Shown: in pieces, positions 1 to 55,387 of the stretch | Numbering within the stretch: position 1 is the first letter of the stretch | Layout: every line of letters starts with the position of its first letter | DNA from: an uncultured Candidatus Saccharibacteria bacterium | GTDB lineage: Bacteria; Patescibacteriota; Minisyncoccia; UBA6257; UBA9933 | Direction of reading: 5' to 3' | Assembly (NCBI GenBank): GCA_964453135.1 | Contig: CAYVOL010000006.1 | Coordinates: forward strand, 1-55,387 | Length of the DNA stretch: 55,387 bases | The notes under the pieces: model-generated | The model's input: only the letters and a program-made list of their open reading frames with translations | The model's database searches: none | Told to the model about the DNA's origin: nothing | Made by a program: the position numbers and the translations under genes

Positions 1-52
1 AGTACGTGCGCTTCGGGTGCGTAAAGACTGGGTTCGATTCCCAGCAGCCCGA
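1..52 (+). tRNA. tRNA-Pro(CGG), 5'-truncated by the window edge
   Basis: Anticodon arm TGCGC-TTCGGGT-GCGTA, T-arm CTGGG-TTCGATT-CCCAG, 3' acceptor strand CAGCCCG-A. Confidence 0.85.
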
Positions 53-86
53 CAAAAAACATTATAAAAATTTAACCTCTTTCAAT

Positions 87-1352
87 ATGTTCAAAAAAAT
101 TACTTTGGAAAACGGATTAAGAGTCGTTTTGGCGCCGCAAAAAGAAAGTTTGTCCACCACTGTTTTAGTTTTGGTGGAAGCCGGCTCTAAATACGAAAAC
201 AAAGAGATTAACGGCATATCCCATTTTTTGGAGCATATGTGCTTTAAGGGCACAAATAAGCGTCCGCATCCGGCTGATGTGGCTGTTGAATTGGATGGCA
301 TTGGCGCTCACTACAACGCCTTCACTGGTTTGGAAAATACCGGGTATCATATTAAAGCCAAAAACGAGCATTTGGACAAAATCCTTGACGTTGTTTCTGA
401 TATGTATCTAAACCAAAAATTTGACGCTGTAGAAATTGATAAAGAAAGAGGAGTAATCATCGAAGAAATCAACATGATAAATGACGACCCGCGCCGGAAA
501 ATAGCCGATTTATTTTTGGAGCTTCTTTACGGCGACCAGCCCGCGGGCTGGGATGTTGCCGGAACCAAAGAAGTTATTAAAAAATTAGCCCGAGATAATT
601 TCATCAATTATCGCGATCAGCATTATCTGGCTCAGTCCACTGTTATCGCTATCGCGGGAACGTTCAGTGAAAAAGAAGCTTTGGAAAAAATAGAGCATTA
701 TTTTTCCGGGCTGGCTTCTTCGTCTAAAACACCCAAAATTAAAACCATAGAAAAACAGGATGGTCCTGCCATCACCGTTCATCATAAGGACACAGATCAA
801 AGCCATATTATTTTAGGAGTCCGGTCTTTTGACGTATTTGACGAGCGGCAATATATTTTGGAAGTTTTAACCGATATTCTGGGAGGGGGAATGAGTTCCC
901 GTCTTTTTCAAAAAGTGCGCGAAGAAATGGGTGCCGCTTATTATGTCTACGCTTCCAATGATTTGTATTCCGACCATGGCTATTTCGCCGTTTCCGCCGG
1001 AGTCGATAACAACAGAATAGAAAATGTTATCCAGGCGATTTTAGGCGAGTTGAAAAAGGTTTCCAGTGAACAGGTGAGTGAAGAAGAATTGCGGAAATCC
1101 AAAGAGCATTTAGTGGGCAGTTTGGCTATCAGCCTGGAAACCTCCAATTCTTTGGCCGGCTTTTACGGCGGGCAGGAAATTACTTTGAAAAAAATCCTTA
1201 CTCCCGAGGAAATTATGAAAAAAATTCAGGCGGTTACCAGTCAAGAGATAAAAGAAGTAGCGCAAGAGATTTTCCAAAACAACAGATTGAATTTGGCGGT
1301 CCTTGGGCCGTTTAAAGACAAGGAAAAATTCGAGAAGATTTTTAAACTTTGA
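87..1352 (+). CDS. M16 family (pitrilysin-like) zinc peptidase
   Basis: HFLEH (HxxEH) inverted zincin motif, NAFT, LGGGMSSRLF; start moved to ATG at 87 because the longer ORF overlaps the tRNA. Confidence 0.93.
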   Translation: MFKKITLENGLRVVLAPQKESLSTTVLVLVEAGSKYENKEINGISHFLEHMCFKGTNKRPHPADVAVELDGIGAHYNAFTGLENTGYHIKAKNEHLDKILDVVSDMYLNQKFDAVEIDKERGVIIEEINMINDDPRRKIADLFLELLYGDQPAGWDVAGTKEVIKKLARDNFINYRDQHYLAQSTVIAIAGTFSEKEALEKIEHYFSGLASSSKTPKIKTIEKQDGPAITVHHKDTDQSHIILGVRSFDVFDERQYILEVLTDILGGGMSSRLFQKVREEMGAAYYVYASNDLYSDHGYFAVSAGVDNNRIENVIQAILGELKKVSSEQVSEEELRKSKEHLVGSLAISLETSNSLAGFYGGQEITLKKILTPEEIMKKIQAVTSQEIKEVAQEIFQNNRLNLAVLGPFKDKEKFEKIFKL

Positions 1353-1381
1353 TTTCGTTGATTTGACGATTAACGTTATCC

Positions 1382-2032
1382 ATGATTATTATCCCGGCTG
1401 TTAATTGCAATAATTTTTCTTGCGTGAAAAGAAGGATTAAAAAAGCCGCGGAATTTTTGCCTAAAAACAGCTGGCTGCAGATTGACGTAAGCGATGGCCG
1501 GTTTAGCGATGTGAAAACTTGGAACAATCCGGAAGAATTAAAAAAATGGCTGGCGAAAAATAAAATTAATAAATTTAATTTAGAGGCGCATTTAATGGTT
1601 GACGACCCTCAAGAAGAAATCAAGAAATGGCTTAAAGCCGGAGCTTCCCGAATCATCGTTCATTTGGAAACGCGAGAAAAAAATAATTTCAAAGAATTAT
1701 CCAAGAAATTGTCTTTGGGAAAGCACAAGTTCGGAATAGCTTTGAAGCCGGAGACTCCGGCAAAAAAAATAGCTCCTTATTTGAAATATGTAAAACTGGT
1801 TCAGCTTTTGGCTGTCCCAGCCGGCTACTCGGGAAAAAATTTTAACGAAGATGTTTTAGAAAAAATAAAATATCTGAAAAAAAATTATCCGGAAATAAAA
1901 ATTGAAGTAGACGGAGGCATCAATAACCGCACCGTCAAATTAGTAAAAAAAGCCGGAGCTGATATGGCTGTCTGCGGTTCATATCTTTTTGGAAGAGGCA
2001 ATTTCAAGAAAAGATATATAAGTTTATTTTGA
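1382..2032 (+). CDS. rpe: ribulose-phosphate 3-epimerase
   Basis: QIDVSDG, EAHLMV, IEVDGGIN, VCGSYLF motifs. Confidence 0.88.
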   Translation: MIIIPAVNCNNFSCVKRRIKKAAEFLPKNSWLQIDVSDGRFSDVKTWNNPEELKKWLAKNKINKFNLEAHLMVDDPQEEIKKWLKAGASRIIVHLETREKNNFKELSKKLSLGKHKFGIALKPETPAKKIAPYLKYVKLVQLLAVPAGYSGKNFNEDVLEKIKYLKKNYPEIKIEVDGGINNRTVKLVKKAGADMAVCGSYLFGRGNFKKRYISLF

Positions 2033-2080
2033 TTTGTTTCTTGATTGTGGATAACGAGAGGATAGCTTAATTATATTATT

Positions 2081-2128
2081 TCCCCCAGCAAAAAAGCCTT
2101 GATTTTTCAAGGCTTTTTTGCTGGGGGA
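2081..2128. terminator. perfect 22-bp inverted repeat, terminator-like hairpin
   Basis: TCCCCCAGCAAAAAAGCCTTGA / TCAAGGCTTTTTTGCTGGGGGA. Confidence 0.65.
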
Positions 2129-2170
2129 GAACATCTTCTATCTCTGACTTTCCCATTGACTTTATCAGCT

Positions 2171-2220
2171 TTGTGGAGCAAAATGTAATGAAAGTGGTGA
2201 ATTGTGGATAATTATGGGGA
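2171..2220 (+). promoter_or_regulatory. putative MraZ-binding direct repeats (GTGG boxes at about 10-bp spacing)
   Basis: GTGG at 2173, 2194, 2204 and ATGG at 2214, directly upstream of mraZ. Confidence 0.65.
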
Positions 2221-2267
2221 TAAGGTTGAATATTAGGGGATAAGTCAGATTAAAAAATCTTACGAAA

Positions 2268-2699
2268 ATGTTATTAGGAGAATTCAAACACAATTTGGAT
2301 ACTAAAGGGAGAGTGGCTTTGCCGGTAAAATTCAGAAATAAATTAGGAGCCGGCGCCATAATTACGCGCGGTTTGGACCATTGCCTTTTTGTTTTCGCGC
2401 ACAAAGAGTGGGAAACGCTGGCGCAAAAATTAATGGCTCTTCCTTTGGCTCAAGCAAACTCGCGCGCTTTTTCCCGATTGATGTTGGCTGGAGCCAGTGA
2501 TGTGGAAATAGACAAGCAGGGAAGAATTTTAATCCCAGACTATTTAAGAGAATACGCCGGGCTTAAAAAAGAAACAGTGATAACCGGCTTATACAATCGC
2601 ATGGAAATTTGGGACAAAGAGGAGTGGCAGAAATATAAACAAAAGACAGAAACCGAATCGGATGAAATAGCGGAGAAATTGGGAGAATTGGGGATATAG
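2268..2699 (+). CDS. mraZ: division/cell wall cluster transcriptional repressor MraZ
   Basis: Two DxKGR/DKQGR AbrB-like repeats; upstream of rsmH. Confidence 0.97.
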   Translation: MLLGEFKHNLDTKGRVALPVKFRNKLGAGAIITRGLDHCLFVFAHKEWETLAQKLMALPLAQANSRAFSRLMLAGASDVEIDKQGRILIPDYLREYAGLKKETVITGLYNRMEIWDKEEWQKYKQKTETESDEIAEKLGELGI

Positions 2700-2781
2700 C
2701 AAAAGGAATTGCCGAGAAATTGGTTTTTGTCGGTTGCCGACCACAACTGATAAGGACTAGTTTCTTGGCAGAGAATAAAAA

Positions 2782-3723
2782 ATGCATAAGCCTGTTTTAG
2801 TAAAAGAGGCGTTGGAAATTTTAAATCCGCGGCCGGGAGAGTTTTTCATAGACGGAACAGCGGGAAGCGCCGGGCACGCTGCAGCGGTTTTGACAAAGAT
2901 TTTGCCGGAAGGAAGTTTTCTGGCAGTTGATTGGGATGCGCAGTCATTGTCAAAGGCGAGAGAGAAAATTATTTCGGAATTCGGGCAAGACAAGAAATTG
3001 GACAGAAAATTAAAAATTTATTTTGCCCAGGGAAATTACGCGGATTTGCCGGAAATTTTAAAAAATAATAATTTGCCGGAAGCCGACGGACTGCTGATTG
3101 ATTTGGGATTTTCTTCGGAACAGTTGGAAGGATCTGGAAGGGGTTTTAGTTTTCTCAAAGACGAACCGTTAGATATGAGATATCATGCCGGAGCGAAAGG
3201 CGAAGAAATAATTATTACCGCCGCAGAAGTTGTTAATAGTTTCAGCGAGAAAGATTTGGCCGATATTTTGTGGAAATACGGAGAGGAAAGATATAGCAGG
3301 AAGATTGCTAAAAAAATAACAGAGACAAGAAAGAGAAAAAAAATTTTAACAACCTTTGATTTGGCGAGAGTCATAAGAGAAGCTGTGCCGAAACATTACG
3401 AGAGAGGACGGATTCATCCCGCTACGCGCGTTTTTCAGGCTTTGAGGATCTTTGTTAATCGCGAGCTGGATAATTTAGAAATGTTGTTGAAAAACCTTCC
3501 TCGGATTATCAAGCCAGGCGGCCGTGCGGCTATTATATCGTTTCATTCTTTGGAGGACCGGCTGGTGAAAAATTATTTCAGGCAGATGGCCAAAGACAAT
3601 CAGGTGGAAATTTTAACCAAAAAACCGATAACAGCTGGCGAAGATGAAAGAAAAGAAAACCCGCGCAGCCGTTCCGCCAAACTCCGCGCCATAAAATTAA
3701 ATACTCAAAGTTCAAAGTTATAA
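2782..3723 (+). CDS. rsmH: 16S rRNA m4C1402 methyltransferase RsmH (MraW)
   Basis: HKPVL, DLGFSS, PLDMR, HPATRVFQALRI, SFHSLED, NPRSRSAKLR. Confidence 0.97.
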   Translation: MHKPVLVKEALEILNPRPGEFFIDGTAGSAGHAAAVLTKILPEGSFLAVDWDAQSLSKAREKIISEFGQDKKLDRKLKIYFAQGNYADLPEILKNNNLPEADGLLIDLGFSSEQLEGSGRGFSFLKDEPLDMRYHAGAKGEEIIITAAEVVNSFSEKDLADILWKYGEERYSRKIAKKITETRKRKKILTTFDLARVIREAVPKHYERGRIHPATRVFQALRIFVNRELDNLEMLLKNLPRIIKPGGRAAIISFHSLEDRLVKNYFRQMAKDNQVEILTKKPITAGEDERKENPRSRSAKLRAIKLNTQSSKL

Positions 3724-3743
3724 GTTAAAAACTAATTTCAAAA

Positions 3744-4064
3744 ATGACCATTATTCATTCTCCTAAAACAAATAAAAAAGAAAAAATAATTGCCGGAGCG
3801 TTGGCTGCTTTATCAATTCTTATTATTTTTATCGGCTTGGCGCTTTACAATGGCATAGTTAATTTGCGCCATGATATTTCCAGAGAAAAAATATCACTGA
3901 GGGAAGTTGAAGTGAAAAACGCGGAATTTAAGGATAATTTTTATTCTCTCGCCAACATCAGCAAAATCAAAACCATAGCGGAAGAAAAATCTCTTGTTTT
4001 GGAAAAAAATCCTTCCTATGTTAAAATAAACAATAATTATCAGCTGACGAGCAGCCGACCCTGA
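3744..4064 (+). CDS. FtsL-like cell division protein
   Basis: Single TM plus coiled coil, located between rsmH and the PBP gene (ftsL position). Confidence 0.6.
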   Translation: MTIIHSPKTNKKEKIIAGALAALSILIIFIGLALYNGIVNLRHDISREKISLREVEVKNAEFKDNFYSLANISKIKTIAEEKSLVLEKNPSYVKINNNYQLTSSRP

Positions 4065-4136
4065 TTGGAATTTTGGCTGATGCCGCTTCCGCGGAGAGTC
4101 TTTGAAAATAAAATTTGATTGAAGGAGTCCATAACC

Positions 4137-5834
4137 ATGAGACGGCGTTTTTTTATTTCAACTTTAACATCGCAATGGCGTTTTTATTTTTTAATTTTAG
4201 GATTTTGCTCTTTTTATTTTCTTTTAGTTTTTAACCTTTATGATATCCAATTTAATAAAAGGGCTGTTTATGAAACTCTGGCGGAAAACCAACAATTAGC
4301 CAGCGGAGCCCTGGCTCCTTTTAGGGGAAATATTTATTTTACCGATAAAAATAATGGCAAAATCCAGGCCGCTATAAACAAAGATTATCTTTTGGTCTAC
4401 GCTGTTCCCAAAGAAGCGCAGCAGCAGAATTTCAGCTCTTCCAGCGCGCGTTTTTATGCGGAAAAACTTTCTTCTGTTTTAGGAGTTCCTGTTTCGGAGA
4501 TAGAAAAAAAATTAAATAACAAAGGCAGTCTTTTTGAGCGGTTGCTTGTTAAAGCAAGCGACGCGCAGGCGCAAGCGATAAAAGATTTGAATTTGAAAGG
4601 AATTTACGCAAAAAAACAAACGGAAAGGTTTTATCCCAACGGAACTTTGGCGAGTAATTTACTGGGCTTTGTCGGATTCAGCGATGAGGGAGATGATTTA
4701 AATTCTCAGACAGGACGTTATGGGATTGAGAAATTTTTTGAAAAAAATTTAAAAGGCGCTCCCGGAAAAATTGACGGCGATAAAATAGTTTCTCCCCGCG
4801 ACGGCGATGATTTGTATCTGACCATTGATATGAATATCCAGACGCAAGCCGAGGAGATTTTGAAAAAACTTATTGACCAGTGGCAGGCGACCGGCGGCAA
4901 TATCATTGTTCAGGAGCCGGCTACGGGGAAAATTTTAGCTTTGGCGGATATACCTGATTTTGACCCGAACAACTATTCCCAATATCCTCTAGAGAATTTC
5001 AAAAATCCGGCGGTTCAATCGCTTTATGAACCGGGCTCGGTTTTTAAGTTATTTACTATGTCGGCCGGCATTGACAGCGGAAAAATAATGCCGGAAACGT
5101 CCTATGTTGACACCGGCTCGGTTGTTCTTAACGGGCGAAAAATCCAAAATTCCGACCAGAAAGTATGGGGGAAGCAGACTATGACCGGCGTGATTGAACA
5201 TTCTATCAACACGGGCAGTATTTTCGCCGAACAAAAAACCGGACATAATATTTTTTCCGAATATCTTCAAAAATTTGGATTATTAGATTTGACCGGCGTG
5301 CCTTTGCCTTCGGAAATTCGGGGTAATTTTTCTAACTTAAAGTCGGGAAGAGACGTTAATTTCGCCACTGCTTCTTTCGGCCAGGGAGTTTCCATGACCC
5401 CTCTTCGTTTAATCTCTTCGGCGAGCGCCATTGCCAACAATGGAGTTTTGATGAAGCCGATTATTTTAGCTGGCGAGAAATCGGAGGTAGTACGCCGGGT
5501 TATCTCCGAAGAAACCGCCAAAAAAGTTGTTCAAATGATGGTGTCAGCCGTGAAAGTCAACAAATTAGCCGATATACCTAATTACACCGTGGCGGGAAAA
5601 ACCGGCACGGCTTACATAGCTGATCTTCAAAGAGGCGGCTATACCAAAGATGTGAACGATACTTATCTTGGATTTGCTCCGGCGTTTGCCCCTCGTTTTA
5701 TTATTCTGGTTAAAATGGAAAAACCGAAAAACGCTCCTTTGGCAGGGTTAACCGTTGTGCCGGCTTTTCGGGAATTGGCGGAATTTATTCTCAATTACTA
5801 TAACGTGGAGCCGGATAGAGCCGGCAATAACTAA
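4137..5834 (+). CDS. ftsI: class B penicillin-binding protein (FtsI/PBP2-like transpeptidase)
   Basis: N-terminal TM, RGNIY, RFYPNG, SVFK (SxxK), SIN, KTGT. Confidence 0.88.
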   Translation: MRRRFFISTLTSQWRFYFLILGFCSFYFLLVFNLYDIQFNKRAVYETLAENQQLASGALAPFRGNIYFTDKNNGKIQAAINKDYLLVYAVPKEAQQQNFSSSSARFYAEKLSSVLGVPVSEIEKKLNNKGSLFERLLVKASDAQAQAIKDLNLKGIYAKKQTERFYPNGTLASNLLGFVGFSDEGDDLNSQTGRYGIEKFFEKNLKGAPGKIDGDKIVSPRDGDDLYLTIDMNIQTQAEEILKKLIDQWQATGGNIIVQEPATGKILALADIPDFDPNNYSQYPLENFKNPAVQSLYEPGSVFKLFTMSAGIDSGKIMPETSYVDTGSVVLNGRKIQNSDQKVWGKQTMTGVIEHSINTGSIFAEQKTGHNIFSEYLQKFGLLDLTGVPLPSEIRGNFSNLKSGRDVNFATASFGQGVSMTPLRLISSASAIANNGVLMKPIILAGEKSEVVRRVISEETAKKVVQMMVSAVKVNKLADIPNYTVAGKTGTAYIADLQRGGYTKDVNDTYLGFAPAFAPRFIILVKMEKPKNAPLAGLTVVPAFRELAEFILNYYNVEPDRAGNN

Positions 5835-5865
5835 CAGCGCGCAATTTTAAAGTTATAAGAAGCTC

Positions 5866-6612
5866 ATGCAGTTAATTTTTAGATTTTTAAAAAATTTTTT
5901 GCGGAGATTGGCAAAGAAAGCGATAAGCAAACACAATCTCGATATTATTGTTGTTGTGGGAAAGCCGGAAAAATTTTTGGCGTCCGATGCGATTTGCGCC
6001 GTGTTAGCCAATAAGAGCCGCTCTTCCGATCTATTTTCTCTTCTTAAGGCGTCCATTATTTCTTTTATCCGCGGGTTTTATCGGCAAAGCAAGTATCCGG
6101 AAGTGCTAATTTTAGAATGCCGGGTTGATAAAGCGGGTGATATTAAGCATTTATTAAGTATTGCCAAGCCGAGAATCGGCGTGCTGGCCGCTATTGACGA
6201 AACGCCGCCGCAGAATTTATCGTCCAAAGACGAGGAAAGTTTTCTGAAAGAAAAAATCCGGCTGATGGAATCTTTGCCTTCTTCGGGCTTTGCGCTTTTA
6301 AATAGCGACGATAAACAATTAAGTTTAATTAGAAGCCAGACCAAAGCCAGAATTATTACTTTCGGGTTTGGCAAAGAAGCGGATATTATAATTTCTAATT
6401 TTGAAAATCGTGTTAGCGAGACGGAGGCAAAGGGCGTGTCTTTCAAAATTGAATATCAGGGAAGTTTTGTGCCAATATTTTTGAAAAATGTTTACGGGGA
6501 AAGATACGCCTATGCCGCGGCTGCCGCTTTCGGTGCGGGAATTATTTATAACCTTAATCTGGTGGAAATCGCCGAACTTTTGGAAAAAAATTATATCCCT
6601 ACGCCGCAGTAA
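5866..6612 (+). CDS. Mur-ligase (MurF-like) central domain protein, short and degenerate
   Basis: LILEC..DKAGDI..L, EK..L, LNSDD, ITFGF; no canonical P-loop and no C-terminal domain. Confidence 0.65.
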   Translation: MQLIFRFLKNFLRRLAKKAISKHNLDIIVVVGKPEKFLASDAICAVLANKSRSSDLFSLLKASIISFIRGFYRQSKYPEVLILECRVDKAGDIKHLLSIAKPRIGVLAAIDETPPQNLSSKDEESFLKEKIRLMESLPSSGFALLNSDDKQLSLIRSQTKARIITFGFGKEADIIISNFENRVSETEAKGVSFKIEYQGSFVPIFLKNVYGERYAYAAAAAFGAGIIYNLNLVEIAELLEKNYIPTPQ

Positions 6613-6731
6613 GCGAAACTTTAAAGTTAGTGGAAGAAATCGGGAAATTGTGATATTAAATTAAGGGGGCGAGATGCCTGTAAAAGATTTTATAGTTTAT
6701 CTCGACTTGTGGCATTGCGTTTCCTGCATAC

Positions 6732-6806
6732 GCCGAGTTCGTCTAGTCTGGTCTAGGACGCTAGGTTCTCATCCTGGTAACACGGGTTCGAATCCCGTAC
6801 TCGGTG
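6732..6806 (+). tRNA. tRNA-Glu(CTC)
   Basis: Acceptor GCCGAGT/ACTCGGT, anticodon arm CTAGG-TTCTCAT-CCTGG, GGTTCGAATCC. Confidence 0.93.
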
Positions 6807-6886
6807 CGTAATTTTAGCGAATTGGTCAATTTGGAATAGACGTTTAAATTTTAGTGAGAGCGCAGAATAATTTTTAAAAAGTTAGC

Positions 6887-6949
6887 ATGAATAAAAAAGA
6901 TTTAGGCGCTTTTTATACTCCGAGACATGCCGTGGATTTTTTGGGTTAA
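6887..6949 (+). pseudogene. 20-codon relic resembling the N-terminus of an amino-(N6-adenine) DNA methyltransferase
   Basis: MNKKDLGAFYTPRHAVDFLG*; GxFYTP is the typical motif X of type I/IIG/gamma-class MTases. Confidence 0.55.
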
Positions 6950-6954
6950 TTGAT

Positions 6955-7323
6955 ATGAGAATTGTGTTTATCGCGGGACCATATACCGGTGACGGAACAT
7001 TTGAAGCTATCGAACGGAATATTCGCGAAGCGGAAAAATATCAAATCGCGCTCGCGAATAGGGAAGTTGGCTTTTTCTGCGCGCATAATCACACCGAACA
7101 TTTTAGCAGTAAAAAGGGCGCAACACCGCCTGAAAAATTCTATTATGATTTGGATTTTCAATTTCTTATGCGCGTAGCCGACGCAGTTTTGGCAATGCCG
7201 AACTGGGAAAAATCATGGGGCGCAAAAAGAGAAGTGGAATGGGCGAGAGAAAAAGGAATAAAAATATTTTATCCAAAAGATCCAACAGACATCGAGGCAA
7301 TTGTTGAATGGGCGAAAGAATAA
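6955..7323 (+). CDS. DUF4406/DUF1937-like protein (nucleoside deoxyribosyltransferase-like fold)
   Basis: VFIAGPYT...DAVLAMPNWEKSWGAKREVEWA. Confidence 0.7.
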   Translation: MRIVFIAGPYTGDGTFEAIERNIREAEKYQIALANREVGFFCAHNHTEHFSSKKGATPPEKFYYDLDFQFLMRVADAVLAMPNWEKSWGAKREVEWAREKGIKIFYPKDPTDIEAIVEWAKE

Positions 7324-7427
7324 TCTATCGAATAACTGTTATTAAAAAATTGATAATGAATACGAATTTTAGCGAAAGGATTGTAAGCTATAATAATGTT
7401 GCTTAGCTTTATAAGCTATATTGAATT

Positions 7428-8156
7428 ATGAACAATATTGAGCGATCAGATAATTTAGAAATATTAACAGCCGAACAAAAGACGGAGGTATTAAAAAATC
7501 AGGTATTGGAAAAGGTAGAAAATTTAGAAAATGCCGATAAGATTTTTGAAGCCATTGACCTGTCTTTGTCTTTGCATTCTGATCAAAAAGACAGGCCCGA
7601 TGGCCCTTATGTTGATCACATATTGAGAGTGGTAAATAGACTTTTAGATCTTGGCATAACTGATTCAGACATTCTTGTTTCCTCTATTTTTCATGATTCA
7701 ATAGAAGACCAAGCTCAAAAATTGGCGGATAAAATTCCAACTTCCCAAGAACTAGAAATCAGAGAAAGGGCCCTAGAATTTTTAAGGCAAAAATACGGAG
7801 AAAAAGTAGCGGGTATCGTCAATTCTGTTACTAACCCCGAACAAATAGAAAATCTTGAACCGAAAGAATCCAATAGAGAATATGCCTTGCATATTGAGCA
7901 TGTAATTGAAGACCCCGATGTTTTCTATGTAAAATTATCTGATTTTATGGATAATGGATTAAGCTTTATGAATATTTTAGATGTTCGCCGTAAAACTAAA
8001 TTAGCCCAAAAATATCTGCCGCTTTTTGAAATGTTTATAAATAGAATTAAGAGGGATGACATGTTTTTTTCTCAAGAAAAAAAAGATAAAATTATTGAAG
8101 AGTTTTCTAATGCGAAATCTTTTGCATTAGAAATCGCCGGCGAAAGTAAGGTCTGA
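7428..8156 (+). CDS. stand-alone RelA/SpoT-type HD hydrolase (small alarmone hydrolase/Mesh1-like)
   Basis: H..Q.R..G.PY..H..RV, FHDSIED, VKLSD..DN. Confidence 0.75.
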   Translation: MNNIERSDNLEILTAEQKTEVLKNQVLEKVENLENADKIFEAIDLSLSLHSDQKDRPDGPYVDHILRVVNRLLDLGITDSDILVSSIFHDSIEDQAQKLADKIPTSQELEIRERALEFLRQKYGEKVAGIVNSVTNPEQIENLEPKESNREYALHIEHVIEDPDVFYVKLSDFMDNGLSFMNILDVRRKTKLAQKYLPLFEMFINRIKRDDMFFSQEKKDKIIEEFSNAKSFALEIAGESKV

Positions 8157-8226
8157 TTACATTAAAATCCAAAAAAATTGCACCCCTTAAATTTGACGAT
8201 CTAAGTTTTTTTGATTTATAAATAAA

Positions 8227-9012
8227 ATGATTCAAGTTAAAAATCTCACTAAAAAATTCGGAGAGTTCACGGCAGTGGACGATGTTTCCTTTGATGTTAA
8301 AGACGGAGAGGTTTTTGCTTTTCTGGGGCCCAACGGCGCGGGTAAAACAACGACCGTTAAAATGCTCACAACTTTGCTTCATCCGACCGAGGGGAAAATA
8401 ATGATTAACGGGGTTGACCCCGTGGTAGATCCCGAAGCGGCGCGCCGGTCATTCGGAATTGTTTTTCAAGATCCGAGTTTGGACGATGATTTGACCGCTT
8501 GGGAAAATATGGATTTGCACGGCGTGCTCTATGATATGCCTGACCGGGAGAGATATGTGCGCTCCGAAGAACTTTTGAAATTTGTTGACCTTTGGGATCG
8601 TAAAGATAGTTTGGTGAAAGAATTTTCCGGTGGAATGAAGCGGCGGTTGGAGATTGCCCGTGGGCTTTTGCACGAGCCGAAGATTTTTTTCTTGGACGAG
8701 CCGACATTGGGACTTGATCCGCAGACGAGGAATCATATGTGGGCGCGCATTACCGATTTGAGCAAAAACAAAAACACGACCATATTTTTTACCACGCATT
8801 ATCTTGAGGAAGCTGATAGAATGGCTCAGCGCATCGCCATCATTGACCATGGCAAGATTATTGCCATCGGAACGCCCCAGGAACTAAAAAGACAAACCGA
8901 ATCCGCATCGCTTGAAGAAGCCTTTTTGAAGCTTACGGGCAGGACAATCCGCGAGGATGAAGCCGGCGCTGTTGACAGAATGAGAACAATAAGCAAGGTG
9001 TGGAGAAGATAA
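8227..9012 (+). CDS. ABC exporter ATP-binding protein (DrrA-like)
   Basis: GPNGAGKTT, FSGGMKRR, LDEPT, TTHY. Confidence 0.95.
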   Translation: MIQVKNLTKKFGEFTAVDDVSFDVKDGEVFAFLGPNGAGKTTTVKMLTTLLHPTEGKIMINGVDPVVDPEAARRSFGIVFQDPSLDDDLTAWENMDLHGVLYDMPDRERYVRSEELLKFVDLWDRKDSLVKEFSGGMKRRLEIARGLLHEPKIFFLDEPTLGLDPQTRNHMWARITDLSKNKNTTIFFTTHYLEEADRMAQRIAIIDHGKIIAIGTPQELKRQTESASLEEAFLKLTGRTIREDEAGAVDRMRTISKVWRR

Positions 9013-9025
9013 CAAAACAAAAAAC

Positions 9026-9775
9026 ATGAAGAAGATCTACTATCTCTGGCTTCGGCAAATTAAAAAATATCTCCGTTCGCGGCCGAGGATGATCGGCTTT
9101 CTCGCTCAGCCTACTATTTTTTTAGTGATGTTCGGCTACGGCTTGGGCAACATTTTCGCCGCCGCGGGAATTAATTACTTGAATTTTTTGGCGCCGGGAA
9201 TTGTGGGAATGAGTATTATTTTCACTTCTATTTTTTCCGGCTTGGAAATGATTTTAGACCGCCAGTTCGGATTTTTGAAAGAGACATTAGTGGCGCCGAT
9301 GCCGCGCGTTGATGTGATGCTCGGCCGCACCCTGGGGACAGCCTCCGCCGCGGCGATTCAGGGAATGCTTGTTCTCATTATATCGTTTTTCTTCGGTTTT
9401 CGTCCGGCAAGCTGGCTGGCGCTCATCCCTGCGATATTCATTATGTTTTTGGTTGCTTTGGTTTTTTCCGCCATAGGCACGATTATTGGTTCGTTTCTCG
9501 ACGATATGCAGGCTTATCCGCTCATTGTTAATTTTTTAATTATGCCTCTTTTCTTTCTCGCCGGAGCGCTTTTCCCTTTACAGGGACTGCCGGACTGGAT
9601 GATGATGATTGTGCGCGTTGACCCGCTTACGTACGGCATTGACGCTTTGCGGGTTCTCCTTGCCAATATAGGCCACCATGATTTAGGATTAGGAACGGAT
9701 GTCGCGGTTTTATCCGTGATGGCGCTCGTAACTATTTGGCTCGGCGCGTATTTTTTTGAAAAAATTCAGGCATAA
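9026..9775 (+). CDS. ABC-2 type transporter permease
   Basis: About 6 TM segments, FLAPGIVGM, DRQFGFLKE, LPDW...DPLTY. Confidence 0.93.
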   Translation: MKKIYYLWLRQIKKYLRSRPRMIGFLAQPTIFLVMFGYGLGNIFAAAGINYLNFLAPGIVGMSIIFTSIFSGLEMILDRQFGFLKETLVAPMPRVDVMLGRTLGTASAAAIQGMLVLIISFFFGFRPASWLALIPAIFIMFLVALVFSAIGTIIGSFLDDMQAYPLIVNFLIMPLFFLAGALFPLQGLPDWMMMIVRVDPLTYGIDALRVLLANIGHHDLGLGTDVAVLSVMALVTIWLGAYFFEKIQA

Positions 9776-9780
9776 AATTT

Positions 9781-11310
9781 ATGAGGGATTTTTTTACCAA
9801 TAATCCTAAGTTAACTGCGGCAGTTGCCATTCTTCTCGTCGTTTTCGGCGCGGGGTGGTATATTTATTCCAATCAAGAGCCGAAGTTTGATTCTTACGTT
9901 GTTAGTCGAGGCAGTGTCGCGGCGGCGATTGACGAGTCCGCTGTTGTGGCGGCGGAGAAAAGTTCTAATATTGCTTTTCAGTCAGCCGGTCGAATAACGC
10001 GCGTTTATATCAAAGACGGACAAAAAGTTTCCGCCGGCGATCGTTTGGCGGAATTAGACGCGGCGTCTTTGGAAAAAAATGTTGAGCAAGCAAACGCGGC
10101 CTTAGCCGCGGCGGAGTCTCGACTGGAGGCGCTGGAAATCGGCGCCACTCCGCAGACGATTGCGGTCTCTAAAAGCGCGCTTGATTCAGCCAATCAGGAA
10201 TTGAATAACAATTACGCAAAAGTACCGGATATTCTAAACGATGCTTATGCCAAAGCCAGCGACGCTGTTCGCAATCAACTCTTTGCTTTTTTCTCTTCGC
10301 CAGAAAGCGCTTATCCTCAACTAACTTTTAATGTTAATGATTTGGGTTTGGCGAATAAGTTTCAGTATGCGCGATCAGCCGCCGGCACGGAATTAAATAA
10401 TTGGCAAAATGAATTGGCAAGCAATGATAGTAGTAATGCCGGCAATTTGCAAAGCGCCGTTAACCATCTTTCTGCAATCCAAAATTTAATGAATTTATCA
10501 ATGACTGCCTTGGCTGGTGAAATCGGGCTTTCTCCCGCGACTGTCGCGGCCTATAAAAATTCCGCGGCAACAGGATTAAATGAAGTTAACGCCGCAAATA
10601 CGGCTGTGAGCAATCTGCAACAAGCGATTGCTTCGGCTAAGGCGGCGGTGGCCCAGTCGCAAGCCGGTCTTGACCTCGCGACGGCGAGCTCCACCAAGCA
10701 GGCTATTAACGAACAAAAATCCGCGGTGGCAGCTGCGCTAGCCGCCGTTTCCGCCGCCAAAGTTAATTTGAACAACGCGATATTAGTAGCTCCGTTTCCG
10801 GGTGTGGCGCAAAACGTTACCGCGGAAGTCGGGGAGGTGGTATCGCCGGGATTACCGGTTTTGACCCTGGTAAACAGCAATGGCTTGAAAATCCAAACTT
10901 ATGTTTCTGAACTTGATATCGCAAAAATAAAAATCGGCGGCGCGGCCAATATAACTTTGGACGCGTTTGGCGCCGATACAATTTTTCCGGCAACGGTTAC
11001 GGCTGTTGACAGCGCGGAGACGAAAATTAACGGCGTCCCGTCGTATCTCATTACGCTTCACTTCACTGATTCCGAATCCAAAGCTAAATCTGGAATGACC
11101 GGCAACACCCATCTTATTTTCGCCGAAAACGACAATGCAGTGGCGGTCCCGAGCCGGCTGATCCTTAATGACAACAATCAAAATTTTGTTCTGGTAAAAA
11201 CTACCACAGGAATTAAAAAGCAATCGGTTCAAATAGGTTCAATCGGCGATAACGGTCTGACAGAAATTTTGTCGGGAATTAATATTAACAATGAACTCGT
11301 TAACTTCTAA
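9781..11310 (+). CDS. HlyD/RND-family membrane fusion (adaptor) protein with long coiled coil
   Basis: N-terminal TM, lipoyl halves (GRIT.V.IKDGQKV, APFPGV), Ala-rich coiled coil, VSELDI..IKIG, AVP. Confidence 0.88.
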   Translation: MRDFFTNNPKLTAAVAILLVVFGAGWYIYSNQEPKFDSYVVSRGSVAAAIDESAVVAAEKSSNIAFQSAGRITRVYIKDGQKVSAGDRLAELDAASLEKNVEQANAALAAAESRLEALEIGATPQTIAVSKSALDSANQELNNNYAKVPDILNDAYAKASDAVRNQLFAFFSSPESAYPQLTFNVNDLGLANKFQYARSAAGTELNNWQNELASNDSSNAGNLQSAVNHLSAIQNLMNLSMTALAGEIGLSPATVAAYKNSAATGLNEVNAANTAVSNLQQAIASAKAAVAQSQAGLDLATASSTKQAINEQKSAVAAALAAVSAAKVNLNNAILVAPFPGVAQNVTAEVGEVVSPGLPVLTLVNSNGLKIQTYVSELDIAKIKIGGAANITLDAFGADTIFPATVTAVDSAETKINGVPSYLITLHFTDSESKAKSGMTGNTHLIFAENDNAVAVPSRLILNDNNQNFVLVKTTTGIKKQSVQIGSIGDNGLTEILSGININNELVNF

Positions 11311-11911
11311 AAAATTTTTTATATTAACAGCGGTTGTTATTATTGCCATTATCGGCGGCGCTTATTGGTATGTTTTTTCAAAAACGGTTTACATTGATTT
11401 ATCGGTTATTAAAGCGCCAATTATCAGTTTGTCGCCGGCGACCTCCGGCCGCTTGGAAGCTGTTTTTGTGAAGGGCGGTGATAAAGTAGCGGCTAATCAG
11501 CCGATTGCCCGCGTAGGCGGCGAGATTATTGTTTCCAAAACGAGCGGCAGGATTATTTCCGTTAATCAGAATATCGGCGAGTTTGAAAACGCGCTTTCTC
11601 CGCAATCTGTAGCGGCAACGATGATTGATCCTGCTCAATTACGCGTTGTCGGTAGTCTTGATGAAGACAAGGGATTATCAAAAATAAAAATTGGCGACCC
11701 GGTGAAATTCACAGTGGACACTTTTGGATCCAAAGAATATTACGGCGTTGTTGACGAAATAGGCGAGGCGTCGCAGGCAAGCGTGGCATCCAATATTTTC
11801 AGCCAGCGGCCGACCAATCAATTTAAAGTTTATGTCCGGTTTAATTCCGAGAAATATCCGGAGCTTAAAGACGGGATGTCGGCTCGCGTTTGGGTTTTTA
11901 CGAAATTTTAG
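11291..11911 (+). CDS. short HlyD-family membrane fusion protein lacking the alpha-hairpin
   Basis: TM, SGRLEAVFVKGGDKV, IKIGDPVKFTVD, LKDGMSARV. Confidence 0.8.
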   Translation: MNSLTSKKFFILTAVVIIAIIGGAYWYVFSKTVYIDLSVIKAPIISLSPATSGRLEAVFVKGGDKVAANQPIARVGGEIIVSKTSGRIISVNQNIGEFENALSPQSVAATMIDPAQLRVVGSLDEDKGLSKIKIGDPVKFTVDTFGSKEYYGVVDEIGEASQASVASNIFSQRPTNQFKVYVRFNSEKYPELKDGMSARVWVFTKF

Positions 11912-11996
11912 CCGATCATTTTTTGTCTTGGAAATTTTGCCTAAAAAAACAGGGCTGACCACCGAAATGGCCAGCCCGAAAAGCGTTCACGAATCA

Positions 11997-12176
11997 TCAC
12001 AGAGATTTCTCCCTGTTCTTTTGCGGATGGAATCTTCCGAGTCCATGGGAAAAGTTACGCGCCAAAATGGCGAGAACAGCCGCCCTGTTGGCGTTTTCCG
12101 CCAATTGCTCGCATAGCTTGCGCGCCTCTTCTTCGCTACCTTCCCGAATGGCCCGAAAGATTTCGTCTTTGTTCAT
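11997..12176 (-). CDS. small hypothetical protein (59 aa, MNKDEIFRAI...)
   Basis: AAGGAGG SD; ATGA overlap with the stop of the upstream minus-strand gene. Confidence 0.55.
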   Translation of the reverse strand: MNKDEIFRAIREGSEEEARKLCEQLAENANRAAVLAILARNFSHGLGRFHPQKNREKSL

Positions 12177-12964
12177 ATCCCGGCCTCCTTTTGGAGTATC
12201 TCCGCCATTAGCGGAGAATATACCTCGTTTAGCCAGTTTAAATATTTTCGGTCTTCCGTTAGCGCCCAAATGGAGAAAAGACATCGGGCTGTTGGCCTTC
12301 TGCTGAGTATTTCTCGCAGTGCTTGCAACGTCCGCCTTTCGTGTCCGGCAAACCACCATGCCGCCGCTCTGTTTTCGGCCACGAGCATAGTTCTCGGGCA
12401 TAGCTTTTCCGCCTGGGTAAGTAGTTCCAGTTTATTCGCAGGATTTTTTTCCAAATGCGCCTTGCTGACAATTCGCGCGGCAGTGATTGCTTCCCATACG
12501 GGAAAGCGTTGCACGCGCGGGTGCTCAAGATTAAATCCCAACTGGTTTGAAAGAGGGTCGTACTGTCTCCCGTCTATCATAAGAACCGCGTGCGGCTCTT
12601 CGTAGAGGAGAATATCTTCTAACTCTTCTTTCGTTGCTTCTCCTGTTTTGATGCGTTGCCGCAAGTTTTTAAGTATTTCGTTGCGGAGCGCGTCCTGCCA
12701 CACTTCCCCGTACATAATTGAAGCCAGGGGAAATACCTCTTCGACGATAATAGCTGACTGGGCTACTCTGCCCAAACAGCCCTTCTCGTCCAGCTTAATA
12801 TTCCATTGAGATATTTCCTCTTGACTGGGAAAAGTGCCTTGCGGAATGACCCACGCAACACTTTTGAGCAGGTCAAAGGGGTTATCTTTGACGAGGAAGA
12901 AATGGTGGTTGCTTTCCCTCTTTGCTATTTTCTTTACTGCCTCGATTGTTTCCCGTCGGTCCAC
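12173..12964 (-). CDS. hypothetical protein with a possible transglutaminase-like Cys-His-Asp triad and helical (TPR-like) C-terminus
   Basis: GAGGAGG SD, GTG start; KGCLG...PHAVL...YDP. Confidence 0.6.
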   Translation of the reverse strand: MDRRETIEAVKKIAKRESNHHFFLVKDNPFDLLKSVAWVIPQGTFPSQEEISQWNIKLDEKGCLGRVAQSAIIVEEVFPLASIMYGEVWQDALRNEILKNLRQRIKTGEATKEELEDILLYEEPHAVLMIDGRQYDPLSNQLGFNLEHPRVQRFPVWEAITAARIVSKAHLEKNPANKLELLTQAEKLCPRTMLVAENRAAAWWFAGHERRTLQALREILSRRPTARCLFSIWALTEDRKYLNWLNEVYSPLMAEILQKEAGI

Positions 12965-13143
12965 GTCTCTCCTCCTCTGATGTTGATATTCGTGATTGCC
13001 TAATTGCCTATTCGGTTGTTAAGAGCTGGCGATTTATATATAATAACAACAAATCTTATACAAATGTCAAATTTGATCGGCCGAATATTTTCCGACTTAT
13101 CTTATACGGCTTTGAAAAATTAGCGACATTCCTATAAATTAAT

Positions 13144-15342
13144 ATGATTTCTCTTTCCACCCCCATTGCGGAAGTAAAAGGCATTGGGCCGCGCTTTCAG
13201 GAAAAATTAAAGAAATTAAATATAGCCACGGTGAAAGATTTGCTGTGGTATTTTCCTTTCCGCTACGAAGATTTTTCCAATATAGTGGAGATAAAAAATT
13301 TGAGAGCCGGACAGCGCGCCACGGTTCAAGGGGTCATTCAATCGATAAAATTAAGGCGCACCTGGAAGAGACGAATGTTTATCGTAGAAGCGGTAATAAG
13401 CGACGATACGGGAAGAATTAAAGCTGTGTGGTTCAATCAGCGTTTTTTGATAACAATGCTGAAAAAAGAGATGCGGGTAAATTTGGCGGGGAAAGTTGTT
13501 GAAAGCGAGGGCGGCGGACTGGCGCTTTCGCATCCGGTCCATGAAGTTTTAACTTACAAGAAAGACGCCGAAGATTTGCGCCATACCGGCCGGGTAGTGC
13601 CGATTTACCCGGAAGTAAAAGGCATAACGTCCAAAGGCATCCGTTTTTTGCTTAAGCCCGTGCTGGATAAAATAACCTTTATTCCCGATCCTTTGCCGGA
13701 AGAAATTTTAAAAAAACAGAATATCTTAAATCTTTCTCAATCTCTGCGAGCAGTTCATTTTCCGGAAACCATTCAACAGGCGGCTGACGCAAAAAAGAGA
13801 TTTGCTTTTGAAGATTTATTTTTTTTACAGCTGGTTAATCTGCGCCAAAAAATAAAATTATCGCAAGAATCGGCCTATGCCGCTGATTTTGACATCAGCG
13901 AAGTAAAAAATTTGCTGGAGAAACTTCCTTTTGATCTCACTTTATCTCAGAAAAAATCTCTCTGGGAAATTATGCAGGATTTGAAAAAACCGCATCCGAT
14001 GAACCGCTTGCTTCAAGGAGACGTGGGCAGCGGAAAAACAATCGTGGCTATTTTGGGGTCTCTGGTTTTGGCGAAAGACAACAAGCAAACGGCTTTTATG
14101 GCGCCAACCGAAGTTTTAGCCAAACAGCATTATGAAACATTCAAAAAGTTTTTTAAAAATTTTGATAAAGGAGCGGGGTTGCTCACCGGCTCGCTCTCAA
14201 AAATTTTTTACGGCGATGATTTGGAAAGCGGCGCGAAGAAGAGCGAGCTGGTTAAAGAAATAGCCGAAGGGAAAATTAAAATTGTTTTCGGCACTCATGC
14301 CTTGATTCAAAGATACGTGAAATTCAGCGATCTGGCTTTGGTGATTATTGACGAACAGCATCGTTTCGGCGTGGAACAGCGCGCCACGCTTATGAAGGGC
14401 TATGTCAAAGATTCGCAGGCGTTCAGGGCAATTCCGCATTTATTAAGTATGTCCGCCACTCCCATTCCCCGCACCCTTTCTTTGACGGTTTTCGGCGACC
14501 TTGATTTGTCCATTATTGACGAACTGCCCAAAGGACGAAAAGAAATAATCACCAAAATAGTGGCGCCGGCAAACAGAGATAAAGCCTACGCCTTTATCCG
14601 CGGGCAGGTGAAAAAAGGAAGGCAGGCCTTTGTTATTTGTCCGAGAATCACAACAACCGTTCTGAATGAAGAAGCGGTAAATCAAGAGTACGACGGCATC
14701 AATGAAGACCAGCCTCGGCTGTTGTTCGGCAAAAAGAAAAACGTCTTATGGGAAGACGCGAAAGCCGTGGAAGACGAATATAAAAAATTATCGGAAGAAA
14801 TTTTTCCCGACTTGCGCGTGGGCATGCTTCACGGAAAAATGAAAGCCAAGGAGAAAAACGAAATCATGCGCCGCTTCAAGGAACGGGAAGTTGATGTCTT
14901 AGTTTCCACTTCGGTGATTGAAGTGGGTGTTGATATTCCTAATGCTGTCATAATGATGATTGAGGATGCGGACAAATTCGGACTGGCCCAGCTTTATCAG
15001 TTTCGCGGACGAGTGGGAAGGGGAGAACATCAGTCGTTTTGTTTTTTATTCACCGAGTCTTTTTCAAAATCAACACATCAGCGGCTCCATTCTCTGATTG
15101 AAGCGAAAAATGGCTTTGAATTGGCGGAAAAAGATTTAGCCATTCGCGGACCAGGCGAATTTTTAGGGAAAGAACAAACCGGCGTGCCGGACTTGGCGAT
15201 GAAAGCGGTCCGCAATCCCGCATTGGTGAAATCCAGCCGCGAGGCCGCGGAGGAATTATTAAAAAAAGACCCGCGTTTGGATAATTACCCGGCGTTTAAA
15301 AGCCGTCTGGATAGTTTTCAGGAAGAAGTGCATTTGGAGTAA
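13144..15342 (+). CDS. recG: ATP-dependent DNA helicase RecG
   Basis: OB wedge domain, QGDVGSGKT, DEQH, SATPIPR, QFRGRVGRG, RGPGE. Confidence 0.97.
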   Translation: MISLSTPIAEVKGIGPRFQEKLKKLNIATVKDLLWYFPFRYEDFSNIVEIKNLRAGQRATVQGVIQSIKLRRTWKRRMFIVEAVISDDTGRIKAVWFNQRFLITMLKKEMRVNLAGKVVESEGGGLALSHPVHEVLTYKKDAEDLRHTGRVVPIYPEVKGITSKGIRFLLKPVLDKITFIPDPLPEEILKKQNILNLSQSLRAVHFPETIQQAADAKKRFAFEDLFFLQLVNLRQKIKLSQESAYAADFDISEVKNLLEKLPFDLTLSQKKSLWEIMQDLKKPHPMNRLLQGDVGSGKTIVAILGSLVLAKDNKQTAFMAPTEVLAKQHYETFKKFFKNFDKGAGLLTGSLSKIFYGDDLESGAKKSELVKEIAEGKIKIVFGTHALIQRYVKFSDLALVIIDEQHRFGVEQRATLMKGYVKDSQAFRAIPHLLSMSATPIPRTLSLTVFGDLDLSIIDELPKGRKEIITKIVAPANRDKAYAFIRGQVKKGRQAFVICPRITTTVLNEEAVNQEYDGINEDQPRLLFGKKKNVLWEDAKAVEDEYKKLSEEIFPDLRVGMLHGKMKAKEKNEIMRRFKEREVDVLVSTSVIEVGVDIPNAVIMMIEDADKFGLAQLYQFRGRVGRGEHQSFCFLFTESFSKSTHQRLHSLIEAKNGFELAEKDLAIRGPGEFLGKEQTGVPDLAMKAVRNPALVKSSREAAEELLKKDPRLDNYPAFKSRLDSFQEEVHLE

Positions 15343-15493
15343 TTAAGTTAAAACGAGAAAATTTAAAGGTTAAAACTGCAATCTTAAATACTAAAACTTA
15401 ACTCTGGAAACCCGAGATAGGAAATTTAATTTTCGGTTTTAATTTTTAGCTATAATTCTGAATTTTGAGATTTGAATTTTGAATTTATTCTTT

Positions 15494-17419
15494 ATGTTTC
15501 ATTTAAAATCTGAATTTCAGCCATCGGGCGACCAGCCTGAGGCGATAAAAAAATTAATTAAAGGGATAGAGGCGGATTACAGGTACCAGACTCTTTTGGG
15601 AGTAACCGGTAGCGGAAAAACTTTTACTATGGCGAATGTCATTGCCTATTTGAATAAACCGGTCTTGGTGATGGCGCCCAATAAAACCTTAGCGGCCCAG
15701 CTTTACCGCGAATACAAGAATTTCTTCCCTCGGAATTCTGTTAATTATTTTGTTTCTTATTACGATTATTATCAGCCTGAAGCGTATCTGCCCGTGAGCG
15801 ACACTTATATTGAAAAAGAGGCGATGATTAACGAAGAGATAGATCGTCTGCGCCATCAGGCAACCAGCGCTTTGATGACAAGGAGCGATGTTATCGTGGT
15901 GGCATCGGTTTCTTGTATTTATAATCTTGGTGTGCCTTCAAGTTATTACGAAGCGGCGCTTCACTTGGAAATCAACAAGCCGTTGGTGCGCGGCGATTTA
16001 ATAAGGCAATTAGTGAAGATGCAGTTTGAAAGAACATCAGGCGTTTTGAAAAGAGGAACTTTCCGCGTCCGGGGCGATTTTTTTGAAATAATGTCCGCCG
16101 CCGCGCAAAAGACATCAGAGTCGGCGGACGCATCTTTGTCATCAGAAATTCCCGGCGTCTATCGCATTGAGTTGGAAGGTCAAAAAGTGAAAAGCATCCG
16201 GACATTTGACCCTTTAACCGGAAAAATTATTTCTCAGGAGCGCGAGATTATTATTTTTCCGCCCAAGCATTTTATTTCCAGCGCTCCGCAAAGAGAAGCG
16301 GCGATAAAAGAAATTAAAAAAGAACTGAAGGAGCGGCTGGAATATTTTGAAAAAAATAAAATGTATCTGGAAGCGGAAAGATTACAGCGCCGTTCCCGCT
16401 ACGATATAGAAATGCTGAAAACCATCGGCTATTGCCATGGCATTGAAAATTATTCGCGTCATCTGGCTGGAAAATTAGCGGGAGAACCGCCTGATACCTT
16501 GCTCGCCTATTTTCCTTATAAAAACGGCCGGCCGGATTTTTTGACCATTATAGATGAATCTCATATTGCCATTCCTCAAATAAAAGGAATGTATGAAGGG
16601 GACCGTAGCCGCAAGGAAACTTTGGTGAATTTCGGCTGGCGTCTGCCCAGCGCTATGGACAATCGTCCTTTGAAATTCAGCGAATTTTTGGAAAGAACCG
16701 GCCAATTTATTTTCACTTCCGCCACTCCGGGGGACTGGGAAATGAAAAATTCCCAGCAAGTGGCGGAGCAGATTATCCGTCCTACCGGCTTGATTGATCC
16801 GCCGATAGAAATTCGCCCCGTATTTCAGGAACGGGGATCTGTTAATTTAGCAGAGACGAACCGCAAATCCGCGAAAATAAAAGGCTGGAGTCAGATCGAC
16901 GACATTATAAAAGAATCGGAACAAATTATTAAAGACGGCGGAAGAATAATCATCAATACCCTGACAAAAAAAATGGCGGAAGATTTGACAGATTTTCTTT
17001 TGAAGAAAAAAATCAAGGCGAATTATATGCACTCGGACACGAAGACTTTGGAAAGAACGGAAATTTTGACAGACTTCCGCAAAGGAAAATTTAATATACT
17101 AGTGGGCGTGAATTTATTGCGCGAAGGGCTTGATTTGCCGGAGGTGAAATTGGTGGCGATTTTAGATGCGGACCGCGAAGGGTTTTTGCGCTCGGAAACT
17201 TCCATTATCCAGACAATGGGACGGGCCGCAAGAAACATAGAAGGAAGAGTTATTTTGTACGCCGACAATATGACTGGTTCGCTTAAGCGCGCTGTCAACG
17301 AAGTGGAGCGCCGCCGAAAAATTCAGGCGGAATATAACAAGAAACATAAAATTATTCCCCGCTCTATTGCTAAAAAAGTGGAGGATTTGATTAAGGTGGA
17401 CAAAGATTTCGGAACATGA
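15494..17419 (+). CDS. uvrB: excinuclease ABC subunit UvrB
   Basis: GVTGSGKT, YYDYYQPEAY, GIENYSRH, DESH, NLLREGLD. Confidence 0.97.
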   Translation: MFHLKSEFQPSGDQPEAIKKLIKGIEADYRYQTLLGVTGSGKTFTMANVIAYLNKPVLVMAPNKTLAAQLYREYKNFFPRNSVNYFVSYYDYYQPEAYLPVSDTYIEKEAMINEEIDRLRHQATSALMTRSDVIVVASVSCIYNLGVPSSYYEAALHLEINKPLVRGDLIRQLVKMQFERTSGVLKRGTFRVRGDFFEIMSAAAQKTSESADASLSSEIPGVYRIELEGQKVKSIRTFDPLTGKIISQEREIIIFPPKHFISSAPQREAAIKEIKKELKERLEYFEKNKMYLEAERLQRRSRYDIEMLKTIGYCHGIENYSRHLAGKLAGEPPDTLLAYFPYKNGRPDFLTIIDESHIAIPQIKGMYEGDRSRKETLVNFGWRLPSAMDNRPLKFSEFLERTGQFIFTSATPGDWEMKNSQQVAEQIIRPTGLIDPPIEIRPVFQERGSVNLAETNRKSAKIKGWSQIDDIIKESEQIIKDGGRIIINTLTKKMAEDLTDFLLKKKIKANYMHSDTKTLERTEILTDFRKGKFNILVGVNLLREGLDLPEVKLVAILDADREGFLRSETSIIQTMGRAARNIEGRVILYADNMTGSLKRAVNEVERRRKIQAEYNKKHKIIPRSIAKKVEDLIKVDKDFGT

Positions 17420-17522
17420 TTTTTGCCTTGACGGATAACTAGGAATTATTTATATTTAATAACAGAAAATTTAATCTTGAGCGTTATTTTAATCTTAAAC
17501 ATTATTTCGGGAGGGGAGAAAA

Positions 17523-17705
17523 ATGGATCCTTTCACCTTGTTTACCGGCGGCGTATCAGTATTATCAGGAGGGGGATTGATTACCGCTAACTATTTCACG
17601 ATGGGCGTGCCTTCCAAGTCGGAAAATAAGTCCTTTCACTGGACAGTAAACGGCATAGGCCTGACCCTCGTAGCTATTGGGATTTATCTTCTCAGTTCAT
17701 TATAA
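17523..17705 (+). CDS. small 2-TM membrane protein (60 aa)
   Basis: GGGAGG SD; two hydrophobic Gly-rich segments. Confidence 0.6.
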   Translation: MDPFTLFTGGVSVLSGGGLITANYFTMGVPSKSENKSFHWTVNGIGLTLVAIGIYLLSSL

Positions 17706-17722
17706 GGTCAAGGAGAAAAAGA

Positions 17723-17899
17723 ATGGTCGCGAATATTGTGATGGCGGCTGTGGGTGGAGTCTTTCTTTTCATAGGGATTGGCATTCATGCCTTGATATCT
17801 CCGGACAAAACGGCGAGATACGTCATCGTCAAGAGTATCTTGTTGGGCGCTGGAGCGGGGTTGATTTCAGCGGTGGTAGGCAATATCTTCGACCGTTAG
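17723..17899 (+). CDS. small 2-TM membrane protein (58 aa; not in the ORF track)
   Basis: AAGGAG SD; MVANIVMAAVGGVFLFIGIGIHALISPDKTARYVIVKSILLGAGAGLISAVVGNIFDR*. Confidence 0.6.
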   Translation: MVANIVMAAVGGVFLFIGIGIHALISPDKTARYVIVKSILLGAGAGLISAVVGNIFDR

Positions 17900-18157
17900 C
17901 CGCAAGGCGAAAAAAGTCATTATTAAAAGCCAGGCGGGTTAATTCCTCGTCCTGGCTTCTTGTTTTTTTGTATGTCATCTGGGGTTCTGTCAAGCGGGAC
18001 AGAACAATTTCCAAATATTGCCGCGCTCATTTTAATGGTTCGCGATGACAGCCGCGGCGGATTATGTGCGGCATTGACTTTTGAATTGTTCTCTATAAAA
18101 TATAATAACTGTAAAATAAAAAAGGTCGCACTAAACTAAATTATCATTTTAATCAAG

Positions 18158-18445
18158 ATGAACATCAGACCGCTTTCCAATAAACTTTTTATTGAACCGC
18201 TGGAAGACGAAAAAATAACCAAGTCGGGGATTGTTCTTCCCGAGACCGCTGGAGAAAAACCCGTTAGGGGGAAAATTTTTGCCGTTGGTCCCGGTAAAAT
18301 CAATGAGAAAGGCGAAAAAACGCAGATGTCGGTAAAAGTCGGCGACACGGTATTATTCAAAAAATACGGGCCGGACGAAATTGAGATAGAAGGCAAAAAA
18401 TATTTGGTCGGAGACGAAGACGATATTTTGGCTGTTTTAGAATAA
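18158..18445 (+). CDS. groES: co-chaperonin GroES
   Basis: IRPL, TKSGIVLP, AVGPG, VKVGDTVLF. Confidence 0.98.
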   Translation: MNIRPLSNKLFIEPLEDEKITKSGIVLPETAGEKPVRGKIFAVGPGKINEKGEKTQMSVKVGDTVLFKKYGPDEIEIEGKKYLVGDEDDILAVLE

Positions 18446-18484
18446 GTTAAATTAATTCGCTGGTTAGTATTATTATATTATATT

Positions 18485-20134
18485 ATGGCAAAACAAATTT
18501 TATTCAGCGAGCAAGCAAGGGCCGCTGTGAAAAACGGAATAGACAAATTGGCTAACGCGGTAAAAATCACGCTTGGTCCCAAAGGCAAGGCTGTGATTTT
18601 GGAAAAATCTTACGGGGGTCCGGTCATTACTTACGACGGCGTAACTATTGCTAAAGAGATTGAACTGGAAAATAAATTGGAAAATGTCGGCGCCCAGCTG
18701 ATAAAAGAAGTGGCGTCCAAAACCAATGACGCGGCAGGCGACGGCACCACCACCGCTACTTTATTGGCGCAGATTTTAATCAGCGAAGGGTTGAAAAACA
18801 TCACTAGCGGAGTTGACGCGGTCGGCATTCACAAGGGAATGCAGAAGGCTTACGAAAAAACCGTGGAGTTTTTGAAAAATAACTCGCAGAAAATTTCCAC
18901 GCAGGAAGAAATTGCCCAGGTGGCGACTATTTCCGCCCGCGACGAAGAAATCGGCAAATTAATCGCCGAGGTGATACACCAGACCGGCAAAGACGGCGTG
19001 GTGACTGTGGAAGAATCACAAACCGTCGGCTTGTCAAAAGAAATAGTGGAGGGTTTACAGTTTGACCGCGGCTACATTTCTCCTTATATGATGACCAATC
19101 CGGAAAGAATGGAGGCGGTTTTGGAAAGTCCTTATATTTTAATAACCGACCGCAAAATTTCTTCCGTTAACGAGCTTTTGCCTTTATTGGAAAAAATTAT
19201 TCAATCGGGCAAAAAAGAATTGGTGATTATCGCGGAAGAAGTGGAGGGAGAAGCGTTGGCAACTTTGGTGGTTAATAAACTGCGCGGCATATTCAATGTT
19301 TTGGCAATGAAAGCTCCTGGATTCGGCGACCGCCGCAAGGAAATGCTGGAAGATATCGCTGTGGTTACCGGCGCGGAATTTATTTCCGAAGATTTAGGAC
19401 GGAAACTGGAAAACGTGGAACTGGCAAATTTAGGCCAGGCCCACCGGGTAATCTCCAACAAAGACAACACTACTATTGTCGGCGGCAAAGGCGAAAAGGA
19501 AAAAATTGAAAAAAGAGCCCAGCAGATTAAGCAACAGATTCAAAAAACTGATTCGGAATTTGACAAAGAAAAACTGCAGGAACGTTTCGGAAAACTGTCC
19601 GGTGGAGTAGCGGTTATCAGAGTGGGCGCGGTTACAGAAACAGAACAAAAAGAAATAAAATATCGCGTGGAAGACGCGGTCAACGCCACCAAAGCCGCTA
19701 TTGAAGAAGGCATCGTGGCCGGCGGCGGAGTGGCGCTAGTGCGGGCTTCGGAAGAAGTGAAGAAAATGATCGATTCTTTGGATAAGGAAGATTTGGCTCA
19801 AATCGTGGGAGCGAAAATAATTCTAGAAGCGCTTTACGCTCCGGTGAAACAAATCGCGGAAAACGCCGGTTATGACGGAGCGGTGGTTTTAGATAAAATT
19901 ATGAGCGGCAAAAGCGATTATGGATTTAACGCCGCCGCCGGCCATTACGGCCACCTGATAAAAGAAGGCGTGGTTGACCCGGCCAAGGTAACGCGCCTGG
20001 CTCTTCAAAACGCCGTTTCTATCGCTTCTATGATTTTAATCACCGAAGCGGTTGTCTCCGATATTCCCGAGAAAAAAGAAAAAAGCCACGACCACAACGC
20101 CATGAACCCGATGATGGGGATGGGGGATTATTAA
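18485..20134 (+). CDS. groEL: chaperonin GroEL
   Basis: [27 protein letters not shown]. Confidence 0.99.
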
Positions 20135-20144
20135 AATGACGACT

Positions 20145-20180
20145 AAGAGCCCCCGCCATAGCGGGGGCTCTTTTTTATTT
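20145..20180 (+). terminator. intrinsic terminator after groEL
   Basis: AAGAGCCCCCGC-CATA-GCGGGGGCTCTT followed by a T run. Confidence 0.88.
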
Positions 20181-20300
20181 GTCTTCAATTATTAAAATAT
20201 TTTTTCTTGACTTTGCAGTTCTTTTACCATAGAAATTTAATAGTTTTCCCAGTAGAATAATGTGGGATAATTATTGACAATTTAACAAGAGAGGAGAAAA

Positions 20301-20603
20301 ATGACGCCGGAAAAGGTAATAGAAGTTGTTGAGAGGTACCGTCAGGAATTCATCAGGATGGGCATAGCTAAATCAGCTTATCATCATGACGATTTATTCA
20401 GAATTAACAGCGATTTATCATGGGACTATAACGATGCCCTGAGACATTGCCACAACATGCTCGATCAGATGGTTCAGTTTGTGAAGGAAGGAAGAATGGA
20501 AAAAACCTTCCGTTGGCTCGGGTTCATCCAGGGCGTTCTGTGGGCAAACGGAATTTACACTCTTGCCGAACTGCAGAACCATAACAAACCACCGGATGCG
20601 TAA
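20301..20603 (+). CDS. hypothetical protein (100 aa)
   Basis: AGAGGAG SD; clean ORF with FRWLGFIQGVLW helix. Confidence 0.75.
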   Translation: MTPEKVIEVVERYRQEFIRMGIAKSAYHHDDLFRINSDLSWDYNDALRHCHNMLDQMVQFVKEGRMEKTFRWLGFIQGVLWANGIYTLAELQNHNKPPDA

Positions 20604-20627
20604 TCTGCGGAAAGGAGGGCGGCGACG

Positions 20628-20936
20628 ATGCGCAAGTTATGGTCGCGTGTGCCATACAGCGTGAAATTCACCGCTGTTGTCATTAAAACAGCGGGGTATC
20701 TTATCGCGGTATTTTATTGGCTTGGATGCGGGTATCAGACATTAGTCATTATCGTGCCTGTTGCGGCGTTGATAATTACTAGGCGTTTTATCAACCGTTG
20801 TTGGAAATGCGGAAGTTGGAAAACCAAAGTTCGCGTTTATGACATTTTTGACAGGCACGATTCCGGCGGAGTTTCTCTCGGGAAAGACACAGAATGTCGG
20901 GAATGCGGTTTTGTTTTAAGCGCCCCATTTCTGTAG
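20628..20936 (+). CDS. membrane-anchored zinc-ribbon protein
   Basis: AAGGAGG SD; two TM segments then CWKC...CREC. Confidence 0.7.
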   Translation: MRKLWSRVPYSVKFTAVVIKTAGYLIAVFYWLGCGYQTLVIIVPVAALIITRRFINRCWKCGSWKTKVRVYDIFDRHDSGGVSLGKDTECRECGFVLSAPFL

Positions 20937-20974
20937 CGGTAAAAATGTTTCCCCTTCCAGAAGATTTCATAGCA

Positions 20975-21003
20975 GCCCCCGCCACGGCGGGGGCAGTTTT
21001 ATT
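20975..21003 (+). terminator. hairpin terminator, near copy of the groEL terminator
   Basis: GCCCCCGCCACGGCGGGGGC then AGTTTTATT. Confidence 0.7.
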
Positions 21004-21158
21004 GTTGACAGGATAATTGCGGTTTGCTATTATTTTACACATAATAAAGATATTTTTTATGGTGTTGATTTTTGAAGAAGCATCATAATTGGCAGTGTGA
21101 TTAATTGAGATTTAGCGTGATGAGGGCTAAGTCCCTCATTTTTATTGAATAACGAAAT

Positions 21159-21791
21159 ATGAAATTTCTGTTAGGAAAAAAAATAAAAATGTCTCAAATC
21201 TGGCAAGGCAATAAAGTTGTTCCCGTAACTTTAGTTCAGGCCGGCCCGGTGAAAATCACCCAAGTGAGAAATAAAGAGAAGGACGGATATGAAGCGGTGC
21301 AGGTTGGATTTGACCCGACAAAAAAACATGTTAATAAATCTTTAGCCGGGCATTTGAAGGATTTGGGAAATTTCCGCTATATACAAGAATTCCGAGCGGC
21401 TGGCGCTGGCGCAAAATCAGATTCGTCAAAAGAAAAGAACGATTTTAAGACCGGAGATGTTTTAACCGTAAGTCAGTTTCAGGAAGGCGACAAAGTAAAA
21501 GTGAGCGGCTTAAACCGGGGACGCGGTTTTCAGGGCGGAGTGAAAAGGCACGGGTTTAGAGGGGGACCGAAAACTCACGGACAGAAAAACAGGCATCGCG
21601 CGCCCGGCTCTATCGGCGCCACTGCTCCGCAAAGAGTTCTGCCCGGCACCCGCATGGCCGGACATATGGGACAGGAAAGGAAAACAGTGAGAAATGTCAT
21701 TGCAGGGATTGACGCGGAAAAAAACATTTTAATGCTGAAGGGAGCGGTTCCGGGAATGAGAGGAACGTTGTTGGAAATTAAAAGCTATTAA
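21159..21791 (+). CDS. rplC: 50S ribosomal protein L3
   Basis: GKKIKMSQ, GRGFQG..KRH, RAPGSIG, GAVPG. Confidence 0.98.
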   Translation: MKFLLGKKIKMSQIWQGNKVVPVTLVQAGPVKITQVRNKEKDGYEAVQVGFDPTKKHVNKSLAGHLKDLGNFRYIQEFRAAGAGAKSDSSKEKNDFKTGDVLTVSQFQEGDKVKVSGLNRGRGFQGGVKRHGFRGGPKTHGQKNRHRAPGSIGATAPQRVLPGTRMAGHMGQERKTVRNVIAGIDAEKNILMLKGAVPGMRGTLLEIKSY

Positions 21792-21807
21792 TTTTTACGG
21801 TAATTTT

Positions 21808-22422
21808 ATGGAAATAAAGGTTACTAATTTTAAAAATGAAGACGCGGGCGTCATTGATTTGCCGGAGAAAATTTTTGGCGTGAAATGGAATTCTCAATTG
21901 GTACATCAGGCTCTTTTGGCTCAATTAGCCAACGCGCGCGAACCCTGGGCGCACGTCAAGGACAGGGGGGAAGTTAGAGGAGGAGGTAAAAAACCTTGGA
22001 AGCAAAAAGGAACCGGCCGCGCCCGCCACGGCTCCACTCGTTCGCCTTTATGGGTAGGAGGAGGAGTTACTCACGGCCCTTCTAATGAGCGCAAATACAG
22101 CCAAAAGATAAACAAGAAAATGAAACAACTGGCCGTATTTTCCGTTTTGTCTAAAAAATTAAAAGACAATGAAATTAAAGTAATAGATAATTTTGAAAGC
22201 GCGCCTTCCAAAACAAAAGATTGGGCGAAAAATATCAAAAATTTCACTGACACGAAAAAGAAATCCGCTTTTATTTTCCAAAAAGATAATCGCCTTTTTG
22301 CCCGGGCTGTTTCCAACATCAAAAACATTGATACCCTGGCTCCCAATTCATTGAACGTCAAAGATTTGTTGAAAAACAAATTCCTGATTTTTGAAAAAGC
22401 GGCTATTAAAGAAATAAAATAA
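21808..22422 (+). CDS. rplD: 50S ribosomal protein L4
   Basis: KPWKQKGTGRARHGS. Confidence 0.98.
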   Translation: MEIKVTNFKNEDAGVIDLPEKIFGVKWNSQLVHQALLAQLANAREPWAHVKDRGEVRGGGKKPWKQKGTGRARHGSTRSPLWVGGGVTHGPSNERKYSQKINKKMKQLAVFSVLSKKLKDNEIKVIDNFESAPSKTKDWAKNIKNFTDTKKKSAFIFQKDNRLFARAVSNIKNIDTLAPNSLNVKDLLKNKFLIFEKAAIKEIK

Positions 22423-22431
22423 AAACCACCC

Positions 22432-22812
22432 ATGATTTTCAAAAAAACAGCAAAACAAAGTAAAACAGCGCCTAAAAAGGCTGTTTCCAAAAAAGAAACC
22501 GCCGCTTCGGCTGAATTGAAAATTAAATCCAACCGGAAAGTTTTAATAGTGAAACATCCTTGGATAAGCGAAAAAGCCTACTTGTTGTCCCAAAAAAGAA
22601 GTTATATTTTTTTGGTGGATAAAAAAGCGAAAAAACCGGAGATTAAAGAAGCGATCAAAGAAATTTATAAAGTTGACCCGGTTTCCGTTAATACCGTCAG
22701 TCTGAAAGGAAAGCCCAGCCGTTATTATCGGACAGTTTCCAAAGGAGCGGGAATTAAAAAAGCCATCGTAGAGCTGAAAGAAGGGCAGAAGCTGGATATT
22801 ATGCCGCATTAA
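22432..22812 (+). CDS. rplW: 50S ribosomal protein L23 with basic N-terminal extension
   Basis: PWISEKA, KKAIVELKEGQ; gene order. Confidence 0.93.
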   Translation: MIFKKTAKQSKTAPKKAVSKKETAASAELKIKSNRKVLIVKHPWISEKAYLLSQKRSYIFLVDKKAKKPEIKEAIKEIYKVDPVSVNTVSLKGKPSRYYRTVSKGAGIKKAIVELKEGQKLDIMPH

Positions 22813-22848
22813 GAGCATTGCCAAATTTTTAAGCAAGTTATTTTTTTT

Positions 22849-23673
22849 ATGAAGAAATATAAACCGACAACTCCATCGCGCAGACAAATGATAACCGTTG
22901 ATTACGGTGTTTTAAGCGCGGTTGAGCCTTTGAAAAATTTGCTGAAGCGTCTTCCCAAAAGAAGCGGCCGCAACAGCCAGGGAAGAATTACCACGCGGCA
23001 TCAGGGAGGCGGACATAAAAAACTCTATCGCTTGGTTGATTTCAAGCAAAACAAGACAGCGCCGGCTAAAGTAGAATCTTTGGAATATGACCCGTATCGC
23101 TCCGCTTTTATCGCGCGGGTTATTTACAAAGACGGCGAGAGGCGTTATATTTTAGCGTCCGAAGGAATGAAAGAAGGAAGGGAAATAATTACCGACGAAA
23201 GCGCTCCTTTGAAAGAAGGAAATCGCTTGAAATTAAAAAACATTCCGGCCGGCTATTTTGTTTATAATGTTGAGCTTCAGCCGGGGAAGGGCGGGCAACT
23301 GGCTCGTTCCGCCGGAGCCTCAGTGCAGACTTTGGGCACCGAAGGAAAATTTACATTGTTAAAACTTTCTTCCGGCGAGACAAGAAAAATTTTGTCCGAC
23401 TGCTACGCATCGCTCGGACAAGCTTCCAATGTTTCCTATAATTTGATTAATCTTGGCAAAGCGGGCAAATCCCGCCATTTGGGAATTCGTCCCACAGTGC
23501 GCGGCACAGCCATGAACCCGGTTGATCATCCTTACGGAGGAGGAGAGGGAAGACAAAGAAGGGGAACGCGCCGCCCCAAGACTGCTTGGGGGAAAATTAC
23601 CGGCGGCCGCAAGACGAGAAATAAAAAGAAATGGAGCAATAAGTTTATCGTACAAAGAAGGAAGAAAAAATAG
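22849..23673 (+). CDS. rplB: 50S ribosomal protein L2
   Basis: GRNSQGRIT, EYDPYRSA, MNPVDHPYGGGEG. Confidence 0.99.
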   Translation: MKKYKPTTPSRRQMITVDYGVLSAVEPLKNLLKRLPKRSGRNSQGRITTRHQGGGHKKLYRLVDFKQNKTAPAKVESLEYDPYRSAFIARVIYKDGERRYILASEGMKEGREIITDESAPLKEGNRLKLKNIPAGYFVYNVELQPGKGGQLARSAGASVQTLGTEGKFTLLKLSSGETRKILSDCYASLGQASNVSYNLINLGKAGKSRHLGIRPTVRGTAMNPVDHPYGGGEGRQRRGTRRPKTAWGKITGGRKTRNKKKWSNKFIVQRRKKK

Positions 23674-23731
23674 TGAACTGCGGGCATCAAGTAATGCGAG
23701 ATACATTTATAAAATATAAAATATATAAAAC

Positions 23732-24031
23732 ATGGGAAGATCATCTAAAAAAGGTCCTTATATAGACCAAAAATTATTAGGGAAAATAGCCAAATTGGGA
23801 GCGGATTTAAAGACGCCCATTAAAACCTGGTCGCGCGATTCGGAAATTTCTCCGGAAATGGTGGGATACACCTTTGAAGTGCATAACGGAAGAAAATTTA
23901 TTCTGGTTAGGGTTGGGGAAGACATGGTTGGGCACCGCTTGGGAGAATTTTCTCCTACCCGCACTTTTGTAAGGCATGGCGGAAAAATGCAGAAAGAATT
24001 GGAAAAGAAATCCGCTTCTGGCAGTAAATAA
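23732..24031 (+). CDS. rpsS: 30S ribosomal protein S19
   Basis: [26 protein letters not shown]. Confidence 0.98.
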
Positions 24032-24075
24032 TTTTAGTTACGCGTAAAGATAAAAGATAGATAAATTATAAAAAT

Positions 24076-24639
24076 ATGGCGACAGCATCGGCAAAACTTA
24101 AATATTTGAGAATGGCTCCGCGCAAAGCGCGCTTATCTGCCAATATTATAAAAGGCTTATCAATAAGCGAAGCGGAGGCTCAATTAATGCTCAATCCTCG
24201 AAGAGCGGGCGAGCCGATTTTGAAGCTTTTGCGTTCTGCCGCGGCTAATGCCAAAAACAAGCAATTGAACCCGGAAAAAATGCTTATCAAAGAAATAAGA
24301 GTGGACGGAGGCCCGATGTTAAAAAGGTGGTTGCCGCGCGCCCAGGGCCGCGCCACGCCGCTTCAAAAAAAATCCAGCCATATAACTTTAATAATTGAAG
24401 AATCGGAAAAAATTTCCGCGCCGAGATTCAGAATAGAAAAAGAGAAAAAAATTAAAAAGTCGCAAGCCGAGAAAATAAAGAAAGAAAGAACAAAGAAAGA
24501 GCAGAAAGAAAGCGGAGAACACAAACACGAGCACGAACATGAGCATCACGAACACGGACACGAAACGGAAAAATCCCAGAAAAATTCATCGGCCGTAAAA
24601 GGATTTGCTCAAAAAATATTCAGAAGAAAAGCTGTATAA
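24076..24639 (+). CDS. rplV: 50S ribosomal protein L22 with Lys/Glu- and His-rich C-terminal extension
   Basis: APRKAR, LLRSAAANA, PRAQGRA, SHIT. Confidence 0.96.
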   Translation: MATASAKLKYLRMAPRKARLSANIIKGLSISEAEAQLMLNPRRAGEPILKLLRSAAANAKNKQLNPEKMLIKEIRVDGGPMLKRWLPRAQGRATPLQKKSSHITLIIEESEKISAPRFRIEKEKKIKKSQAEKIKKERTKKEQKESGEHKHEHEHEHHEHGHETEKSQKNSSAVKGFAQKIFRRKAV

Positions 24640-24648
24640 AATAAAACT

Positions 24649-25335
24649 ATGGGTCATAAGGTAAAACCAATTTCATTAAGGACGGGAATTGTCAGAGAAT
24701 GGCAGGCAAAATGGTTTCCCAAAAAGCGGAATTTTCAGGCTGCCTTGGAAGAGGATAATTTAATCCGCAAGGCGATAAACGAGAAAATCATCCAGGCGGG
24801 AATTGACAGCATAACCGTTGAAAGAGCAGACGATATCCCCCGCATTATAATAAGAGCGGCCAAGCCCGGACTTATTATTGGTCGGGGAGGAAAAGGCGTG
24901 GAAGATTTGATTAAATTTATTGAAGGAAAAATCAACGCTTTGCGCGCGGAAAAAAAACTAAAAGAAATAAAAGGATTGTCTTTGAATGTGGAAGAATTGA
25001 AGAGAACGGAAATATCCGCCGCGGTTGTTTCCCAAAACATTGCCAAGGATATAGAAAAACGTCTGCCTTTCAGGAGGGTAATAAAAAAAACGCTCGATCA
25101 GATATTGCAATACAAAGAAGTGGAAGGAGCGAAAATAAGAATAGCCGGACGGTTGAACGGAGCCGAGATTGCCCGCAATGAATCGCTGGCTAAGGGAAAA
25201 ATTCCTTTGACTACTTTGAGGGCAAATATTGATTACGGCGAGGCGACTGCTTTTACCACATACGGAACAATAGGAATAAAAGTTTGGATCAACAAAGGAG
25301 AAGTGTTTAATAAAAACATTCCGGTTCAAAAATAA
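24649..25335 (+). CDS. rpsC: 30S ribosomal protein S3
   Basis: MGHKVKP, PGLIIGRGG, GRLNGAEIAR, TLRANIDY. Confidence 0.98.
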   Translation: MGHKVKPISLRTGIVREWQAKWFPKKRNFQAALEEDNLIRKAINEKIIQAGIDSITVERADDIPRIIIRAAKPGLIIGRGGKGVEDLIKFIEGKINALRAEKKLKEIKGLSLNVEELKRTEISAAVVSQNIAKDIEKRLPFRRVIKKTLDQILQYKEVEGAKIRIAGRLNGAEIARNESLAKGKIPLTTLRANIDYGEATAFTTYGTIGIKVWINKGEVFNKNIPVQK

Positions 25336-25385
25336 TATTTTTTACCAGCCGCGCTTTATAAATTTGATAAATTTATAACCATATT

Positions 25386-25796
25386 ATGCTGATTCCCAAA
25401 AAAGTAAAACATAGAAAGTGGCACAAAGGACGTTCTAAAAAACGCCAAACGGAAACCAGAGGGACGAATTTAGAATTCGGCAGCTTTGGAATTCAGGCAA
25501 CGGAAAGCGTTTGGCTTAATTCACGGCAGATAGAAGCGGCCAGAAAAACAATCACTAATTTTACCAAAAGAGGCGGCAAGCTTTGGATAAGAATTTTTCC
25601 CGATAAGCCCATTACCAAGAAACCGCCGGAGGTGACGTTAGGAGGAGGAAAAGGAGCGGTTGACCATTATGTTTTTCCGGTAAGGCCGGGAAGAGTATTG
25701 TTTGAAATTGACGGCGTTAAAGAAGAAACGGCTCGCGAAGCTTTAAGAAGAGCCGGGCATAAATTGCCGGTAAAAACCAAGGTTATTGTTAAATAA
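25386..25796 (+). CDS. rplP: 50S ribosomal protein L16
   Basis: [23 protein letters not shown]. Confidence 0.98.
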
Positions 25797-25817
25797 TAAA
25801 TTTACACTGACATAATT

Positions 25818-26018
25818 ATGAAGCGCAATGATAAACAGCAATTAAACAGCAAGTCAGTAGCCGAACTGGGCGGCGAATTAAAGATGCGTCAGGAAAAGTT
25901 AAGGGAATTGAAATTCGCTTTGTCTGCCGGTAAAGTTAAAAATATCCAAGAGATAAGAGAAACAAAAAAAACAATCGCCCGCATACTCACCTTAATTAAT
26001 CAGCAATCAAAAAAATAA
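25818..26018 (+). CDS. rpmC: 50S ribosomal protein L29
   Basis: KKTIARILT; position between rplP and rpsQ. Confidence 0.93.
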   Translation: MKRNDKQQLNSKSVAELGGELKMRQEKLRELKFALSAGKVKNIQEIRETKKTIARILTLINQQSKK

Positions 26019-26019
26019 T

Positions 26020-26247
26020 ATGCGCGAATTAAAAGGCACTATTGTGTCGGACAAAATGAATAAAACAAGAGTGGTATCGGTGGAGCGGATGAAAAAACAT
26101 CCTCGCTATTTGAAATACTATAAAGTTACCAGACGTTTCAAGGCGCACGATGAAAAAAATGAATACAAATCAGGCGACCAAGTGGTCATTAAAGAAACAA
26201 AGCCGTTGTCCAAAGAAAAAAGATGGACAATAACGGGAAAAATTTAA
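26020..26247 (+). CDS. rpsQ: 30S ribosomal protein S17
   Basis: GTIVSDKMNKT, HPRY, AHDE, PLSKEKRW. Confidence 0.97.
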   Translation: MRELKGTIVSDKMNKTRVVSVERMKKHPRYLKYYKVTRRFKAHDEKNEYKSGDQVVIKETKPLSKEKRWTITGKI

Positions 26248-26265
26248 TTTTATAAAAATAAAACA

Positions 26266-26634
26266 ATGGTCCAAGAACGTTCTATAATTAAAGTGGCGGA
26301 TAACAGCGGAGCGAAATCAATCCGTGTTTTCCGAATTTTAGGAGCCACCCGCAAACGATACGCCCGATTGGGTGAAATTTTCATCGCCTCCGTTCAGGTG
26401 GCAGAGCCCAAAAAAGCGGTAAAGAAAAAAGATAAAATAAGAGCGGTTTTAGTGAGGCAGAGAAAATCAGTTAAAAGAGCGGACGGTTCTTATATCCGTT
26501 TTGACGAAAACGCCGCGGTGATAATCAATAATAAAAAAGAACCAGTGGCCACTCGCATTTTTGGTCCCATTCCCCGGGAGATAAGGGAAAAAGGGTTTGA
26601 AAAAATATCGACCATGGCGGAAGAAATCGTATAA
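26266..26634 (+). CDS. rplN: 50S ribosomal protein L14
   Basis: VADNSGAK, IRFDENAAV, TRIFGP. Confidence 0.98.
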   Translation: MVQERSIIKVADNSGAKSIRVFRILGATRKRYARLGEIFIASVQVAEPKKAVKKKDKIRAVLVRQRKSVKRADGSYIRFDENAAVIINNKKEPVATRIFGPIPREIREKGFEKISTMAEEIV

Positions 26635-26663
26635 CTGCCGGTAAAGTTAAGGGAAACAAAACA

Positions 26664-26972
26664 ATGAAAATTCGCAAAAACGACAAAGTAAAAATTATCA
26701 AAGGGAAAGACCGCGGAAAAAGCGGGAAAGTTTTAAAAGTTTTCTCTGACGCAGAAAAAATTTTGGTAGAGGGAATAAATCTTTACAAAAAACATCTTCG
26801 TCCTAAACGGGAGGGAGAAAAAGGCGAGATAGTTTTAGTTCCCCGGCCTGTCAGCGTTGCCAATATGGCGATAGAATGTTCTGCTTGCGGCAAGCCGGCG
26901 CGCGTTGGTTTTATGAAAGAAGGGGAGAAAAAAATGAGAATCTGTAAAAAATGTCAAGCAAGAATGGATTAA
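26664..26972 (+). CDS. rplX: 50S ribosomal protein L24 (four-Cys form)
   Basis: KOW motif IKGKDRGKSG; CSAC...CKKC. Confidence 0.96.
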   Translation: MKIRKNDKVKIIKGKDRGKSGKVLKVFSDAEKILVEGINLYKKHLRPKREGEKGEIVLVPRPVSVANMAIECSACGKPARVGFMKEGEKKMRICKKCQARMD

Positions 26973-27043
26973 CGCGGATAGATTAAATATAAATTAAATA
27001 AAGCGCGCTTGCGCCCGCTTTATTGGCAAATTAAACGCAATAT

Positions 27044-27595
27044 ATGTCTTTATACAAAAAATATAACAACGAAATAAGACTGAAAATGAAGGAAAAATTC
27101 GGATATAAAAATCTGCTGGAGGCTCCCTCTTTGGATAAGACTGTTGTTAATATCGGACTAGGGCGTTTAAGCCAGCAAACTATTTTTACCGAGAAACTGC
27201 TTCCGGAAATAACCAAAGATTTGTCGCTGATTGCCGGGCAAAAACCGGCGGCTACGCGGGCCAAAAAATCAATCGCTGGTTTCAAAATAAGACAAGGCCA
27301 GGTAATCGGCTTGAAAGTTACCCTGCGGAAGAAAAAAATGTTCGACTTCTTAGAAAGAATGATTAATGTGGTTTTGCCGCGGGTGCGCGACTTTCGCGGG
27401 ATTAACTTGAAAAATATCGATAAAAAGGGTAATCTGTCTCTCGGGTTTAAAGAAAGCGTTGTTTTTCCGGAAATAAACACCGACACCCAGAAAGTAGATT
27501 TCGGATTGGAAGCCACTTTAGTGGTAAAAGCAAAAAACAGGGAAGAGGCTATTGAATTTTATCGGCAGCTGGGTGTGCCGCTCAAGAAAAAATAA
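27044..27595 (+). CDS. rplE: 50S ribosomal protein L5
   Basis: GQKP, KKSIAGFKIRQG, LPRVRDFRG. Confidence 0.98.
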   Translation: MSLYKKYNNEIRLKMKEKFGYKNLLEAPSLDKTVVNIGLGRLSQQTIFTEKLLPEITKDLSLIAGQKPAATRAKKSIAGFKIRQGQVIGLKVTLRKKKMFDFLERMINVVLPRVRDFRGINLKNIDKKGNLSLGFKESVVFPEINTDTQKVDFGLEATLVVKAKNREEAIEFYRQLGVPLKKK

Positions 27596-27610
27596 TATCA
27601 AGAAGACAAA

Positions 27611-27676
27611 AATTTAGAATATAGAATTTAGAATATAGGGAAATAATTTCCTAAATCCTAAATCCTAAAACCTAAA
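27611..27676. repeat. 7-nt tandem repeats with a complementary arm (hairpin)
   Basis: (AATWTAG)x4 then (CCTAAAW)x4 between rplE and rpsN. Confidence 0.8.
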
Positions 27677-27687
27677 GCATAATTTAA

Positions 27688-27873
27688 GTGGCTAAAAAAT
27701 CAGTCATCGCTCGGGCTAAAAAGAAACCGAAATTTTCCACAAGAATAGTCAGGCGTTGTTTTAAGTGCGGACGAAAACGCGGCTATTTGAGAGATTTCGG
27801 ATTGTGCCGGATATGCTTCAGAGAAATGGCCACTCGCGGAGAAATACCGGGAGTGAAAAAAGCGTCGTGGTGA
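27688..27873 (+). CDS. rpsN: 30S ribosomal protein S14, zinc-binding type Z
   Basis: 61 aa; RCFKCGR...LCRICFR; GTG start. Confidence 0.97.
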
Positions 27874-27937
27874 TCCCAGACATACTTATGTATATGGCGA
27901 ACCTCGGAACATAAACTTTGAATTTTGAAATTTCTTT

Positions 27938-28318
27938 ATGTATACCAATTTATTGACACAATTAAAAAATGCTCAAGCAGTTAAGAAAGAATCTGTGAAA
28001 TTAGCCTATTCTAACAACAAAGAAAAAATTCTGGAAATTTTAGCCAAGTATAAATACATCGCTGAATTTGAAAAAAAGGGAAGAAATCCCAAGAGAATTT
28101 TAACCGTTAAATTATCCTATTCTGATGGAGAAGGGGCAATTAACGGAACGAAATTTATCTCCAAGCCGAGCCGGCACATCTATTCCGGCTATAAAGAAAT
28201 CAAACCGGTAAAAAGTGGCTACGGGTTGTTGGTTGTTTCCACATCGCAAGGAATAATGCCTGCTCAAGAAGCCCGCAGGAAAAAATTGGGAGGAGAATTA
28301 TTGTTTGAGATATGGTGA
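27938..28318 (+). CDS. rpsH: 30S ribosomal protein S8
   Basis: ISKPSRHIY, STSQGIM, LGGELL. Confidence 0.96.
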   Translation: MYTNLLTQLKNAQAVKKESVKLAYSNNKEKILEILAKYKYIAEFEKKGRNPKRILTVKLSYSDGEGAINGTKFISKPSRHIYSGYKEIKPVKSGYGLLVVSTSQGIMPAQEARRKKLGGELLFEIW

Positions 28319-28409
28319 AAAAAAGCGATTCTAAACTGCGGATACATCCCAATGTTTCCAATAAAAATTTTACGGCATTCGCAGTTTCGCATCGGGTAAA
28401 TATAAAACA

Positions 28410-28952
28410 ATGTCCAAGATAGGCAAAAAAACAATTATTATTCCGTCAAACATCAGCGTGGCGATAAGCGACGGATTTTTACGCTGCCAAAGCGGGAGCT
28501 CTTCCGATTCATTGAAAATTTTGCCTTATGTTAAAGCGGAGATAGCGGAAGGAAAATTGATTTTTTCCATTGATTCTAATTTGAAACAGGCGAAAGCCAA
28601 TTGGGGAACAATGAGGGCTTTGGCGCAGAATGTTATCACCGGTTTAGACAAAGGGTTTATTAAAGCGCTGGAATTTGAAGGAGTGGGATTCCGGGCTTCC
28701 ATGGAAGGAGAAAATTTGGTTTTAAATGTCGGCTACTCCCACCCGGTTAAGTATGCCCCCTCAAAAGGAATTAAAATTTCCGTGGAGAAAAATGTTATTA
28801 AAGTTTCCGGAATGAATAAGCAGGCGGTTGGCCAGGCGGCGGCGGAAATCCGCGCCATCAAAAAACCGGAGCCGTATAAAGGCAAGGGCATTCGCTACCA
28901 GGGAGAGCGTATCAGGAGAAAAGCCGGCAAAAAAACCGGAGCGACAAAATAG
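28410..28952 (+). CDS. rplF: 50S ribosomal protein L6
   Basis: MSKIGK, GVGFRA, GYSHPV, PEPYKGKGIRY. Confidence 0.98.
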   Translation: MSKIGKKTIIIPSNISVAISDGFLRCQSGSSSDSLKILPYVKAEIAEGKLIFSIDSNLKQAKANWGTMRALAQNVITGLDKGFIKALEFEGVGFRASMEGENLVLNVGYSHPVKYAPSKGIKISVEKNVIKVSGMNKQAVGQAAAEIRAIKKPEPYKGKGIRYQGERIRRKAGKKTGATK

Positions 28953-28995
28953 TATATAGCGTCGCGCGCAATTTATAACGCGTAACGAAAAATTT

Positions 28996-29358
28996 ATGAC
29001 CATCAGGAAAGAATTAAACAAAATAAGATTTAGAAGAACTCAAAGGGCTAGGGCGAAAATTTTCGGTATTTCTGCCAAGCCGAGGCTTTCTGTTTTCCGC
29101 AGTAATTATTACACTTACGCCCAGTTGATTGACGACGAGGAGGGAAAAACTTTAGCCAGCGCTTCCACGAAAGAATTAAAAAATACCAGCAAAGATTCTT
29201 CCGGACAAAAGCAGGCGGAATTGCTGGGAGAACTGATTGCGCAGAAAGCCACTGGCAAGGGAATTGGCTCTGCTATTTTTGACCGCCGGCAATATAAATA
29301 TCACGGAAGGATAAAGGCAGTGGCTGAAGGAGCGAGAAAAGGAGGGTTAAAAATTTAA
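28996..29358 (+). CDS. rplR: 50S ribosomal protein L18
   Basis: PRLSVFRSN, YAQLIDD, FDR..YKYHGR. Confidence 0.98.
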   Translation: MTIRKELNKIRFRRTQRARAKIFGISAKPRLSVFRSNYYTYAQLIDDEEGKTLASASTKELKNTSKDSSGQKQAELLGELIAQKATGKGIGSAIFDRRQYKYHGRIKAVAEGARKGGLKI

Positions 29359-29415
29359 TGCCCGTCGCTGTTATTCAAAAATAACGGCGAAAATTTGCGG
29401 ATTATAATTAAAATT

Positions 29416-29871
29416 ATGGAAATAAAACGAAAAATTTCAGAATACAAAGAAAAAGTCCTTGACATCCGAAGGGTTACGCGCGTTGTGGCGGGCGGGAAAA
29501 GAATGTCTTTCCGCGCCACGGTTATTTTAGGCGATGAAAAAGGAAAGGTGGGCGTGGGAGTGGAAAAAGGTCTGGACGTGGCGCAGGCGGTTGACAAAGC
29601 CAAGCTGAAAGCTAAAAAAAATATGATTTTTGCTCCCTTAAAAAACAGGACTATTCCTCATGAAGTGGAGGCGAAATATAGCGCCGCCCGAGTTATCGTC
29701 AAACCCGCCAAATTGGGGAAAGGTTTGAAAGCCGGCGGAGCCGCGCGCGCTGTTCTGCTGTTGGCTGGTATTAAAGACGCTACTGCCAAATGCACCGGCG
29801 TCACCAAAAATAAATTAACCACCGCGCTCGCGACTTTGGAGGCGCTGAAAAAATTCAAATCCAAAAAATAG
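29416..29871 (+). CDS. rpsE: 30S ribosomal protein S5
   Basis: RRVTRVVAGGKR, TIPHEV, AGGAAR; ATG at 29416 preferred. Confidence 0.96.
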   Translation: MEIKRKISEYKEKVLDIRRVTRVVAGGKRMSFRATVILGDEKGKVGVGVEKGLDVAQAVDKAKLKAKKNMIFAPLKNRTIPHEVEAKYSAARVIVKPAKLGKGLKAGGAARAVLLLAGIKDATAKCTGVTKNKLTTALATLEALKKFKSKK

Positions 29872-29918
29872 TCGCCTTATGTTTCAAGCTTCATGTTTCG
29901 CGTTCAAAAAATTTAACT

Positions 29919-30350
29919 ATGCAACTTCATCAACTAAAACCACAATACAAAAATAAAGGCAAAAAACGCGTAGGACGGGGAGGAAAACGGGGCACTTATT
30001 CCGGCAAAGGAGCAAAAGGACAAAAATCGCGGGCCGGCCATCGCATCAGGCCGGCGCTGCGCGACACTTTAATCCGCATTCCTAAATTGCGCGGGTTCAA
30101 AAACAAGCCCTTGCAACCCCAAGCCGTGGCAATTAACATTGAAAAACTGAAAAAATTGGCGGAGAAGGGAATTGTTAAAATAAACATTACGGTATTGATA
30201 GAAAACGGATTGATAAAAAAATCCGACAAAAGAGTGAAAATTTTAGGAAAAGGAGAAATCAACAAACCGCTTCAGATAGAAGAGTTGGATATTTCCCAAC
30301 CGGCGCAGAAAAAGATTGAAGCCGCCGGCGGGAAAATAGTACAAAAGTAA
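29919..30350 (+). CDS. rplO: 50S ribosomal protein L15
   Basis: RVGRG, GKGAKGQKSRAG, VKILGKG, IEAAGG. Confidence 0.97.
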   Translation: MQLHQLKPQYKNKGKKRVGRGGKRGTYSGKGAKGQKSRAGHRIRPALRDTLIRIPKLRGFKNKPLQPQAVAINIEKLKKLAEKGIVKINITVLIENGLIKKSDKRVKILGKGEINKPLQIEELDISQPAQKKIEAAGGKIVQK

Positions 30351-30355
30351 AAAGA

Positions 30356-31624
30356 ATGGAAAAATTTCTTCAAATATTCAGAGTTCCTGATTTGCGGCGC
30401 AAAATTTTAGTTGTCGCCGGCTGGCTTGTCGCTTTTAGGGCTCTGGTGGCCGTGCCTATCTCCGGTGTTGACGCGGCTAATTTGAAAGCACTTTTTGAGT
30501 CTAGCCAGCTTCTAGGATTTTTAGGCGTGATGACCGGCGGCGCTTTAACTTTGAAAAATATCTCCATTATGATGTTGGGGGTCGGTCCGTACATTACCGC
30601 CACCATCATTATGCAGCTTCTCACCATGATCTTTCCTCGTCTGAAGGAAATTTACTACGAGGAAGGAGCCATCGGCCGCGCGAAATTTAACCGCATTTCG
30701 CGCTACATCACCGTTCCTTTGGCCGCTTTACAGGCTTACGGATTTTTGAATCTTTTAGTTTCGCAAAGAGTGCTGAATCACTTAAGCCCTTTTGATATGG
30801 TCCGCAATGTTATTTTGGTTACCGCCGGTTCGCTGGTGGCAATGTGGATAGGAGAAATAATCAATGAGCAAAAAATCGGCAATGGAATTTCTTTGATTAT
30901 TTTTGCCGGCATTGTCAGTAATCTCCCTGTTTCTGTTTATAACGCCATCACCGCTTATAACCCCAATGATTTACCCGGTTACTTGCTGTTCCTCGCGGTG
31001 GCAATTTTAGTTATCGCCGGCGTTGTTTTTATCAACGAGGGCGAGCGGAAAATTCCTGTTTCTTACGCCAAGCAGGTTAGGGGAATAAAAATGTACGGAG
31101 GCGTTTCCACTTATCTTCCCATCAAAGTAAATCAGGCCGGAGTCATTCCCATTATTTTTGCCATTTCTGTTTTGCTTTTCCCGCAGTTCATAAGCCAGGC
31201 GAGCGCCGTTATCTCGAGGGATTTCTCCGTCAAGGCGGTTGCTTTTGTCAACCAGTTTTTCAACAATTCTTATTTTTACGCCGCCGCCTATTTTATTTTG
31301 GTTTTTATTTTTACTTATTTTTACACCGCGGTTACTTTTGACCCTTCGGAAATTGCCAAGAATCTTCAAAAATCGGGCGGATTTATCACCGGCATCCGTC
31401 CGGGAGACTCCACCGCCGCTTTTCTTTTGAAAATCATCAGCCGTATCACTTTCTGGGGGGCGATATTTTTAGGTATTATCGCTGTTTTGCCGAACATTCT
31501 TCACATCATCACCGGTATCGCTGTTCTAACCATAGGCGGTACAGCCATTTTAATAGTTGTTTCCGTGGCGCTGGAAACTTTGCGCCAGATAAATTCGCAG
31601 TTGCTGGCAAGGGAATACGAATAA
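30356..31624 (+). CDS. secY: preprotein translocase SecY
   Basis: LGVGPYITA, GNGISLIIFAGI, NQAGVIPIIFA, GIRPG. Confidence 0.98.
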   Translation: MEKFLQIFRVPDLRRKILVVAGWLVAFRALVAVPISGVDAANLKALFESSQLLGFLGVMTGGALTLKNISIMMLGVGPYITATIIMQLLTMIFPRLKEIYYEEGAIGRAKFNRISRYITVPLAALQAYGFLNLLVSQRVLNHLSPFDMVRNVILVTAGSLVAMWIGEIINEQKIGNGISLIIFAGIVSNLPVSVYNAITAYNPNDLPGYLLFLAVAILVIAGVVFINEGERKIPVSYAKQVRGIKMYGGVSTYLPIKVNQAGVIPIIFAISVLLFPQFISQASAVISRDFSVKAVAFVNQFFNNSYFYAAAYFILVFIFTYFYTAVTFDPSEIAKNLQKSGGFITGIRPGDSTAAFLLKIISRITFWGAIFLGIIAVLPNILHIITGIAVLTIGGTAILIVVSVALETLRQINSQLLAREYE

Positions 31625-31633
31625 AAGAATTTT

Positions 31634-32353
31634 ATGAACCGCCAAGTGATCATAATCTATGGTCCGCCCAGCTCGGGCAAAGGCACTCAAGCCAGGCTGT
31701 TATCGGATAAATTAGGATTTTTTAACTTTGACACCGGCGCTCTTATAAGGGACATTCTTTACGATCCTCAATATAAAAACAACAAAGAAGTTCAAAGAGA
31801 AAAAATTCTTAACGAAGCAGGCAAGCTGTGTACTCCCTCCTGGGTGTTTCAAATTGTTTCTCGGAAAGTAGAAGAGTTGAACAGGTCTAATCAATCCATA
31901 ATTTTCAGCGGCTCTCCGCGTACCTTACACGAAGCGTTTGGATTTAACGAAAATAATGCCAAAGAAAAAGTTAGCGCGCGCGGACAAAAGGAAAATGGGT
32001 TATTTAGTTTGCTGGAAAAATTTTACGGCAAAGAAAATATCCATATTTTCCAGATTATTGTTTCCGAAAAAGAGGTTGTTCAAAGAAATAAGCACCGGCT
32101 TGTTTGCTCCGTGTGCGATTTGTCCTTTATCCGCTCGCGGAAAAAATTAAAAACTTGTCCTTTTTGCGGAGGGAGTTTCAGCAAAAGGAAGGATGACAAA
32201 AAAGGAATTATTTTTGAACGGCTGAAAGAGTATGAGGAACGCACCGCGCCTATTTTCCAAGAATTGAAGAGAAGAAAATATAAAATTACCAAAATTGACG
32301 GTTCGCCCTTGCCTTATAAAATCCACCAGAAGATTTTGTCTCATCTTCAATAA
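31634..32353 (+). CDS. adk: adenylate kinase (zinc-LID type)
   Basis: GPPSSGKGTQ, GSPRT, CSVC...CPFC, RKDD; follows secY. Confidence 0.88.
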   Translation: MNRQVIIIYGPPSSGKGTQARLLSDKLGFFNFDTGALIRDILYDPQYKNNKEVQREKILNEAGKLCTPSWVFQIVSRKVEELNRSNQSIIFSGSPRTLHEAFGFNENNAKEKVSARGQKENGLFSLLEKFYGKENIHIFQIIVSEKEVVQRNKHRLVCSVCDLSFIRSRKKLKTCPFCGGSFSKRKDDKKGIIFERLKEYEERTAPIFQELKRRKYKITKIDGSPLPYKIHQKILSHLQ

Positions 32354-32407
32354 GAATTTGTTTCATTGGAAATTCTTAAAATTAAAAATTAATCTCCCTA
32401 TTAGGCC

Positions 32408-33196
32408 ATGGTCAAAATTTATACTCTCGAAGAAATAAATAAAGCGCGGCAATCGGGAAAGATTTTAGCGAAAGTGATGAAGGAATTGGAAAAAAAAGCG
32501 CAAGCCGGAATTCTTTTAAGCGACTTAAACGACTTGGCTTTCCGTTTGATTAAAAAAGAAAACGCCGAGCCGGCGTTTTTGGGTTATCAGCCCGGCGGAG
32601 CCGAGCATCCTTACGCTTACTCTATTTGCGCTTCTGTTAACGACGTAGTGGTCCACGGCGCGCCTACGGCTTATAAATTAAAAAACGGCGATATCTTGAA
32701 AATTGATTTAGGAGTTAGATATTCTTCCAATCGCGCGGAAGGGAAAGGATTTTATTTTTATTCAGATGCGGCTATTACTGTGGGGATAGGAGGTATTTCC
32801 GGTGAGGCCGCGCTTTTAATTAAAGCCGTTGAAGAAGCCCTAAAAGATGCGATTAAAATAGCCAAACCCGGCAATTATTTAGGCGATATTGGCTGGGCTA
32901 TTGAAAAAACCGCCAAAAAATATAGAGTCAAGGTGATTAAAAGTTTGACCGGCCACGGCATCGGAAAAAATCTTCACGAAGAGCCGACCATTTACAATTA
33001 CGGCAATAAAAAAGAAGGAATTAAATTAAGAGAAGGAATGATTTTAGCCATAGAGCCGATGTTTTCTTTGAGCACTGAAGACGTACGCCAGTTAAAAGAC
33101 GAAAGCTGGGCCACTGCTGACGGCTCATTATCCGCCCATTTTGAACACACCATTGCCTTAACCGGCAAGGGAAACATAGTATTGACTTTACCTTGA
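32408..33196 (+). CDS. map: type I methionine aminopeptidase
   Basis: CASVNDVVVHG, GHGIG..LHEEP, AIEPM, SAHFEHT. Confidence 0.97.
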   Translation: MVKIYTLEEINKARQSGKILAKVMKELEKKAQAGILLSDLNDLAFRLIKKENAEPAFLGYQPGGAEHPYAYSICASVNDVVVHGAPTAYKLKNGDILKIDLGVRYSSNRAEGKGFYFYSDAAITVGIGGISGEAALLIKAVEEALKDAIKIAKPGNYLGDIGWAIEKTAKKYRVKVIKSLTGHGIGKNLHEEPTIYNYGNKKEGIKLREGMILAIEPMFSLSTEDVRQLKDESWATADGSLSAHFEHTIALTGKGNIVLTLP

Positions 33197-33270
33197 AGAT
33201 GCCGGATACTTTTTAAGATTTTTATTCTGTTTTATTCTGGGAATTCGCGAATATAAAGGAATTTTTTATT

Positions 33271-33993
33271 ATGCCGCCTTATCTTTCCGTCATTATTCCC
33301 GCCTATAACGAAGCAAAACGTTTGCCCCTTACTCTGATTGATATTAACAAACATCTTTCCCGGGCTGATTTTACCTATGAAATAATCGTGGTTGACAATA
33401 ATTCCACAGATGGAACAAAAGAAATAGCGGAAAGATTGTCTCATTTGCTGAAAAATATAAAAGTTATTGAGTGCCGCACGCAGGGCAAGGGAGCGGCAGT
33501 AAAAGAAGGGATGCTGGGCGCCCGAGGAAATATCCGTTTGTTTATGGACGCAGACAACTCCACCACCATTGATCAGTTTTATAAGATGATTCCTTATTTT
33601 CGGGAAGGATACGGGGTGGTGATTGCTTCGCGGGACATTGAGGGAGCAAAACTTATTCCTCCTCAACCTTGGTACAAGCGCGCGGGAGGCAATGCCGGAA
33701 ATTTAATCATTCAAGCGCTTTTGCTCCCGGGCATTTGGGATACTCAATGCGGGTTTAAGGCATTTACCAAGGAAGCGGCTTTAAAAATATTTCCTCTTTT
33801 AAAAGTGAAACATTGGGGTTTTGACGCGGAAGCTCTTTCTTTGGCTAAAAAAGCAGGATTTCGCATTAAAGAAATTCCGGCAATTTGGGTTAACAATCCG
33901 TTTTCCAAAGTCAAAGCCAGCGCTTATGCGGAAGTTTTATGGGAGGTCGTTAAAATACGATGGTGGCTTTGGACCGGACAGTACAGGTATTAA
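33271..33993 (+). CDS. GT2 glycosyltransferase (polyprenol-phosphate glucosyltransferase-like)
   Basis: SVIIPAYNE, VDNNSTDGT, GKGAAV, FMDAD, DTQCGFK. Confidence 0.9.
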   Translation: MPPYLSVIIPAYNEAKRLPLTLIDINKHLSRADFTYEIIVVDNNSTDGTKEIAERLSHLLKNIKVIECRTQGKGAAVKEGMLGARGNIRLFMDADNSTTIDQFYKMIPYFREGYGVVIASRDIEGAKLIPPQPWYKRAGGNAGNLIIQALLLPGIWDTQCGFKAFTKEAALKIFPLLKVKHWGFDAEALSLAKKAGFRIKEIPAIWVNNPFSKVKASAYAEVLWEVVKIRWWLWTGQYRY

Positions 33994-33995
33994 AA

Positions 33996-34096
33996 AACTT
34001 GAATCTTAAAACTTGAAACATAAGTTTTAAATCATCGGTTAAAATTTTAACAGAAGATTCCAATAATATTCCAGATTTAAGTCTTAAGTTCCAAGA
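33996..34096. repeat. degenerate 7-nt repeat arms with a complementary partner
   Basis: AACTTGA-ATCTTAA-AACTTGA-AACATAA ... TTCCAGA-TTTAAGT-CTTAAGT-TCCAAGA. Confidence 0.6.
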
Positions 34097-34103
34097 TAGT
34101 ATC

Positions 34104-34556
34104 ATGCATTATCTTTCCCAGGAAAAATTTCATAACCTAAAAGAAGAGCTTGAGCGGCTTAAAAAAGAAGGCCGGCAGGAAATTGCCGAGCGCTTGCGCC
34201 AGGCGAAAGAATTGGGCGATTTGTCGGAAAACGCCGAGTATTCCGAAGCGAAAGATGCTCAATCAAAAATAGAAACGCGCATCATTGAACTGGAAAATAT
34301 TTTGAGAAACAGCTCTATTATTAAAAAATCCTCCTCTAAAAATCAGGTAGAAATCGGCTCGGTTATCAAGTTGGAAAAAAGCGGCAAAGAATTTACCTAT
34401 ACCATTGTCGGGTCTGACGAAGCCAACCCTCAAAGCAATTTTATCTCCAATGAATCTCCTTTAGGCAGAGCTTTTCTGAACAAAAAAAGCGGGGATGTTG
34501 TTGAGGTGGAAACTCCCAAAGGAAAAAGCAAATATAAAATTATTGAGATAAACTAG
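34104..34556 (+). CDS. greA: transcription elongation factor GreA
   Basis: GDLSENAEY, IVGSDEA, ISNESPLG. Confidence 0.97.
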   Translation: MHYLSQEKFHNLKEELERLKKEGRQEIAERLRQAKELGDLSENAEYSEAKDAQSKIETRIIELENILRNSSIIKKSSSKNQVEIGSVIKLEKSGKEFTYTIVGSDEANPQSNFISNESPLGRAFLNKKSGDVVEVETPKGKSKYKIIEIN

Positions 34557-34619
34557 TAAGCAAACTTAAAACTTTGAAACCGAGACCTTACCAAGACCTT
34601 GGCATTTGAGTTTTTGTTT

Positions 34620-36212
34620 ATGTACTGGGCCGACCAATTAGCAGAACAAATAAAATCTTGCTGTAAAGATAAGATGGAGAGAAAAATCCCTCTTGTTATT
34701 CGCGATGAAAAGACCGCTTCCGGCCGCGTTCATGTCGGCTCTCTTCGCGGCGTGGCTATACACGGAATAATTTCCGAAATACTCTCGGAAAAAGGGATAG
34801 CCAACAAATTTCTTTACGAGATTAACGATTTTGATCCGATGGATAGCCTGCCTGCTTATTTGGACAAGGATTTTTTTTCGCCTTATATGGGAAGGCCTTT
34901 ACGCGACATTCCTTCTCCCGACGGCAAGGCTAAAAATTACGCCGAATACTTCGCGGAAGAATTTATCGGCGTGATAAAAGAAATGGGATTTCAGCCGGAA
35001 TATTATCGCTCCGGCGATTTGTATAAAGAAGGGAAATTCAATGAAGTCATCCGTTTGTCTTTGGAAAACGCGGAAAAAATCAGGGAAATATACCGGAAAA
35101 TTTCCGGCTCAGTAAAGCCGGATGACTGGCTGCCGTTTCAAGCGGTTTGCGAAAATTGCGGGAAAATAGGCACAACAAAAACGCGCGCCTTTGACGGAGA
35201 AAAAGTAAAATATGTTTGCGAACCCGGCTTGGTGGAATGGGCTGTCGGCTGCGGACATCAGGGAGAAATCTCTCCTTACAACGGAAACGGCAAACTTCCC
35301 TGGAAAGTGGAGTGGGCGGCGAAATTTTCTATTCTTGATGTGGATATTGAGGGAGCCGGCAAGGACCATTCCACTAAAGGCGGTTCGCGGGAAATCGCCG
35401 ACGCTATTTGCCGGGAAATTTTTGGGAAAGAACCGCCTTTCAACATCCCTTATGAATTTTTCCATATCGCTGGAAAAAAAATGTCCTCTTCCAAGGGATT
35501 CGGCGCTTCTTCGCGAGAAATGGCCGATTTACTTCCGCCGGAAATCTTGCGGCTTTTGCTTTTGGGAAAAGATTACAGGCAGGTGATTGATTTCGTTCCC
35601 GACGGCGACACTATTCCCGTTCTTTTTGACCAGTATGACAAACTGGCGGAAAATTATTTTTCCCAGAAACAAGACGATTATTCGCGGATGTTTTCGCTTA
35701 GTCACTTGCCGCCGGAAAGAAAAAACATTGCTTCAAGATTTTTGCCTCGCTTTTCGCAAATAGCTTTTTTGGCGCAAATGCCCCATATGAATATCAATTT
35801 AGAAGTTGAAAAATTAAAAGGCGCTCCTTTAACCGAAGACGATATTCAGGAAATCAACATCCGGAAAAGATACGCGCTTTATTGGATCAATCTTTACGCG
35901 CCGGAGGATCATAAATTCGCTCTTCAAGAGGAAAAACTTCCCGAATCTGCCAGACATTTGTCTGCTACTCAAAAAAATGTTTTGGCGAAAATTTTGGAAT
36001 TAGTAAAATCAAAAGACGTGTTAGATGGGCAGGAATTTCATCATCGACTGCATAATTTGAAAGAAGAAACCGGCATCGCTCCGCGGGAAATGTTCAGCGC
36101 TTTGTATCTTATTTTTTTAGGAAAAGAATCGGGTCCCAAAGCCGGCTGGTTTTTAGGCGTTTTGGACAAGAAATTCTTGGAAAAAAGATTGGAGGAAGCT
36201 GTTAAAAGTTAA
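34620..36212 (+). CDS. lysS: class I lysyl-tRNA synthetase
   Basis: YWAD, SGRVHVGSLR, CENCG, GKLPWKVEW, GKDH, KMSSSKG, GPKAG. Confidence 0.93.
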   Translation: MYWADQLAEQIKSCCKDKMERKIPLVIRDEKTASGRVHVGSLRGVAIHGIISEILSEKGIANKFLYEINDFDPMDSLPAYLDKDFFSPYMGRPLRDIPSPDGKAKNYAEYFAEEFIGVIKEMGFQPEYYRSGDLYKEGKFNEVIRLSLENAEKIREIYRKISGSVKPDDWLPFQAVCENCGKIGTTKTRAFDGEKVKYVCEPGLVEWAVGCGHQGEISPYNGNGKLPWKVEWAAKFSILDVDIEGAGKDHSTKGGSREIADAICREIFGKEPPFNIPYEFFHIAGKKMSSSKGFGASSREMADLLPPEILRLLLLGKDYRQVIDFVPDGDTIPVLFDQYDKLAENYFSQKQDDYSRMFSLSHLPPERKNIASRFLPRFSQIAFLAQMPHMNINLEVEKLKGAPLTEDDIQEINIRKRYALYWINLYAPEDHKFALQEEKLPESARHLSATQKNVLAKILELVKSKDVLDGQEFHHRLHNLKEETGIAPREMFSALYLIFLGKESGPKAGWFLGVLDKKFLEKRLEEAVKS

Positions 36213-36220
36213 GATTAACT

Positions 36221-37372
36221 ATGGAAAGGCATACAAATAATTCGCCGAGCCGAAGGGTTTTTGTGATGATGTCGGGCGGAGTGGATAGCTCCGTTGCCGC
36301 TTACTTGCTTAAAAAATCAAAAAAATACGAAGTAATCGGAGCGTTTATTAAAGGCTATAACGTTGACGGATGCCAGGAAAAAGAAGCGGAAGACGCGCGC
36401 AGAGCGGCGGAATTTTTGGACATTCCTTTTTATGTTTTTGATTTGGAGAAAGAATATAAAAAGTATGTGGTTGATTATTTAATTGATGGATACAAAAATG
36501 GGATTACACCCAATCCCGACGTGATGTGCAACAAAGAAATTAAGTTCGGATTGTTTTTGGAGAAAGCCTTGGAAATGGGAGCGGATTACGTGGCGACAGG
36601 GCACTACGCGCGCAGTCGCGAACTCAAAACTCAAAACTCAAAACTCAAAATATACAAGCTTGCTATTGCTCGCGACTTAAATAAGGACCAATCGTATTTT
36701 TTGTGGACATTGACCCAGGAACAATTAAAACATTGTTTGTTTCCTATCGGGAATTATCTGAAGCCGGAAGTGCGCCGAATGGCCAAAAAGGCAGGACTGC
36801 CGACGGCCGAAAAAAAAGATTCTCAAGGGATTTGCTTCTTGGGCAAGGTAAAAATGAGCGATTTTTTGAAGGAGCATTTACCCGTAAAATCCGGCGATGT
36901 TGTAATGCCGGACGGAAAAAAAATCGGCAAACATCAGGGCGCTTGGTTTTATACCATCGGCCAAAGGCATATTGGTGTAAATAAATTTAAATTTCAATCC
37001 GCCAGTCGGCGGAAAAAAGCAAAAATTGATTATCAACGACTTTATGTATCTGAAAAAAATATAAAGACAAACACTTTAACGCTTGCCGAAGGAAACGACA
37101 ACCCTATTTTGTATAAAAAAGAAGTTGAATTAACCGATGTTAATTTTGTGAACCCGCTAATTGAACGCGCTGTTTTTCAGAATAAGAAAATTAAAGTTTG
37201 GGCGCGCGTTCGGTATCGCCAGCCGTTGGCGCCCGCCATGTTGGTATCGGCGAACAGAACGATTCACATTATTTTTGATAATCCTCAAAAGGCGGTGGCT
37301 TCTGGCCAATCAGCCGTGTTTTATTCCCGACAAGGAGAGCTTTTGGGAGGAGGCATCATTGCGGACCGTTAG
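36221..37372 (+). CDS. mnmA: tRNA 2-thiouridylase MnmA
   Basis: MSGGVDSS, PNPDVMCN, ATGHYA, KDQSYFL, DSQGICF, YTIGQR, GQSAVFY. Confidence 0.97.
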   Translation: MERHTNNSPSRRVFVMMSGGVDSSVAAYLLKKSKKYEVIGAFIKGYNVDGCQEKEAEDARRAAEFLDIPFYVFDLEKEYKKYVVDYLIDGYKNGITPNPDVMCNKEIKFGLFLEKALEMGADYVATGHYARSRELKTQNSKLKIYKLAIARDLNKDQSYFLWTLTQEQLKHCLFPIGNYLKPEVRRMAKKAGLPTAEKKDSQGICFLGKVKMSDFLKEHLPVKSGDVVMPDGKKIGKHQGAWFYTIGQRHIGVNKFKFQSASRRKKAKIDYQRLYVSEKNIKTNTLTLAEGNDNPILYKKEVELTDVNFVNPLIERAVFQNKKIKVWARVRYRQPLAPAMLVSANRTIHIIFDNPQKAVASGQSAVFYSRQGELLGGGIIADR

Positions 37373-37455
37373 GTTGACAAAATGCGTCATTTTGTTATAT
37401 TGTTTCAAGTTCCGAATAAAACTGAAAAACACAACAACCGTAAGGAGGAGGAGAG

Positions 37456-37965
37456 ATGTCGAAATATAATGTTGCTCGACTGAAAGCGTTTTTCTTTGAA
37501 GCCGCTTTAGCGACTTATGCCAGCGGCAAGAAAGCGGAGCCGTTTCACGAATTGGCGGGCGCGAAACGCTATTGGTACCAGCCAGATGGTTCTGGCCTTT
37601 GCTATACAGATATCTTTTTTGTGAACGGCGAGTATAGCGGCGGTCAGACAACTATTTGGCAGAATGGTGTTCCGGCCTGGATAATGCAATATCATGGCTG
37701 GTGCAAGAATGACGATCCGGAAACACTCGCATTTCTGCGGAAGGCGCTTTCCGCCGCCTACAAGCAAAAGAAGTTTTGGGGCGGCCGCGGGCCAATAGTC
37801 TTCGAAGACATAAAAAAGGGGCTTACATACGTAAACTTACCTAAGATGTCGCCTAATAAGAAGACGGATTTCATACGTTTCAGTGGCTCAGAAGACATCT
37901 GTCGGGAACGATCAATGATTTTCTGGCATGAATACCAAGGATTGTTGCTTGATGACCGTGAATAG
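37456..37965 (+). CDS. DUF5680-like hypothetical protein
   Basis: AAGGAGG SD; TYA, Y.D, GQTTIW..GVPAW.MQY.G, FLRKAL, RGP pattern. Confidence 0.6.
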   Translation: MSKYNVARLKAFFFEAALATYASGKKAEPFHELAGAKRYWYQPDGSGLCYTDIFFVNGEYSGGQTTIWQNGVPAWIMQYHGWCKNDDPETLAFLRKALSAAYKQKKFWGGRGPIVFEDIKKGLTYVNLPKMSPNKKTDFIRFSGSEDICRERSMIFWHEYQGLLLDDRE

Positions 37966-37997
37966 AATAAAAGGAAAGGAGGTGAAATACATACTAA

Positions 37998-38036
37998 GCC
38001 CTCCTTGTGTATGGCACAAGGAGGGTGTTTTATTTC
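37998..38036 (+). terminator. intrinsic terminator
   Basis: CCCTCCTTGTG-TATGG-CACAAGGAGGG then TGTTTTATTT. Confidence 0.7.
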
Positions 38037-38235
38037 TAGCTAAAAATTATCACCAATCCCGATGTTAATTAAGGGAAAAATAAATTGCGACTAGGTATGG
38101 GGGTTTATTTTTATCCCTAAAAGTAGTATAATTAGAAAAATAAAAAGGAAATTAGTCGCTTTCCTTTCCAAAAAATAATTGGCCGTTTGGATGTTTTAGC
38201 GTTATAAACGACAACATCAGAATGGTTTAAAACTT

Positions 38236-38493
38236 ATGATGTGGGGATATTATGACAACTGGGGAATGGTTCCGTTCGGATTTGCGTTCGGACTTTTGGG
38301 TTTGATTTTTATGATTATATGGTGGTTGGTGATTATTATGGCGATTGTTTTTCTCGCGCGCTGGATTATTCGGCAAAGTGCTACTTTTTACAAAAGAGAG
38401 GAAAAGTCGCCGATTGATATTTTGAAAGAAAGATATGCCAAAGGAGAAATCACCAAGGAAGAATTTGAAAGAATAAAAAAAGACTTGAGTTAA
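38236..38493 (+). CDS. SHOCT domain membrane protein
   Basis: TM then ILKERYAKGEITKEEFE. Confidence 0.9.
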   Translation: MMWGYYDNWGMVPFGFAFGLLGLIFMIIWWLVIIMAIVFLARWIIRQSATFYKREEKSPIDILKERYAKGEITKEEFERIKKDLS

Positions 38494-38529
38494 TTTTCTG
38501 ACTCCGAGAATTTTAAGATCACCTTCAAA

Positions 38530-39786
38530 ATGGACTTATTTTCCGATTTGAAACAACGGGGGGTTATTTATCAGAGTTCCGACGAAGAAGCGATAAAAGA
38601 ATTTTTAAGTAGCCCGGGCGGCGTGTTTTACGCCGGATTTGACCCCACTGGAGACAGCCTTCACGTCGGAAATTTGCTGACTATTGTTACGATGAAACGG
38701 CTGGAAAAATCCGGATTAAAGCCGGTTGTTTTAGTAGGGGGAGCAACCGGGATGATCGGCGACCCTAGCGGAAAGTCGGAAGAGCGGCAATTAAGTTTGC
38801 CGAAAATCGTCAATAAAAGAACGGCGCTATTAAAAAAACAACTCGCGCGATTTTTTGATTTCAAGAAAACAACAATTTTCGTCAACAACAGTGATTGGTT
38901 TAAAAATTATAGAGTGTTGGATTTTTTGCGGGACATCGGCAAGCATTTTTCCGTCAACATGATGGTGAAAAAAGAATCCGTGGCTCAACGGATGGAAACA
39001 GAAACCGGAATTTCCTACACAGAATTCAGTTATATGCTTTTGCAGGCCTATGATTTTTTGAAATTAAACGAATTGCATGATTGCCGGCTTCAAATAGGCG
39101 GTTCGGACCAGTGGGGGAATATGGCGGCGGGAATTGATTTAGTTCGGCGCTTAAAAAACAGAGAAGTATACGGCTTCACCACTCCTTTGGTTATTACGGC
39201 GGACGGAAAAAAAATGGGCAAGACTGAAACAGGCGCCGTGTGGCTTGATGCCAAATTGACGTCGCCATATCATTTCTACCAGTTTTGGCTTAATGTTGAC
39301 GACCGCGACGCCATAAAATTTTTAAAATATTACACATCCCTGTCTTTAAAAGAGATTGAAAATCTGGAGAAGTCATTGGAGGCGTCTCCGGAAAAAAGAG
39401 AAGCGCAGAAAATTTTAGCCGGCGAAATAACCGCTTTTGTCCACGGGAAAAATGCGGTTGAAAAATCCCGAAAAATTTCTCAAGCTTTATTTTACGGAAA
39501 TATTAAAGAATTAAAAGAAAATGAATTAAAAGAAGTTTTTAGCGCGGGAAGCGTTAATCCAATAGAACGTTTCGCTGAAATGAACATAGTTGATTTTTTA
39601 ACTTTAAGCGGCGTATCGTCATCAAAAAGACAGGCGCGGGAAGATGTTGCCAACAAAGCTATTGAATTAAACGGAACAAAGATTGATGACATTGATTATT
39701 TTGCGACAGAAAAAGACATTCTTTTTAGAAAATACGTAGTTGTCAAACGAGGCAGAAAAGATTACCATTTTATCTTGGTTAAATAA
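38530..39786 (+). CDS. tyrS: tyrosyl-tRNA synthetase
   Basis: GFDPT..SLHVGN, QIGGSDQWGN, KMGKT, C-terminal S4 domain. Confidence 0.98.
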   Translation: MDLFSDLKQRGVIYQSSDEEAIKEFLSSPGGVFYAGFDPTGDSLHVGNLLTIVTMKRLEKSGLKPVVLVGGATGMIGDPSGKSEERQLSLPKIVNKRTALLKKQLARFFDFKKTTIFVNNSDWFKNYRVLDFLRDIGKHFSVNMMVKKESVAQRMETETGISYTEFSYMLLQAYDFLKLNELHDCRLQIGGSDQWGNMAAGIDLVRRLKNREVYGFTTPLVITADGKKMGKTETGAVWLDAKLTSPYHFYQFWLNVDDRDAIKFLKYYTSLSLKEIENLEKSLEASPEKREAQKILAGEITAFVHGKNAVEKSRKISQALFYGNIKELKENELKEVFSAGSVNPIERFAEMNIVDFLTLSGVSSSKRQAREDVANKAIELNGTKIDDIDYFATEKDILFRKYVVVKRGRKDYHFILVK

Positions 39787-39804
39787 TTAAGCGTCAAAAA
39801 ATAC

Positions 39805-39878
39805 GGGCTTGTAGTATAGTGGCAATACGCCGCATTCGCATTGCGGAGACACGAGTTCGATTCTCGTCAAGTCCACCA
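39805..39878 (+). tRNA. tRNA-Ala(CGC)
   Basis: G3:U70 pair, anticodon arm CCGCA-TTCGCAT-TGCGG, encoded CCA. Confidence 0.93.
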
Positions 39879-39904
39879 GGTAAAACTTTCACTTCCTACG
39901 TTCT

Positions 39905-40222
39905 ATGAAGAATACTGACTATATTATAAAAAGTTTGATAAGCGCCTTCGGAACTTTAGTTTATGTGTCAGCCGTAGCGTGGCTGATGATTAACACAAAA
40001 TCAATCTTTGGGAAAGTGCCAGAGCCCAATTTATTCATTCCCATTTTTATGCTGCTGCTTTTTATCATATCAGCAACAGTTACCGGACTTTTAGTTTTAG
40101 GCAAGCCAATTTCCCTGTATCTCGGCGGCTCAAAAAAAGAGGCGATTGTTTTGCTTTCAGCCACCTTGGGCTGGCTTGTCATCTTTCTTGTCGCGGTCGC
40201 AATTGTATTATTATTTCAATAA
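39905..40222 (+). CDS. 3-TM membrane protein
   Basis: Clean hydrophobic ORF. Confidence 0.8.
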   Translation: MKNTDYIIKSLISAFGTLVYVSAVAWLMINTKSIFGKVPEPNLFIPIFMLLLFIISATVTGLLVLGKPISLYLGGSKKEAIVLLSATLGWLVIFLVAVAIVLLFQ

Positions 40223-40276
40223 CTAAAATCCAACTCGCGTCTGCGAAATTCACATCATAAATAGCAATAAAATTTT

Positions 40277-40741
40277 ATGTTCAAAAAATTCTTGATAATT
40301 TTCTTAGGGGTTTGGGCAGTGTGGGGGTTTTGGAATTTTATTTTGCCGGATGCTCAGCGCAATCAGGCTTTGGCTTTGGTATCCGACACCTTGGGCTGGA
40401 AAAAAATGACCATAAGAAATATTTTGGGAACGCGAATTTTACCCGAAAACAAAGAGAAGGCCCGCGAGGCTTTGCTTAAAGAATTAAAAAGTAATTTGGA
40501 AAATATCAAAGCAACAACAAACGCCAGGCAAAAATCTGGGAACGTTGTTTTATATAATTCGCCCGCGTCTTTCAGTTCAACGTCTTCCGCTTCTTCCAGC
40601 AATCAAGCGAATTTGATAAATCGCTCGGAAGAAATTATCGCCCAGCTGGAAAACAATAATCAAGACAATTCCGTTTTAAGCCAGGCAACGAATAAAGTTT
40701 TGGACGCTGTTTTGCCCGGTGGCAATAATTGCGCGAAGTAA
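40277..40741 (+). CDS. membrane-anchored or secreted hypothetical protein
   Basis: N-terminal hydrophobic segment, Ser-rich linker. Confidence 0.75.
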   Translation: MFKKFLIIFLGVWAVWGFWNFILPDAQRNQALALVSDTLGWKKMTIRNILGTRILPENKEKAREALLKELKSNLENIKATTNARQKSGNVVLYNSPASFSSTSSASSSNQANLINRSEEIIAQLENNNQDNSVLSQATNKVLDAVLPGGNNCAK

Positions 40742-40764
40742 ATACTCGCGGTATAATATAATTG

Positions 40765-41379
40765 ATGACGCACCGATTGCCCGAATTAAATTATCCCTAT
40801 AACGCCCTGGAGCCGTTTATTGACGCTCGGACGATGGAAATCCACCATAGCAAGCATCATCAGACCTATGTTGATAAATTGAACGCGGCGCTGAAAAATT
40901 ATCCTGATTTGCAGGAAAAAACTTTAAAAGAATTGGTGGCTAAACCGGAAAATCTTCCGCAGGAAATAAAAACAGCTGTTATCAATAACGGGGGAGGGCA
41001 TTTTAACCATTCTTTTTTCTGGCAGATTATGACGCCGCAAAAAGGAGGAGAACCAAAAGGAATTTTATTGCAGGCAATCAAAAACCAGTTCGGAGATTTT
41101 TCTAAGTTTAAAGAACAATTTTCTCAGGCGGCTTTGAATTTTTTCGGCAGCGGATGGGTATGGCTTGTCGGCGATAAAAGCGGTAAAATAGAAATAATAA
41201 GCACGCAAGGACACAGCACGCCTTTGGCTGAAAATAAAGAGCCGCTGTTGGTGATAGATGTTTGGGAGCACGCCTATTATTTGAAATATCAGAACAGAAA
41301 AGGCGAATATATCGACGCCTGGTGGAATGTGGTAAACTGGGAAGAAGCGGGAAAAAATTACCAAAATACTATTTCGTAA
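40765..41379 (+). CDS. sodA: Fe/Mn superoxide dismutase
   Basis: HHSKHHQTY, GGHFNHSFFW, FGSGW, DVWEHAYY. Confidence 0.96.
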   Translation: MTHRLPELNYPYNALEPFIDARTMEIHHSKHHQTYVDKLNAALKNYPDLQEKTLKELVAKPENLPQEIKTAVINNGGGHFNHSFFWQIMTPQKGGEPKGILLQAIKNQFGDFSKFKEQFSQAALNFFGSGWVWLVGDKSGKIEIISTQGHSTPLAENKEPLLVIDVWEHAYYLKYQNRKGEYIDAWWNVVNWEEAGKNYQNTIS

Positions 41380-41429
41380 AAAATACAAAAATATCCCAAA
41401 GGTCGGCCTAACAGTTTAATCAAAAAACT

Positions 41430-41663
41430 ATGATAAAAAACGTAGGAACAATAGATAGGGTAATCAGAATAGTTTTGGGTTTGATTTTGCTTTACGCGGC
41501 TTGGGCGATGTATAACACCGATTCTCTCGTCTGGGCAATAGTGTCTTTGGTGGTAGGTATTTATGTTTTAATAACCGCTATTACCGGTTCGTGCTTCATT
41601 TATAAAGCTATGGGAGTGAATACCGATACATCTTCTACGCCGCCCTCCAATCCTTCGGTATAA
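41430..41663 (+). CDS. DUF2892 (YgaP-like) membrane protein
   Basis: KNVGTIDRVIR...TAITGSCFIY..MGVNT. Confidence 0.88.
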   Translation: MIKNVGTIDRVIRIVLGLILLYAAWAMYNTDSLVWAIVSLVVGIYVLITAITGSCFIYKAMGVNTDTSSTPPSNPSV

Positions 41664-41685
41664 CTTACTTGAAATTACAAATAGT

Positions 41686-41721
41686 AAAAAAGAACAATCA
41701 GAACAATGATTGTTCTTTTTT
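41686..41721. terminator. probable bidirectional terminator between convergent genes
   Basis: AAAAAAGAACAATCA...TGATTGTTCTTTTTT. Confidence 0.6.
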
Positions 41722-41750
41722 GTTTTCTTCGCCACGCGTTTTATATTTTC

Positions 41751-42353
41751 TCACATTCTTCGCTCCAAAGCCGAGCCAAGCGTTTCTTCGTCGGCAAATT
41801 CTATTTCTCCTCCTGTGGGAATGCCGCGTCCCAGCCGCGTGAATTTTTTAGCCAAGCCGCTTAATTCTTGGGCGATTAAAGAAGCATTCAGGTCGCCGTA
41901 AGTGGTCGGATTGGTGGCGATGATAATTTCTTCGGCTTTGCCCATCAGTTCTTTTTGAATGAAAGTTTTTAAAACATTCAGGCGGAGTTTGGACGCGGCT
42001 TCCAAAATTCCGTTTTTGGTCGGTTCTCCTAATACCAGATAGCGGCCGTTGAATTTTTTTGTTTTTTCTATAGAGATTAGGTCTGTTTCTTTTTCTAATA
42101 TCATCACTAAATCCGCGCGGCGGTTTTTATTGGAGCAGATTTCACAGAGGTTTTTTCCTTCGCCGGAGTAGACAAAAAAACAGCGGGGACATATTTTCAT
42201 ATTTTTCAATTCGGCGACTGCCCGGGAGACTTCTTCCAGATTATTTTTCCCGCTGGAAATAAGATAAAAAGCCAGCCGCGTGGCTTGGCGCGGCCCGATG
42301 GAAGGAAGTTTGGAAAAAACGCTGATAAAATTTCTGATATTTGAAGGAAGCAT
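41751..42353 (-). CDS. recR: recombination mediator RecR
   Basis: LPSIGPRQATRLA, C4 zinc finger, Toprim, GIPTGGEIEFAD. Confidence 0.96.
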   Translation of the reverse strand: MLPSNIRNFISVFSKLPSIGPRQATRLAFYLISSGKNNLEEVSRAVAELKNMKICPRCFFVYSGEGKNLCEICSNKNRRADLVMILEKETDLISIEKTKKFNGRYLVLGEPTKNGILEAASKLRLNVLKTFIQKELMGKAEEIIIATNPTTYGDLNASLIAQELSGLAKKFTRLGRGIPTGGEIEFADEETLGSALERRM

Positions 42354-42433
42354 AAAAATGTATTAAGCGTCAGGCGTCAGTTGAATGCCAAAATGCCGAA
42401 GCGTCTCAAATAATAAACGTTTTAGCACTGAAT

Positions 42434-43789
42434 CTATTCGCTCTGCGGATATTGCGAAGAACCGTGTTCTTTGTCAATCTGGCGGAAGCTTACTTTTTCC
42501 GGGTCAAATTTCAGCTGGGCTGTGCCGGTGGGGCCGTTTCTGTGCTTGGAAATAATGATTTCCGTCATATTCTGCTCTTCTAATGTCGGATTGATTTTGT
42601 CCTTGTCTTTGCGATAGATAAACATCACCACATCCGCGTCTTGTTCCCAGCTGCCGGTTTCTCTCAAATCGGAAAGGCGGGGGATTTTTATTTCCCTTTG
42701 GTCCACGGCTCTGTTTAACTGAGACAAAGCCAAAACAGGCAAATTCATTTCCCGCGCCAGCGATTTCAAGCCGTGGCTTATTTCGGTAAACTGCTGAACA
42801 ATATTTTCCGTTTGCCGCAAAGGAGAAATAAGCTGAACATAGTCAATAATGATAAGCTCCAAAGAATGTTCCATTTTCAAACGGCGCGCCATAGAGCGAA
42901 TTTGAAGGATATTGGGAGAGGGAGCGTCATCTATAAAAATCGGCATCTTGGAAAGGCGATCCAAAGCGTGCTGAATCATTTCAAAATCTAAATCGTCGGT
43001 TAAGCGGCCGGTGCGCAGGCGCCACAAAGCCACTTGCGCCTCCGCGGCTATCAAGCGGTCAATAATTTGCTCCTTGGACATTTCTATGGAAAAAATTGCT
43101 GTGGCGTGTCCGGCTTTGGCGACATTTCTGGCAATGTCTAAAACAAAAGCGGTTTTTCCCACTGACGGCCGGGCTCCCAAAATTATCAAATCAGATTTCT
43201 GAAGTCCGGAAAGATAATAATCAATATCAGTGAAGCCGGTTAAAACTTTGCCCACTTCTTTTTCTCCCTGATGTATTTTCTCTATTCTTTCGTAAGCTTC
43301 CGCTAAGTGGTCTTTGATGGGGGTAAAAGTGGGAATGCGCGATTTCTGGCTGATGGAAAAAATCTTTTGTTCAATTTTATCCAGAAGGGATTCGCCGCTT
43401 TCCGGATTTTCAAAAACATCGTCGGTTATTTCCGCCGAAGTGTTAAGAAGATCGCGCAGGACTTTTTTTTGCCTCACGATATTGCTGTAGTGTTCAATAT
43501 GGGCGGCGGATGGAACAAAATTTATTAACTCCGAAAGATAGGAAGAACCGCCTGCTTCGTTAAGTTCGTTTTTATGTTTTAATTTATTAGTGACCGTTAA
43601 AATATCAATGGGCTCGTTTTTGGAAAATAGTTCTATAATAGTCCCATATATTTTTTGATGGGCCGGCGTGTAAAAATCGGCGGCGCTTAAGGTGTCCGCT
43701 ACTTTTATAATAGAGTTTTTGGAGAGCATCAGGGCTCCCAAAACTGATTTTTCCGCGTCCAAATCTTGAGGAGGAAGCTTAACTTTCAT
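42434..43789 (-). CDS. dnaB: replicative DNA helicase DnaB
   Basis: PPQDLDAEKSVLG, ARPSVGKT, IDYVQL, LSQLNR, SDLRETGSWEQDAD, KHRNGP. Confidence 0.98.
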   Translation of the reverse strand: MKVKLPPQDLDAEKSVLGALMLSKNSIIKVADTLSAADFYTPAHQKIYGTIIELFSKNEPIDILTVTNKLKHKNELNEAGGSSYLSELINFVPSAAHIEHYSNIVRQKKVLRDLLNTSAEITDDVFENPESGESLLDKIEQKIFSISQKSRIPTFTPIKDHLAEAYERIEKIHQGEKEVGKVLTGFTDIDYYLSGLQKSDLIILGARPSVGKTAFVLDIARNVAKAGHATAIFSIEMSKEQIIDRLIAAEAQVALWRLRTGRLTDDLDFEMIQHALDRLSKMPIFIDDAPSPNILQIRSMARRLKMEHSLELIIIDYVQLISPLRQTENIVQQFTEISHGLKSLAREMNLPVLALSQLNRAVDQREIKIPRLSDLRETGSWEQDADVVMFIYRKDKDKINPTLEEQNMTEIIISKHRNGPTGTAQLKFDPEKVSFRQIDKEHGSSQYPQSE

Positions 43790-43880
43790 GACTTTATCCT
43801 ACCCGCTTTTAAGCAATTTGACAACCAACTTCATAGGACAACCTGTTGATTTTTTGCCGAAAATGCCATTTAATATCATT

Positions 43881-44486
43881 ATGTTAAGGCGCGTTTTTTC
43901 CTGGATGCCCAAAAAAGTTTTGATTTTTCTCGCCGCTTTGATAGTTCTTTTAATCGGCGTTTTCGCCGCCTCCTTGTTTTTAGCGGGAAAAGAAAATGTT
44001 CCAGCAGATTTCATCAGCGCGCGCAATTCTTCTTCTTTGATAGCCAAGGATATTGTGGAAATTAACAATAATCTTGCCAAAGATTTAGCCGATGTTTCCA
44101 AGGCTTCCGCCGATGAACGTTACGACGACGCTTTGAATATGATCGTGAAAGATATTGACCAGAATAGAAAAGCCAGACAAAAAGCCGTGGCTTTGTCCGC
44201 CAATCTTGAGATAATGATAAAAAATACCGATAAAATTTATCCCGAAAATCTGGCCCGCCAGGCGCTGGAGGCGATTAGCGCTGAAACAACTTTGATTAGC
44301 CATCTGATTACTTACAATGATTACCTTTATCAGCTTTTGGATATTTTGCGCGACGGGCTTTTAGACAAGCAAATTTCGCAGAAACAAGTTGTTTCTTTGG
44401 CGGATAAAATCAACACTGAGGCGCGCGCGGTAAACGATATCAATAATCGCTTTAACGATTTGATGAAAAAATTCGACGGAGAATAA
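43881..44486 (+). CDS. membrane-anchored helical hypothetical protein
   Basis: Single TM then coiled coil; start uncertain (43881 avoids overlap with dnaB). Confidence 0.75.
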   Translation: MLRRVFSWMPKKVLIFLAALIVLLIGVFAASLFLAGKENVPADFISARNSSSLIAKDIVEINNNLAKDLADVSKASADERYDDALNMIVKDIDQNRKARQKAVALSANLEIMIKNTDKIYPENLARQALEAISAETTLISHLITYNDYLYQLLDILRDGLLDKQISQKQVVSLADKINTEARAVNDINNRFNDLMKKFDGE

Positions 44487-44525
44487 AAGGGATTGATGCC
44501 AATGAGCTTGAAATCGGTCTTTCGT

Positions 44526-44600
44526 CGGGACGTAGTATATCGGCTAGTATGCATGCTTTGGGAGCATGAGGGCTGGGTTCGACTCCCGGCGTCCCGACCA
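44526..44600 (+). tRNA. tRNA-Pro(TGG)
   Basis: CGGGACG/CGTCCCG-A-CCA, anticodon arm CATGC-TTTGGGA-GCATG. Confidence 0.94.
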
Positions 44601-44749
44601 GTTTTCAAAAAAATACATTCCTCTATCTTCGCCATTGCGGGAAAACCGGCGCAATCGCAATAGAATATATCTTTACTGAATAAAGCCGTCGGGCATGAGT
44701 AAGGATATAGGAATAAAGGTCGAGAAAATAATCAATCAATTTATTTCTT

Positions 44750-44935
44750 ATGGAGAAAAAAAGAAAGGTAGCTGATTGCCGACGCATGCCGAGCGAAAAA
44801 AATTGTACCCTGACTATTGCCGGAACAGAAGAAGAAGTTATAAAAGTCGCCGTGCGCCACGCCGTTGAAGACCATGGCCACAAGGACACGCCCGAACTCC
44901 GTGAAGAAATCAGAAAAAGTTTGGCAGATGAATAA
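44750..44935 (+). CDS. DUF1059-like small metal-binding protein
   Basis: ADCR..PSEKNC.L.IAG.EEEV...AVRHAVEDHGH. Confidence 0.85.
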   Translation: MEKKRKVADCRRMPSEKNCTLTIAGTEEEVIKVAVRHAVEDHGHKDTPELREEIRKSLADE

Positions 44936-44984
44936 TAGTCCTGCCGCGAAACGCGTCTAAAACCCCGGGGCGCCCGGGGTTGAT

Positions 44985-45056
44985 GTCCCCATAGTTAAAC
45001 GGATAGAACGGCTCCCTTCTAAGGAGCAGATCGAGGTTCGATTCCTCGTGGGGACG
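44985..45056 (+). tRNA. tRNA-Arg(TCT)
   Basis: GTCCCCA/TGGGGAC, anticodon arm GCTCC-CTTCTAA-GGAGC. Confidence 0.93.
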
Positions 45057-45227
45057 CAAGTGCGGACACAAGCCAGTCAACTGCTGCGCCAATTGACTAG
45101 GTATGCCCCTCGCAAGATTCTGTTCAAAATAACAATTTTGTGATTTAATGTTAGCAGTACGGTTATTGTGATTATTATAAGTTAATCGCGCGTTTAACCG
45201 AATAAAATCAGAAAGGAGGCAGTCTCA

Positions 45228-45752
45228 ATGATACTATTATTGGCAATTGTGTTCCTGTGGTTTGTTTTCTGGTATCTGTTTGCCGCGCTCTATACTTTTC
45301 TTGCCGGCGGCAATGCCGTGAGTTTCTGGCTAACAATGTTTATCACTCCGCTGGCGGCGTTTCTTCTTTTCTTCGTTTACACACTCTTGGAGGCGAACGT
45401 TTACGATCCGAGTCATTCCAAGAAAAAAATAAGCGGAAAAGTATTTTGGGCAGTCGCGGTTTATTTCTTCCTTCCGGCCATCCTAAACGGCACATCGCTT
45501 GTTCTAAAGAACCTTGGATATGATACGGCTGGCCATTATGTTTTCCGGTATCGCTATGTTAGCTTACTGGTCGCGCCGCTGTTTCTTGAAATCTGCGCTG
45601 TTGTATTCGAACGATTTAACGGCGCTATGGCTTCATCAACCATTGCTGAATCAGGAATAGCCAACGCTATCGCCGCGCGCGGGAAACAAAAAAACGTCCC
45701 GACAACTGCCGGTTCTTCCCCGTCCAACTCTGCGGACGGACAAATTCCCTAA
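45228..45752 (+). CDS. 4-TM hypothetical membrane protein
   Basis: AAGGAGG SD, hydrophobic segments, own terminator. Confidence 0.75.
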   Translation: MILLLAIVFLWFVFWYLFAALYTFLAGGNAVSFWLTMFITPLAAFLLFFVYTLLEANVYDPSHSKKKISGKVFWAVAVYFFLPAILNGTSLVLKNLGYDTAGHYVFRYRYVSLLVAPLFLEICAVVFERFNGAMASSTIAESGIANAIAARGKQKNVPTTAGSSPSNSADGQIP

Positions 45753-45798
45753 GCCTCCCTGATAGCGCCAATGCTGTCAGGGAGGCAATTTCATTTTA
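45753..45798 (+). terminator. intrinsic terminator
   Basis: GCCTCCCTGATAGC...GCTGTCAGGGAGGC. Confidence 0.65.
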
Positions 45799-45939
45799 TC
45801 CACCTTGACATTTGAGAAAGAAATTTTATCATAAAAATTATCTTGATAATTTCAAAATATTCCTTCAAAAATTAAGTTGAAGATAGCCGAAGAATTTCTA
45901 TGGATAGGCGCTGAATTATCCATTGAGTAAAAATAAGAA

Positions 45940-46302
45940 ATGAAAAATTCTTTTTTGGGTAAACACCTTATTGTTGACGCTTACGGGATAGAAGAGAAAA
46001 GACTGAAAGACAGGCGAGCAGTGGTAAATTTACTTAAAAGTCTTCCGGGAAAATTTAATATGCGTCTTTTGGGAAACGTAGTGGTGAAAAAGGTTGCTTC
46101 CGATTCTCACCCTAACTGGGGGTTGTCCGGCTTCGTCATGCTTTACGAAAGCCACATCTCTTTTCACACCTGGCCGGAAAAAGGATATGTGGCAATGGAT
46201 ATTTATTCCTGTAATGACTTCGACCACGAAGCGGTCAAAAAACATCTTCGGGAATTCTGGAAAACCAAGAAAATGAAAGCGAAAACGGTGATTAGGGGAT
46301 AA
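45940..46302 (+). CDS. speD: S-adenosylmethionine decarboxylase proenzyme (class 1B, pyruvoyl)
   Basis: GKHLIVD, GLSG...ESHISFHTWPE, DIYSC. Confidence 0.85.
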   Translation: MKNSFLGKHLIVDAYGIEEKRLKDRRAVVNLLKSLPGKFNMRLLGNVVVKKVASDSHPNWGLSGFVMLYESHISFHTWPEKGYVAMDIYSCNDFDHEAVKKHLREFWKTKKMKAKTVIRG

Positions 46303-46464
46303 ACTGCCAAGATCAGTCCCAATCCTTATTACTGTAAATCAAATAATTTACTCAAATCTCCTTAAATTTGAACCTCGCTTCTCGCCGCATTAAAGAAAAA
46401 CGGTGATTGCAAAATTACTTGATATTTTCTATAATTTCCAAAGAACAACCGCAGGAATTAATAC

Positions 46465-46536
46465 GCCGCGGTAGCTCAGTGGTAGAGCGCATCCCTGAAG
46501 AGGATGGCGTCGGGTGTTCGATTCACCCCCGCGGCA
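46465..46536 (+). tRNA. tRNA-Phe(GAA)
   Basis: GCCGCGG/CCGCGGC, anticodon arm CATCC-CTGAAGA-GGATG. Confidence 0.94.
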
Positions 46537-46622
46537 CAGAAGTTCTTATTTAGCCAGAAAATTGTTAAAAGGTTGATTGACCGCAAAAATTAAAAGGTCG
46601 ATTAATAAAATTTTTATTAATT

Positions 46623-46874
46623 ATGGCGGATAAGGAAATCGGAAAAGTAATTCATTATTATGGCAAAGCGATGGTGGCAGTGGTGAAACTTTCCGGAGAC
46701 GTCAAAGTGGGCGACGAAGTGAAATTTGTCCACCAGGATAATGAATTCACGGAAAAAATTGAATCAATAGAGGTGGATCATAAAAGAATCAAGTCAGCCA
46801 AAAAAGGAGACGAAGTGGCGGTTAAGGTAAATCAGAAAACTCACGAACACGCGGCGGTTTATAAAGTTGTGTAG
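46623..46874 (+). CDS. small beta-barrel protein (EF-Tu domain II / U32 C-terminal-like)
   Basis: IGKVIHYY..AMVAVV, VGD, IESIEVDH, GDEVAVK. Confidence 0.8.
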   Translation: MADKEIGKVIHYYGKAMVAVVKLSGDVKVGDEVKFVHQDNEFTEKIESIEVDHKRIKSAKKGDEVAVKVNQKTHEHAAVYKVV

Positions 46875-46980
46875 AATTGATAGATTGGCAACATTCAGCG
46901 CATTTATATAAAAACATTATATAATAATGGATTGTTGTTTTGCGCTTTATATTTCAAGAATAATATTTCAAGTTTTATAT

Positions 46981-47053
46981 GGTGGCCATAGTTCAGCGGC
47001 AGAACGCCTGGTTGTGGCCCAGGAGGTCGAGGGTTCAAATCCCTCTGGTCACC
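46981..47053 (+). tRNA. tRNA-His(GTG)
   Basis: G-1/C73, anticodon arm CCTGG-TTGTGGC-CCAGG. Confidence 0.94.
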
Positions 47054-47221
47054 CAATTAAATTTAGACAATTTTATATTTCACGCCCCGCGTTTTTTATT
47101 TGTAAAAACCGGCCTTTTATTTCGTTTTCCACTTTAATCAATCGGGAAAATCTGGTATCCTTCTTATTAGATTAGAAGGTTGTTTTTTAAGGTGCGCCCA
47201 AAATTTAAGAAAATAAATAAT

Positions 47222-48193
47222 ATGATAGTAGAAAAAATTTTAAAAGAATTAACCCCGGAGAGAATAAAAAAAGAAATTGAAATGGTAAAAAGGGTTAAAT
47301 TTTCTCCTGAGCTACAAAAATGGATACAGGGATATGAGAAAGTGGGAAGAAGAGAAGGATTTACATGGAAACTCCTTTTAAATAAAAGTTCTAAAGTTAA
47401 TTACATATCCGCGCCAAAAATTTATAAAGAATCATTTCTCGAAGTTAAATTCTTGATAGCCATGTTCATAATTTTATTAGACGATGTAGCTGATGTCAGC
47501 CAGAATAAAAAATTATTGAATGAACTGCTAAAAATCCCCTTTAGGAAAGCGCACATCAAATCAGACAAATTAAATAAAAAAGAAAAAGCATATTTAAATT
47601 TTACATTAAAAGTGTGGCGCAGGATAGAAAAAATAATCAGAAAGTATCCGGGATATGGAAAACTTAAAGAAGTTTTTGAATATGACGTCAACCAGATAAT
47701 GAATGCCATAGAATATGACCATCTCGTTCACGATAATCGTTATTTAATAAACAAAACGGAATTTTGGTTATACCCCCCCCAAACTATGCAATGCATTACC
47801 GGAGTCAGTATTGATTTAATGCTTTCCCGTAGTCACAGTGAATTAAGTGTAATAAGAAAAGTCGCATGGGAATCTAATAAAATGGCGCGAATGGGCAATT
47901 GGATTAGTACCTGGGAAGAAGAAATAAAAAACAATGATTTTTCCAGCGGAGTTTTTGCCATTGCTGTAGACTCAAACATACTTACAGCCGAGGAACTCAC
48001 CAAAAATAATGCGCGCGAAATTATCGGGAAGATAAAAAAATCAAAAATTGAAAACATTCTATTAAAAGAATGGGAAGATTCTTATCAAAGGATTTTTAAA
48101 TTAAGAGAAAAAATAAAAACAATAAACGTCCCGAAGCTCTTATCCGGCCTGGAAGAACTGCTTATAATTGAAATAAGCAGAAAAAAGACATAA
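47222..48193 (+). CDS. class I terpene synthase / isoprenoid-synthase-fold protein
   Basis: LLDDVAD (DDxxD) and RMGNWISTWEEE (NSE/DTE-like N-x-I-x-T-x-x-x-E); helical-looking sequence. Confidence 0.6.
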   Translation: MIVEKILKELTPERIKKEIEMVKRVKFSPELQKWIQGYEKVGRREGFTWKLLLNKSSKVNYISAPKIYKESFLEVKFLIAMFIILLDDVADVSQNKKLLNELLKIPFRKAHIKSDKLNKKEKAYLNFTLKVWRRIEKIIRKYPGYGKLKEVFEYDVNQIMNAIEYDHLVHDNRYLINKTEFWLYPPQTMQCITGVSIDLMLSRSHSELSVIRKVAWESNKMARMGNWISTWEEEIKNNDFSSGVFAIAVDSNILTAEELTKNNAREIIGKIKKSKIENILLKEWEDSYQRIFKLREKIKTINVPKLLSGLEELLIIEISRKKT

Positions 48194-48213
48194 ATGTTTG
48201 ATAAATTTCTTAT

Positions 48214-49854
48214 ATGATTGATGTTGCTTTTATCAGCAATGCCACACTTATATTAATCAGCGCCTTGGGCGTTGGCTTGGCGTTATTAGTTTACTTTTCC
48301 GGCAGAAAAGAAAAAATTAACCGCGGGTTTACTCTAATGGTAATCACAATTCTCTCCTGGGTTGTTTTTTACCATTTTGCCACCCTATCAACTTACTATA
48401 ACTTCTCTTTGATACTTTTTAAATTAGCAACTAGTTCTGTTTTTTTATTTTTTATTATTTATTATTTTTTTATTATTAAATGGTTTTTAGAGAAAGATAG
48501 TCTATTCACGCTGTTAGGGAAACTGATTCTAATATATGGAACTATTTTTAGTTTGCTTACAATTTTCACAAATTATGTCCTAGTGAATCTAGTACATTAT
48601 GGTTGGGGAGTTGTTCCCATATTTTCTTCATGGGGTTGGTTTATTTTTTACGGCTACGTCATTTCTCTCACCATACTCATTAACGCCCTACTCGTGGCAA
48701 ATTATTTTCCGTCTCCGGAAGAAAAAAAACAAAAGATTAAATATTTCCTGATTGGACTTTTCCTTTTTGCCGGATTAAATTTTATTTTTAATGTCGTATT
48801 GCAGGTCTTCTTTAACATTTATAAACTTTATCAATTAGGCAACTATTCCGTCATATTTCTCATCGGTTTTACCGCTTACGCCATTGTCAAAAACCAGCTT
48901 TTTAACATTAAGGTTATTGCCGCGGAAATATTAACTTTCATAATCTGGACGGCGATTCTGGTTCAGTTATTCACGGCTAACAATATAAACGACAGAATTC
49001 TGGATGCCGGATTATTTTTATTTGTCGTTATCTTTGGAATTTTCCTTATCTACTCAGTCAAAAAAGAAATAGAACAACGGGAGCAGTTAGACCGCATCAG
49101 CAAATATAAAAGCGAACTCATTTCCATTGTGTCGCATCAGCTGAAAAATCCTTTGGCCATCATTAAAGGATACGCCTCTCTGGTGGGAGACGAAACCATC
49201 AAAGAGCCGTCAAAAATAAGAGAAGCTTACAAGAAAATCCAGTTTGCCGTGGATAAACTGGTGAATTTATTAAACAACCTGCTGGATTTGGGACATATTG
49301 AAGACGGAAAGATGCGCTATGAAATGGAAAACATTGACTTGAAAAAATTAGTGGCCGACGCGGTGGAAGATTTCCAGTTTCCCGCCGGCCGGAAAAATAT
49401 CACGCTTACTCTGAAAACGCCTGAGCAAGATATTTTTGTTAAATGCGACCCGTACAAATTAAGCCAGGTTTTTCGGAATTTGATTGACAATGCCCTTAAA
49501 TATACCGAAGCCGGCTGGGTGAAAGTGGTTGTGGCGCTTGCGGGAACGGAGATACTCAAACGATTAAACAGCGAAGATGGTCAGAAAACAGACGCGGCGA
49601 ATCCGCAAGAATATGTTTTAATAACAATTTCCGATTCGGGAAAAGGAATGAATAAAGAAACAATCGATGCCAAACTTTTCAAAAGGTTTTCGCGCAGTAC
49701 TACTGAAAAACAAATGATGGGTTCGGGACTGGGTCTTTATATCAGCAAGGAAATCATAGAAGGCCACGGAGGAAAAATTTGGGCCGAATCGCCGGGAGAA
49801 AGCAAGGGTTCTGTATTTTATGTGGCCTTGCCTTTTGTTAACGCTAAAATTTAA
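48214..49854 (+). CDS. sensor histidine kinase with large multi-TM (7TM-HK-like) input domain
   Basis: About 8-9 hydrophobic segments; H-box SHQLKNPL, N-box NLIDNALKY, DSGKGM, GSGLGL, GHGG. Confidence 0.93.
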   Translation: MIDVAFISNATLILISALGVGLALLVYFSGRKEKINRGFTLMVITILSWVVFYHFATLSTYYNFSLILFKLATSSVFLFFIIYYFFIIKWFLEKDSLFTLLGKLILIYGTIFSLLTIFTNYVLVNLVHYGWGVVPIFSSWGWFIFYGYVISLTILINALLVANYFPSPEEKKQKIKYFLIGLFLFAGLNFIFNVVLQVFFNIYKLYQLGNYSVIFLIGFTAYAIVKNQLFNIKVIAAEILTFIIWTAILVQLFTANNINDRILDAGLFLFVVIFGIFLIYSVKKEIEQREQLDRISKYKSELISIVSHQLKNPLAIIKGYASLVGDETIKEPSKIREAYKKIQFAVDKLVNLLNNLLDLGHIEDGKMRYEMENIDLKKLVADAVEDFQFPAGRKNITLTLKTPEQDIFVKCDPYKLSQVFRNLIDNALKYTEAGWVKVVVALAGTEILKRLNSEDGQKTDAANPQEYVLITISDSGKGMNKETIDAKLFKRFSRSTTEKQMMGSGLGLYISKEIIEGHGGKIWAESPGESKGSVFYVALPFVNAKI

Positions 49855-49871
49855 ATAAAACTATTTCTTGC

Positions 49872-49907
49872 GTCATTCCGAATTCGCCGTAGGCGAACGA
49901 GGAATCC
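49872..49907. repeat. REP/RPE-like palindromic element
   Basis: GTCATTCC-GAA-TTCGCCGTAGGCGAA-CGA-GGAATCC. Confidence 0.45.
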
Positions 49908-50051
49908 CGTATTATTAAAGCAAGGGTAAGAAGATTAATCGTCTTCCTGCCAAAGAGGCGGGAGGCTCTAGGAGACAAAAAAAGTGGGAGAATGTCGCCA
50001 TCCTCCCATAAAGAGTTCAGTTCAATCGCCAGTTTTAATCCGGGTTTTTGT

Positions 50052-50279
50052 TCACCCGGACAAAAGAGCGGTCCGCGCTGTTTTTTTAACAGCGCCAATG
50101 CCAATGATAGACGGTTTTTTCGGCGTCGCGCGTAGCTGATTACCGATAACTTGAAGCGGTATTGCCCTAATAACTCTTTTGCTTTTTCCGCAATGACCGC
50201 AATGCCAATATTCTTCTTCTTTCGCGCTTCCCACTTGGGTATCCCCGCAGATAAATGTCATCAGAAAAATCTCTGCCAT
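50052..50279 (-). CDS. small hypothetical protein with a CxxC motif
   Basis: AGGAGG SD before MAEIFL; HCGHCG. Confidence 0.55.
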   Translation of the reverse strand: MAEIFLMTFICGDTQVGSAKEEEYWHCGHCGKSKRVIRAIPLQVIGNQLRATPKKPSIIGIGAVKKTARTALLSG

Positions 50280-50322
50280 GTCTCCCTCCTGTTGTTTTAT
50301 TGCCAACGAGAAATTCGAGAAA

Positions 50323-50451
50323 TTAGCGGGAAATTAAAACAACAATCCAGTCCCAAGCGATTACCATTAGTCTGTGTCCGATGAGCGTTCCCATCCATAC
50401 AAAAGGCAGTCTCATCACCCATTCATCAAGTCTGTCTGGTTCTCGGCGCAT
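50323..50451 (-). CDS. 42-aa hydrophobic small protein (not in the ORF track)
   Basis: AAGGAGG SD; MRREPDRLDEWVMRLPFVWMGTLIGHRLMVIAWDWIVVLISR*. Confidence 0.45.
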   Translation of the reverse strand: MRREPDRLDEWVMRLPFVWMGTLIGHRLMVIAWDWIVVLISR

Positions 50452-50706
50452 CGCATCCTCCTTTTTTGTCAAAAGTTTTTGTATGCGATAGGTTTTGACA
50501 ACCGTCTGCGTCTATTTGCCTGCCGTTTATTTTCCTTGCGCGCTTTGCAACGAAAAAACCTTTTTTTAGTGCTTATTAATAATAACATATCCCTTGTATT
50601 TCTCTCAAGAAATATTATGATAATAATCAGCAAGCAATAATTGATGGCTTTGGCTATAATCGCATAACAACCGAAAGGCAATAAAAACATAAGGAGGTGA
50701 TGGTAA

Positions 50707-50880
50707 ATGAAGGAAAGGTGCGCGGGATGCGGAAACGAAACCACAACCTACGTTCGGCTTAAAAAAGCCGGTGCGTCAGGGAACAATCCCGAAAATGATT
50801 ATGTATCATTTTGTCTTTCCGGACATCGAGATGGGAAAAGCAGCTGTTGGGACAAATTCGTCAATGCCAAAGCGGCTTGA
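50707..50880 (+). CDS. 57-aa four-Cys small protein (not in the ORF track)
   Basis: AAGGAGGTGA SD; MKERCAGCG...SFCLSGHRDGKSSCWDKF...; terminator directly after the stop. Confidence 0.65.
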   Translation: MKERCAGCGNETTTYVRLKKAGASGNNPENDYVSFCLSGHRDGKSSCWDKFVNAKAA

Positions 50881-50908
50881 AAGGGGTGGTTCGCCAACCA
50901 CCCCTTTC
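50881..50908 (+). terminator. intrinsic terminator
   Basis: AAGGGGTGGTT-CGCC-AACCACCCCTT. Confidence 0.75.
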
Positions 50909-50976
50909 ATCTTACGCCAATTGATTCCGCCGAAATATTTTATTGGCGCTAATTAGTTAAATTTCCGACAAGTACA

Positions 50977-51768
50977 ATGAAAAAGTTAATTGTTTTTAAC
51001 TGGAAAATGGCGCCGCCTAATCTCAAAGAAGCGGAGGATGTTTTTAAGATTACGCGTGAAGGCGCAAGGACGACGCGGAAAGGAGTCGAGATCATAATAG
51101 CGCCGCCGTTTGTTTATTTATCCCAATTTACCAATTTATCCTCCGGCCGGCGGATTAAAAAAAATGTAAACTTAAAACTTGGGGCGCAAAATGTTTTTTG
51201 GGAAGACCCGCAAAAAGGAGGCGCGTTTACCGGGGAAATTTCTCCCTCCATGCTAAAAAATCTGGGAGTTGAATATGCGATAATTGGACATTCGGAACGC
51301 CGCAGAATTTTAGAAGAAACCGATGAAATAATAAATAAAAAGGTTTTGACTGCCTTGAGGGCGGGACTAAAAGTTATACTTTGTGTGGGGGAGTCGAAGC
51401 GAAAATCGCGCGATTCCGGAATGACAGAAGTCAAAGATTACATCAAAAAACAACTCCAAAAAAATCTGGAAAACATTTCTAAAGGCTATAAGCTAAAAAA
51501 TGAGAGTTTGATTATTGCCTATGAACCTATCTGGGCCATTGGCACCGGCGATTATTGCGACCCTGCCACTGCCTCCGATATGATTCAATTTATAAAACAT
51601 ATTTTAAATTCTACATTCCACATTCTAGATTCAAAAGTGTTGTACGGCGGTTCGGTTAACAGCCGCAATATTTCTGATTTTATCAGCCAACCGGAAATTG
51701 ACGGGGTTTTGGTAGGCGGCGCCAGCGTGGAGAAAAAAGAACTTAAAAAAATCTTCGCGGTTTTATAA
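50977..51768 (+). CDS. tpiA: triosephosphate isomerase
   Basis: NWKM, GAFTGEIS, GHSERR, AYEPIWAIGTG, YGGSV, LVGGAS. Confidence 0.98.
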   Translation: MKKLIVFNWKMAPPNLKEAEDVFKITREGARTTRKGVEIIIAPPFVYLSQFTNLSSGRRIKKNVNLKLGAQNVFWEDPQKGGAFTGEISPSMLKNLGVEYAIIGHSERRRILEETDEIINKKVLTALRAGLKVILCVGESKRKSRDSGMTEVKDYIKKQLQKNLENISKGYKLKNESLIIAYEPIWAIGTGDYCDPATASDMIQFIKHILNSTFHILDSKVLYGGSVNSRNISDFISQPEIDGVLVGGASVEKKELKKIFAVL

Positions 51769-51770
51769 CC

Positions 51771-52328
51771 ATGAATAATTTTGATGCTCAAATTTTTAAT
51801 TTCCTTCACGGCCTGACGGAAAGCCTGCCTATTCTGAATTGGTTTTATATTTTTGCGGCGGTTTACCTGCCCTACATTATAGCTGTGATTTTCGCTATTT
51901 TGCTCTGGCGGGAAAAAAGTACTAAAAAAAGATATTTTATTTTTTTGGCTGCGCTTTTGTCCGTTATTATCGCGCGGGGAATCTTAACCGAACTCATCAG
52001 ATATTTCTATCACCGGCCGCGCCCCTTTGTTGCTTTGCAATTCAATCCCTTATTGGAAATGTCTGGAACGGAATGGTCTTTCCCGTCCGGGCATATGACG
52101 TTTCTTTTTGCTTTTATTCCGGCTGTCTTTCAACTGAATAAAAAATGGGGGTGGATTCTTACCGGACTTTCTTTTTTGGTAGGGTTAGCCAGAGTCATAT
52201 CCGGAGTTCATTGGCCCACCGATATTTTAGTCGGAATAATTCTAGGAATTGCCAGTTTCTTTTTTGTAGAATATACATTGAAACTTCAATCCTTCGGCTG
52301 GCGGACAAATCTTAAACCTCAAAATTAA
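51771..52328 (+). CDS. PAP2 family phosphatase (BcrC-like undecaprenyl-PP phosphatase)
   Basis: RPRPF, SFPSGH, RVISGVHWPTDI. Confidence 0.9.
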   Translation: MNNFDAQIFNFLHGLTESLPILNWFYIFAAVYLPYIIAVIFAILLWREKSTKKRYFIFLAALLSVIIARGILTELIRYFYHRPRPFVALQFNPLLEMSGTEWSFPSGHMTFLFAFIPAVFQLNKKWGWILTGLSFLVGLARVISGVHWPTDILVGIILGIASFFFVEYTLKLQSFGWRTNLKPQN

Positions 52329-52359
52329 TACGGCTTCAATTATTATATTAGAAAGAGGA

Positions 52360-52387
52360 AAGCCCCGCGCCATAATAGCGGGGGCTT
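52360..52387. terminator. hairpin between convergent genes, related to the groEL terminator
   Basis: AAGCCCCGCGC-CATAATA-GCGGGGGCTT. Confidence 0.6.
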
Positions 52388-52394
52388 AAAGAAG

Positions 52395-52658
52395 TTAGGC
52401 TGCCTTGGTTTTGGTTTTTTTGGCTTTGGTAAGCAGGCGTTTTTCGGCAAAAGAAATTTCTTCCCTGATTAGCACCTCGGCTTTACTGACATTGGTTTCA
52501 TGAGCGGATACTTCCTTTATGATGTTAAAAATAGTATTCCACCCTGCGTCGTCAATATAAAATGATGTTGCCGATTCTGCCATTGAAGATATTTCCCGCC
52601 AGTCTTTGGGAATAGAATTTCCCTGCCAAATGCCCACTAAAAATCTTCTCAAAGCCAT
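52395..52658 (-). CDS. hypothetical protein (87 aa)
   Basis: AAGGAGGTGA SD before MALRRF; upstream TTGACA on the minus strand. Confidence 0.65.
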   Translation of the reverse strand: MALRRFLVGIWQGNSIPKDWREISSMAESATSFYIDDAGWNTIFNIIKEVSAHETNVSKAEVLIREEISFAEKRLLTKAKKTKTKAA

Positions 52659-52763
52659 TTTTCTCACCTCCTTTCTGTATTCAATTTGGCGGCTTACTAA
52701 AGAAATTTTGGTATATTTCCATGATTTGTCAATCCTTGCCGGAATCAGTCTTGATGCGGGGTG

Positions 52764-52791
52764 TTGACAAATTTTTTACCGCGATTATAAT
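52764..52791 (+). promoter_or_regulatory. consensus sigma70 promoter for the 23S rRNA gene
   Basis: TTGACA-16 nt-TATAAT; boxA/processing-stem-like GAACCTTGAAAAT at about 52918. Confidence 0.8.
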
Positions 52792-53324
52792 TCATTCATG
52801 CTGAAAATGAAGCAAAAGAAACGCGGATGATTTCGGCGAATTTCATATTGTCCGAATTTGTCCGCCGCGAGGCGGATTTTTCATCTAAAATCAGCAATCG
52901 CGATTCCCGAAATTCCAGAACCTTGAAAATGATTTTTATTGGGAAATAAAAATCTACATATAGGGTAATAAATAAGTAATTAAGTCAATTAGTACACCAA
53001 ATATTTGATTGATTCTCTAACTAAAAATTAGAGAAAAATTTAAGAGCGTATGGTGGATGCCTTGACATCAAACAGCGATGAAGGACGTGGCGTAGCTGCG
53101 ATAAGCTTCGGGGAGGTGCGTAGCAACCTTTGATCCGGAGATTTCCGAATGGGAAAACCCAATATCGTAAACCGATATTATCATGCCGCTCGACGGCATG
53201 AAGCATACCCGCTGAAGTGAAACATCTCAGTAAGCGGAGGAAAAGAAAATAAAGTCCCGCCTAGCGGGACATATTCCCCAAGTAGCGGCGAGTGAAAAGG
53301 GAAGAGCCCAAACCTGTGTACTTC

Positions 53325-53365
53325 GCACGCAGTTTATAAAGTCAATAACTTTATGGCTTGCGCGC
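53325..53365 (+). repeat. 23S insertion element, copy 1 (H15/H16 region)
   Basis: GCACGCAGTTTATAAAGT-CAATA-ACTTTATGGCTTGCGCGC. Confidence 0.8.
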
Positions 53366-53733
53366 GGAGCGCGCGGGGGTTGTAAGGCAGAAAAACTTTT
53401 AGCTGTTAGCTTCCCGATGGTTAAACATTGGGTGGCTAGTGGCTAAATAATTGGTTACAAATTTTTCTGTTAGCCGAATCAGCTGGAAAGCTGAATCAAA
53501 GAGGGTGAAAGTCCCGTAGGCGAAAACGGAAAAACCAATTTTTTTGTTCTTGAGTACCTCGATGACAGAATGCTTCGAGGGAATCCGCCGGTACTATCCG
53601 GCAAGGCTAAATATGTTTGATGATCGATAGTGAACTAGTACCGCGAGGGAAAGGTGAAAAGTAGGCCCATTAGGCCGTTGAAATAGAACCTGAAACCATA
53701 TGCTTACAAGGAATCGGAGCTCTAACGCGCTTC

Positions 53734-53814
53734 GCACGCAGTTTATAAAGTCCATAAAGTTATAAAGTTCATAAAGCGCTTTATAAAACTTCAAAAACTT
53801 TGTAGCTTGCGCGC
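53734..53814 (+). repeat. 23S insertion element, copy 2 (helix 25)
   Basis: Same termini as copy 1, expanded internal 8-9-nt ATAAAG/CTTT units. Confidence 0.82.
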
Positions 53815-54452
53815 GGAACGCGCAGAGTGACGATGTGCCTATTGAAGAATGAGCCAACGAGTTTAGGTAAATCGTTTGTCTAAATCCTACGGGATGGAGG
53901 CAAAGCGAAAGCGAGTGTTAATAGCGCGTATATAACGGTTTACCTAAGACCCGAAGCCAGATGAGCTTACCCTGGCCAGGATGAAGTCCCGAGAAATCGG
54001 GGCGGAGGTCCGAACCGATTGGTGGTGCAAAACCTTCGGATGAGCTGGGGTAAGGAGTGAAAAGCTAATCGAATCTGGTAATAGCTGGTTCTCTCCGAAA
54101 TAGTTTTAGGACTAGCGCCGTGGCGTAGCCGTGGGGGTAGAGCACTGGATGATTCGTAAAGGCCGAAAGGCCGACGAATCAATCAAACTCCGAATACCGC
54201 AGGCCATATTTCACTAGTCAGACTGTGGGGGCTAAGCTCCATGGTCAAAAGGGAAACAGCCCAAATCATCATCTAAGGCCCCTAAATGCGCGCTAAGTGT
54301 TAAAGGCAGTCGTAATCCATAGACAGATAGGAGGTTGGCTTAGAGGTAGCCATCCTTTAAAGAGTGTGTAACAACTCACTATTCGATGGCGAGTTGCGCC
54401 GAAAATATAGCGGGGCTAAGCAAGCTGCCGAAGACACGGGTGCGCGTGCACA

Positions 54453-54546
54453 GCACGCAGTTTATAAGGTTAAAAGTTTTTAAAGTTTATAAAGTCAAAA
54501 CGCATTTTATAAACTTATAAACTTACAAACTTTGTAGCTTGCGCGC
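54453..54546 (+). repeat. 23S insertion element, copy 3 (helix 45)
   Basis: GCACGCAGTTTATAAGGT...ACTTTGTAGCTTGCGCGC. Confidence 0.82.
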
Positions 54547-55228
54547 TTTGCGCGTGCGCGGTAGGAGAGCATTCTAAATGCGCTGAAGCTTCAGCCGCGA
54601 GGCGGAGTGGAGCGTTTAGAAGAGAGAATGTTGGCATGAGTAACCACAAGCCCGGTAAGAAACCGGGCCCCCGTAAACCCAAGGTTTCCTCCGCACTGGT
54701 AATCAACGGAGGGTGAGGCGATCCTAAGGCAATGGCGAAAGCCGCAGCTGAAGGGTAAGCGGTTAATAATCCGCGCCATCTATGCGGTGCGACGGAGCGA
54801 CGAAGGAAATAAAATCAAGTGTCTTAATGGTTTGACATTGCTGGCTCCAAGAATTGTTGCGCAGGAAAATCCGCGCAATGGCCGGAAACGGCGAAATTCG
54901 GGAGTCGGGAAAATCTCGTTTAATAGCGGGAAATTTGATTGAAGAGCCTTCCAAGAAAAACTTCTAAGCATAACCGTATAGATATCGTACCGGAAACCGA
55001 CACTGGTGGGTGAGGCGAGTAGCCTCAGGGGAACGAGTGATTTTTCCTTAAGGAACTCGGCAAAAAAGCGGCCGTAAGTTCGCAATAAGGCCTCCCCGCC
55101 GAATAGGCGGGGCGCAGCGAAAGAATCCCTGGCGACTGTTTAACAAAAACACAGCTCCCTGCGAACTCGAAAGAGGATGTATAGGGGGTGACACCTGACC
55201 GATGCGAGAAGGTTAACGGTGGCGGTGT

Positions 55229-55371
55229 GCGCATCACACTGCGTGTGATGCTAAATTTAAAATTCAAAAGTTAAAGGTCGAAATTTAGGAATTCCGACAA
55301 AGTCGGAAAACAATAATTTTGATTTTTGCATTTTGATTTTTGATTTTGAGCATCGTGCGAAGCGCGATGCG
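55229..55371 (+). repeat. about 140-nt hairpin insertion at helix 68 with 7-nt repeat arms
   Basis: GCGCATC...GATGCG ends; AAATTCA-type vs TTTTGAT-type arms; central TTCCGAC-AAA-GTCGGAA. Confidence 0.7.
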
Positions 55372-55387
55372 ATTGGGGGTTGTAAGA

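Follow-up and report, generated by a model that had tools for sequence, protein, structure and literature searches.

A class I terpenoid-synthase-fold protein encoded with a 7TM-type histidine kinase in a Saccharibacteria genome is a candidate signal-regulated enzyme

Terpene synthases are usually seen as enzymes of secondary metabolism under transcriptional regulation. Those of class I carry the motifs DDxxD and (N/D)Dxx(S/T)xxxE, and an RY pair is a further feature of bacterial terpene synthases. In the operons for geosmin and 2-methylisoborneol, canonical synthase genes lie beside separate genes for cyclic-nucleotide-binding proteins. Autoinducer synthases are paired with membrane-kinase receptors in the CqsA/CqsS and LuxM/LuxN systems, and regulators with an enzymatic output include the REC-GGDEF protein PleD, CheB and PilZ-regulated cellulose synthase. 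Our full-text literature searches found no description of terpene synthases in signalling operons or fusions. In the available text of the 2018 census of archaeal two-component systems (PMC5847659), the terpene-synthase fold is not among the output domains, and neither "terpen" nor "isopren" occurs.

An archaeal enzyme, the beta-bisabolol synthase A0A5E4I9B1, has been described in the EnzymeExplorer preprint (10.1101/2024.01.29.577750). According to the available part of that source, it is catalytically active, has the alpha domain as its only domain, receives no standard Pfam call and bears the motifs R24, 67-DDXXD and 221-NTLNTWPRE; many such enzymes are predicted in Halobacteriota. The available part has no mention of CPR bacteria, and the term "response regulator" is absent from the main text. 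In Haloferax volcanii, quorum sensing responds to an unidentified signal and acts through a response regulator of the Bat type, as stated in the available part of another preprint (10.1101/2025.11.10.687552).

Here, we describe a two-gene locus of an uncultured Candidatus Saccharibacteria bacterium. The window, meaning the whole stretch of DNA that was analysed, is 55,387 nt long, and its relevant features are as follows.

46982..47054, + strand: tRNA-His (GTG), found by ARAGORN and by Rfam tRNA (67 bits)
47222..48193, + strand: ORF A (P0001), 323 aa, class I terpenoid-synthase-fold protein, putative enzyme
47480..47494, + strand: DDVAD, residues 87-91, first aspartate-rich motif, putatively Mg-binding, closing helix 66-93 on its C-terminal side
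47897..47923, + strand: NWISTWEEE, residues 226-234, NSE-type triad N226/T230/E234, at the C-terminal end of helix 208-236
48214..49854, + strand: ORF B (P0002), 546 aa, HisKA_7TM-type membrane sensor histidine kinase without a receiver domain
48214..49068, + strand: kinase input region, residues 1-285, a 7TM bundle with an extra TM helix and a beta-hairpin at 123-137 (hydropathy, AF2)
49108..49308, + strand: HisKA (DHp), residues 299-365 (Pfam PF00512, E 1e-13)
49135-49137, + strand: phospho-acceptor H308, invariant in 20 orthologues
49447..49836, + strand: HATPase_c catalytic domain, residues 412-541 (PF02518, E 2.2e-23)
49875..49905, no strand assigned: imperfect hairpin with 14-nt arms, 79% complementary, without a T-run (repeat search)

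A reading made earlier from the sequence alone, hereafter the sequence-only reading, had pointed to two co-oriented genes 20 nt apart, about 170 nt behind tRNA-His, in an AT-rich stretch followed by a palindromic element. The ORF list (ORF A, 47180/47222-48193; ORF B, 48214-49854; both on the + strand) agreed with this, the ORF A stop being 20 nt from the ORF B start. The ATG at 47222 was taken as the start of ORF A because it fits the N-termini of the homologues (M-I/V-I/V-E-K-I-L), from which the upstream TTG at 47180 gets no such support. From the ARAGORN/Rfam tRNA to this ATG the distance was 167 nt. The GC content was 0.338 and 0.320 in the intervals at 47-49 kb versus 0.435 for the genome; ORF A (GC 0.318, z = -3.0) ranked fourth lowest among the 467 genes of at least 150 aa, and ORF B had a value of 0.375 (z = -1.6). 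The tRNA-His gene marks the 5' edge of this low-GC stretch. The palindromic element was found in part: several short imperfect hairpins occur past the kinase stop codon, but no long perfect palindrome adjoins the kinase gene. The hairpin at 49875-49905 starts 20 nt 3' of the kinase stop codon and may mark the end of the operon, and a terminator-like hairpin lies on the minus strand at 49985-50008.

The fold of the ORF A product was examined with an AF2 model (pLDDT 91.5, pTM 0.89). The results bore out the terpene-synthase-like fold proposed earlier. With VIA-align, the model matched the pimarane-type diterpene synthase Sat1646 (7e4n) over 263 residues (Z 21.1, rmsd 4.2) and 1n20_B over 276 residues (Z 20.9, rmsd 3.3), and the remaining matches were class I terpene synthases as well; the Z values to class I terpene synthases were 20-21, with 257-290 residues aligned. 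The best Foldseek match was 9kgb, tolypothrichol synthase (E 1e-4). In a protein atlas, the clusters nearest to P0001 were named "Terpene synthase family protein" (score 0.97). Neither sequence searches nor profile searches of P0001 against PDB chains gave a match. The Pfam family Terpene_syn_C_2 (PF19086) hit P0001 with an E value of 0.001 and 19.3 bits, under the cut-off of 23.7. Because P0001 falls below this cut-off while 18 of 41 homologues match PF19086 at E<=0.01 (best E 3.7e-6) and a few exceed the cut-off (e.g., P0181, 26.7 bits), the P0001 family is, as judged by sequence, a divergent sister family and not a member of PF19086.

Both motifs highlighted in the sequence-only reading, DDVAD and NWISTWEEE, are present in the ORF A translation at the nucleotides it had named. 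They are not chance occurrences, since their key residues are near-invariant among 339 family members, fused and archaeal sequences included: D87 is kept in 328, D88 in 336, D or E at position 91 in 335, N226 in 334, T230 in 327 and E234 in 336. The triad of the second motif has the canonical 1-5-9 spacing, with W instead of D at the second position, and the family consensus reads N-W-[ILV]-[ST]-T-W-E-R-E. The pattern N-x3-TW-x-RE was matched by 302 of the collected family sequences. P0001 itself has E233 and N219 where 314 of the 339 relatives have Arg and, likewise in 314, Gln; in all, it deviates at 3 of 32 highly conserved columns, compared with a family median of 2. No RY dipeptide was seen after the NSE motif in P0001. 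The whole-length superposition of the model on synthases with bound Mg/PPi implies that the two motifs would face one active-site cavity, the putative site of Mg3-PPi.

We then turn to ORF B, for which a kinase with a large hydrophobic N terminus and complete HisKA and HATPase boxes had been claimed. Hydropathy showed about eight hydrophobic segments within residues 10-280, and the two Pfam domains listed above agreed with the rest of the claim. Besides H308, the HATPase_c residues N426, D474, G476, G478, G503 and G505 were invariant in the 20 orthologues. HisKA_7TM (PF16927) hit P0002 with an E value of 1.4e-5 and 25.5 bits, under the cut-off of 28.6, which was exceeded by the orthologues L026 (38.8 bits) and L035 (34.3 bits). 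In the AF2 model (pLDDT 87.8), a seven-helix bundle is joined by one further helix. In fold comparison, the input region came closest to 7TM bundles of the GPCR type (219 residues, Z 17.0), and lipid-ligand receptors were among the matches at Z 13-14; these values are to be read against the high background Z that helical bundles yield. Pfam and NCBIfam found no receiver domain in P0002, which is thus not a hybrid kinase.

The homologous loci showed that the pairing is conserved. At all 28 CPR-type loci with a synthase-like gene, the gene directly behind it, in the same orientation, encodes a kinase, as the suspected linkage to 7TM-type kinases would have it, and every one of these kinases is a full-length orthologue of P0002. 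The gap between the two genes ranges from -10 to +28 nt, so that some genes overlap; the sole exception (226 nt) is at a locus whose kinase ORF is truncated where the contig ends. The paired loci span lineages sharing just 33-52% identity. Pairwise identities of synthase and kinase correlated with r = 0.57, a value reached by 0 of 2000 permutations and confounded by shared locus ancestry. Among 85 neighbouring ORFs of CPR-type loci, polyprenyl_synt was found in 9 loci, UbiA in 2, geranylgeranyl reductase in 2 and Nudix proteins in 6, the Nudix protein of L028 matching the NCBIfam IPP-isomerase model (174.6 bits, cut-off 127). The isoprenoid context expected from the sequence-only reading is thus seen in these neighbours. 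A stand-alone REC gene lies directly behind the kinase in 4 of about 19 CPR-type loci with room downstream.

The kinase lineage extends beyond the synthase. Among 201 sampled genomes of the class, 98 had homologues of its input domain but only 4 had the synthase, so the distribution of the kinase does not follow that of the synthase. At ten loci with the best kinase homologues in synthase-free genomes, UbiA was directly upstream in five and polyprenyl_synt directly downstream in two. Kinases linked to the synthase and those linked to UbiA are intermingled in a single clade of the kinase tree (SH-aLRT 99).

A link to signalling was also found among the more distant relatives of ORF A. The synthase-like family comprises 592 representative clusters at 50% identity, and all record names examined were "hypothetical" or "uncharacterized" except that of one fusion, named after its DXS half. 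A scan of the 69 long representatives revealed PilZ fused to the synthase domain in 8 (REC-PilZ-synthase in P0159 and PilZ-synthase in 7 further ones) and a cNMP_binding-synthase fusion in 2. REC-HalX-synthase proteins are encoded at L064 and L078, and REC-synthase proteins at L074 and L083; fusions to a GGR domain were also seen among family members. In the fused relatives, the REC, PilZ and cNMP-binding domains are N-terminal to the synthase domain; P0001 stands alone. The archaeal relatives lie in Halobacteriota. A signalling gene at position +/-1 or a signalling fusion was present in 29 of 40 archaeal loci, whereas the control, 112 ORFs at positions +/-3 and +/-4 of the same loci, gave 6; the partners were Bat-like PAS-GAF-HTH regulators, PAS kinases, REC-PAS proteins and FIST proteins. 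The pairing kept in related bacteria, together with the archaeal fusions, suggests that signalling switches terpene chemistry on and off. By analogy with known regulators, REC, PilZ or cNMP-binding domains upstream of a synthase domain form the layout of a regulated output enzyme. Because the REC- and PilZ-fused relatives are distant (25-35% identity), we infer the same logic for the CPR operon by extension.

The reading that we favour, to which as a whole we give a probability of about 0.5, is that ORF A and ORF B form a tightly coupled two-gene operon, in which ORF A encodes a putative Mg2+- and diphosphate-dependent enzyme of the class I terpenoid-synthase fold that is regulated by the kinase pathway. 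The operon would be one form of a CPR module whose kinases, all of one lineage, stand directly behind a prenyl-diphosphate-using enzyme, either this synthase-like protein or UbiA, often with genes for a short-chain prenyl-diphosphate synthase, IPP isomerase, geranylgeranyl reductase and a stand-alone receiver close by. The 7TM domain would read a membrane or isoprenoid-lipid cue, the kinase would phosphorylate a single-domain receiver encoded elsewhere in the host genome, and the receiver would in turn switch the enzyme, with FPP or GGPP being converted to a hydrophobic terpenoid only when the signal is present. As a secondary idea, the product might feed back onto the 7TM domain. The host genome holds seven REC matches and a single polyprenyl_synt match, on contigs C1, C2 and C5, the window being C6; there is no receiver gene beside the pair, and the window has neither a response regulator nor a prenyl-diphosphate synthase, as had been said before. 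Two receivers are candidate partners of the kinase, and indistinguishable as such. The one at C2:114396-114869 is the most like the stand-alone receivers of kinase-adjacent loci, and the one at C1:155490-155903 adjoins the prenyl-diphosphate synthase gene of the host genome. Searches of this genome, which is 95.3% complete, found neither IspH nor GHMP kinases nor UppS, in keeping with the minimal biosynthesis assumed earlier. The absence of a recognisable IPP source counts against the output-enzyme reading with respect to substrate supply. Also counting against it are the PF19086 score of P0001 under the cut-off, the lack of PDB matches, the residues E233 and N219, the missing RY pair, the lack of a receiver gene beside the pair and the distance of the REC- and PilZ-fused relatives.

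Alternatively, the two genes could encode a synthase and its dedicated receptor. A lipophilic isoprenoid product of ORF A would partition into membranes or pass between cells, e.g., an episymbiont and its host, and would be perceived by the co-encoded 7TM kinase in an isoprenoid autoinducer loop. Such a module was the proposal of the sequence-only reading, and its fold, kinase linkage and isoprenoid context stood. Consistent with it, an enzyme for a hydrophobic product adjoins a membrane-embedded 7TM input with no extracellular sensor domain at all 28 loci, the input model is like ligand-binding GPCR bundles, and the identities of the two proteins co-vary. The slot upstream of the kinase is elsewhere taken by UbiA, which also makes membrane-bound prenylated products, and the haloarchaeal gene adjoins regulators of the Bat type, the type that acts in H. 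volcanii quorum sensing in the available part of the preprint cited above (10.1101/2025.11.10.687552). A ligand role like that in CqsA/CqsS, however, is disfavoured by the UbiA pairing and by the genome counts of kinase and synthase, from which it follows that most such kinases cannot depend on the synthase product. The upstream REC, PilZ and cNMP-binding domains place the synthase downstream of signals, the background Z of helical bundles weakens the GPCR comparison, and P0002 has no receiver domain such as that found in hybrids of the CqsS or LuxN type. We regard a synthase-receptor pair as doubtful but still in contention.

It is improbable that the ORF A product is instead mainly a cytoplasmic binder of prenyl diphosphates, reporting isoprenoid-precursor supply to the kinase or to REC/PilZ partners with turnover incidental or lost. 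The overlapping or near-abutting genes and their translational coupling would fit a stoichiometric partnership, P0001 is without the near-invariant Arg233, and sensing of scavenged precursor would be useful to an organism with no recognisable IPP pathway. Against such a co-sensor, all metal- and diphosphate-binding positions are kept across the 339 sequences, as expected for catalysis, an enzyme fold placed C-terminal to a REC or PilZ domain is arranged as an output and not as an input, and a protein with the unusual motif of the family is reported to be active in the available text on A0A5E4I9B1 (10.1101/2024.01.29.577750).

To an equally low degree, we would credit a non-classical substrate, with the class I fold acting on a phosphate ester derived from DXP or DHBP, or hydrolysing a polyprenyl diphosphate to carrier lipid, and not as a terpene cyclase. 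Fusions to DXS-like or transketolase modules occur in 28 of the 69 long representatives, including P0194 with a complete DXS (named DXP synthase in a Phycisphaerae record), and one long representative is fused to the DHBP synthase RibB. The missing UppS and a PAP2-type phosphatase resembling undecaprenyl-diphosphatase, 2 kb downstream, also speak for this reading. A DXS fusion equally fits coupling to the isoprenoid pathway, however; the neighbours in CPR loci make and handle C15-C20 prenyl diphosphates, the best structural matches are cyclases, and an essential carrier-lipid role fits poorly with presence in 4 of 201 genomes.

That enzyme and kinase are mere neighbours, functionally unlinked in an accessory cassette laterally inserted beside a tRNA gene, would agree with the low GC, the adjacent tRNA-His, the failure to find the pair elsewhere in the same family or order (7 sampled genomes) and the different region between tRNA cluster and 23S rRNA gene in a same-family genome, but it is very improbable, being strongly disfavoured by the conserved adjacency with gene overlaps across distant lineages and by the independent signalling link in archaea and in fusions.

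The output-enzyme reading concerns a large, unannotated synthase-like family that, in Bacteria as well as Archaea, is physically tied to signalling by two-component systems and second messengers. If this wiring is functional, prokaryotic signal transduction would gain an enzymatic output, or a signal source, of a new kind, and the widespread HisKA_7TM kinases of CPR bacteria would gain a first functional context, isoprenoid lipids. It raises the question of why ultra-small, probably host-dependent bacteria with no recognisable IPP pathway keep prenyl-diphosphate enzymes under sensory control. A previously unrecognised signalling-enzyme type common to Bacteria and Archaea, i.e., a terpene synthase switched by receiver, PilZ or cNMP domains whose diffusible or membrane-borne isoprenoid signal is read by the GPCR-like 7TM kinase in CPR bacteria and by the adjacent Bat-type or PAS sensors in haloarchaea, is an unlikely generalization. 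Were it true, it would amount to an isoprenoid-based circuit for cell-to-cell or symbiont-to-host signalling, and the family would be a candidate source of archaeal quorum signals that are so far unidentified, the one for disk formation in Haloferax being an example.

Compared with bacterial and plant class I terpene synthases (e.g., Sat1646, epi-isozizaene synthase and the alpha domain of bornyl diphosphate synthase), P0001 shares the single alpha-helical fold over its whole length, and it likewise has two long helices that end in an aspartate-rich motif and an NSE-type triad, which in P0001 are about 139 residues apart. The sequence identity is just 8-14%, the second motif is N-W-x-[ST]-T-W-E-R-E in the P0001 family versus ND-x-x-S-x-x-x-E, and, unlike these enzymes, members of the family sit within signalling operons and fusions. 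A0A5E4I9B1, as far as the available text describes it, has the unusual signature N-x3-T-W-x-R-E in common with the family and the same 43 residues from Arg to DD as from R44 to D87 in P0001; its DD-to-N spacing is 154 versus 139 residues. That the two belong to one family is a lead from a comparison of reported motifs.

As in CqsA/CqsS and LuxM/LuxN, a small-molecule synthase gene lies beside a gene for a multi-TM kinase with its input wholly in the membrane. CqsS and LuxN are hybrid kinases with a receiver domain, whereas P0002 has none; also in contrast to those pairs, the kinase family far outnumbers the synthase, and relatives of the synthase bear upstream receiver or second-messenger domains. 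In this last respect they resemble outputs of the PleD, CheB and cellulose synthase type, with REC, REC-HalX, REC-PilZ, PilZ or cNMP-binding domains at the N terminus; P0001, by contrast, is a separate protein rather than a fusion. As in the geosmin and 2-methylisoborneol operons, terpene synthase genes are associated with cNMP-binding regulators, but here the cNMP_binding, PilZ or REC domains are fused to divergent synthases, or a 7TM kinase is co-transcribed with one.

The sequence-only reading of this stretch had proposed a synthase-receptor module resembling CqsA/CqsS, in which an isoprenoid signal made by one gene product is sensed by the multi-TM kinase encoded next to it. The observation itself, namely the gene pair, the motifs and the kinase, was confirmed. 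The pair lies in the following surroundings.

The synthase-kinase pair and neighbouring features
47222-48193, + strand: ORF A, synthase-like protein P0001, 323 aa
48214-49854, + strand: ORF B, HisKA_7TM-type histidine kinase P0002, 546 aa, 20 nt after ORF A
46982-47054: tRNA-His, with 167 nt between its end and the pair
6732, 39805, 44526, 44985, 46465 and 46982: the six tRNA genes of the window; four form a cluster a short way upstream of the pair
51771-52328, + strand: PAP2-family phosphatase, after the triosephosphate isomerase gene, 2 kb downstream of the pair
53030-55387, + strand: 23S rRNA gene (model positions 1-1941 of 2925), inside which the window ends

The start of ORF A was placed at the ATG at 47222, in agreement with the N termini of homologues. 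DDVAD and NWISTWEEE correspond to residues 87-91 and 226-234 of P0001, where they had originally been located. The stretch is indeed AT-rich, with a GC content of 0.318 for the ORF A gene (z -3.0; of 467 genes with 150 aa or more, only three have a lower value) and 0.375 for the ORF B gene, versus 0.435 for the genome. A genome of the same family has kept the tRNA cluster and the 23S rRNA gene, with different genes in between. Because of the low GC content and the presence of other genes at the same site, the synthase-kinase pair is considered accessory and probably mobile. Lateral insertion of the synthase gene alone before a resident kinase was also considered. The kinase tree groups P0002 with synthase-less kinases of its class (SH-aLRT, 99), yet L010 is the best partner locus for synthase and kinase alike (52% and 42% identity, respectively).

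The palindromic element described 3' of the kinase could be recovered in part: short hairpins are present after the stop codon, all of them imperfect. The 1.1 kb between the kinase and the triosephosphate isomerase gene (49855-50976) has no ORF longer than 91 aa and gave no Rfam match, and tblastn against the ORFs of related loci found no remnants of cluster genes (REC, IPPS, IPP isomerase and others) there. An inverted repeat of 14 nt, perfect in its pairing, is located there at 50878-50909. The closest models to the PAP2 phosphatase were those of undecaprenyl-diphosphatase (69.9 bits, under the cut-off). A PAP2 gene likewise flanks the synthase-like gene at the haloarchaeal locus L088.

P0001 matched the Pfam model Terpene_syn_C_2 with an E value of 0.001 and 19.3 bits versus a cut-off of 23.7, over residues 81-252, which cover both motifs. 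At an E value of ≤0.01, this model matched 18 of the 41 aligned homologues (best, 3.7e-6), and PF03936 matched 3. NCBIfam contained no family for P0001, and PDB chains yielded nothing meaningful in a sequence search with P0001 or a profile search with A1, the alignment of these homologues. The AlphaFold2 model of P0001, based on the 41-sequence alignment, was all-helical, with a pLDDT of 91.5 and a pTM of 0.89. The top Foldseek matches of this model in the PDB were terpene synthases and prenyltransferases (E value of 1e-4 to 9kgb). VIA-align gave Z scores of 20-21 across 257-290 residues to class I synthases, and its matches included Sat1646, bornyl diphosphate synthase, epi-isozizaene synthase and taxadiene synthase. 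In a protein atlas, P0001 adjoins clusters named "hypothetical" and "Terpene synthase family protein" (score, 0.97). As modelled, the ORF A product has the class I terpenoid-synthase fold and is a divergent representative of it.

Conservation was counted after alignment of 339 members of the family to the A1 profile. D87 was found in 328, D88 in 336, D/E91 in 335, N226 in 334, T230 in 327 and E234 in 336 of them; R44, D155, Q158, R212, R223, W231, D239 and W284 were near-invariant too. Of 32 highly conserved columns, P0001 deviates at three (Q219N, I224M and R233E), against a family median of 2, so this copy does not look decayed from its sequence. The loss of Arg233 is noteworthy.

Close homologues of P0001 numbered 132, and a family search of 1.84 billion representative proteins returned 592 at an E value of ≤1e-3. 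Among the records seen, from organisms including Gribaldobacteria, the Patescibacteria group and Myxococcota, the names were "hypothetical" or "uncharacterized" protein; the single named exception, a fusion in a Phycisphaerae record, was annotated by its DXS half only. A scan of one genome per species gave 172 loci. The best 80 of these comprised 28 CPR-type and about 50 archaeal (mostly haloarchaeal) loci, and also included Hadarchaeota, Woesearchaeota and two Anaerolineae; loci were grouped by similarity and gene content rather than by label, since the CPR-type contigs L015, L019 and L020 are in bins labelled otherwise. Judged by these homology searches, the synthase-like family is large, unannotated and present in both Bacteria and Archaea. 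Culturable haloarchaea with a family member include Halorubrum, Halogranum and Haloferax marinum.

ORFs were called in the 80 loci and searched with the A1 profile and P0002. In all 28 CPR-type loci (L009-L031, L034-L037 and L039), a P0002 homologue comes next, in the same orientation; for these loci, the suggested check for a consistent 7TM-kinase neighbour thus had a positive outcome. The match was full length, including the membrane part, where the contig permits. The gap between the two genes was -10 to +28 nt, except in L023 (226 nt), where the contig end truncates the kinase ORF; the kinases of L015 and L018 are split into pieces. Long forms of the kinase (735-763 aa) have a GAF domain as well, located after the 7TM part and before HisKA, and two orthologues of P0002 passed the HisKA_7TM cut-off. 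Pairwise identities of synthases were correlated with those of kinases (21 pairs; r = 0.57, a value that none of 2,000 permutations attained), with shared ancestry as a confound.

The neighbouring genes place the pair in an isoprenoid context. Among 85 ORFs at positions -2, -1, +2 and +3 of CPR-type loci, we found polyprenyl_synt in 9 loci, Nudix proteins in 6, UPF0047 in 4, CMAS-type methyltransferases in 3, UbiA in 2, geranylgeranyl reductase in 2 and thiolase in 1. According to NCBIfam, one Nudix protein is an IPP isomerase (174.6 bits versus a cut-off of 127) and one reductase is a member of the geranylgeranyl reductase family; the neighbouring prenyl synthases scored highest against short-chain (FPP/GGPP-type) models, under the equivalog cut-offs. 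A stand-alone receiver of 121-129 aa lies directly 3' of the kinase in 4 loci. The CMAS-type SAM methyltransferases adjoin the synthase-like gene in L015, L016 and L024. Their match to geranyl diphosphate 2-C-methyltransferase was weak (64 bits versus a cut-off of 400), a hint of methylated terpenoids in some clusters.

The kinase is found well beyond the pair. In a sample of 201 genomes of the same class, its membrane domain (residues 1-285) matched 98, and the synthase profile matched 4, three with intact genes and one with a fragment; the sample included 7 genomes from the same family or order, none of them with a synthase match. The fragment (L104, at about 103063-103263 of contig C14 of genome G033) is a 92-aa synthase remnant with two in-frame TAG codons. 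The same genome has a 7TM kinase (L103) behind a UbiA gene on another contig. We then examined 10 kinase loci from genomes without an intact synthase gene: the eight best-scoring homologues, G009 and the same-family genome G151, with G033 having the fragment only. A UbiA prenyltransferase gene was directly upstream of the kinase in 5 of the 10, polyprenyl_synt was directly downstream in 2, PlsC-type acyltransferases were nearby in 2, and a nitroreductase/ThiF/ATP-grasp set was present in 2. When 32 kinases were placed in a tree, those linked to the synthase and those linked to UbiA were intermingled inside one GAF-bearing clade (SH-aLRT, 99). The slot before the kinase is thus filled by either of two prenyl-diphosphate-using enzymes. 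The AlphaFold2 model of the kinase membrane part (pLDDT, 87.8) consists of a 7-helix bundle, a beta-hairpin and one further helix. Its best matches were GPCR-type bundles (Z of 17.0 over 219 residues; rmsd, 3.2), a resemblance only, since helical bundles give a high background Z.

Outside CPR bacteria, the synthase domain is found with other signalling partners. A domain scan of 69 long representatives revealed, N-terminal to it, a DXS-like or transketolase module in 28/69 (one a complete DXS), PilZ in 8/69 (one of them REC-PilZ), cNMP_binding in 2/69, and DHBP synthase (RibB) and a geranylgeranyl-reductase-like flavoprotein in 1/69 each; 1/69 had the terpene-synthase signal alone with no extra domain, and 28/69 had no Pfam hit. 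In the DXS-like/transketolase fusions (P0194, P0162, P0179 and others), mostly only the Transketolase_C part was recognisable, the complete DXS being in the Phycisphaerae record. From their sequences, these may be pathway fusions or contain a degenerate regulatory domain.

In archaea, 29 of the 40 loci with scanned flanks had a fusion or an adjacent (±1) signalling gene, in a scan that left out 13 of 87 flank ORFs, including two large upstream genes of Bat-like size (L068 and L086). Divergent Bat-like PAS-GAF-BAT-HTH_10 regulators occurred at 12 loci. The remaining partners were PAS kinases, REC-PAS(-kinase) proteins and FIST proteins, with a HalOD1 protein at L079. Fusions were of the REC-HalX-synthase (L064 and L078) or REC-synthase (L074 and L083) type. 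As a control, these archaeal loci were scanned further out, at ±3 and ±4, where 6 of 112 ORFs, in 5 of 36 loci, had signalling domains; the control E value was stricter (1e-8 versus 1e-6), and the matches of adjacent genes were far stronger than either threshold. At haloarchaeal loci (L041, L049, L055, L061, L067, L070 and L080), proteins with DUF7344 and HalOD1 are repeatedly encoded no more than a few genes away from the synthase-like gene, at ±1 as well as among the control ORFs at ±3 and ±4.

The fusions are the only directional evidence. REC, PilZ or cNMP domains N-terminal to an enzyme are the standard output layout, which argues for the synthase domain as a regulated output. The receiver of the CPR clusters has no output domain of its own and must therefore act on another protein. 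We favour, at roughly even odds (about 0.5), a pathway in which the 7TM kinase would signal to the stand-alone receiver, and the receiver to the synthase-like enzyme. Sensing of the enzyme's product by the kinase, as first proposed, would fit the membrane-only input domain of the kinase and the alternation with UbiA before it, but we regard it as rather unlikely, being weakened by the occurrence of the kinase in 98 and the synthase in 4 of 201 genomes and by the signalling domains fused to the synthase. The two models are not mutually exclusive. Of the earlier interpretation, the fold, the linkage and the isoprenoid context therefore stand, and for the direction of signalling the evidence on balance leans against it.

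The host genome spans 613 kb on 6 contigs, at 95.3% completeness. As had been noted, the window has neither a receiver gene nor a prenyl-diphosphate synthase gene. The only trans-prenyl-diphosphate synthase of the genome is at C1:154421-155455, directly preceded by the gene for a 137-aa stand-alone receiver (together C1:154421-155903, - strand). This is a second isoprenoid-signalling link in the host genome. The first aspartate-rich region of the synthase presumably resembles that of type III GGPP synthases. No IspH, GHMP kinases or UppS were found in the 95.3% complete genome, nor were homologues of the IPP isomerase, UbiA, geranylgeranyl reductase and thiolase genes of related clusters, and DXS_N gave a single weak match of transketolase size. 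Since the prenyl synthase is present and IspH, GHMP kinases and UppS were not found, the host appears to handle prenyl diphosphates without a recognisable IPP route. The genome has seven REC matches and about six kinases, and no receiver adjoins P0002. Its stand-alone receivers include those encoded at C2:114396-114869, C1:155490-155903, C1:17370-17810 and C5:17540-17929. A search for its cognate receiver by similarity singled out none: receivers of related clusters matched four host stand-alone RECs at similar scores, the best being C2:114396-114869 (68-73 bits), with 33-53 bits for the REC beside the prenyl-diphosphate synthase.

Taken together, these results point to one family of enzymes with a terpene-synthase fold that is part of the signal-transduction circuits of both CPR bacteria and archaea. 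Full-text literature searches for terpene synthases linked to receivers or response regulators, PilZ, HisKA_7TM or Patescibacteria found no description of such a link, "Pilz" being mostly an author's name. In the accessible text of a 2018 census of archaeal two-component systems (PMC5847659), neither "terpen" nor "isopren" occurs, so that this text names no isoprenoid output domain. In Haloferax quorum sensing, a Bat-type regulator responds to an unidentified signal, according to the available part of the report (10.1101/2025.11.10.687552), a lead only.

The first archaeal terpene synthases were reported in a preprint (10.1101/2024.01.29.577750), the available main text of which does not contain "response regulator". 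The predicted archaeal synthases in its supplement may already include haloarchaeal members of the P0001 family. According to the same text, one of the reported enzymes, a beta-bisabolol synthase, has R24, 67-DDXXD and 221-NTLNTWPRE; exact NTLNTWPRE was not found among our collected sequences. As described there, this enzyme may belong to the family of P0001, with which it has in common the unusual T-W-x-R-E core, and its Arg-to-DD spacing is equal to that of the family.

Follow-up and report, generated by a model that had tools for sequence, protein, structure and literature searches.

Repeat-armed hairpin cassettes with common ends at three helix tips of a Candidatus Saccharibacteria 23S rRNA gene

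Introduction

Intervening sequences (IVSs) of bacterial rRNAs have been known since 1990 and, to our knowledge, their origin and mode of spread have remained unexplained. IVSs replace the tetraloops of helices H9, H25 and H45, form stems from their complementary ends and are cut by RNase III, and a horizontal or mobile origin has long been suspected, as described in the accessible parts of two reports (PMC4990558; PMC8708148). In CPR bacteria, the 23S sites 23IS2 and 23IS4 carry short (<200 bp) ORF-less non-intron insertions, for which the wording "probably IVS" was chosen (Tsurumaki et al. 2024, PMC11270868). The window analysed here is a stretch of 55,387 nucleotides from the 613-kb genome of an uncultured Candidatus Saccharibacteria bacterium (G000; the assembly is 95% complete). 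It raises the question of what kind of element is inserted at three non-homologous helices of a single 23S rRNA gene and begins and ends in the same way each time. We consider it about 60% probable that the three inserts are ORF-less, IVS-type hairpin cassettes that have been moved as DNA between helix tips and that would be excised by RNase III.

Three inserts with common ends in one 23S rRNA gene

The relevant features of the window are:

53030..55387, + strand, 5' two thirds of the 23S rRNA gene (Rfam RF02541, 1330.6 bits; LSU model positions 1-1941), cut by the contig end
53254..53270, + strand, solitary mini-palindrome GTCCCGC-CTA-GCGGGAC at a helix tip (E. coli ~225)
53316..53374, + strand, cassette A at the helix-15 (H15) place (E. 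coli 277/290; core 53325-53365)
53725..53823, + strand, cassette B in H25 (E. coli 542/555; core 53734-53814)
54444..54555, + strand, cassette C in H45 (E. coli 1170/1172; core 54453-54546)
55231..55370, + strand, fourth cassette with arms of another family, inserted after E. coli position 1873

Infernal placed the extra sequence of cassettes A to C in the apical part of hairpins (LSU model positions 274-296, 573-600 and 1205-1227). The insert cores have a length of 41-94 nt and loops of 5-8 nt. They share the 15-nt start GCACGCAGTTTATAA (at 53325, 53734 and 54453) and the 18-nt end ACTTTRTRGCTTGCGCGC (53348-53365, 53797-53814 and 54529-54546). With up to one mismatch, each terminus matches the window three times, while 0.01 (start) and 0.00 (end) matches are expected by chance (100 dinucleotide shuffles), and exact copies of both termini occur in the entire genome only at the three 23S sites. 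An earlier note on this DNA had given the same coordinates and ends, and its view that one element family occupies three non-homologous helices with a variable number of 8-9-nt units proved correct. Cassette A has, besides the clamp, a single AGTTTATAA unit in each arm and the loop CAATA, whereas the larger inserts contain about three to five units per arm (clamp and ~4 + 3 units in cassette B, clamp and ~5 + 4 units in cassette C). The shared module had been drawn too short, since the GC-rich clamp belongs to it as well, and the identity of cassettes A and B reaches CTTC-GCACGCAG and GCGCGC-GGAR-CGCGC.

None of the inserts can encode a protein because they comprise only 41-94 nt, in agreement with the earlier note. 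The termini are not part of ordinary conserved 23S sequence either: in relatives that lack the inserts, the corresponding tips are short, and the distance between the same anchors is ~30 nt (H15 place), 46-68 nt (H25) and 41-48 nt (H45). The assignment of H25 and H45 as IVS sites agrees with the literature (PMC4990558).

The cassettes are predicted to extend their host helices

Folding of each of the three inserts yielded a single extended hairpin, with minimum free energies of -35.8 kcal/mol for cassette A (z -5.2), -41.8 for cassette B (z -5.2) and -54.6 for cassette C (z -6.4), and none of 200 shuffles was equally stable. The predicted fold is one long imperfect duplex that is coaxial with the host helix; it comprises the GC-rich clamp, and AGTTYRTAA units make up its AU-rich arms. 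The same architecture is present in 27 of 28 cassettes from 15 genomes and two metagenome organisms, the exception being the H25 cassette of G010, which has a branched tip. The fold and palindrome statistics do not include G031_H15, the truncated fourth cassette of G000, the 16S insert and the inserts of more than 300 nt (G028_H25, G027_H45 and G028_H45).

The fold of the rRNA strand is more stable than that of the antisense strand in 25 of the 28 cassettes (mean 9.9 kcal/mol), and the antisense fold is the more stable one in three; for cassette B, the antisense fold is as stable as the sense fold. Moreover, the rRNA strands of the 28 cassettes contain 192 G-U pairs versus 102 in antisense. 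Six cassettes of the AGTTYRTAA family are 96.0% paired as extended duplexes, and the covariation (nine double-change cells, reached by 2 of 500 shuffles; score 0.310, reached by 1 of 500) refers to these six related sequences and to a structure derived from the same sequences. Taken as models of the pre-rRNA, folding, covariation and the sense-strand bias establish that the cassette extends its host helix coaxially by a predicted 24-50 imperfect base pairs.

The clamp is predicted to be dyad-symmetric. Its left and right modules are nearly identical, each being a small palindrome around a 3-nt centre, and they would thus together form a two-fold symmetric duplex. For instance, the clamp of cassette C has the left mini-palindrome GCGTGC-ACA-GCACGC and the right mini-palindrome GCGCGC-TTT-GCGCGT. 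A-C and U-C mismatches are conserved in the clamp. A perfect palindrome of 5 bp or more around a 3-nt centre is present in 38 of 56 cassette halves (shuffle mean 3.97), and both halves are palindromic in 17 of 28 cassettes (shuffle mean 0.19). Both modules were found in 22 cassettes; in 13 of the 18 cassettes with 3-nt centres on both sides, the left and right centres are complementary at all three positions. An alternative fold of the clamp into small hairpins (a four-way junction) is 88.9% paired, but its covariation is no better than that of shuffles and the extended duplex is more stable by 0.6-20 kcal/mol. The small hairpins could possibly form transiently or after cleavage.

Excision or retention

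The inserts resemble IVSs in several respects. They replace the small apical loop of a surface helix (in two of three cases in H25 and H45), have complementary ends and a long stable stem, and are sporadically present in related genomes. In the classical 23S IVSs of Salmonella, Yersinia, Campylobacter, Leptospira, Coxiella and alpha-proteobacteria, the apical loop of H25 or H45 is likewise replaced by an extended stem-loop; as far as these reports describe them, classical IVSs are also sporadic among relatives and occur where RNase III is available (PMC4990558; PMC8708148). In contrast to the classical IVSs, a same-ended cassette occurs at three helices of one gene and at five tips across organisms, and the tips at E. 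coli ~225, ~280 and ~1873 do not appear among the IVS sites in the accessible text of these reports (PMC4990558; PMC8708148). Furthermore, the cassette arms are tandem 8-9-nt units that are common to intergenic repeats, the clamp is dyad-symmetric, and excision is a prediction in the present case. The CPR insertions surveyed by Tsurumaki and co-workers match the G000 cassettes in organism group, sites, size class and lack of an ORF; they were left uncharacterised there, shared termini are not mentioned in the accessible text, and the main text contains neither the word "hairpin" nor the word "repeat", while the supplements may list the inserts (PMC11270868). No description of shared-end or repeat-armed 23S cassettes was found in the open-access literature.

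We propose that the cassette, a GC-rich clamp with AU/GU-rich arms that are inverted arrays of the 8-9-nt unit AGTTYRTAA, would most likely be cut by the RNase III of the cell when the 23S rRNA matures, either in the symmetric clamp or close to it. The cut would release the distal hairpin, and the clamp would hold together the resulting fragmented but functional 23S rRNA. The number of units may change by slippage, and the two arms may stay in step because pairing is selected for or because repair is templated by the hairpin. The genome has a full-length RNase III gene (C2:89189-89881, minus strand; TIGR02191, 260.7 bits versus a cut-off of 166) encoding the catalytic domain and the dsRBD, and it is plausible that the modelled clamp serves as a common nuclease recognition stem, one of the options raised in the earlier note. 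Cassette A would be a marginal RNase III substrate because it is short (~24 bp with the host stem). In 12 RNA-labelled runs, 10-14% of the sampled words are present. The conserved 23S parts in the best run are at least 92% alike and have joints with the short loops of other organisms, and the presence of the source organism is not established. This run has essentially no cover over the inserts, which has no bearing on excision since the organism may be absent.

Expansion segments of rRNAs are retained and stable within lineages. The cassettes may also be expansion segments of this kind, that is, uncleaved surface hairpins of the mature 23S rRNA that act as a protein-binding platform or that are simply tolerated, and we regard this as possible but rather unlikely. 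The sites are insertion-tolerant surface tips, and E. coli 23S rRNA is functional with insertions at 266-275, 283-291, 542-550 (H25) and 1170-1178 (H45), which are described as the places of ES5L, ES7L and ES15L (PMC2441807). An unprocessed IVS is reported to be compatible with ribosome function (PMC8708148), and the sense-strand G-U bias would fit any constraint at the RNA level. However, RNase III, for which the genome has a complete gene, naturally acts on long near-perfect duplexes, and it is not obvious what a retained arm would need the dyad symmetry of the clamp for. Moreover, the sole survey in print, as far as its accessible text goes, reads short ORF-less inserts at these CPR sites as IVSs (PMC11270868). 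The cassettes have the surface positions and the coaxial helix extension in common with ES5L, ES7L and ES15L (PMC2441807), but they are sporadic, interchangeable between helices and built of repeats.

Repeat units and IVP genes outside the rRNA

Exact AGTTYRTAA units occur 54 times in G000, compared to 15-29 times in ten shuffles. All ten non-rRNA arrays or array sites that were checked are located between ORFs, and seven of them have at least two tandem units. Across the order, the double unit has a patchy distribution: it is present in 43 of 151 genomes and reaches 15-16 copies in G000, G037, G090 and G063 (0-2 copies of the reversed control). In other genera, unit hairpins separate groES from groEL, are placed between r-protein genes and also precede a tRNA. 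It is the inner unit alone that is dispersed in G000; the clamp pair is confined to rRNA, a complete cassette has no copy outside the rRNA of this genome, and the termini are restricted to the three rRNA sites.

Similar arrays surround genes of the PF05635 family (23S_rRNA_IVP), which are present in 28 of 41 relatives with up to eight genes per genome. Inverted arrays of 7-9-nt units bracket 11 of 15 examined PF05635 genes, and in G003, which belongs to a sister genus, the bracketing units are AGTTYRTAA. The matches between cassette arms and IVP-bracketing arrays are short (15-28 nt, E 1e-5 to 4e-3). Of the genomes with cassettes, 13 of 15 have IVP genes above the cut-off, compared to 4 of 13 genomes without cassettes; as kin, these genomes are not independent. 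A comparison of the IVP protein with the DGR protein Avd remained below the cut-offs (22.1 bits versus 80 and 25.2 versus 40). The arms tie the rRNA inserts to the genome-wide intergenic repeat and to the hairpins with IVP genes. The ORF-bearing IVSs and free-standing hairpins with the 23S_rRNA_IVP four-helix-bundle gene (PF05635, TIGR02436) are like the G000 cassettes in that their stems are inverted arrays of short tandem units; in contrast, the G000 cassettes are devoid of an ORF and add a GC clamp, and no PF05635 gene was detectable in the 95% complete assembly of G000.

Because the arms share their unit repertoire with the intergenic hairpins and the IVP-gene hairpins, the 23S copies are most likely non-autonomous relatives of both. 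More tentatively, they may be the gene-less ribosomal form of a class of mobile hairpins of which the autonomous form carries the IVP gene. The IVP protein or a recruited host enzyme would then act as the mover, and the clamp would be a purpose-built site for the dimeric RNase III. It is equally doubtful, though conceivable, that such unit-armed hairpin elements constitute a widespread and undescribed class. If this reading is true, the removal by RNase III via the clamp would make the insertion into an essential RNA harmless, and the origin of bacterial IVSs would be explained. What moves the hairpins, and whether the symmetric clamp is a processing signal, can now be tested directly.

What moves the cassettes

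Nothing in the gene content of G000 explains a current mobility of the cassettes, given that the genome has no detectable IVP gene, no Y1/RAYT transposase and no full cassette outside the rRNA. A search for a Y1/RAYT transposase (PF01797) gave no hit in the 95% complete genome. A common target was not seen by eye at the insert flanks and a target-site duplication was not recognised; since these GC-rich flanks are self-complementary, direct and inverted repeats are indistinguishable there. REP, RPE and MITE-type palindromic repeats, such as the Rickettsia palindromic elements inside genes, spread in small genomes and persist where the host molecule tolerates an extra loop. Like the G000 cassettes, they are short hairpin-forming repeats. 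In contrast to them, the full cassette is confined to rRNA without dispersed same-ended copies elsewhere in G000, and a cognate Y1/RAYT transposase was not found.

It is very improbable that the hairpins spread via RNA and were inserted by reverse splicing or by retro-insertion with the help of a reverse transcriptase. The genome does contain one reverse transcriptase gene (C1:18429-19664, RVT_1 70.8 bits), but the protein is under every subfamily cut-off (group II 120.7 versus 300) and its gene adjoins that of an Lcl_C-domain protein, a layout that we take to be typical of diversity-generating retroelements (DGRs). As this sole reverse transcriptase looks DGR-like, it was dismissed as the mover, and the retro-insertion option of the earlier note received no specific support. 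Moreover, no intron family matches the inserts at the Rfam gathering thresholds, at which the window matches are LSU rRNA and tRNAs only, and 41-94 nt leave no room for a ribozyme-sized core. The inserts were not assigned to the group I or group II introns, as covariance models detected no ribozyme core in them. The ends of the 303-nt H45 insert of G027 had been considered tRNA-like; ARAGORN finds no tRNA in it.

Copies at other helices and in relatives

Other organisms carry cassettes with the same termini and unit order at further helices: G023 at the E. coli-1873 tip, presumably that of helix 68 (H68), one metagenome organism at E. coli ~225 (four records) and another in H45. The H45 cassette of G000 is 92% identical to L172 over 52 nt, including an odd 7-nt unit, the H68 cassette of G023 is 95% identical to the H45 cassette of L173 over 43 nt, and the H15 cassette of G019 is 90% identical to the H45 cassette of G010 over 51 nt. 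A scan of genome contigs with the 15-mer start returned at least 119 stretches; among the 80 loci checked, 79 were chance matches in unrelated phyla and the sole true cassette was L086, which corresponds to G023. Among relatives, the share of genomes with an insert is 7 of 24 for the H15 place, 11 of 24 for H25, 8 of 15 for H45, 3 of 20 for the 1873 tip and 4 of 21 for the ~225 tip. The 'H15' row of G031, an anchor artefact inside its H25 insert, was left out of these counts.

The fourth cassette of G000, with its left mini-palindrome at 55231-55251 and its right one at 55350-55370, has 37 of 37 nt in common with the H25 insert of G023. The solitary mini-palindrome of G000 is located at the tip (E. 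coli ~225) that carries full cassettes in other organisms, and it may be a footprint or a landing pad.

The earlier note had attributed the shared ends to copying, and this holds: they do not reflect conserved 23S sequence because the tips of relatives are short and the same cassette is found at other helices elsewhere. Indeed, with the same cassette at three helices of one gene, and with the cassette or its parts at five or six tips in relatives, copying is hard to avoid. The homology across sites establishes, at the level of sequence comparison, that the cassette has been copied as a DNA unit between rRNA helix tips within and between lineages. That each helix instead grew in place by slippage, with ends made convergent by the demands of a nuclease or another protein, is scarcely credible. 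The unit arrays do change in number. Moreover, other cassette families have a clamp of the same design but of quite different sequence, which makes the likeness functional in part. However, convergence does not yield identity through the arms and the unit order, as seen between the H45 cassette of G000 and L172, or a match of 37/37 nt between cassettes at different helices in different genera.

Assembly and sample

The 3' end of the 23S rRNA gene (model positions 2559-2925) is located at the head of contig C5, and model positions ~1941-2559 are absent from the assembly of G000. In practical terms, such cassettes cause rRNA genes to be assembled in pieces in metagenome bins and lead to overestimates of rRNA divergence. 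That the three inserts are assembly artefacts or chimeras of the metagenome bin is hardly worth considering: the rRNA genes of the bin are indeed fragmented and the last 17 nt of the contig (55371-55387) misfit the preceding helix and resemble the 3' flank of the helix-15 place, but a second assembler reproduces each insert with 0 differences and the same cassette lies within the 23S rRNA gene in five metagenome records from other data sets and two organisms. Logan contigs from three DNA runs, all of a single sample, provide the former evidence; they span each insert with both flanks (53223-53654, 53632-53860 and 54358-54648) and are independent of the assembler but not of the reads, because the sample is the likely source of G000. 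A piece of the 16S rRNA gene was located on contig C3 by cmscan.

Three related inserts at helix tips of the 23S rRNA

The inserts at 53325-53365, 53734-53814 and 54453-54546 are real insertions at the tips of 23S rRNA helices, and their common ends lie exactly where the earlier note had described them. The 15-nt start and the 18-nt end are each matched three times in the window (0.01 and 0.00 matches expected), and a search of the whole source genome G000 recovered only these three 23S sites and no further occurrence. According to Infernal, the inserts are located in the apical parts of hairpins (model positions 274-296, 573-600 and 1205-1227), corresponding by alignment to positions 277/290, 542/555 and 1170/1172 of the annotated E. 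coli 23S rRNA. This alignment puts the second and third inserts in H25 and H45 and the first one between H14 and H16-H18. At the latter place, many bacteria have a helix that is absent from E. coli and that we take to be H15. The insertions described as tolerated in an E. coli transposon study include those at 266-275, 283-291, 542-550 (H25) and 1170-1178 (H45) (PMC2441807). It had also been considered that the copies could be assembly artefacts. Three DNA runs of a single sample were also assembled with a different program, and the resulting contigs cover every insert together with its two flanks at 0 differences, so the inserts are not assembly chimeras; the sample is probably the source sample, and the check is thus not independent of the reads.

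Folded together with its flanks, each insert forms one long imperfect hairpin that is coaxial with the host helix (minimum free energies of -35.8, -41.8 and -54.6 kcal/mol; z from -5.2 to -6.4; 0 of 200 shuffles as stable). Starting from the host helix, the hairpin consists of a GC-rich clamp, an unpaired A opposite C, the five pairs CGCAG/UUGCG, an unpaired U opposite C and AU/GU-rich arms, and both unpaired bases are conserved. The arms are tandem arrays of 8-9-nt units; those of the left arm follow the consensus AGTTYRTAA, and those of the right arm are complementary to it. The claim of a variable repeat number holds, with one unit per arm in the first insert and three to five in the other two. 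The shared module, which we call a cassette, is larger than had been assumed because it includes the clamp. G000 comprises 613 kb on six contigs (about 43% G+C), and the window is the complete 55,387-base contig C6. The rRNA genes are in pieces, since the 23S rRNA gene is split over C6 and C5 and the 3' third of the 16S rRNA gene heads C3.

Cassettes and rRNA gene pieces of the source genome
~53316-53374: cassette A at the H15 place, core plus clamp
~53725-53823: cassette B in H25, core plus clamp
~54444-54555: cassette C in H45, core plus clamp
55231-55370: fourth cassette, of another arm family, inserted after E. coli 1873
53030-55387: 5' two thirds of the 23S rRNA gene (Rfam), truncated at model position 1941, where the contig ends
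Head of contig C5: 3' end of the 23S rRNA gene, model positions 2559-2925
Head of contig C3: 3' third of the 16S rRNA gene

Cassettes in relatives and copying between helices

The 23S 5' region was compared with that of 29 further genomes from the same family or order, each representing a different genus, by cutting out the sequence between conserved anchors at each tip. Tip lengths are bimodal among the relatives. Short tips measure about 30 nt at the H15 place, 46-68 nt at H25, 41-48 nt at H45, 61-71 nt at the E. coli-1873 tip in helix 68 and 16-18 nt at E. coli ~225, and the long ones have 60-300 extra bases. The H15 place carries an insert in 7 of 24 genomes (leaving out one further row that is an anchor artefact), H25 in 11 of 24, H45 in 8 of 15, the E. 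coli-1873 tip in 3 of 20 and E. coli ~225 in 4 of 21. One extended hairpin of common design is formed by 27 of the 28 inserts shorter than 230 nt, the H25 insert of the relative G010 being branched at its tip; within this design, the arm units differ between genomes. In 25 of 28 cassettes, the rRNA-sense strand folds more stably than the antisense strand (mean 9.9 kcal/mol), and G-U pairs number 192 in the sense folds versus 102 in the antisense folds. This bias points to the cassettes being constrained as transcripts and not only as DNA palindromes.

One and the same cassette recurs at different helices and in different organisms. That of the window is found, with identical termini and unit order, at the E. 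coli-1873 tip of the relative G023, at E. coli ~225 in four records of one metagenome organism, and in H45 of a second metagenome organism. Moreover, the fourth cassette is identical to the H25 insert of G023 over 37 of 37 nt.

Cross-helix matches from the all-against-all comparison (L172 and L173 are sequence loci)
G000 H45 and L172: 92% over 52 nt
G023 1873 tip and L173 H45: 95% over 43 nt
L172 and L173: 87% over 90 nt
G019 H15 and G010 H45: 90% over 51 nt

Convergence on a common recognition stem is very unlikely, since it cannot produce such runs of identity through the arms. Judged from these sequence matches, the cassettes have been copied between helix tips, and the earlier inference of copying across non-homologous helices is thereby supported. 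Clamps and arms have also been shuffled: two helices of the relative G007 have the same arms with different clamps, and one clamp is common to G007 H15 and G023 H45.

Symmetry of the clamp

Each clamp module, left or right, is a small palindrome built as stem-GC NNN GC-stem. Counting only perfect palindromes with 5 bp or more around a 3-nt centre, 38 of 56 cassette halves have one (3.97 in shuffles), and 17 of 28 cassettes have one in both halves (0.19 in shuffles). The stem sequences vary widely among cassette families, and the palindromic design is kept. Both modules were recognised in 22 cassettes, of which 18 have two 3-nt centres; in 13 of these, the left centre is complementary to the right one. 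In six cassettes of the window's family, the extended duplex between the left and right modules is 96.0% paired. It contains nine double-change cells, most of which lie in the centre triplet, a number that 2 of 500 shuffles reach; its covariation score of 0.310 is reached by 1 of 500. The alternative that the clamp folds into two small hairpins is less favoured: it is 88.9% paired, lacks covariation and is 0.6-20 kcal/mol less stable than the extended duplex. Because the left module is palindromic and also pairs with the right one, both strands of the clamp duplex read alike, which gives it two-fold symmetry about the central base pair. Such symmetry would suit a dimeric double-strand RNase. 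G000 encodes a full-length RNase III with catalytic domain and dsRBD (TIGR02191, 260.7 bits; cut-off 166).

A solitary mini-palindrome is located at 53254-53270, at a tip where others bear full cassettes, and the relative G008 has a similar one. These could be footprints left where recombination between the left and right clamp modules removed a cassette, or landing pads.

The arm unit outside rRNA and its link to IVP genes

The arm units are common to 23S cassettes, intergenic hairpins and hairpins around genes of the 23S_rRNA_IVP family (PF05635/TIGR02436; IVP genes). G000 contains 54 exact AGTTYRTAA units, compared with 15-29 in ten dinucleotide shuffles, whereas the full cassette, clamp included, is found only in the rRNA of this genome. 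All ten arrays or array sites checked outside rRNA lie between ORFs, and seven of the ten comprise two or more tandem units. The arrays often fill the spacer between co-directional genes and often end a few bases ahead of a start codon. They may serve as processing sites, terminators or promoter elements, or be selfish repeats.

Intergenic AGTTYRTAA arrays and hairpins
C2: 21356-21403, 28403-28447, 29334-29372, 122541-122631
C3: 41951-41990, 56320-56620, 61863-61943, 94501-94536
C4: 42416-42445

A double unit (at most one mismatch) occurs in 43 of 151 genomes of the order. Its copies are very unevenly distributed: G000 and three relatives (G037, G090 and G063) have 15-16 each, another five genomes have 5-9, and most have 0-2; a reversed-pattern control gave 0-4. 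In other genera, AGTTYRTAA hairpins are found in the groES/groEL spacer, between ribosomal-protein genes and directly ahead of a tRNA gene.

A profile search found no PF05635 gene in G000. Such genes are present in 28 of 41 relatives, with up to eight per genome, and 11 of the 15 examined lie exactly between inverted arrays of 7-9-nt units. In G003, an IVP gene of 114 aa (PF05635, 117.9 bits; TIGR02436, 112.6 bits) is flanked by arrays of AGTTYRTAA, the arm unit of the window's cassettes. In G023, the flanking units are similar to those that build the H15 cassette of the same genome. The co-occurrence of IVP genes above cut-off with cassettes (13 of 15 cassette-bearing versus 4 of 13 cassette-free genomes) is a hint only, because kin are not independent and some sites are unreadable in some genomes. 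IVP genes are strikingly numerous in G003, G006, G009, G020 and others, with genomes of 0.5-0.7 Mb, and nearly all lie outside rRNA. The G003 segment bracketed by AGTTYRTAA also contains a 133-aa ORF without Pfam or NCBIfam match (locus L191, 241-642), which suggests a two-gene cargo.

No Y1 transposase was found in G000, and no target duplication was seen at the cassettes. The only reverse transcriptase of G000 (C1:18429-19664, 411 aa) is below every subfamily cut-off and adjoins an Lcl_C-domain protein (C1:20383-21483). We take this arrangement to be the layout of a diversity-generating retroelement (DGR), which the locus probably is; an accompanying Avd/PF05635 gene was not found in G000. 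The likeness of IVP proteins to the DGR protein Avd is below cut-off.

Proposed origin and processing

In classical intervening sequences (IVSs), as described in two accounts, the tetraloops of H9, H25 and H45 are replaced by a stem-loop of complementary ends that is cut by RNase III; their occurrence is sporadic and their origin unexplained (PMC4990558, PMC8708148). The cassettes would be ORF-less relatives of IVP-type hairpin elements that reached tolerated helix tips as DNA, either by entering them or by being copied from tip to tip. By analogy with classical IVSs, the pre-rRNA duplex would be cut by RNase III, leaving a fragmented 23S rRNA held together by the clamp. Unit number may drift through slippage, and selection or hairpin-templated repair may keep the arms in register. 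The earlier observation is thus confirmed and its reading supported, with excision as a prediction; it is extended by the modular cassette family, the genome-wide unit and the IVP link. A search of the open-access literature brought up no account of cassettes with shared ends and repeat-built arms at several helices. A survey of CPR rRNAs reports many short ORF-less non-intron inserts at two sites that match IVS sites, and calls them probably IVSs but does not analyse them further; its main text uses neither the word hairpin nor the word repeat (PMC11270868).

Further observations on the rRNA genes

An extra insertion of about 60 nt at 53392-53454, between LSU model positions 312 and 313 (H16-H18 region), is not of the cassette type. 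The ends of the 303-nt H45 insert of G027 (locus L007) resemble two tRNA halves about 150 nt apart, with a D-arm-like GCCGAGCGG and a T-arm GGTTCGAATCC plus acceptor; ARAGORN calls no tRNA there. The last 17 nt of the window (55371-55387), beyond the right clamp of the fourth cassette, lack complementarity to the 5' strand of the helix that they would be expected to close. They match the sequence 3' of the insert at the H15 place instead, agreeing with 53375-53387 at 12 of 13 nt, and DNA-run depth rises about five-fold in the last bin. This odd end may have arisen when the assembly graph was joined to a similar cassette at a different helix of a co-occurring relative. The 16S 3' end of G000 reads GGAUCAAUUAAACU, without the CCUCC anti-Shine-Dalgarno core. 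In the 16S 3' third (C3:1-580, locus L199), the loop of the hairpin at SSU model positions 1149-1173 is interrupted by a hairpin insert of 129 nt, whose arms of ACGCAGA-like units resemble, by eye, the 23S inserts of the relative G012.
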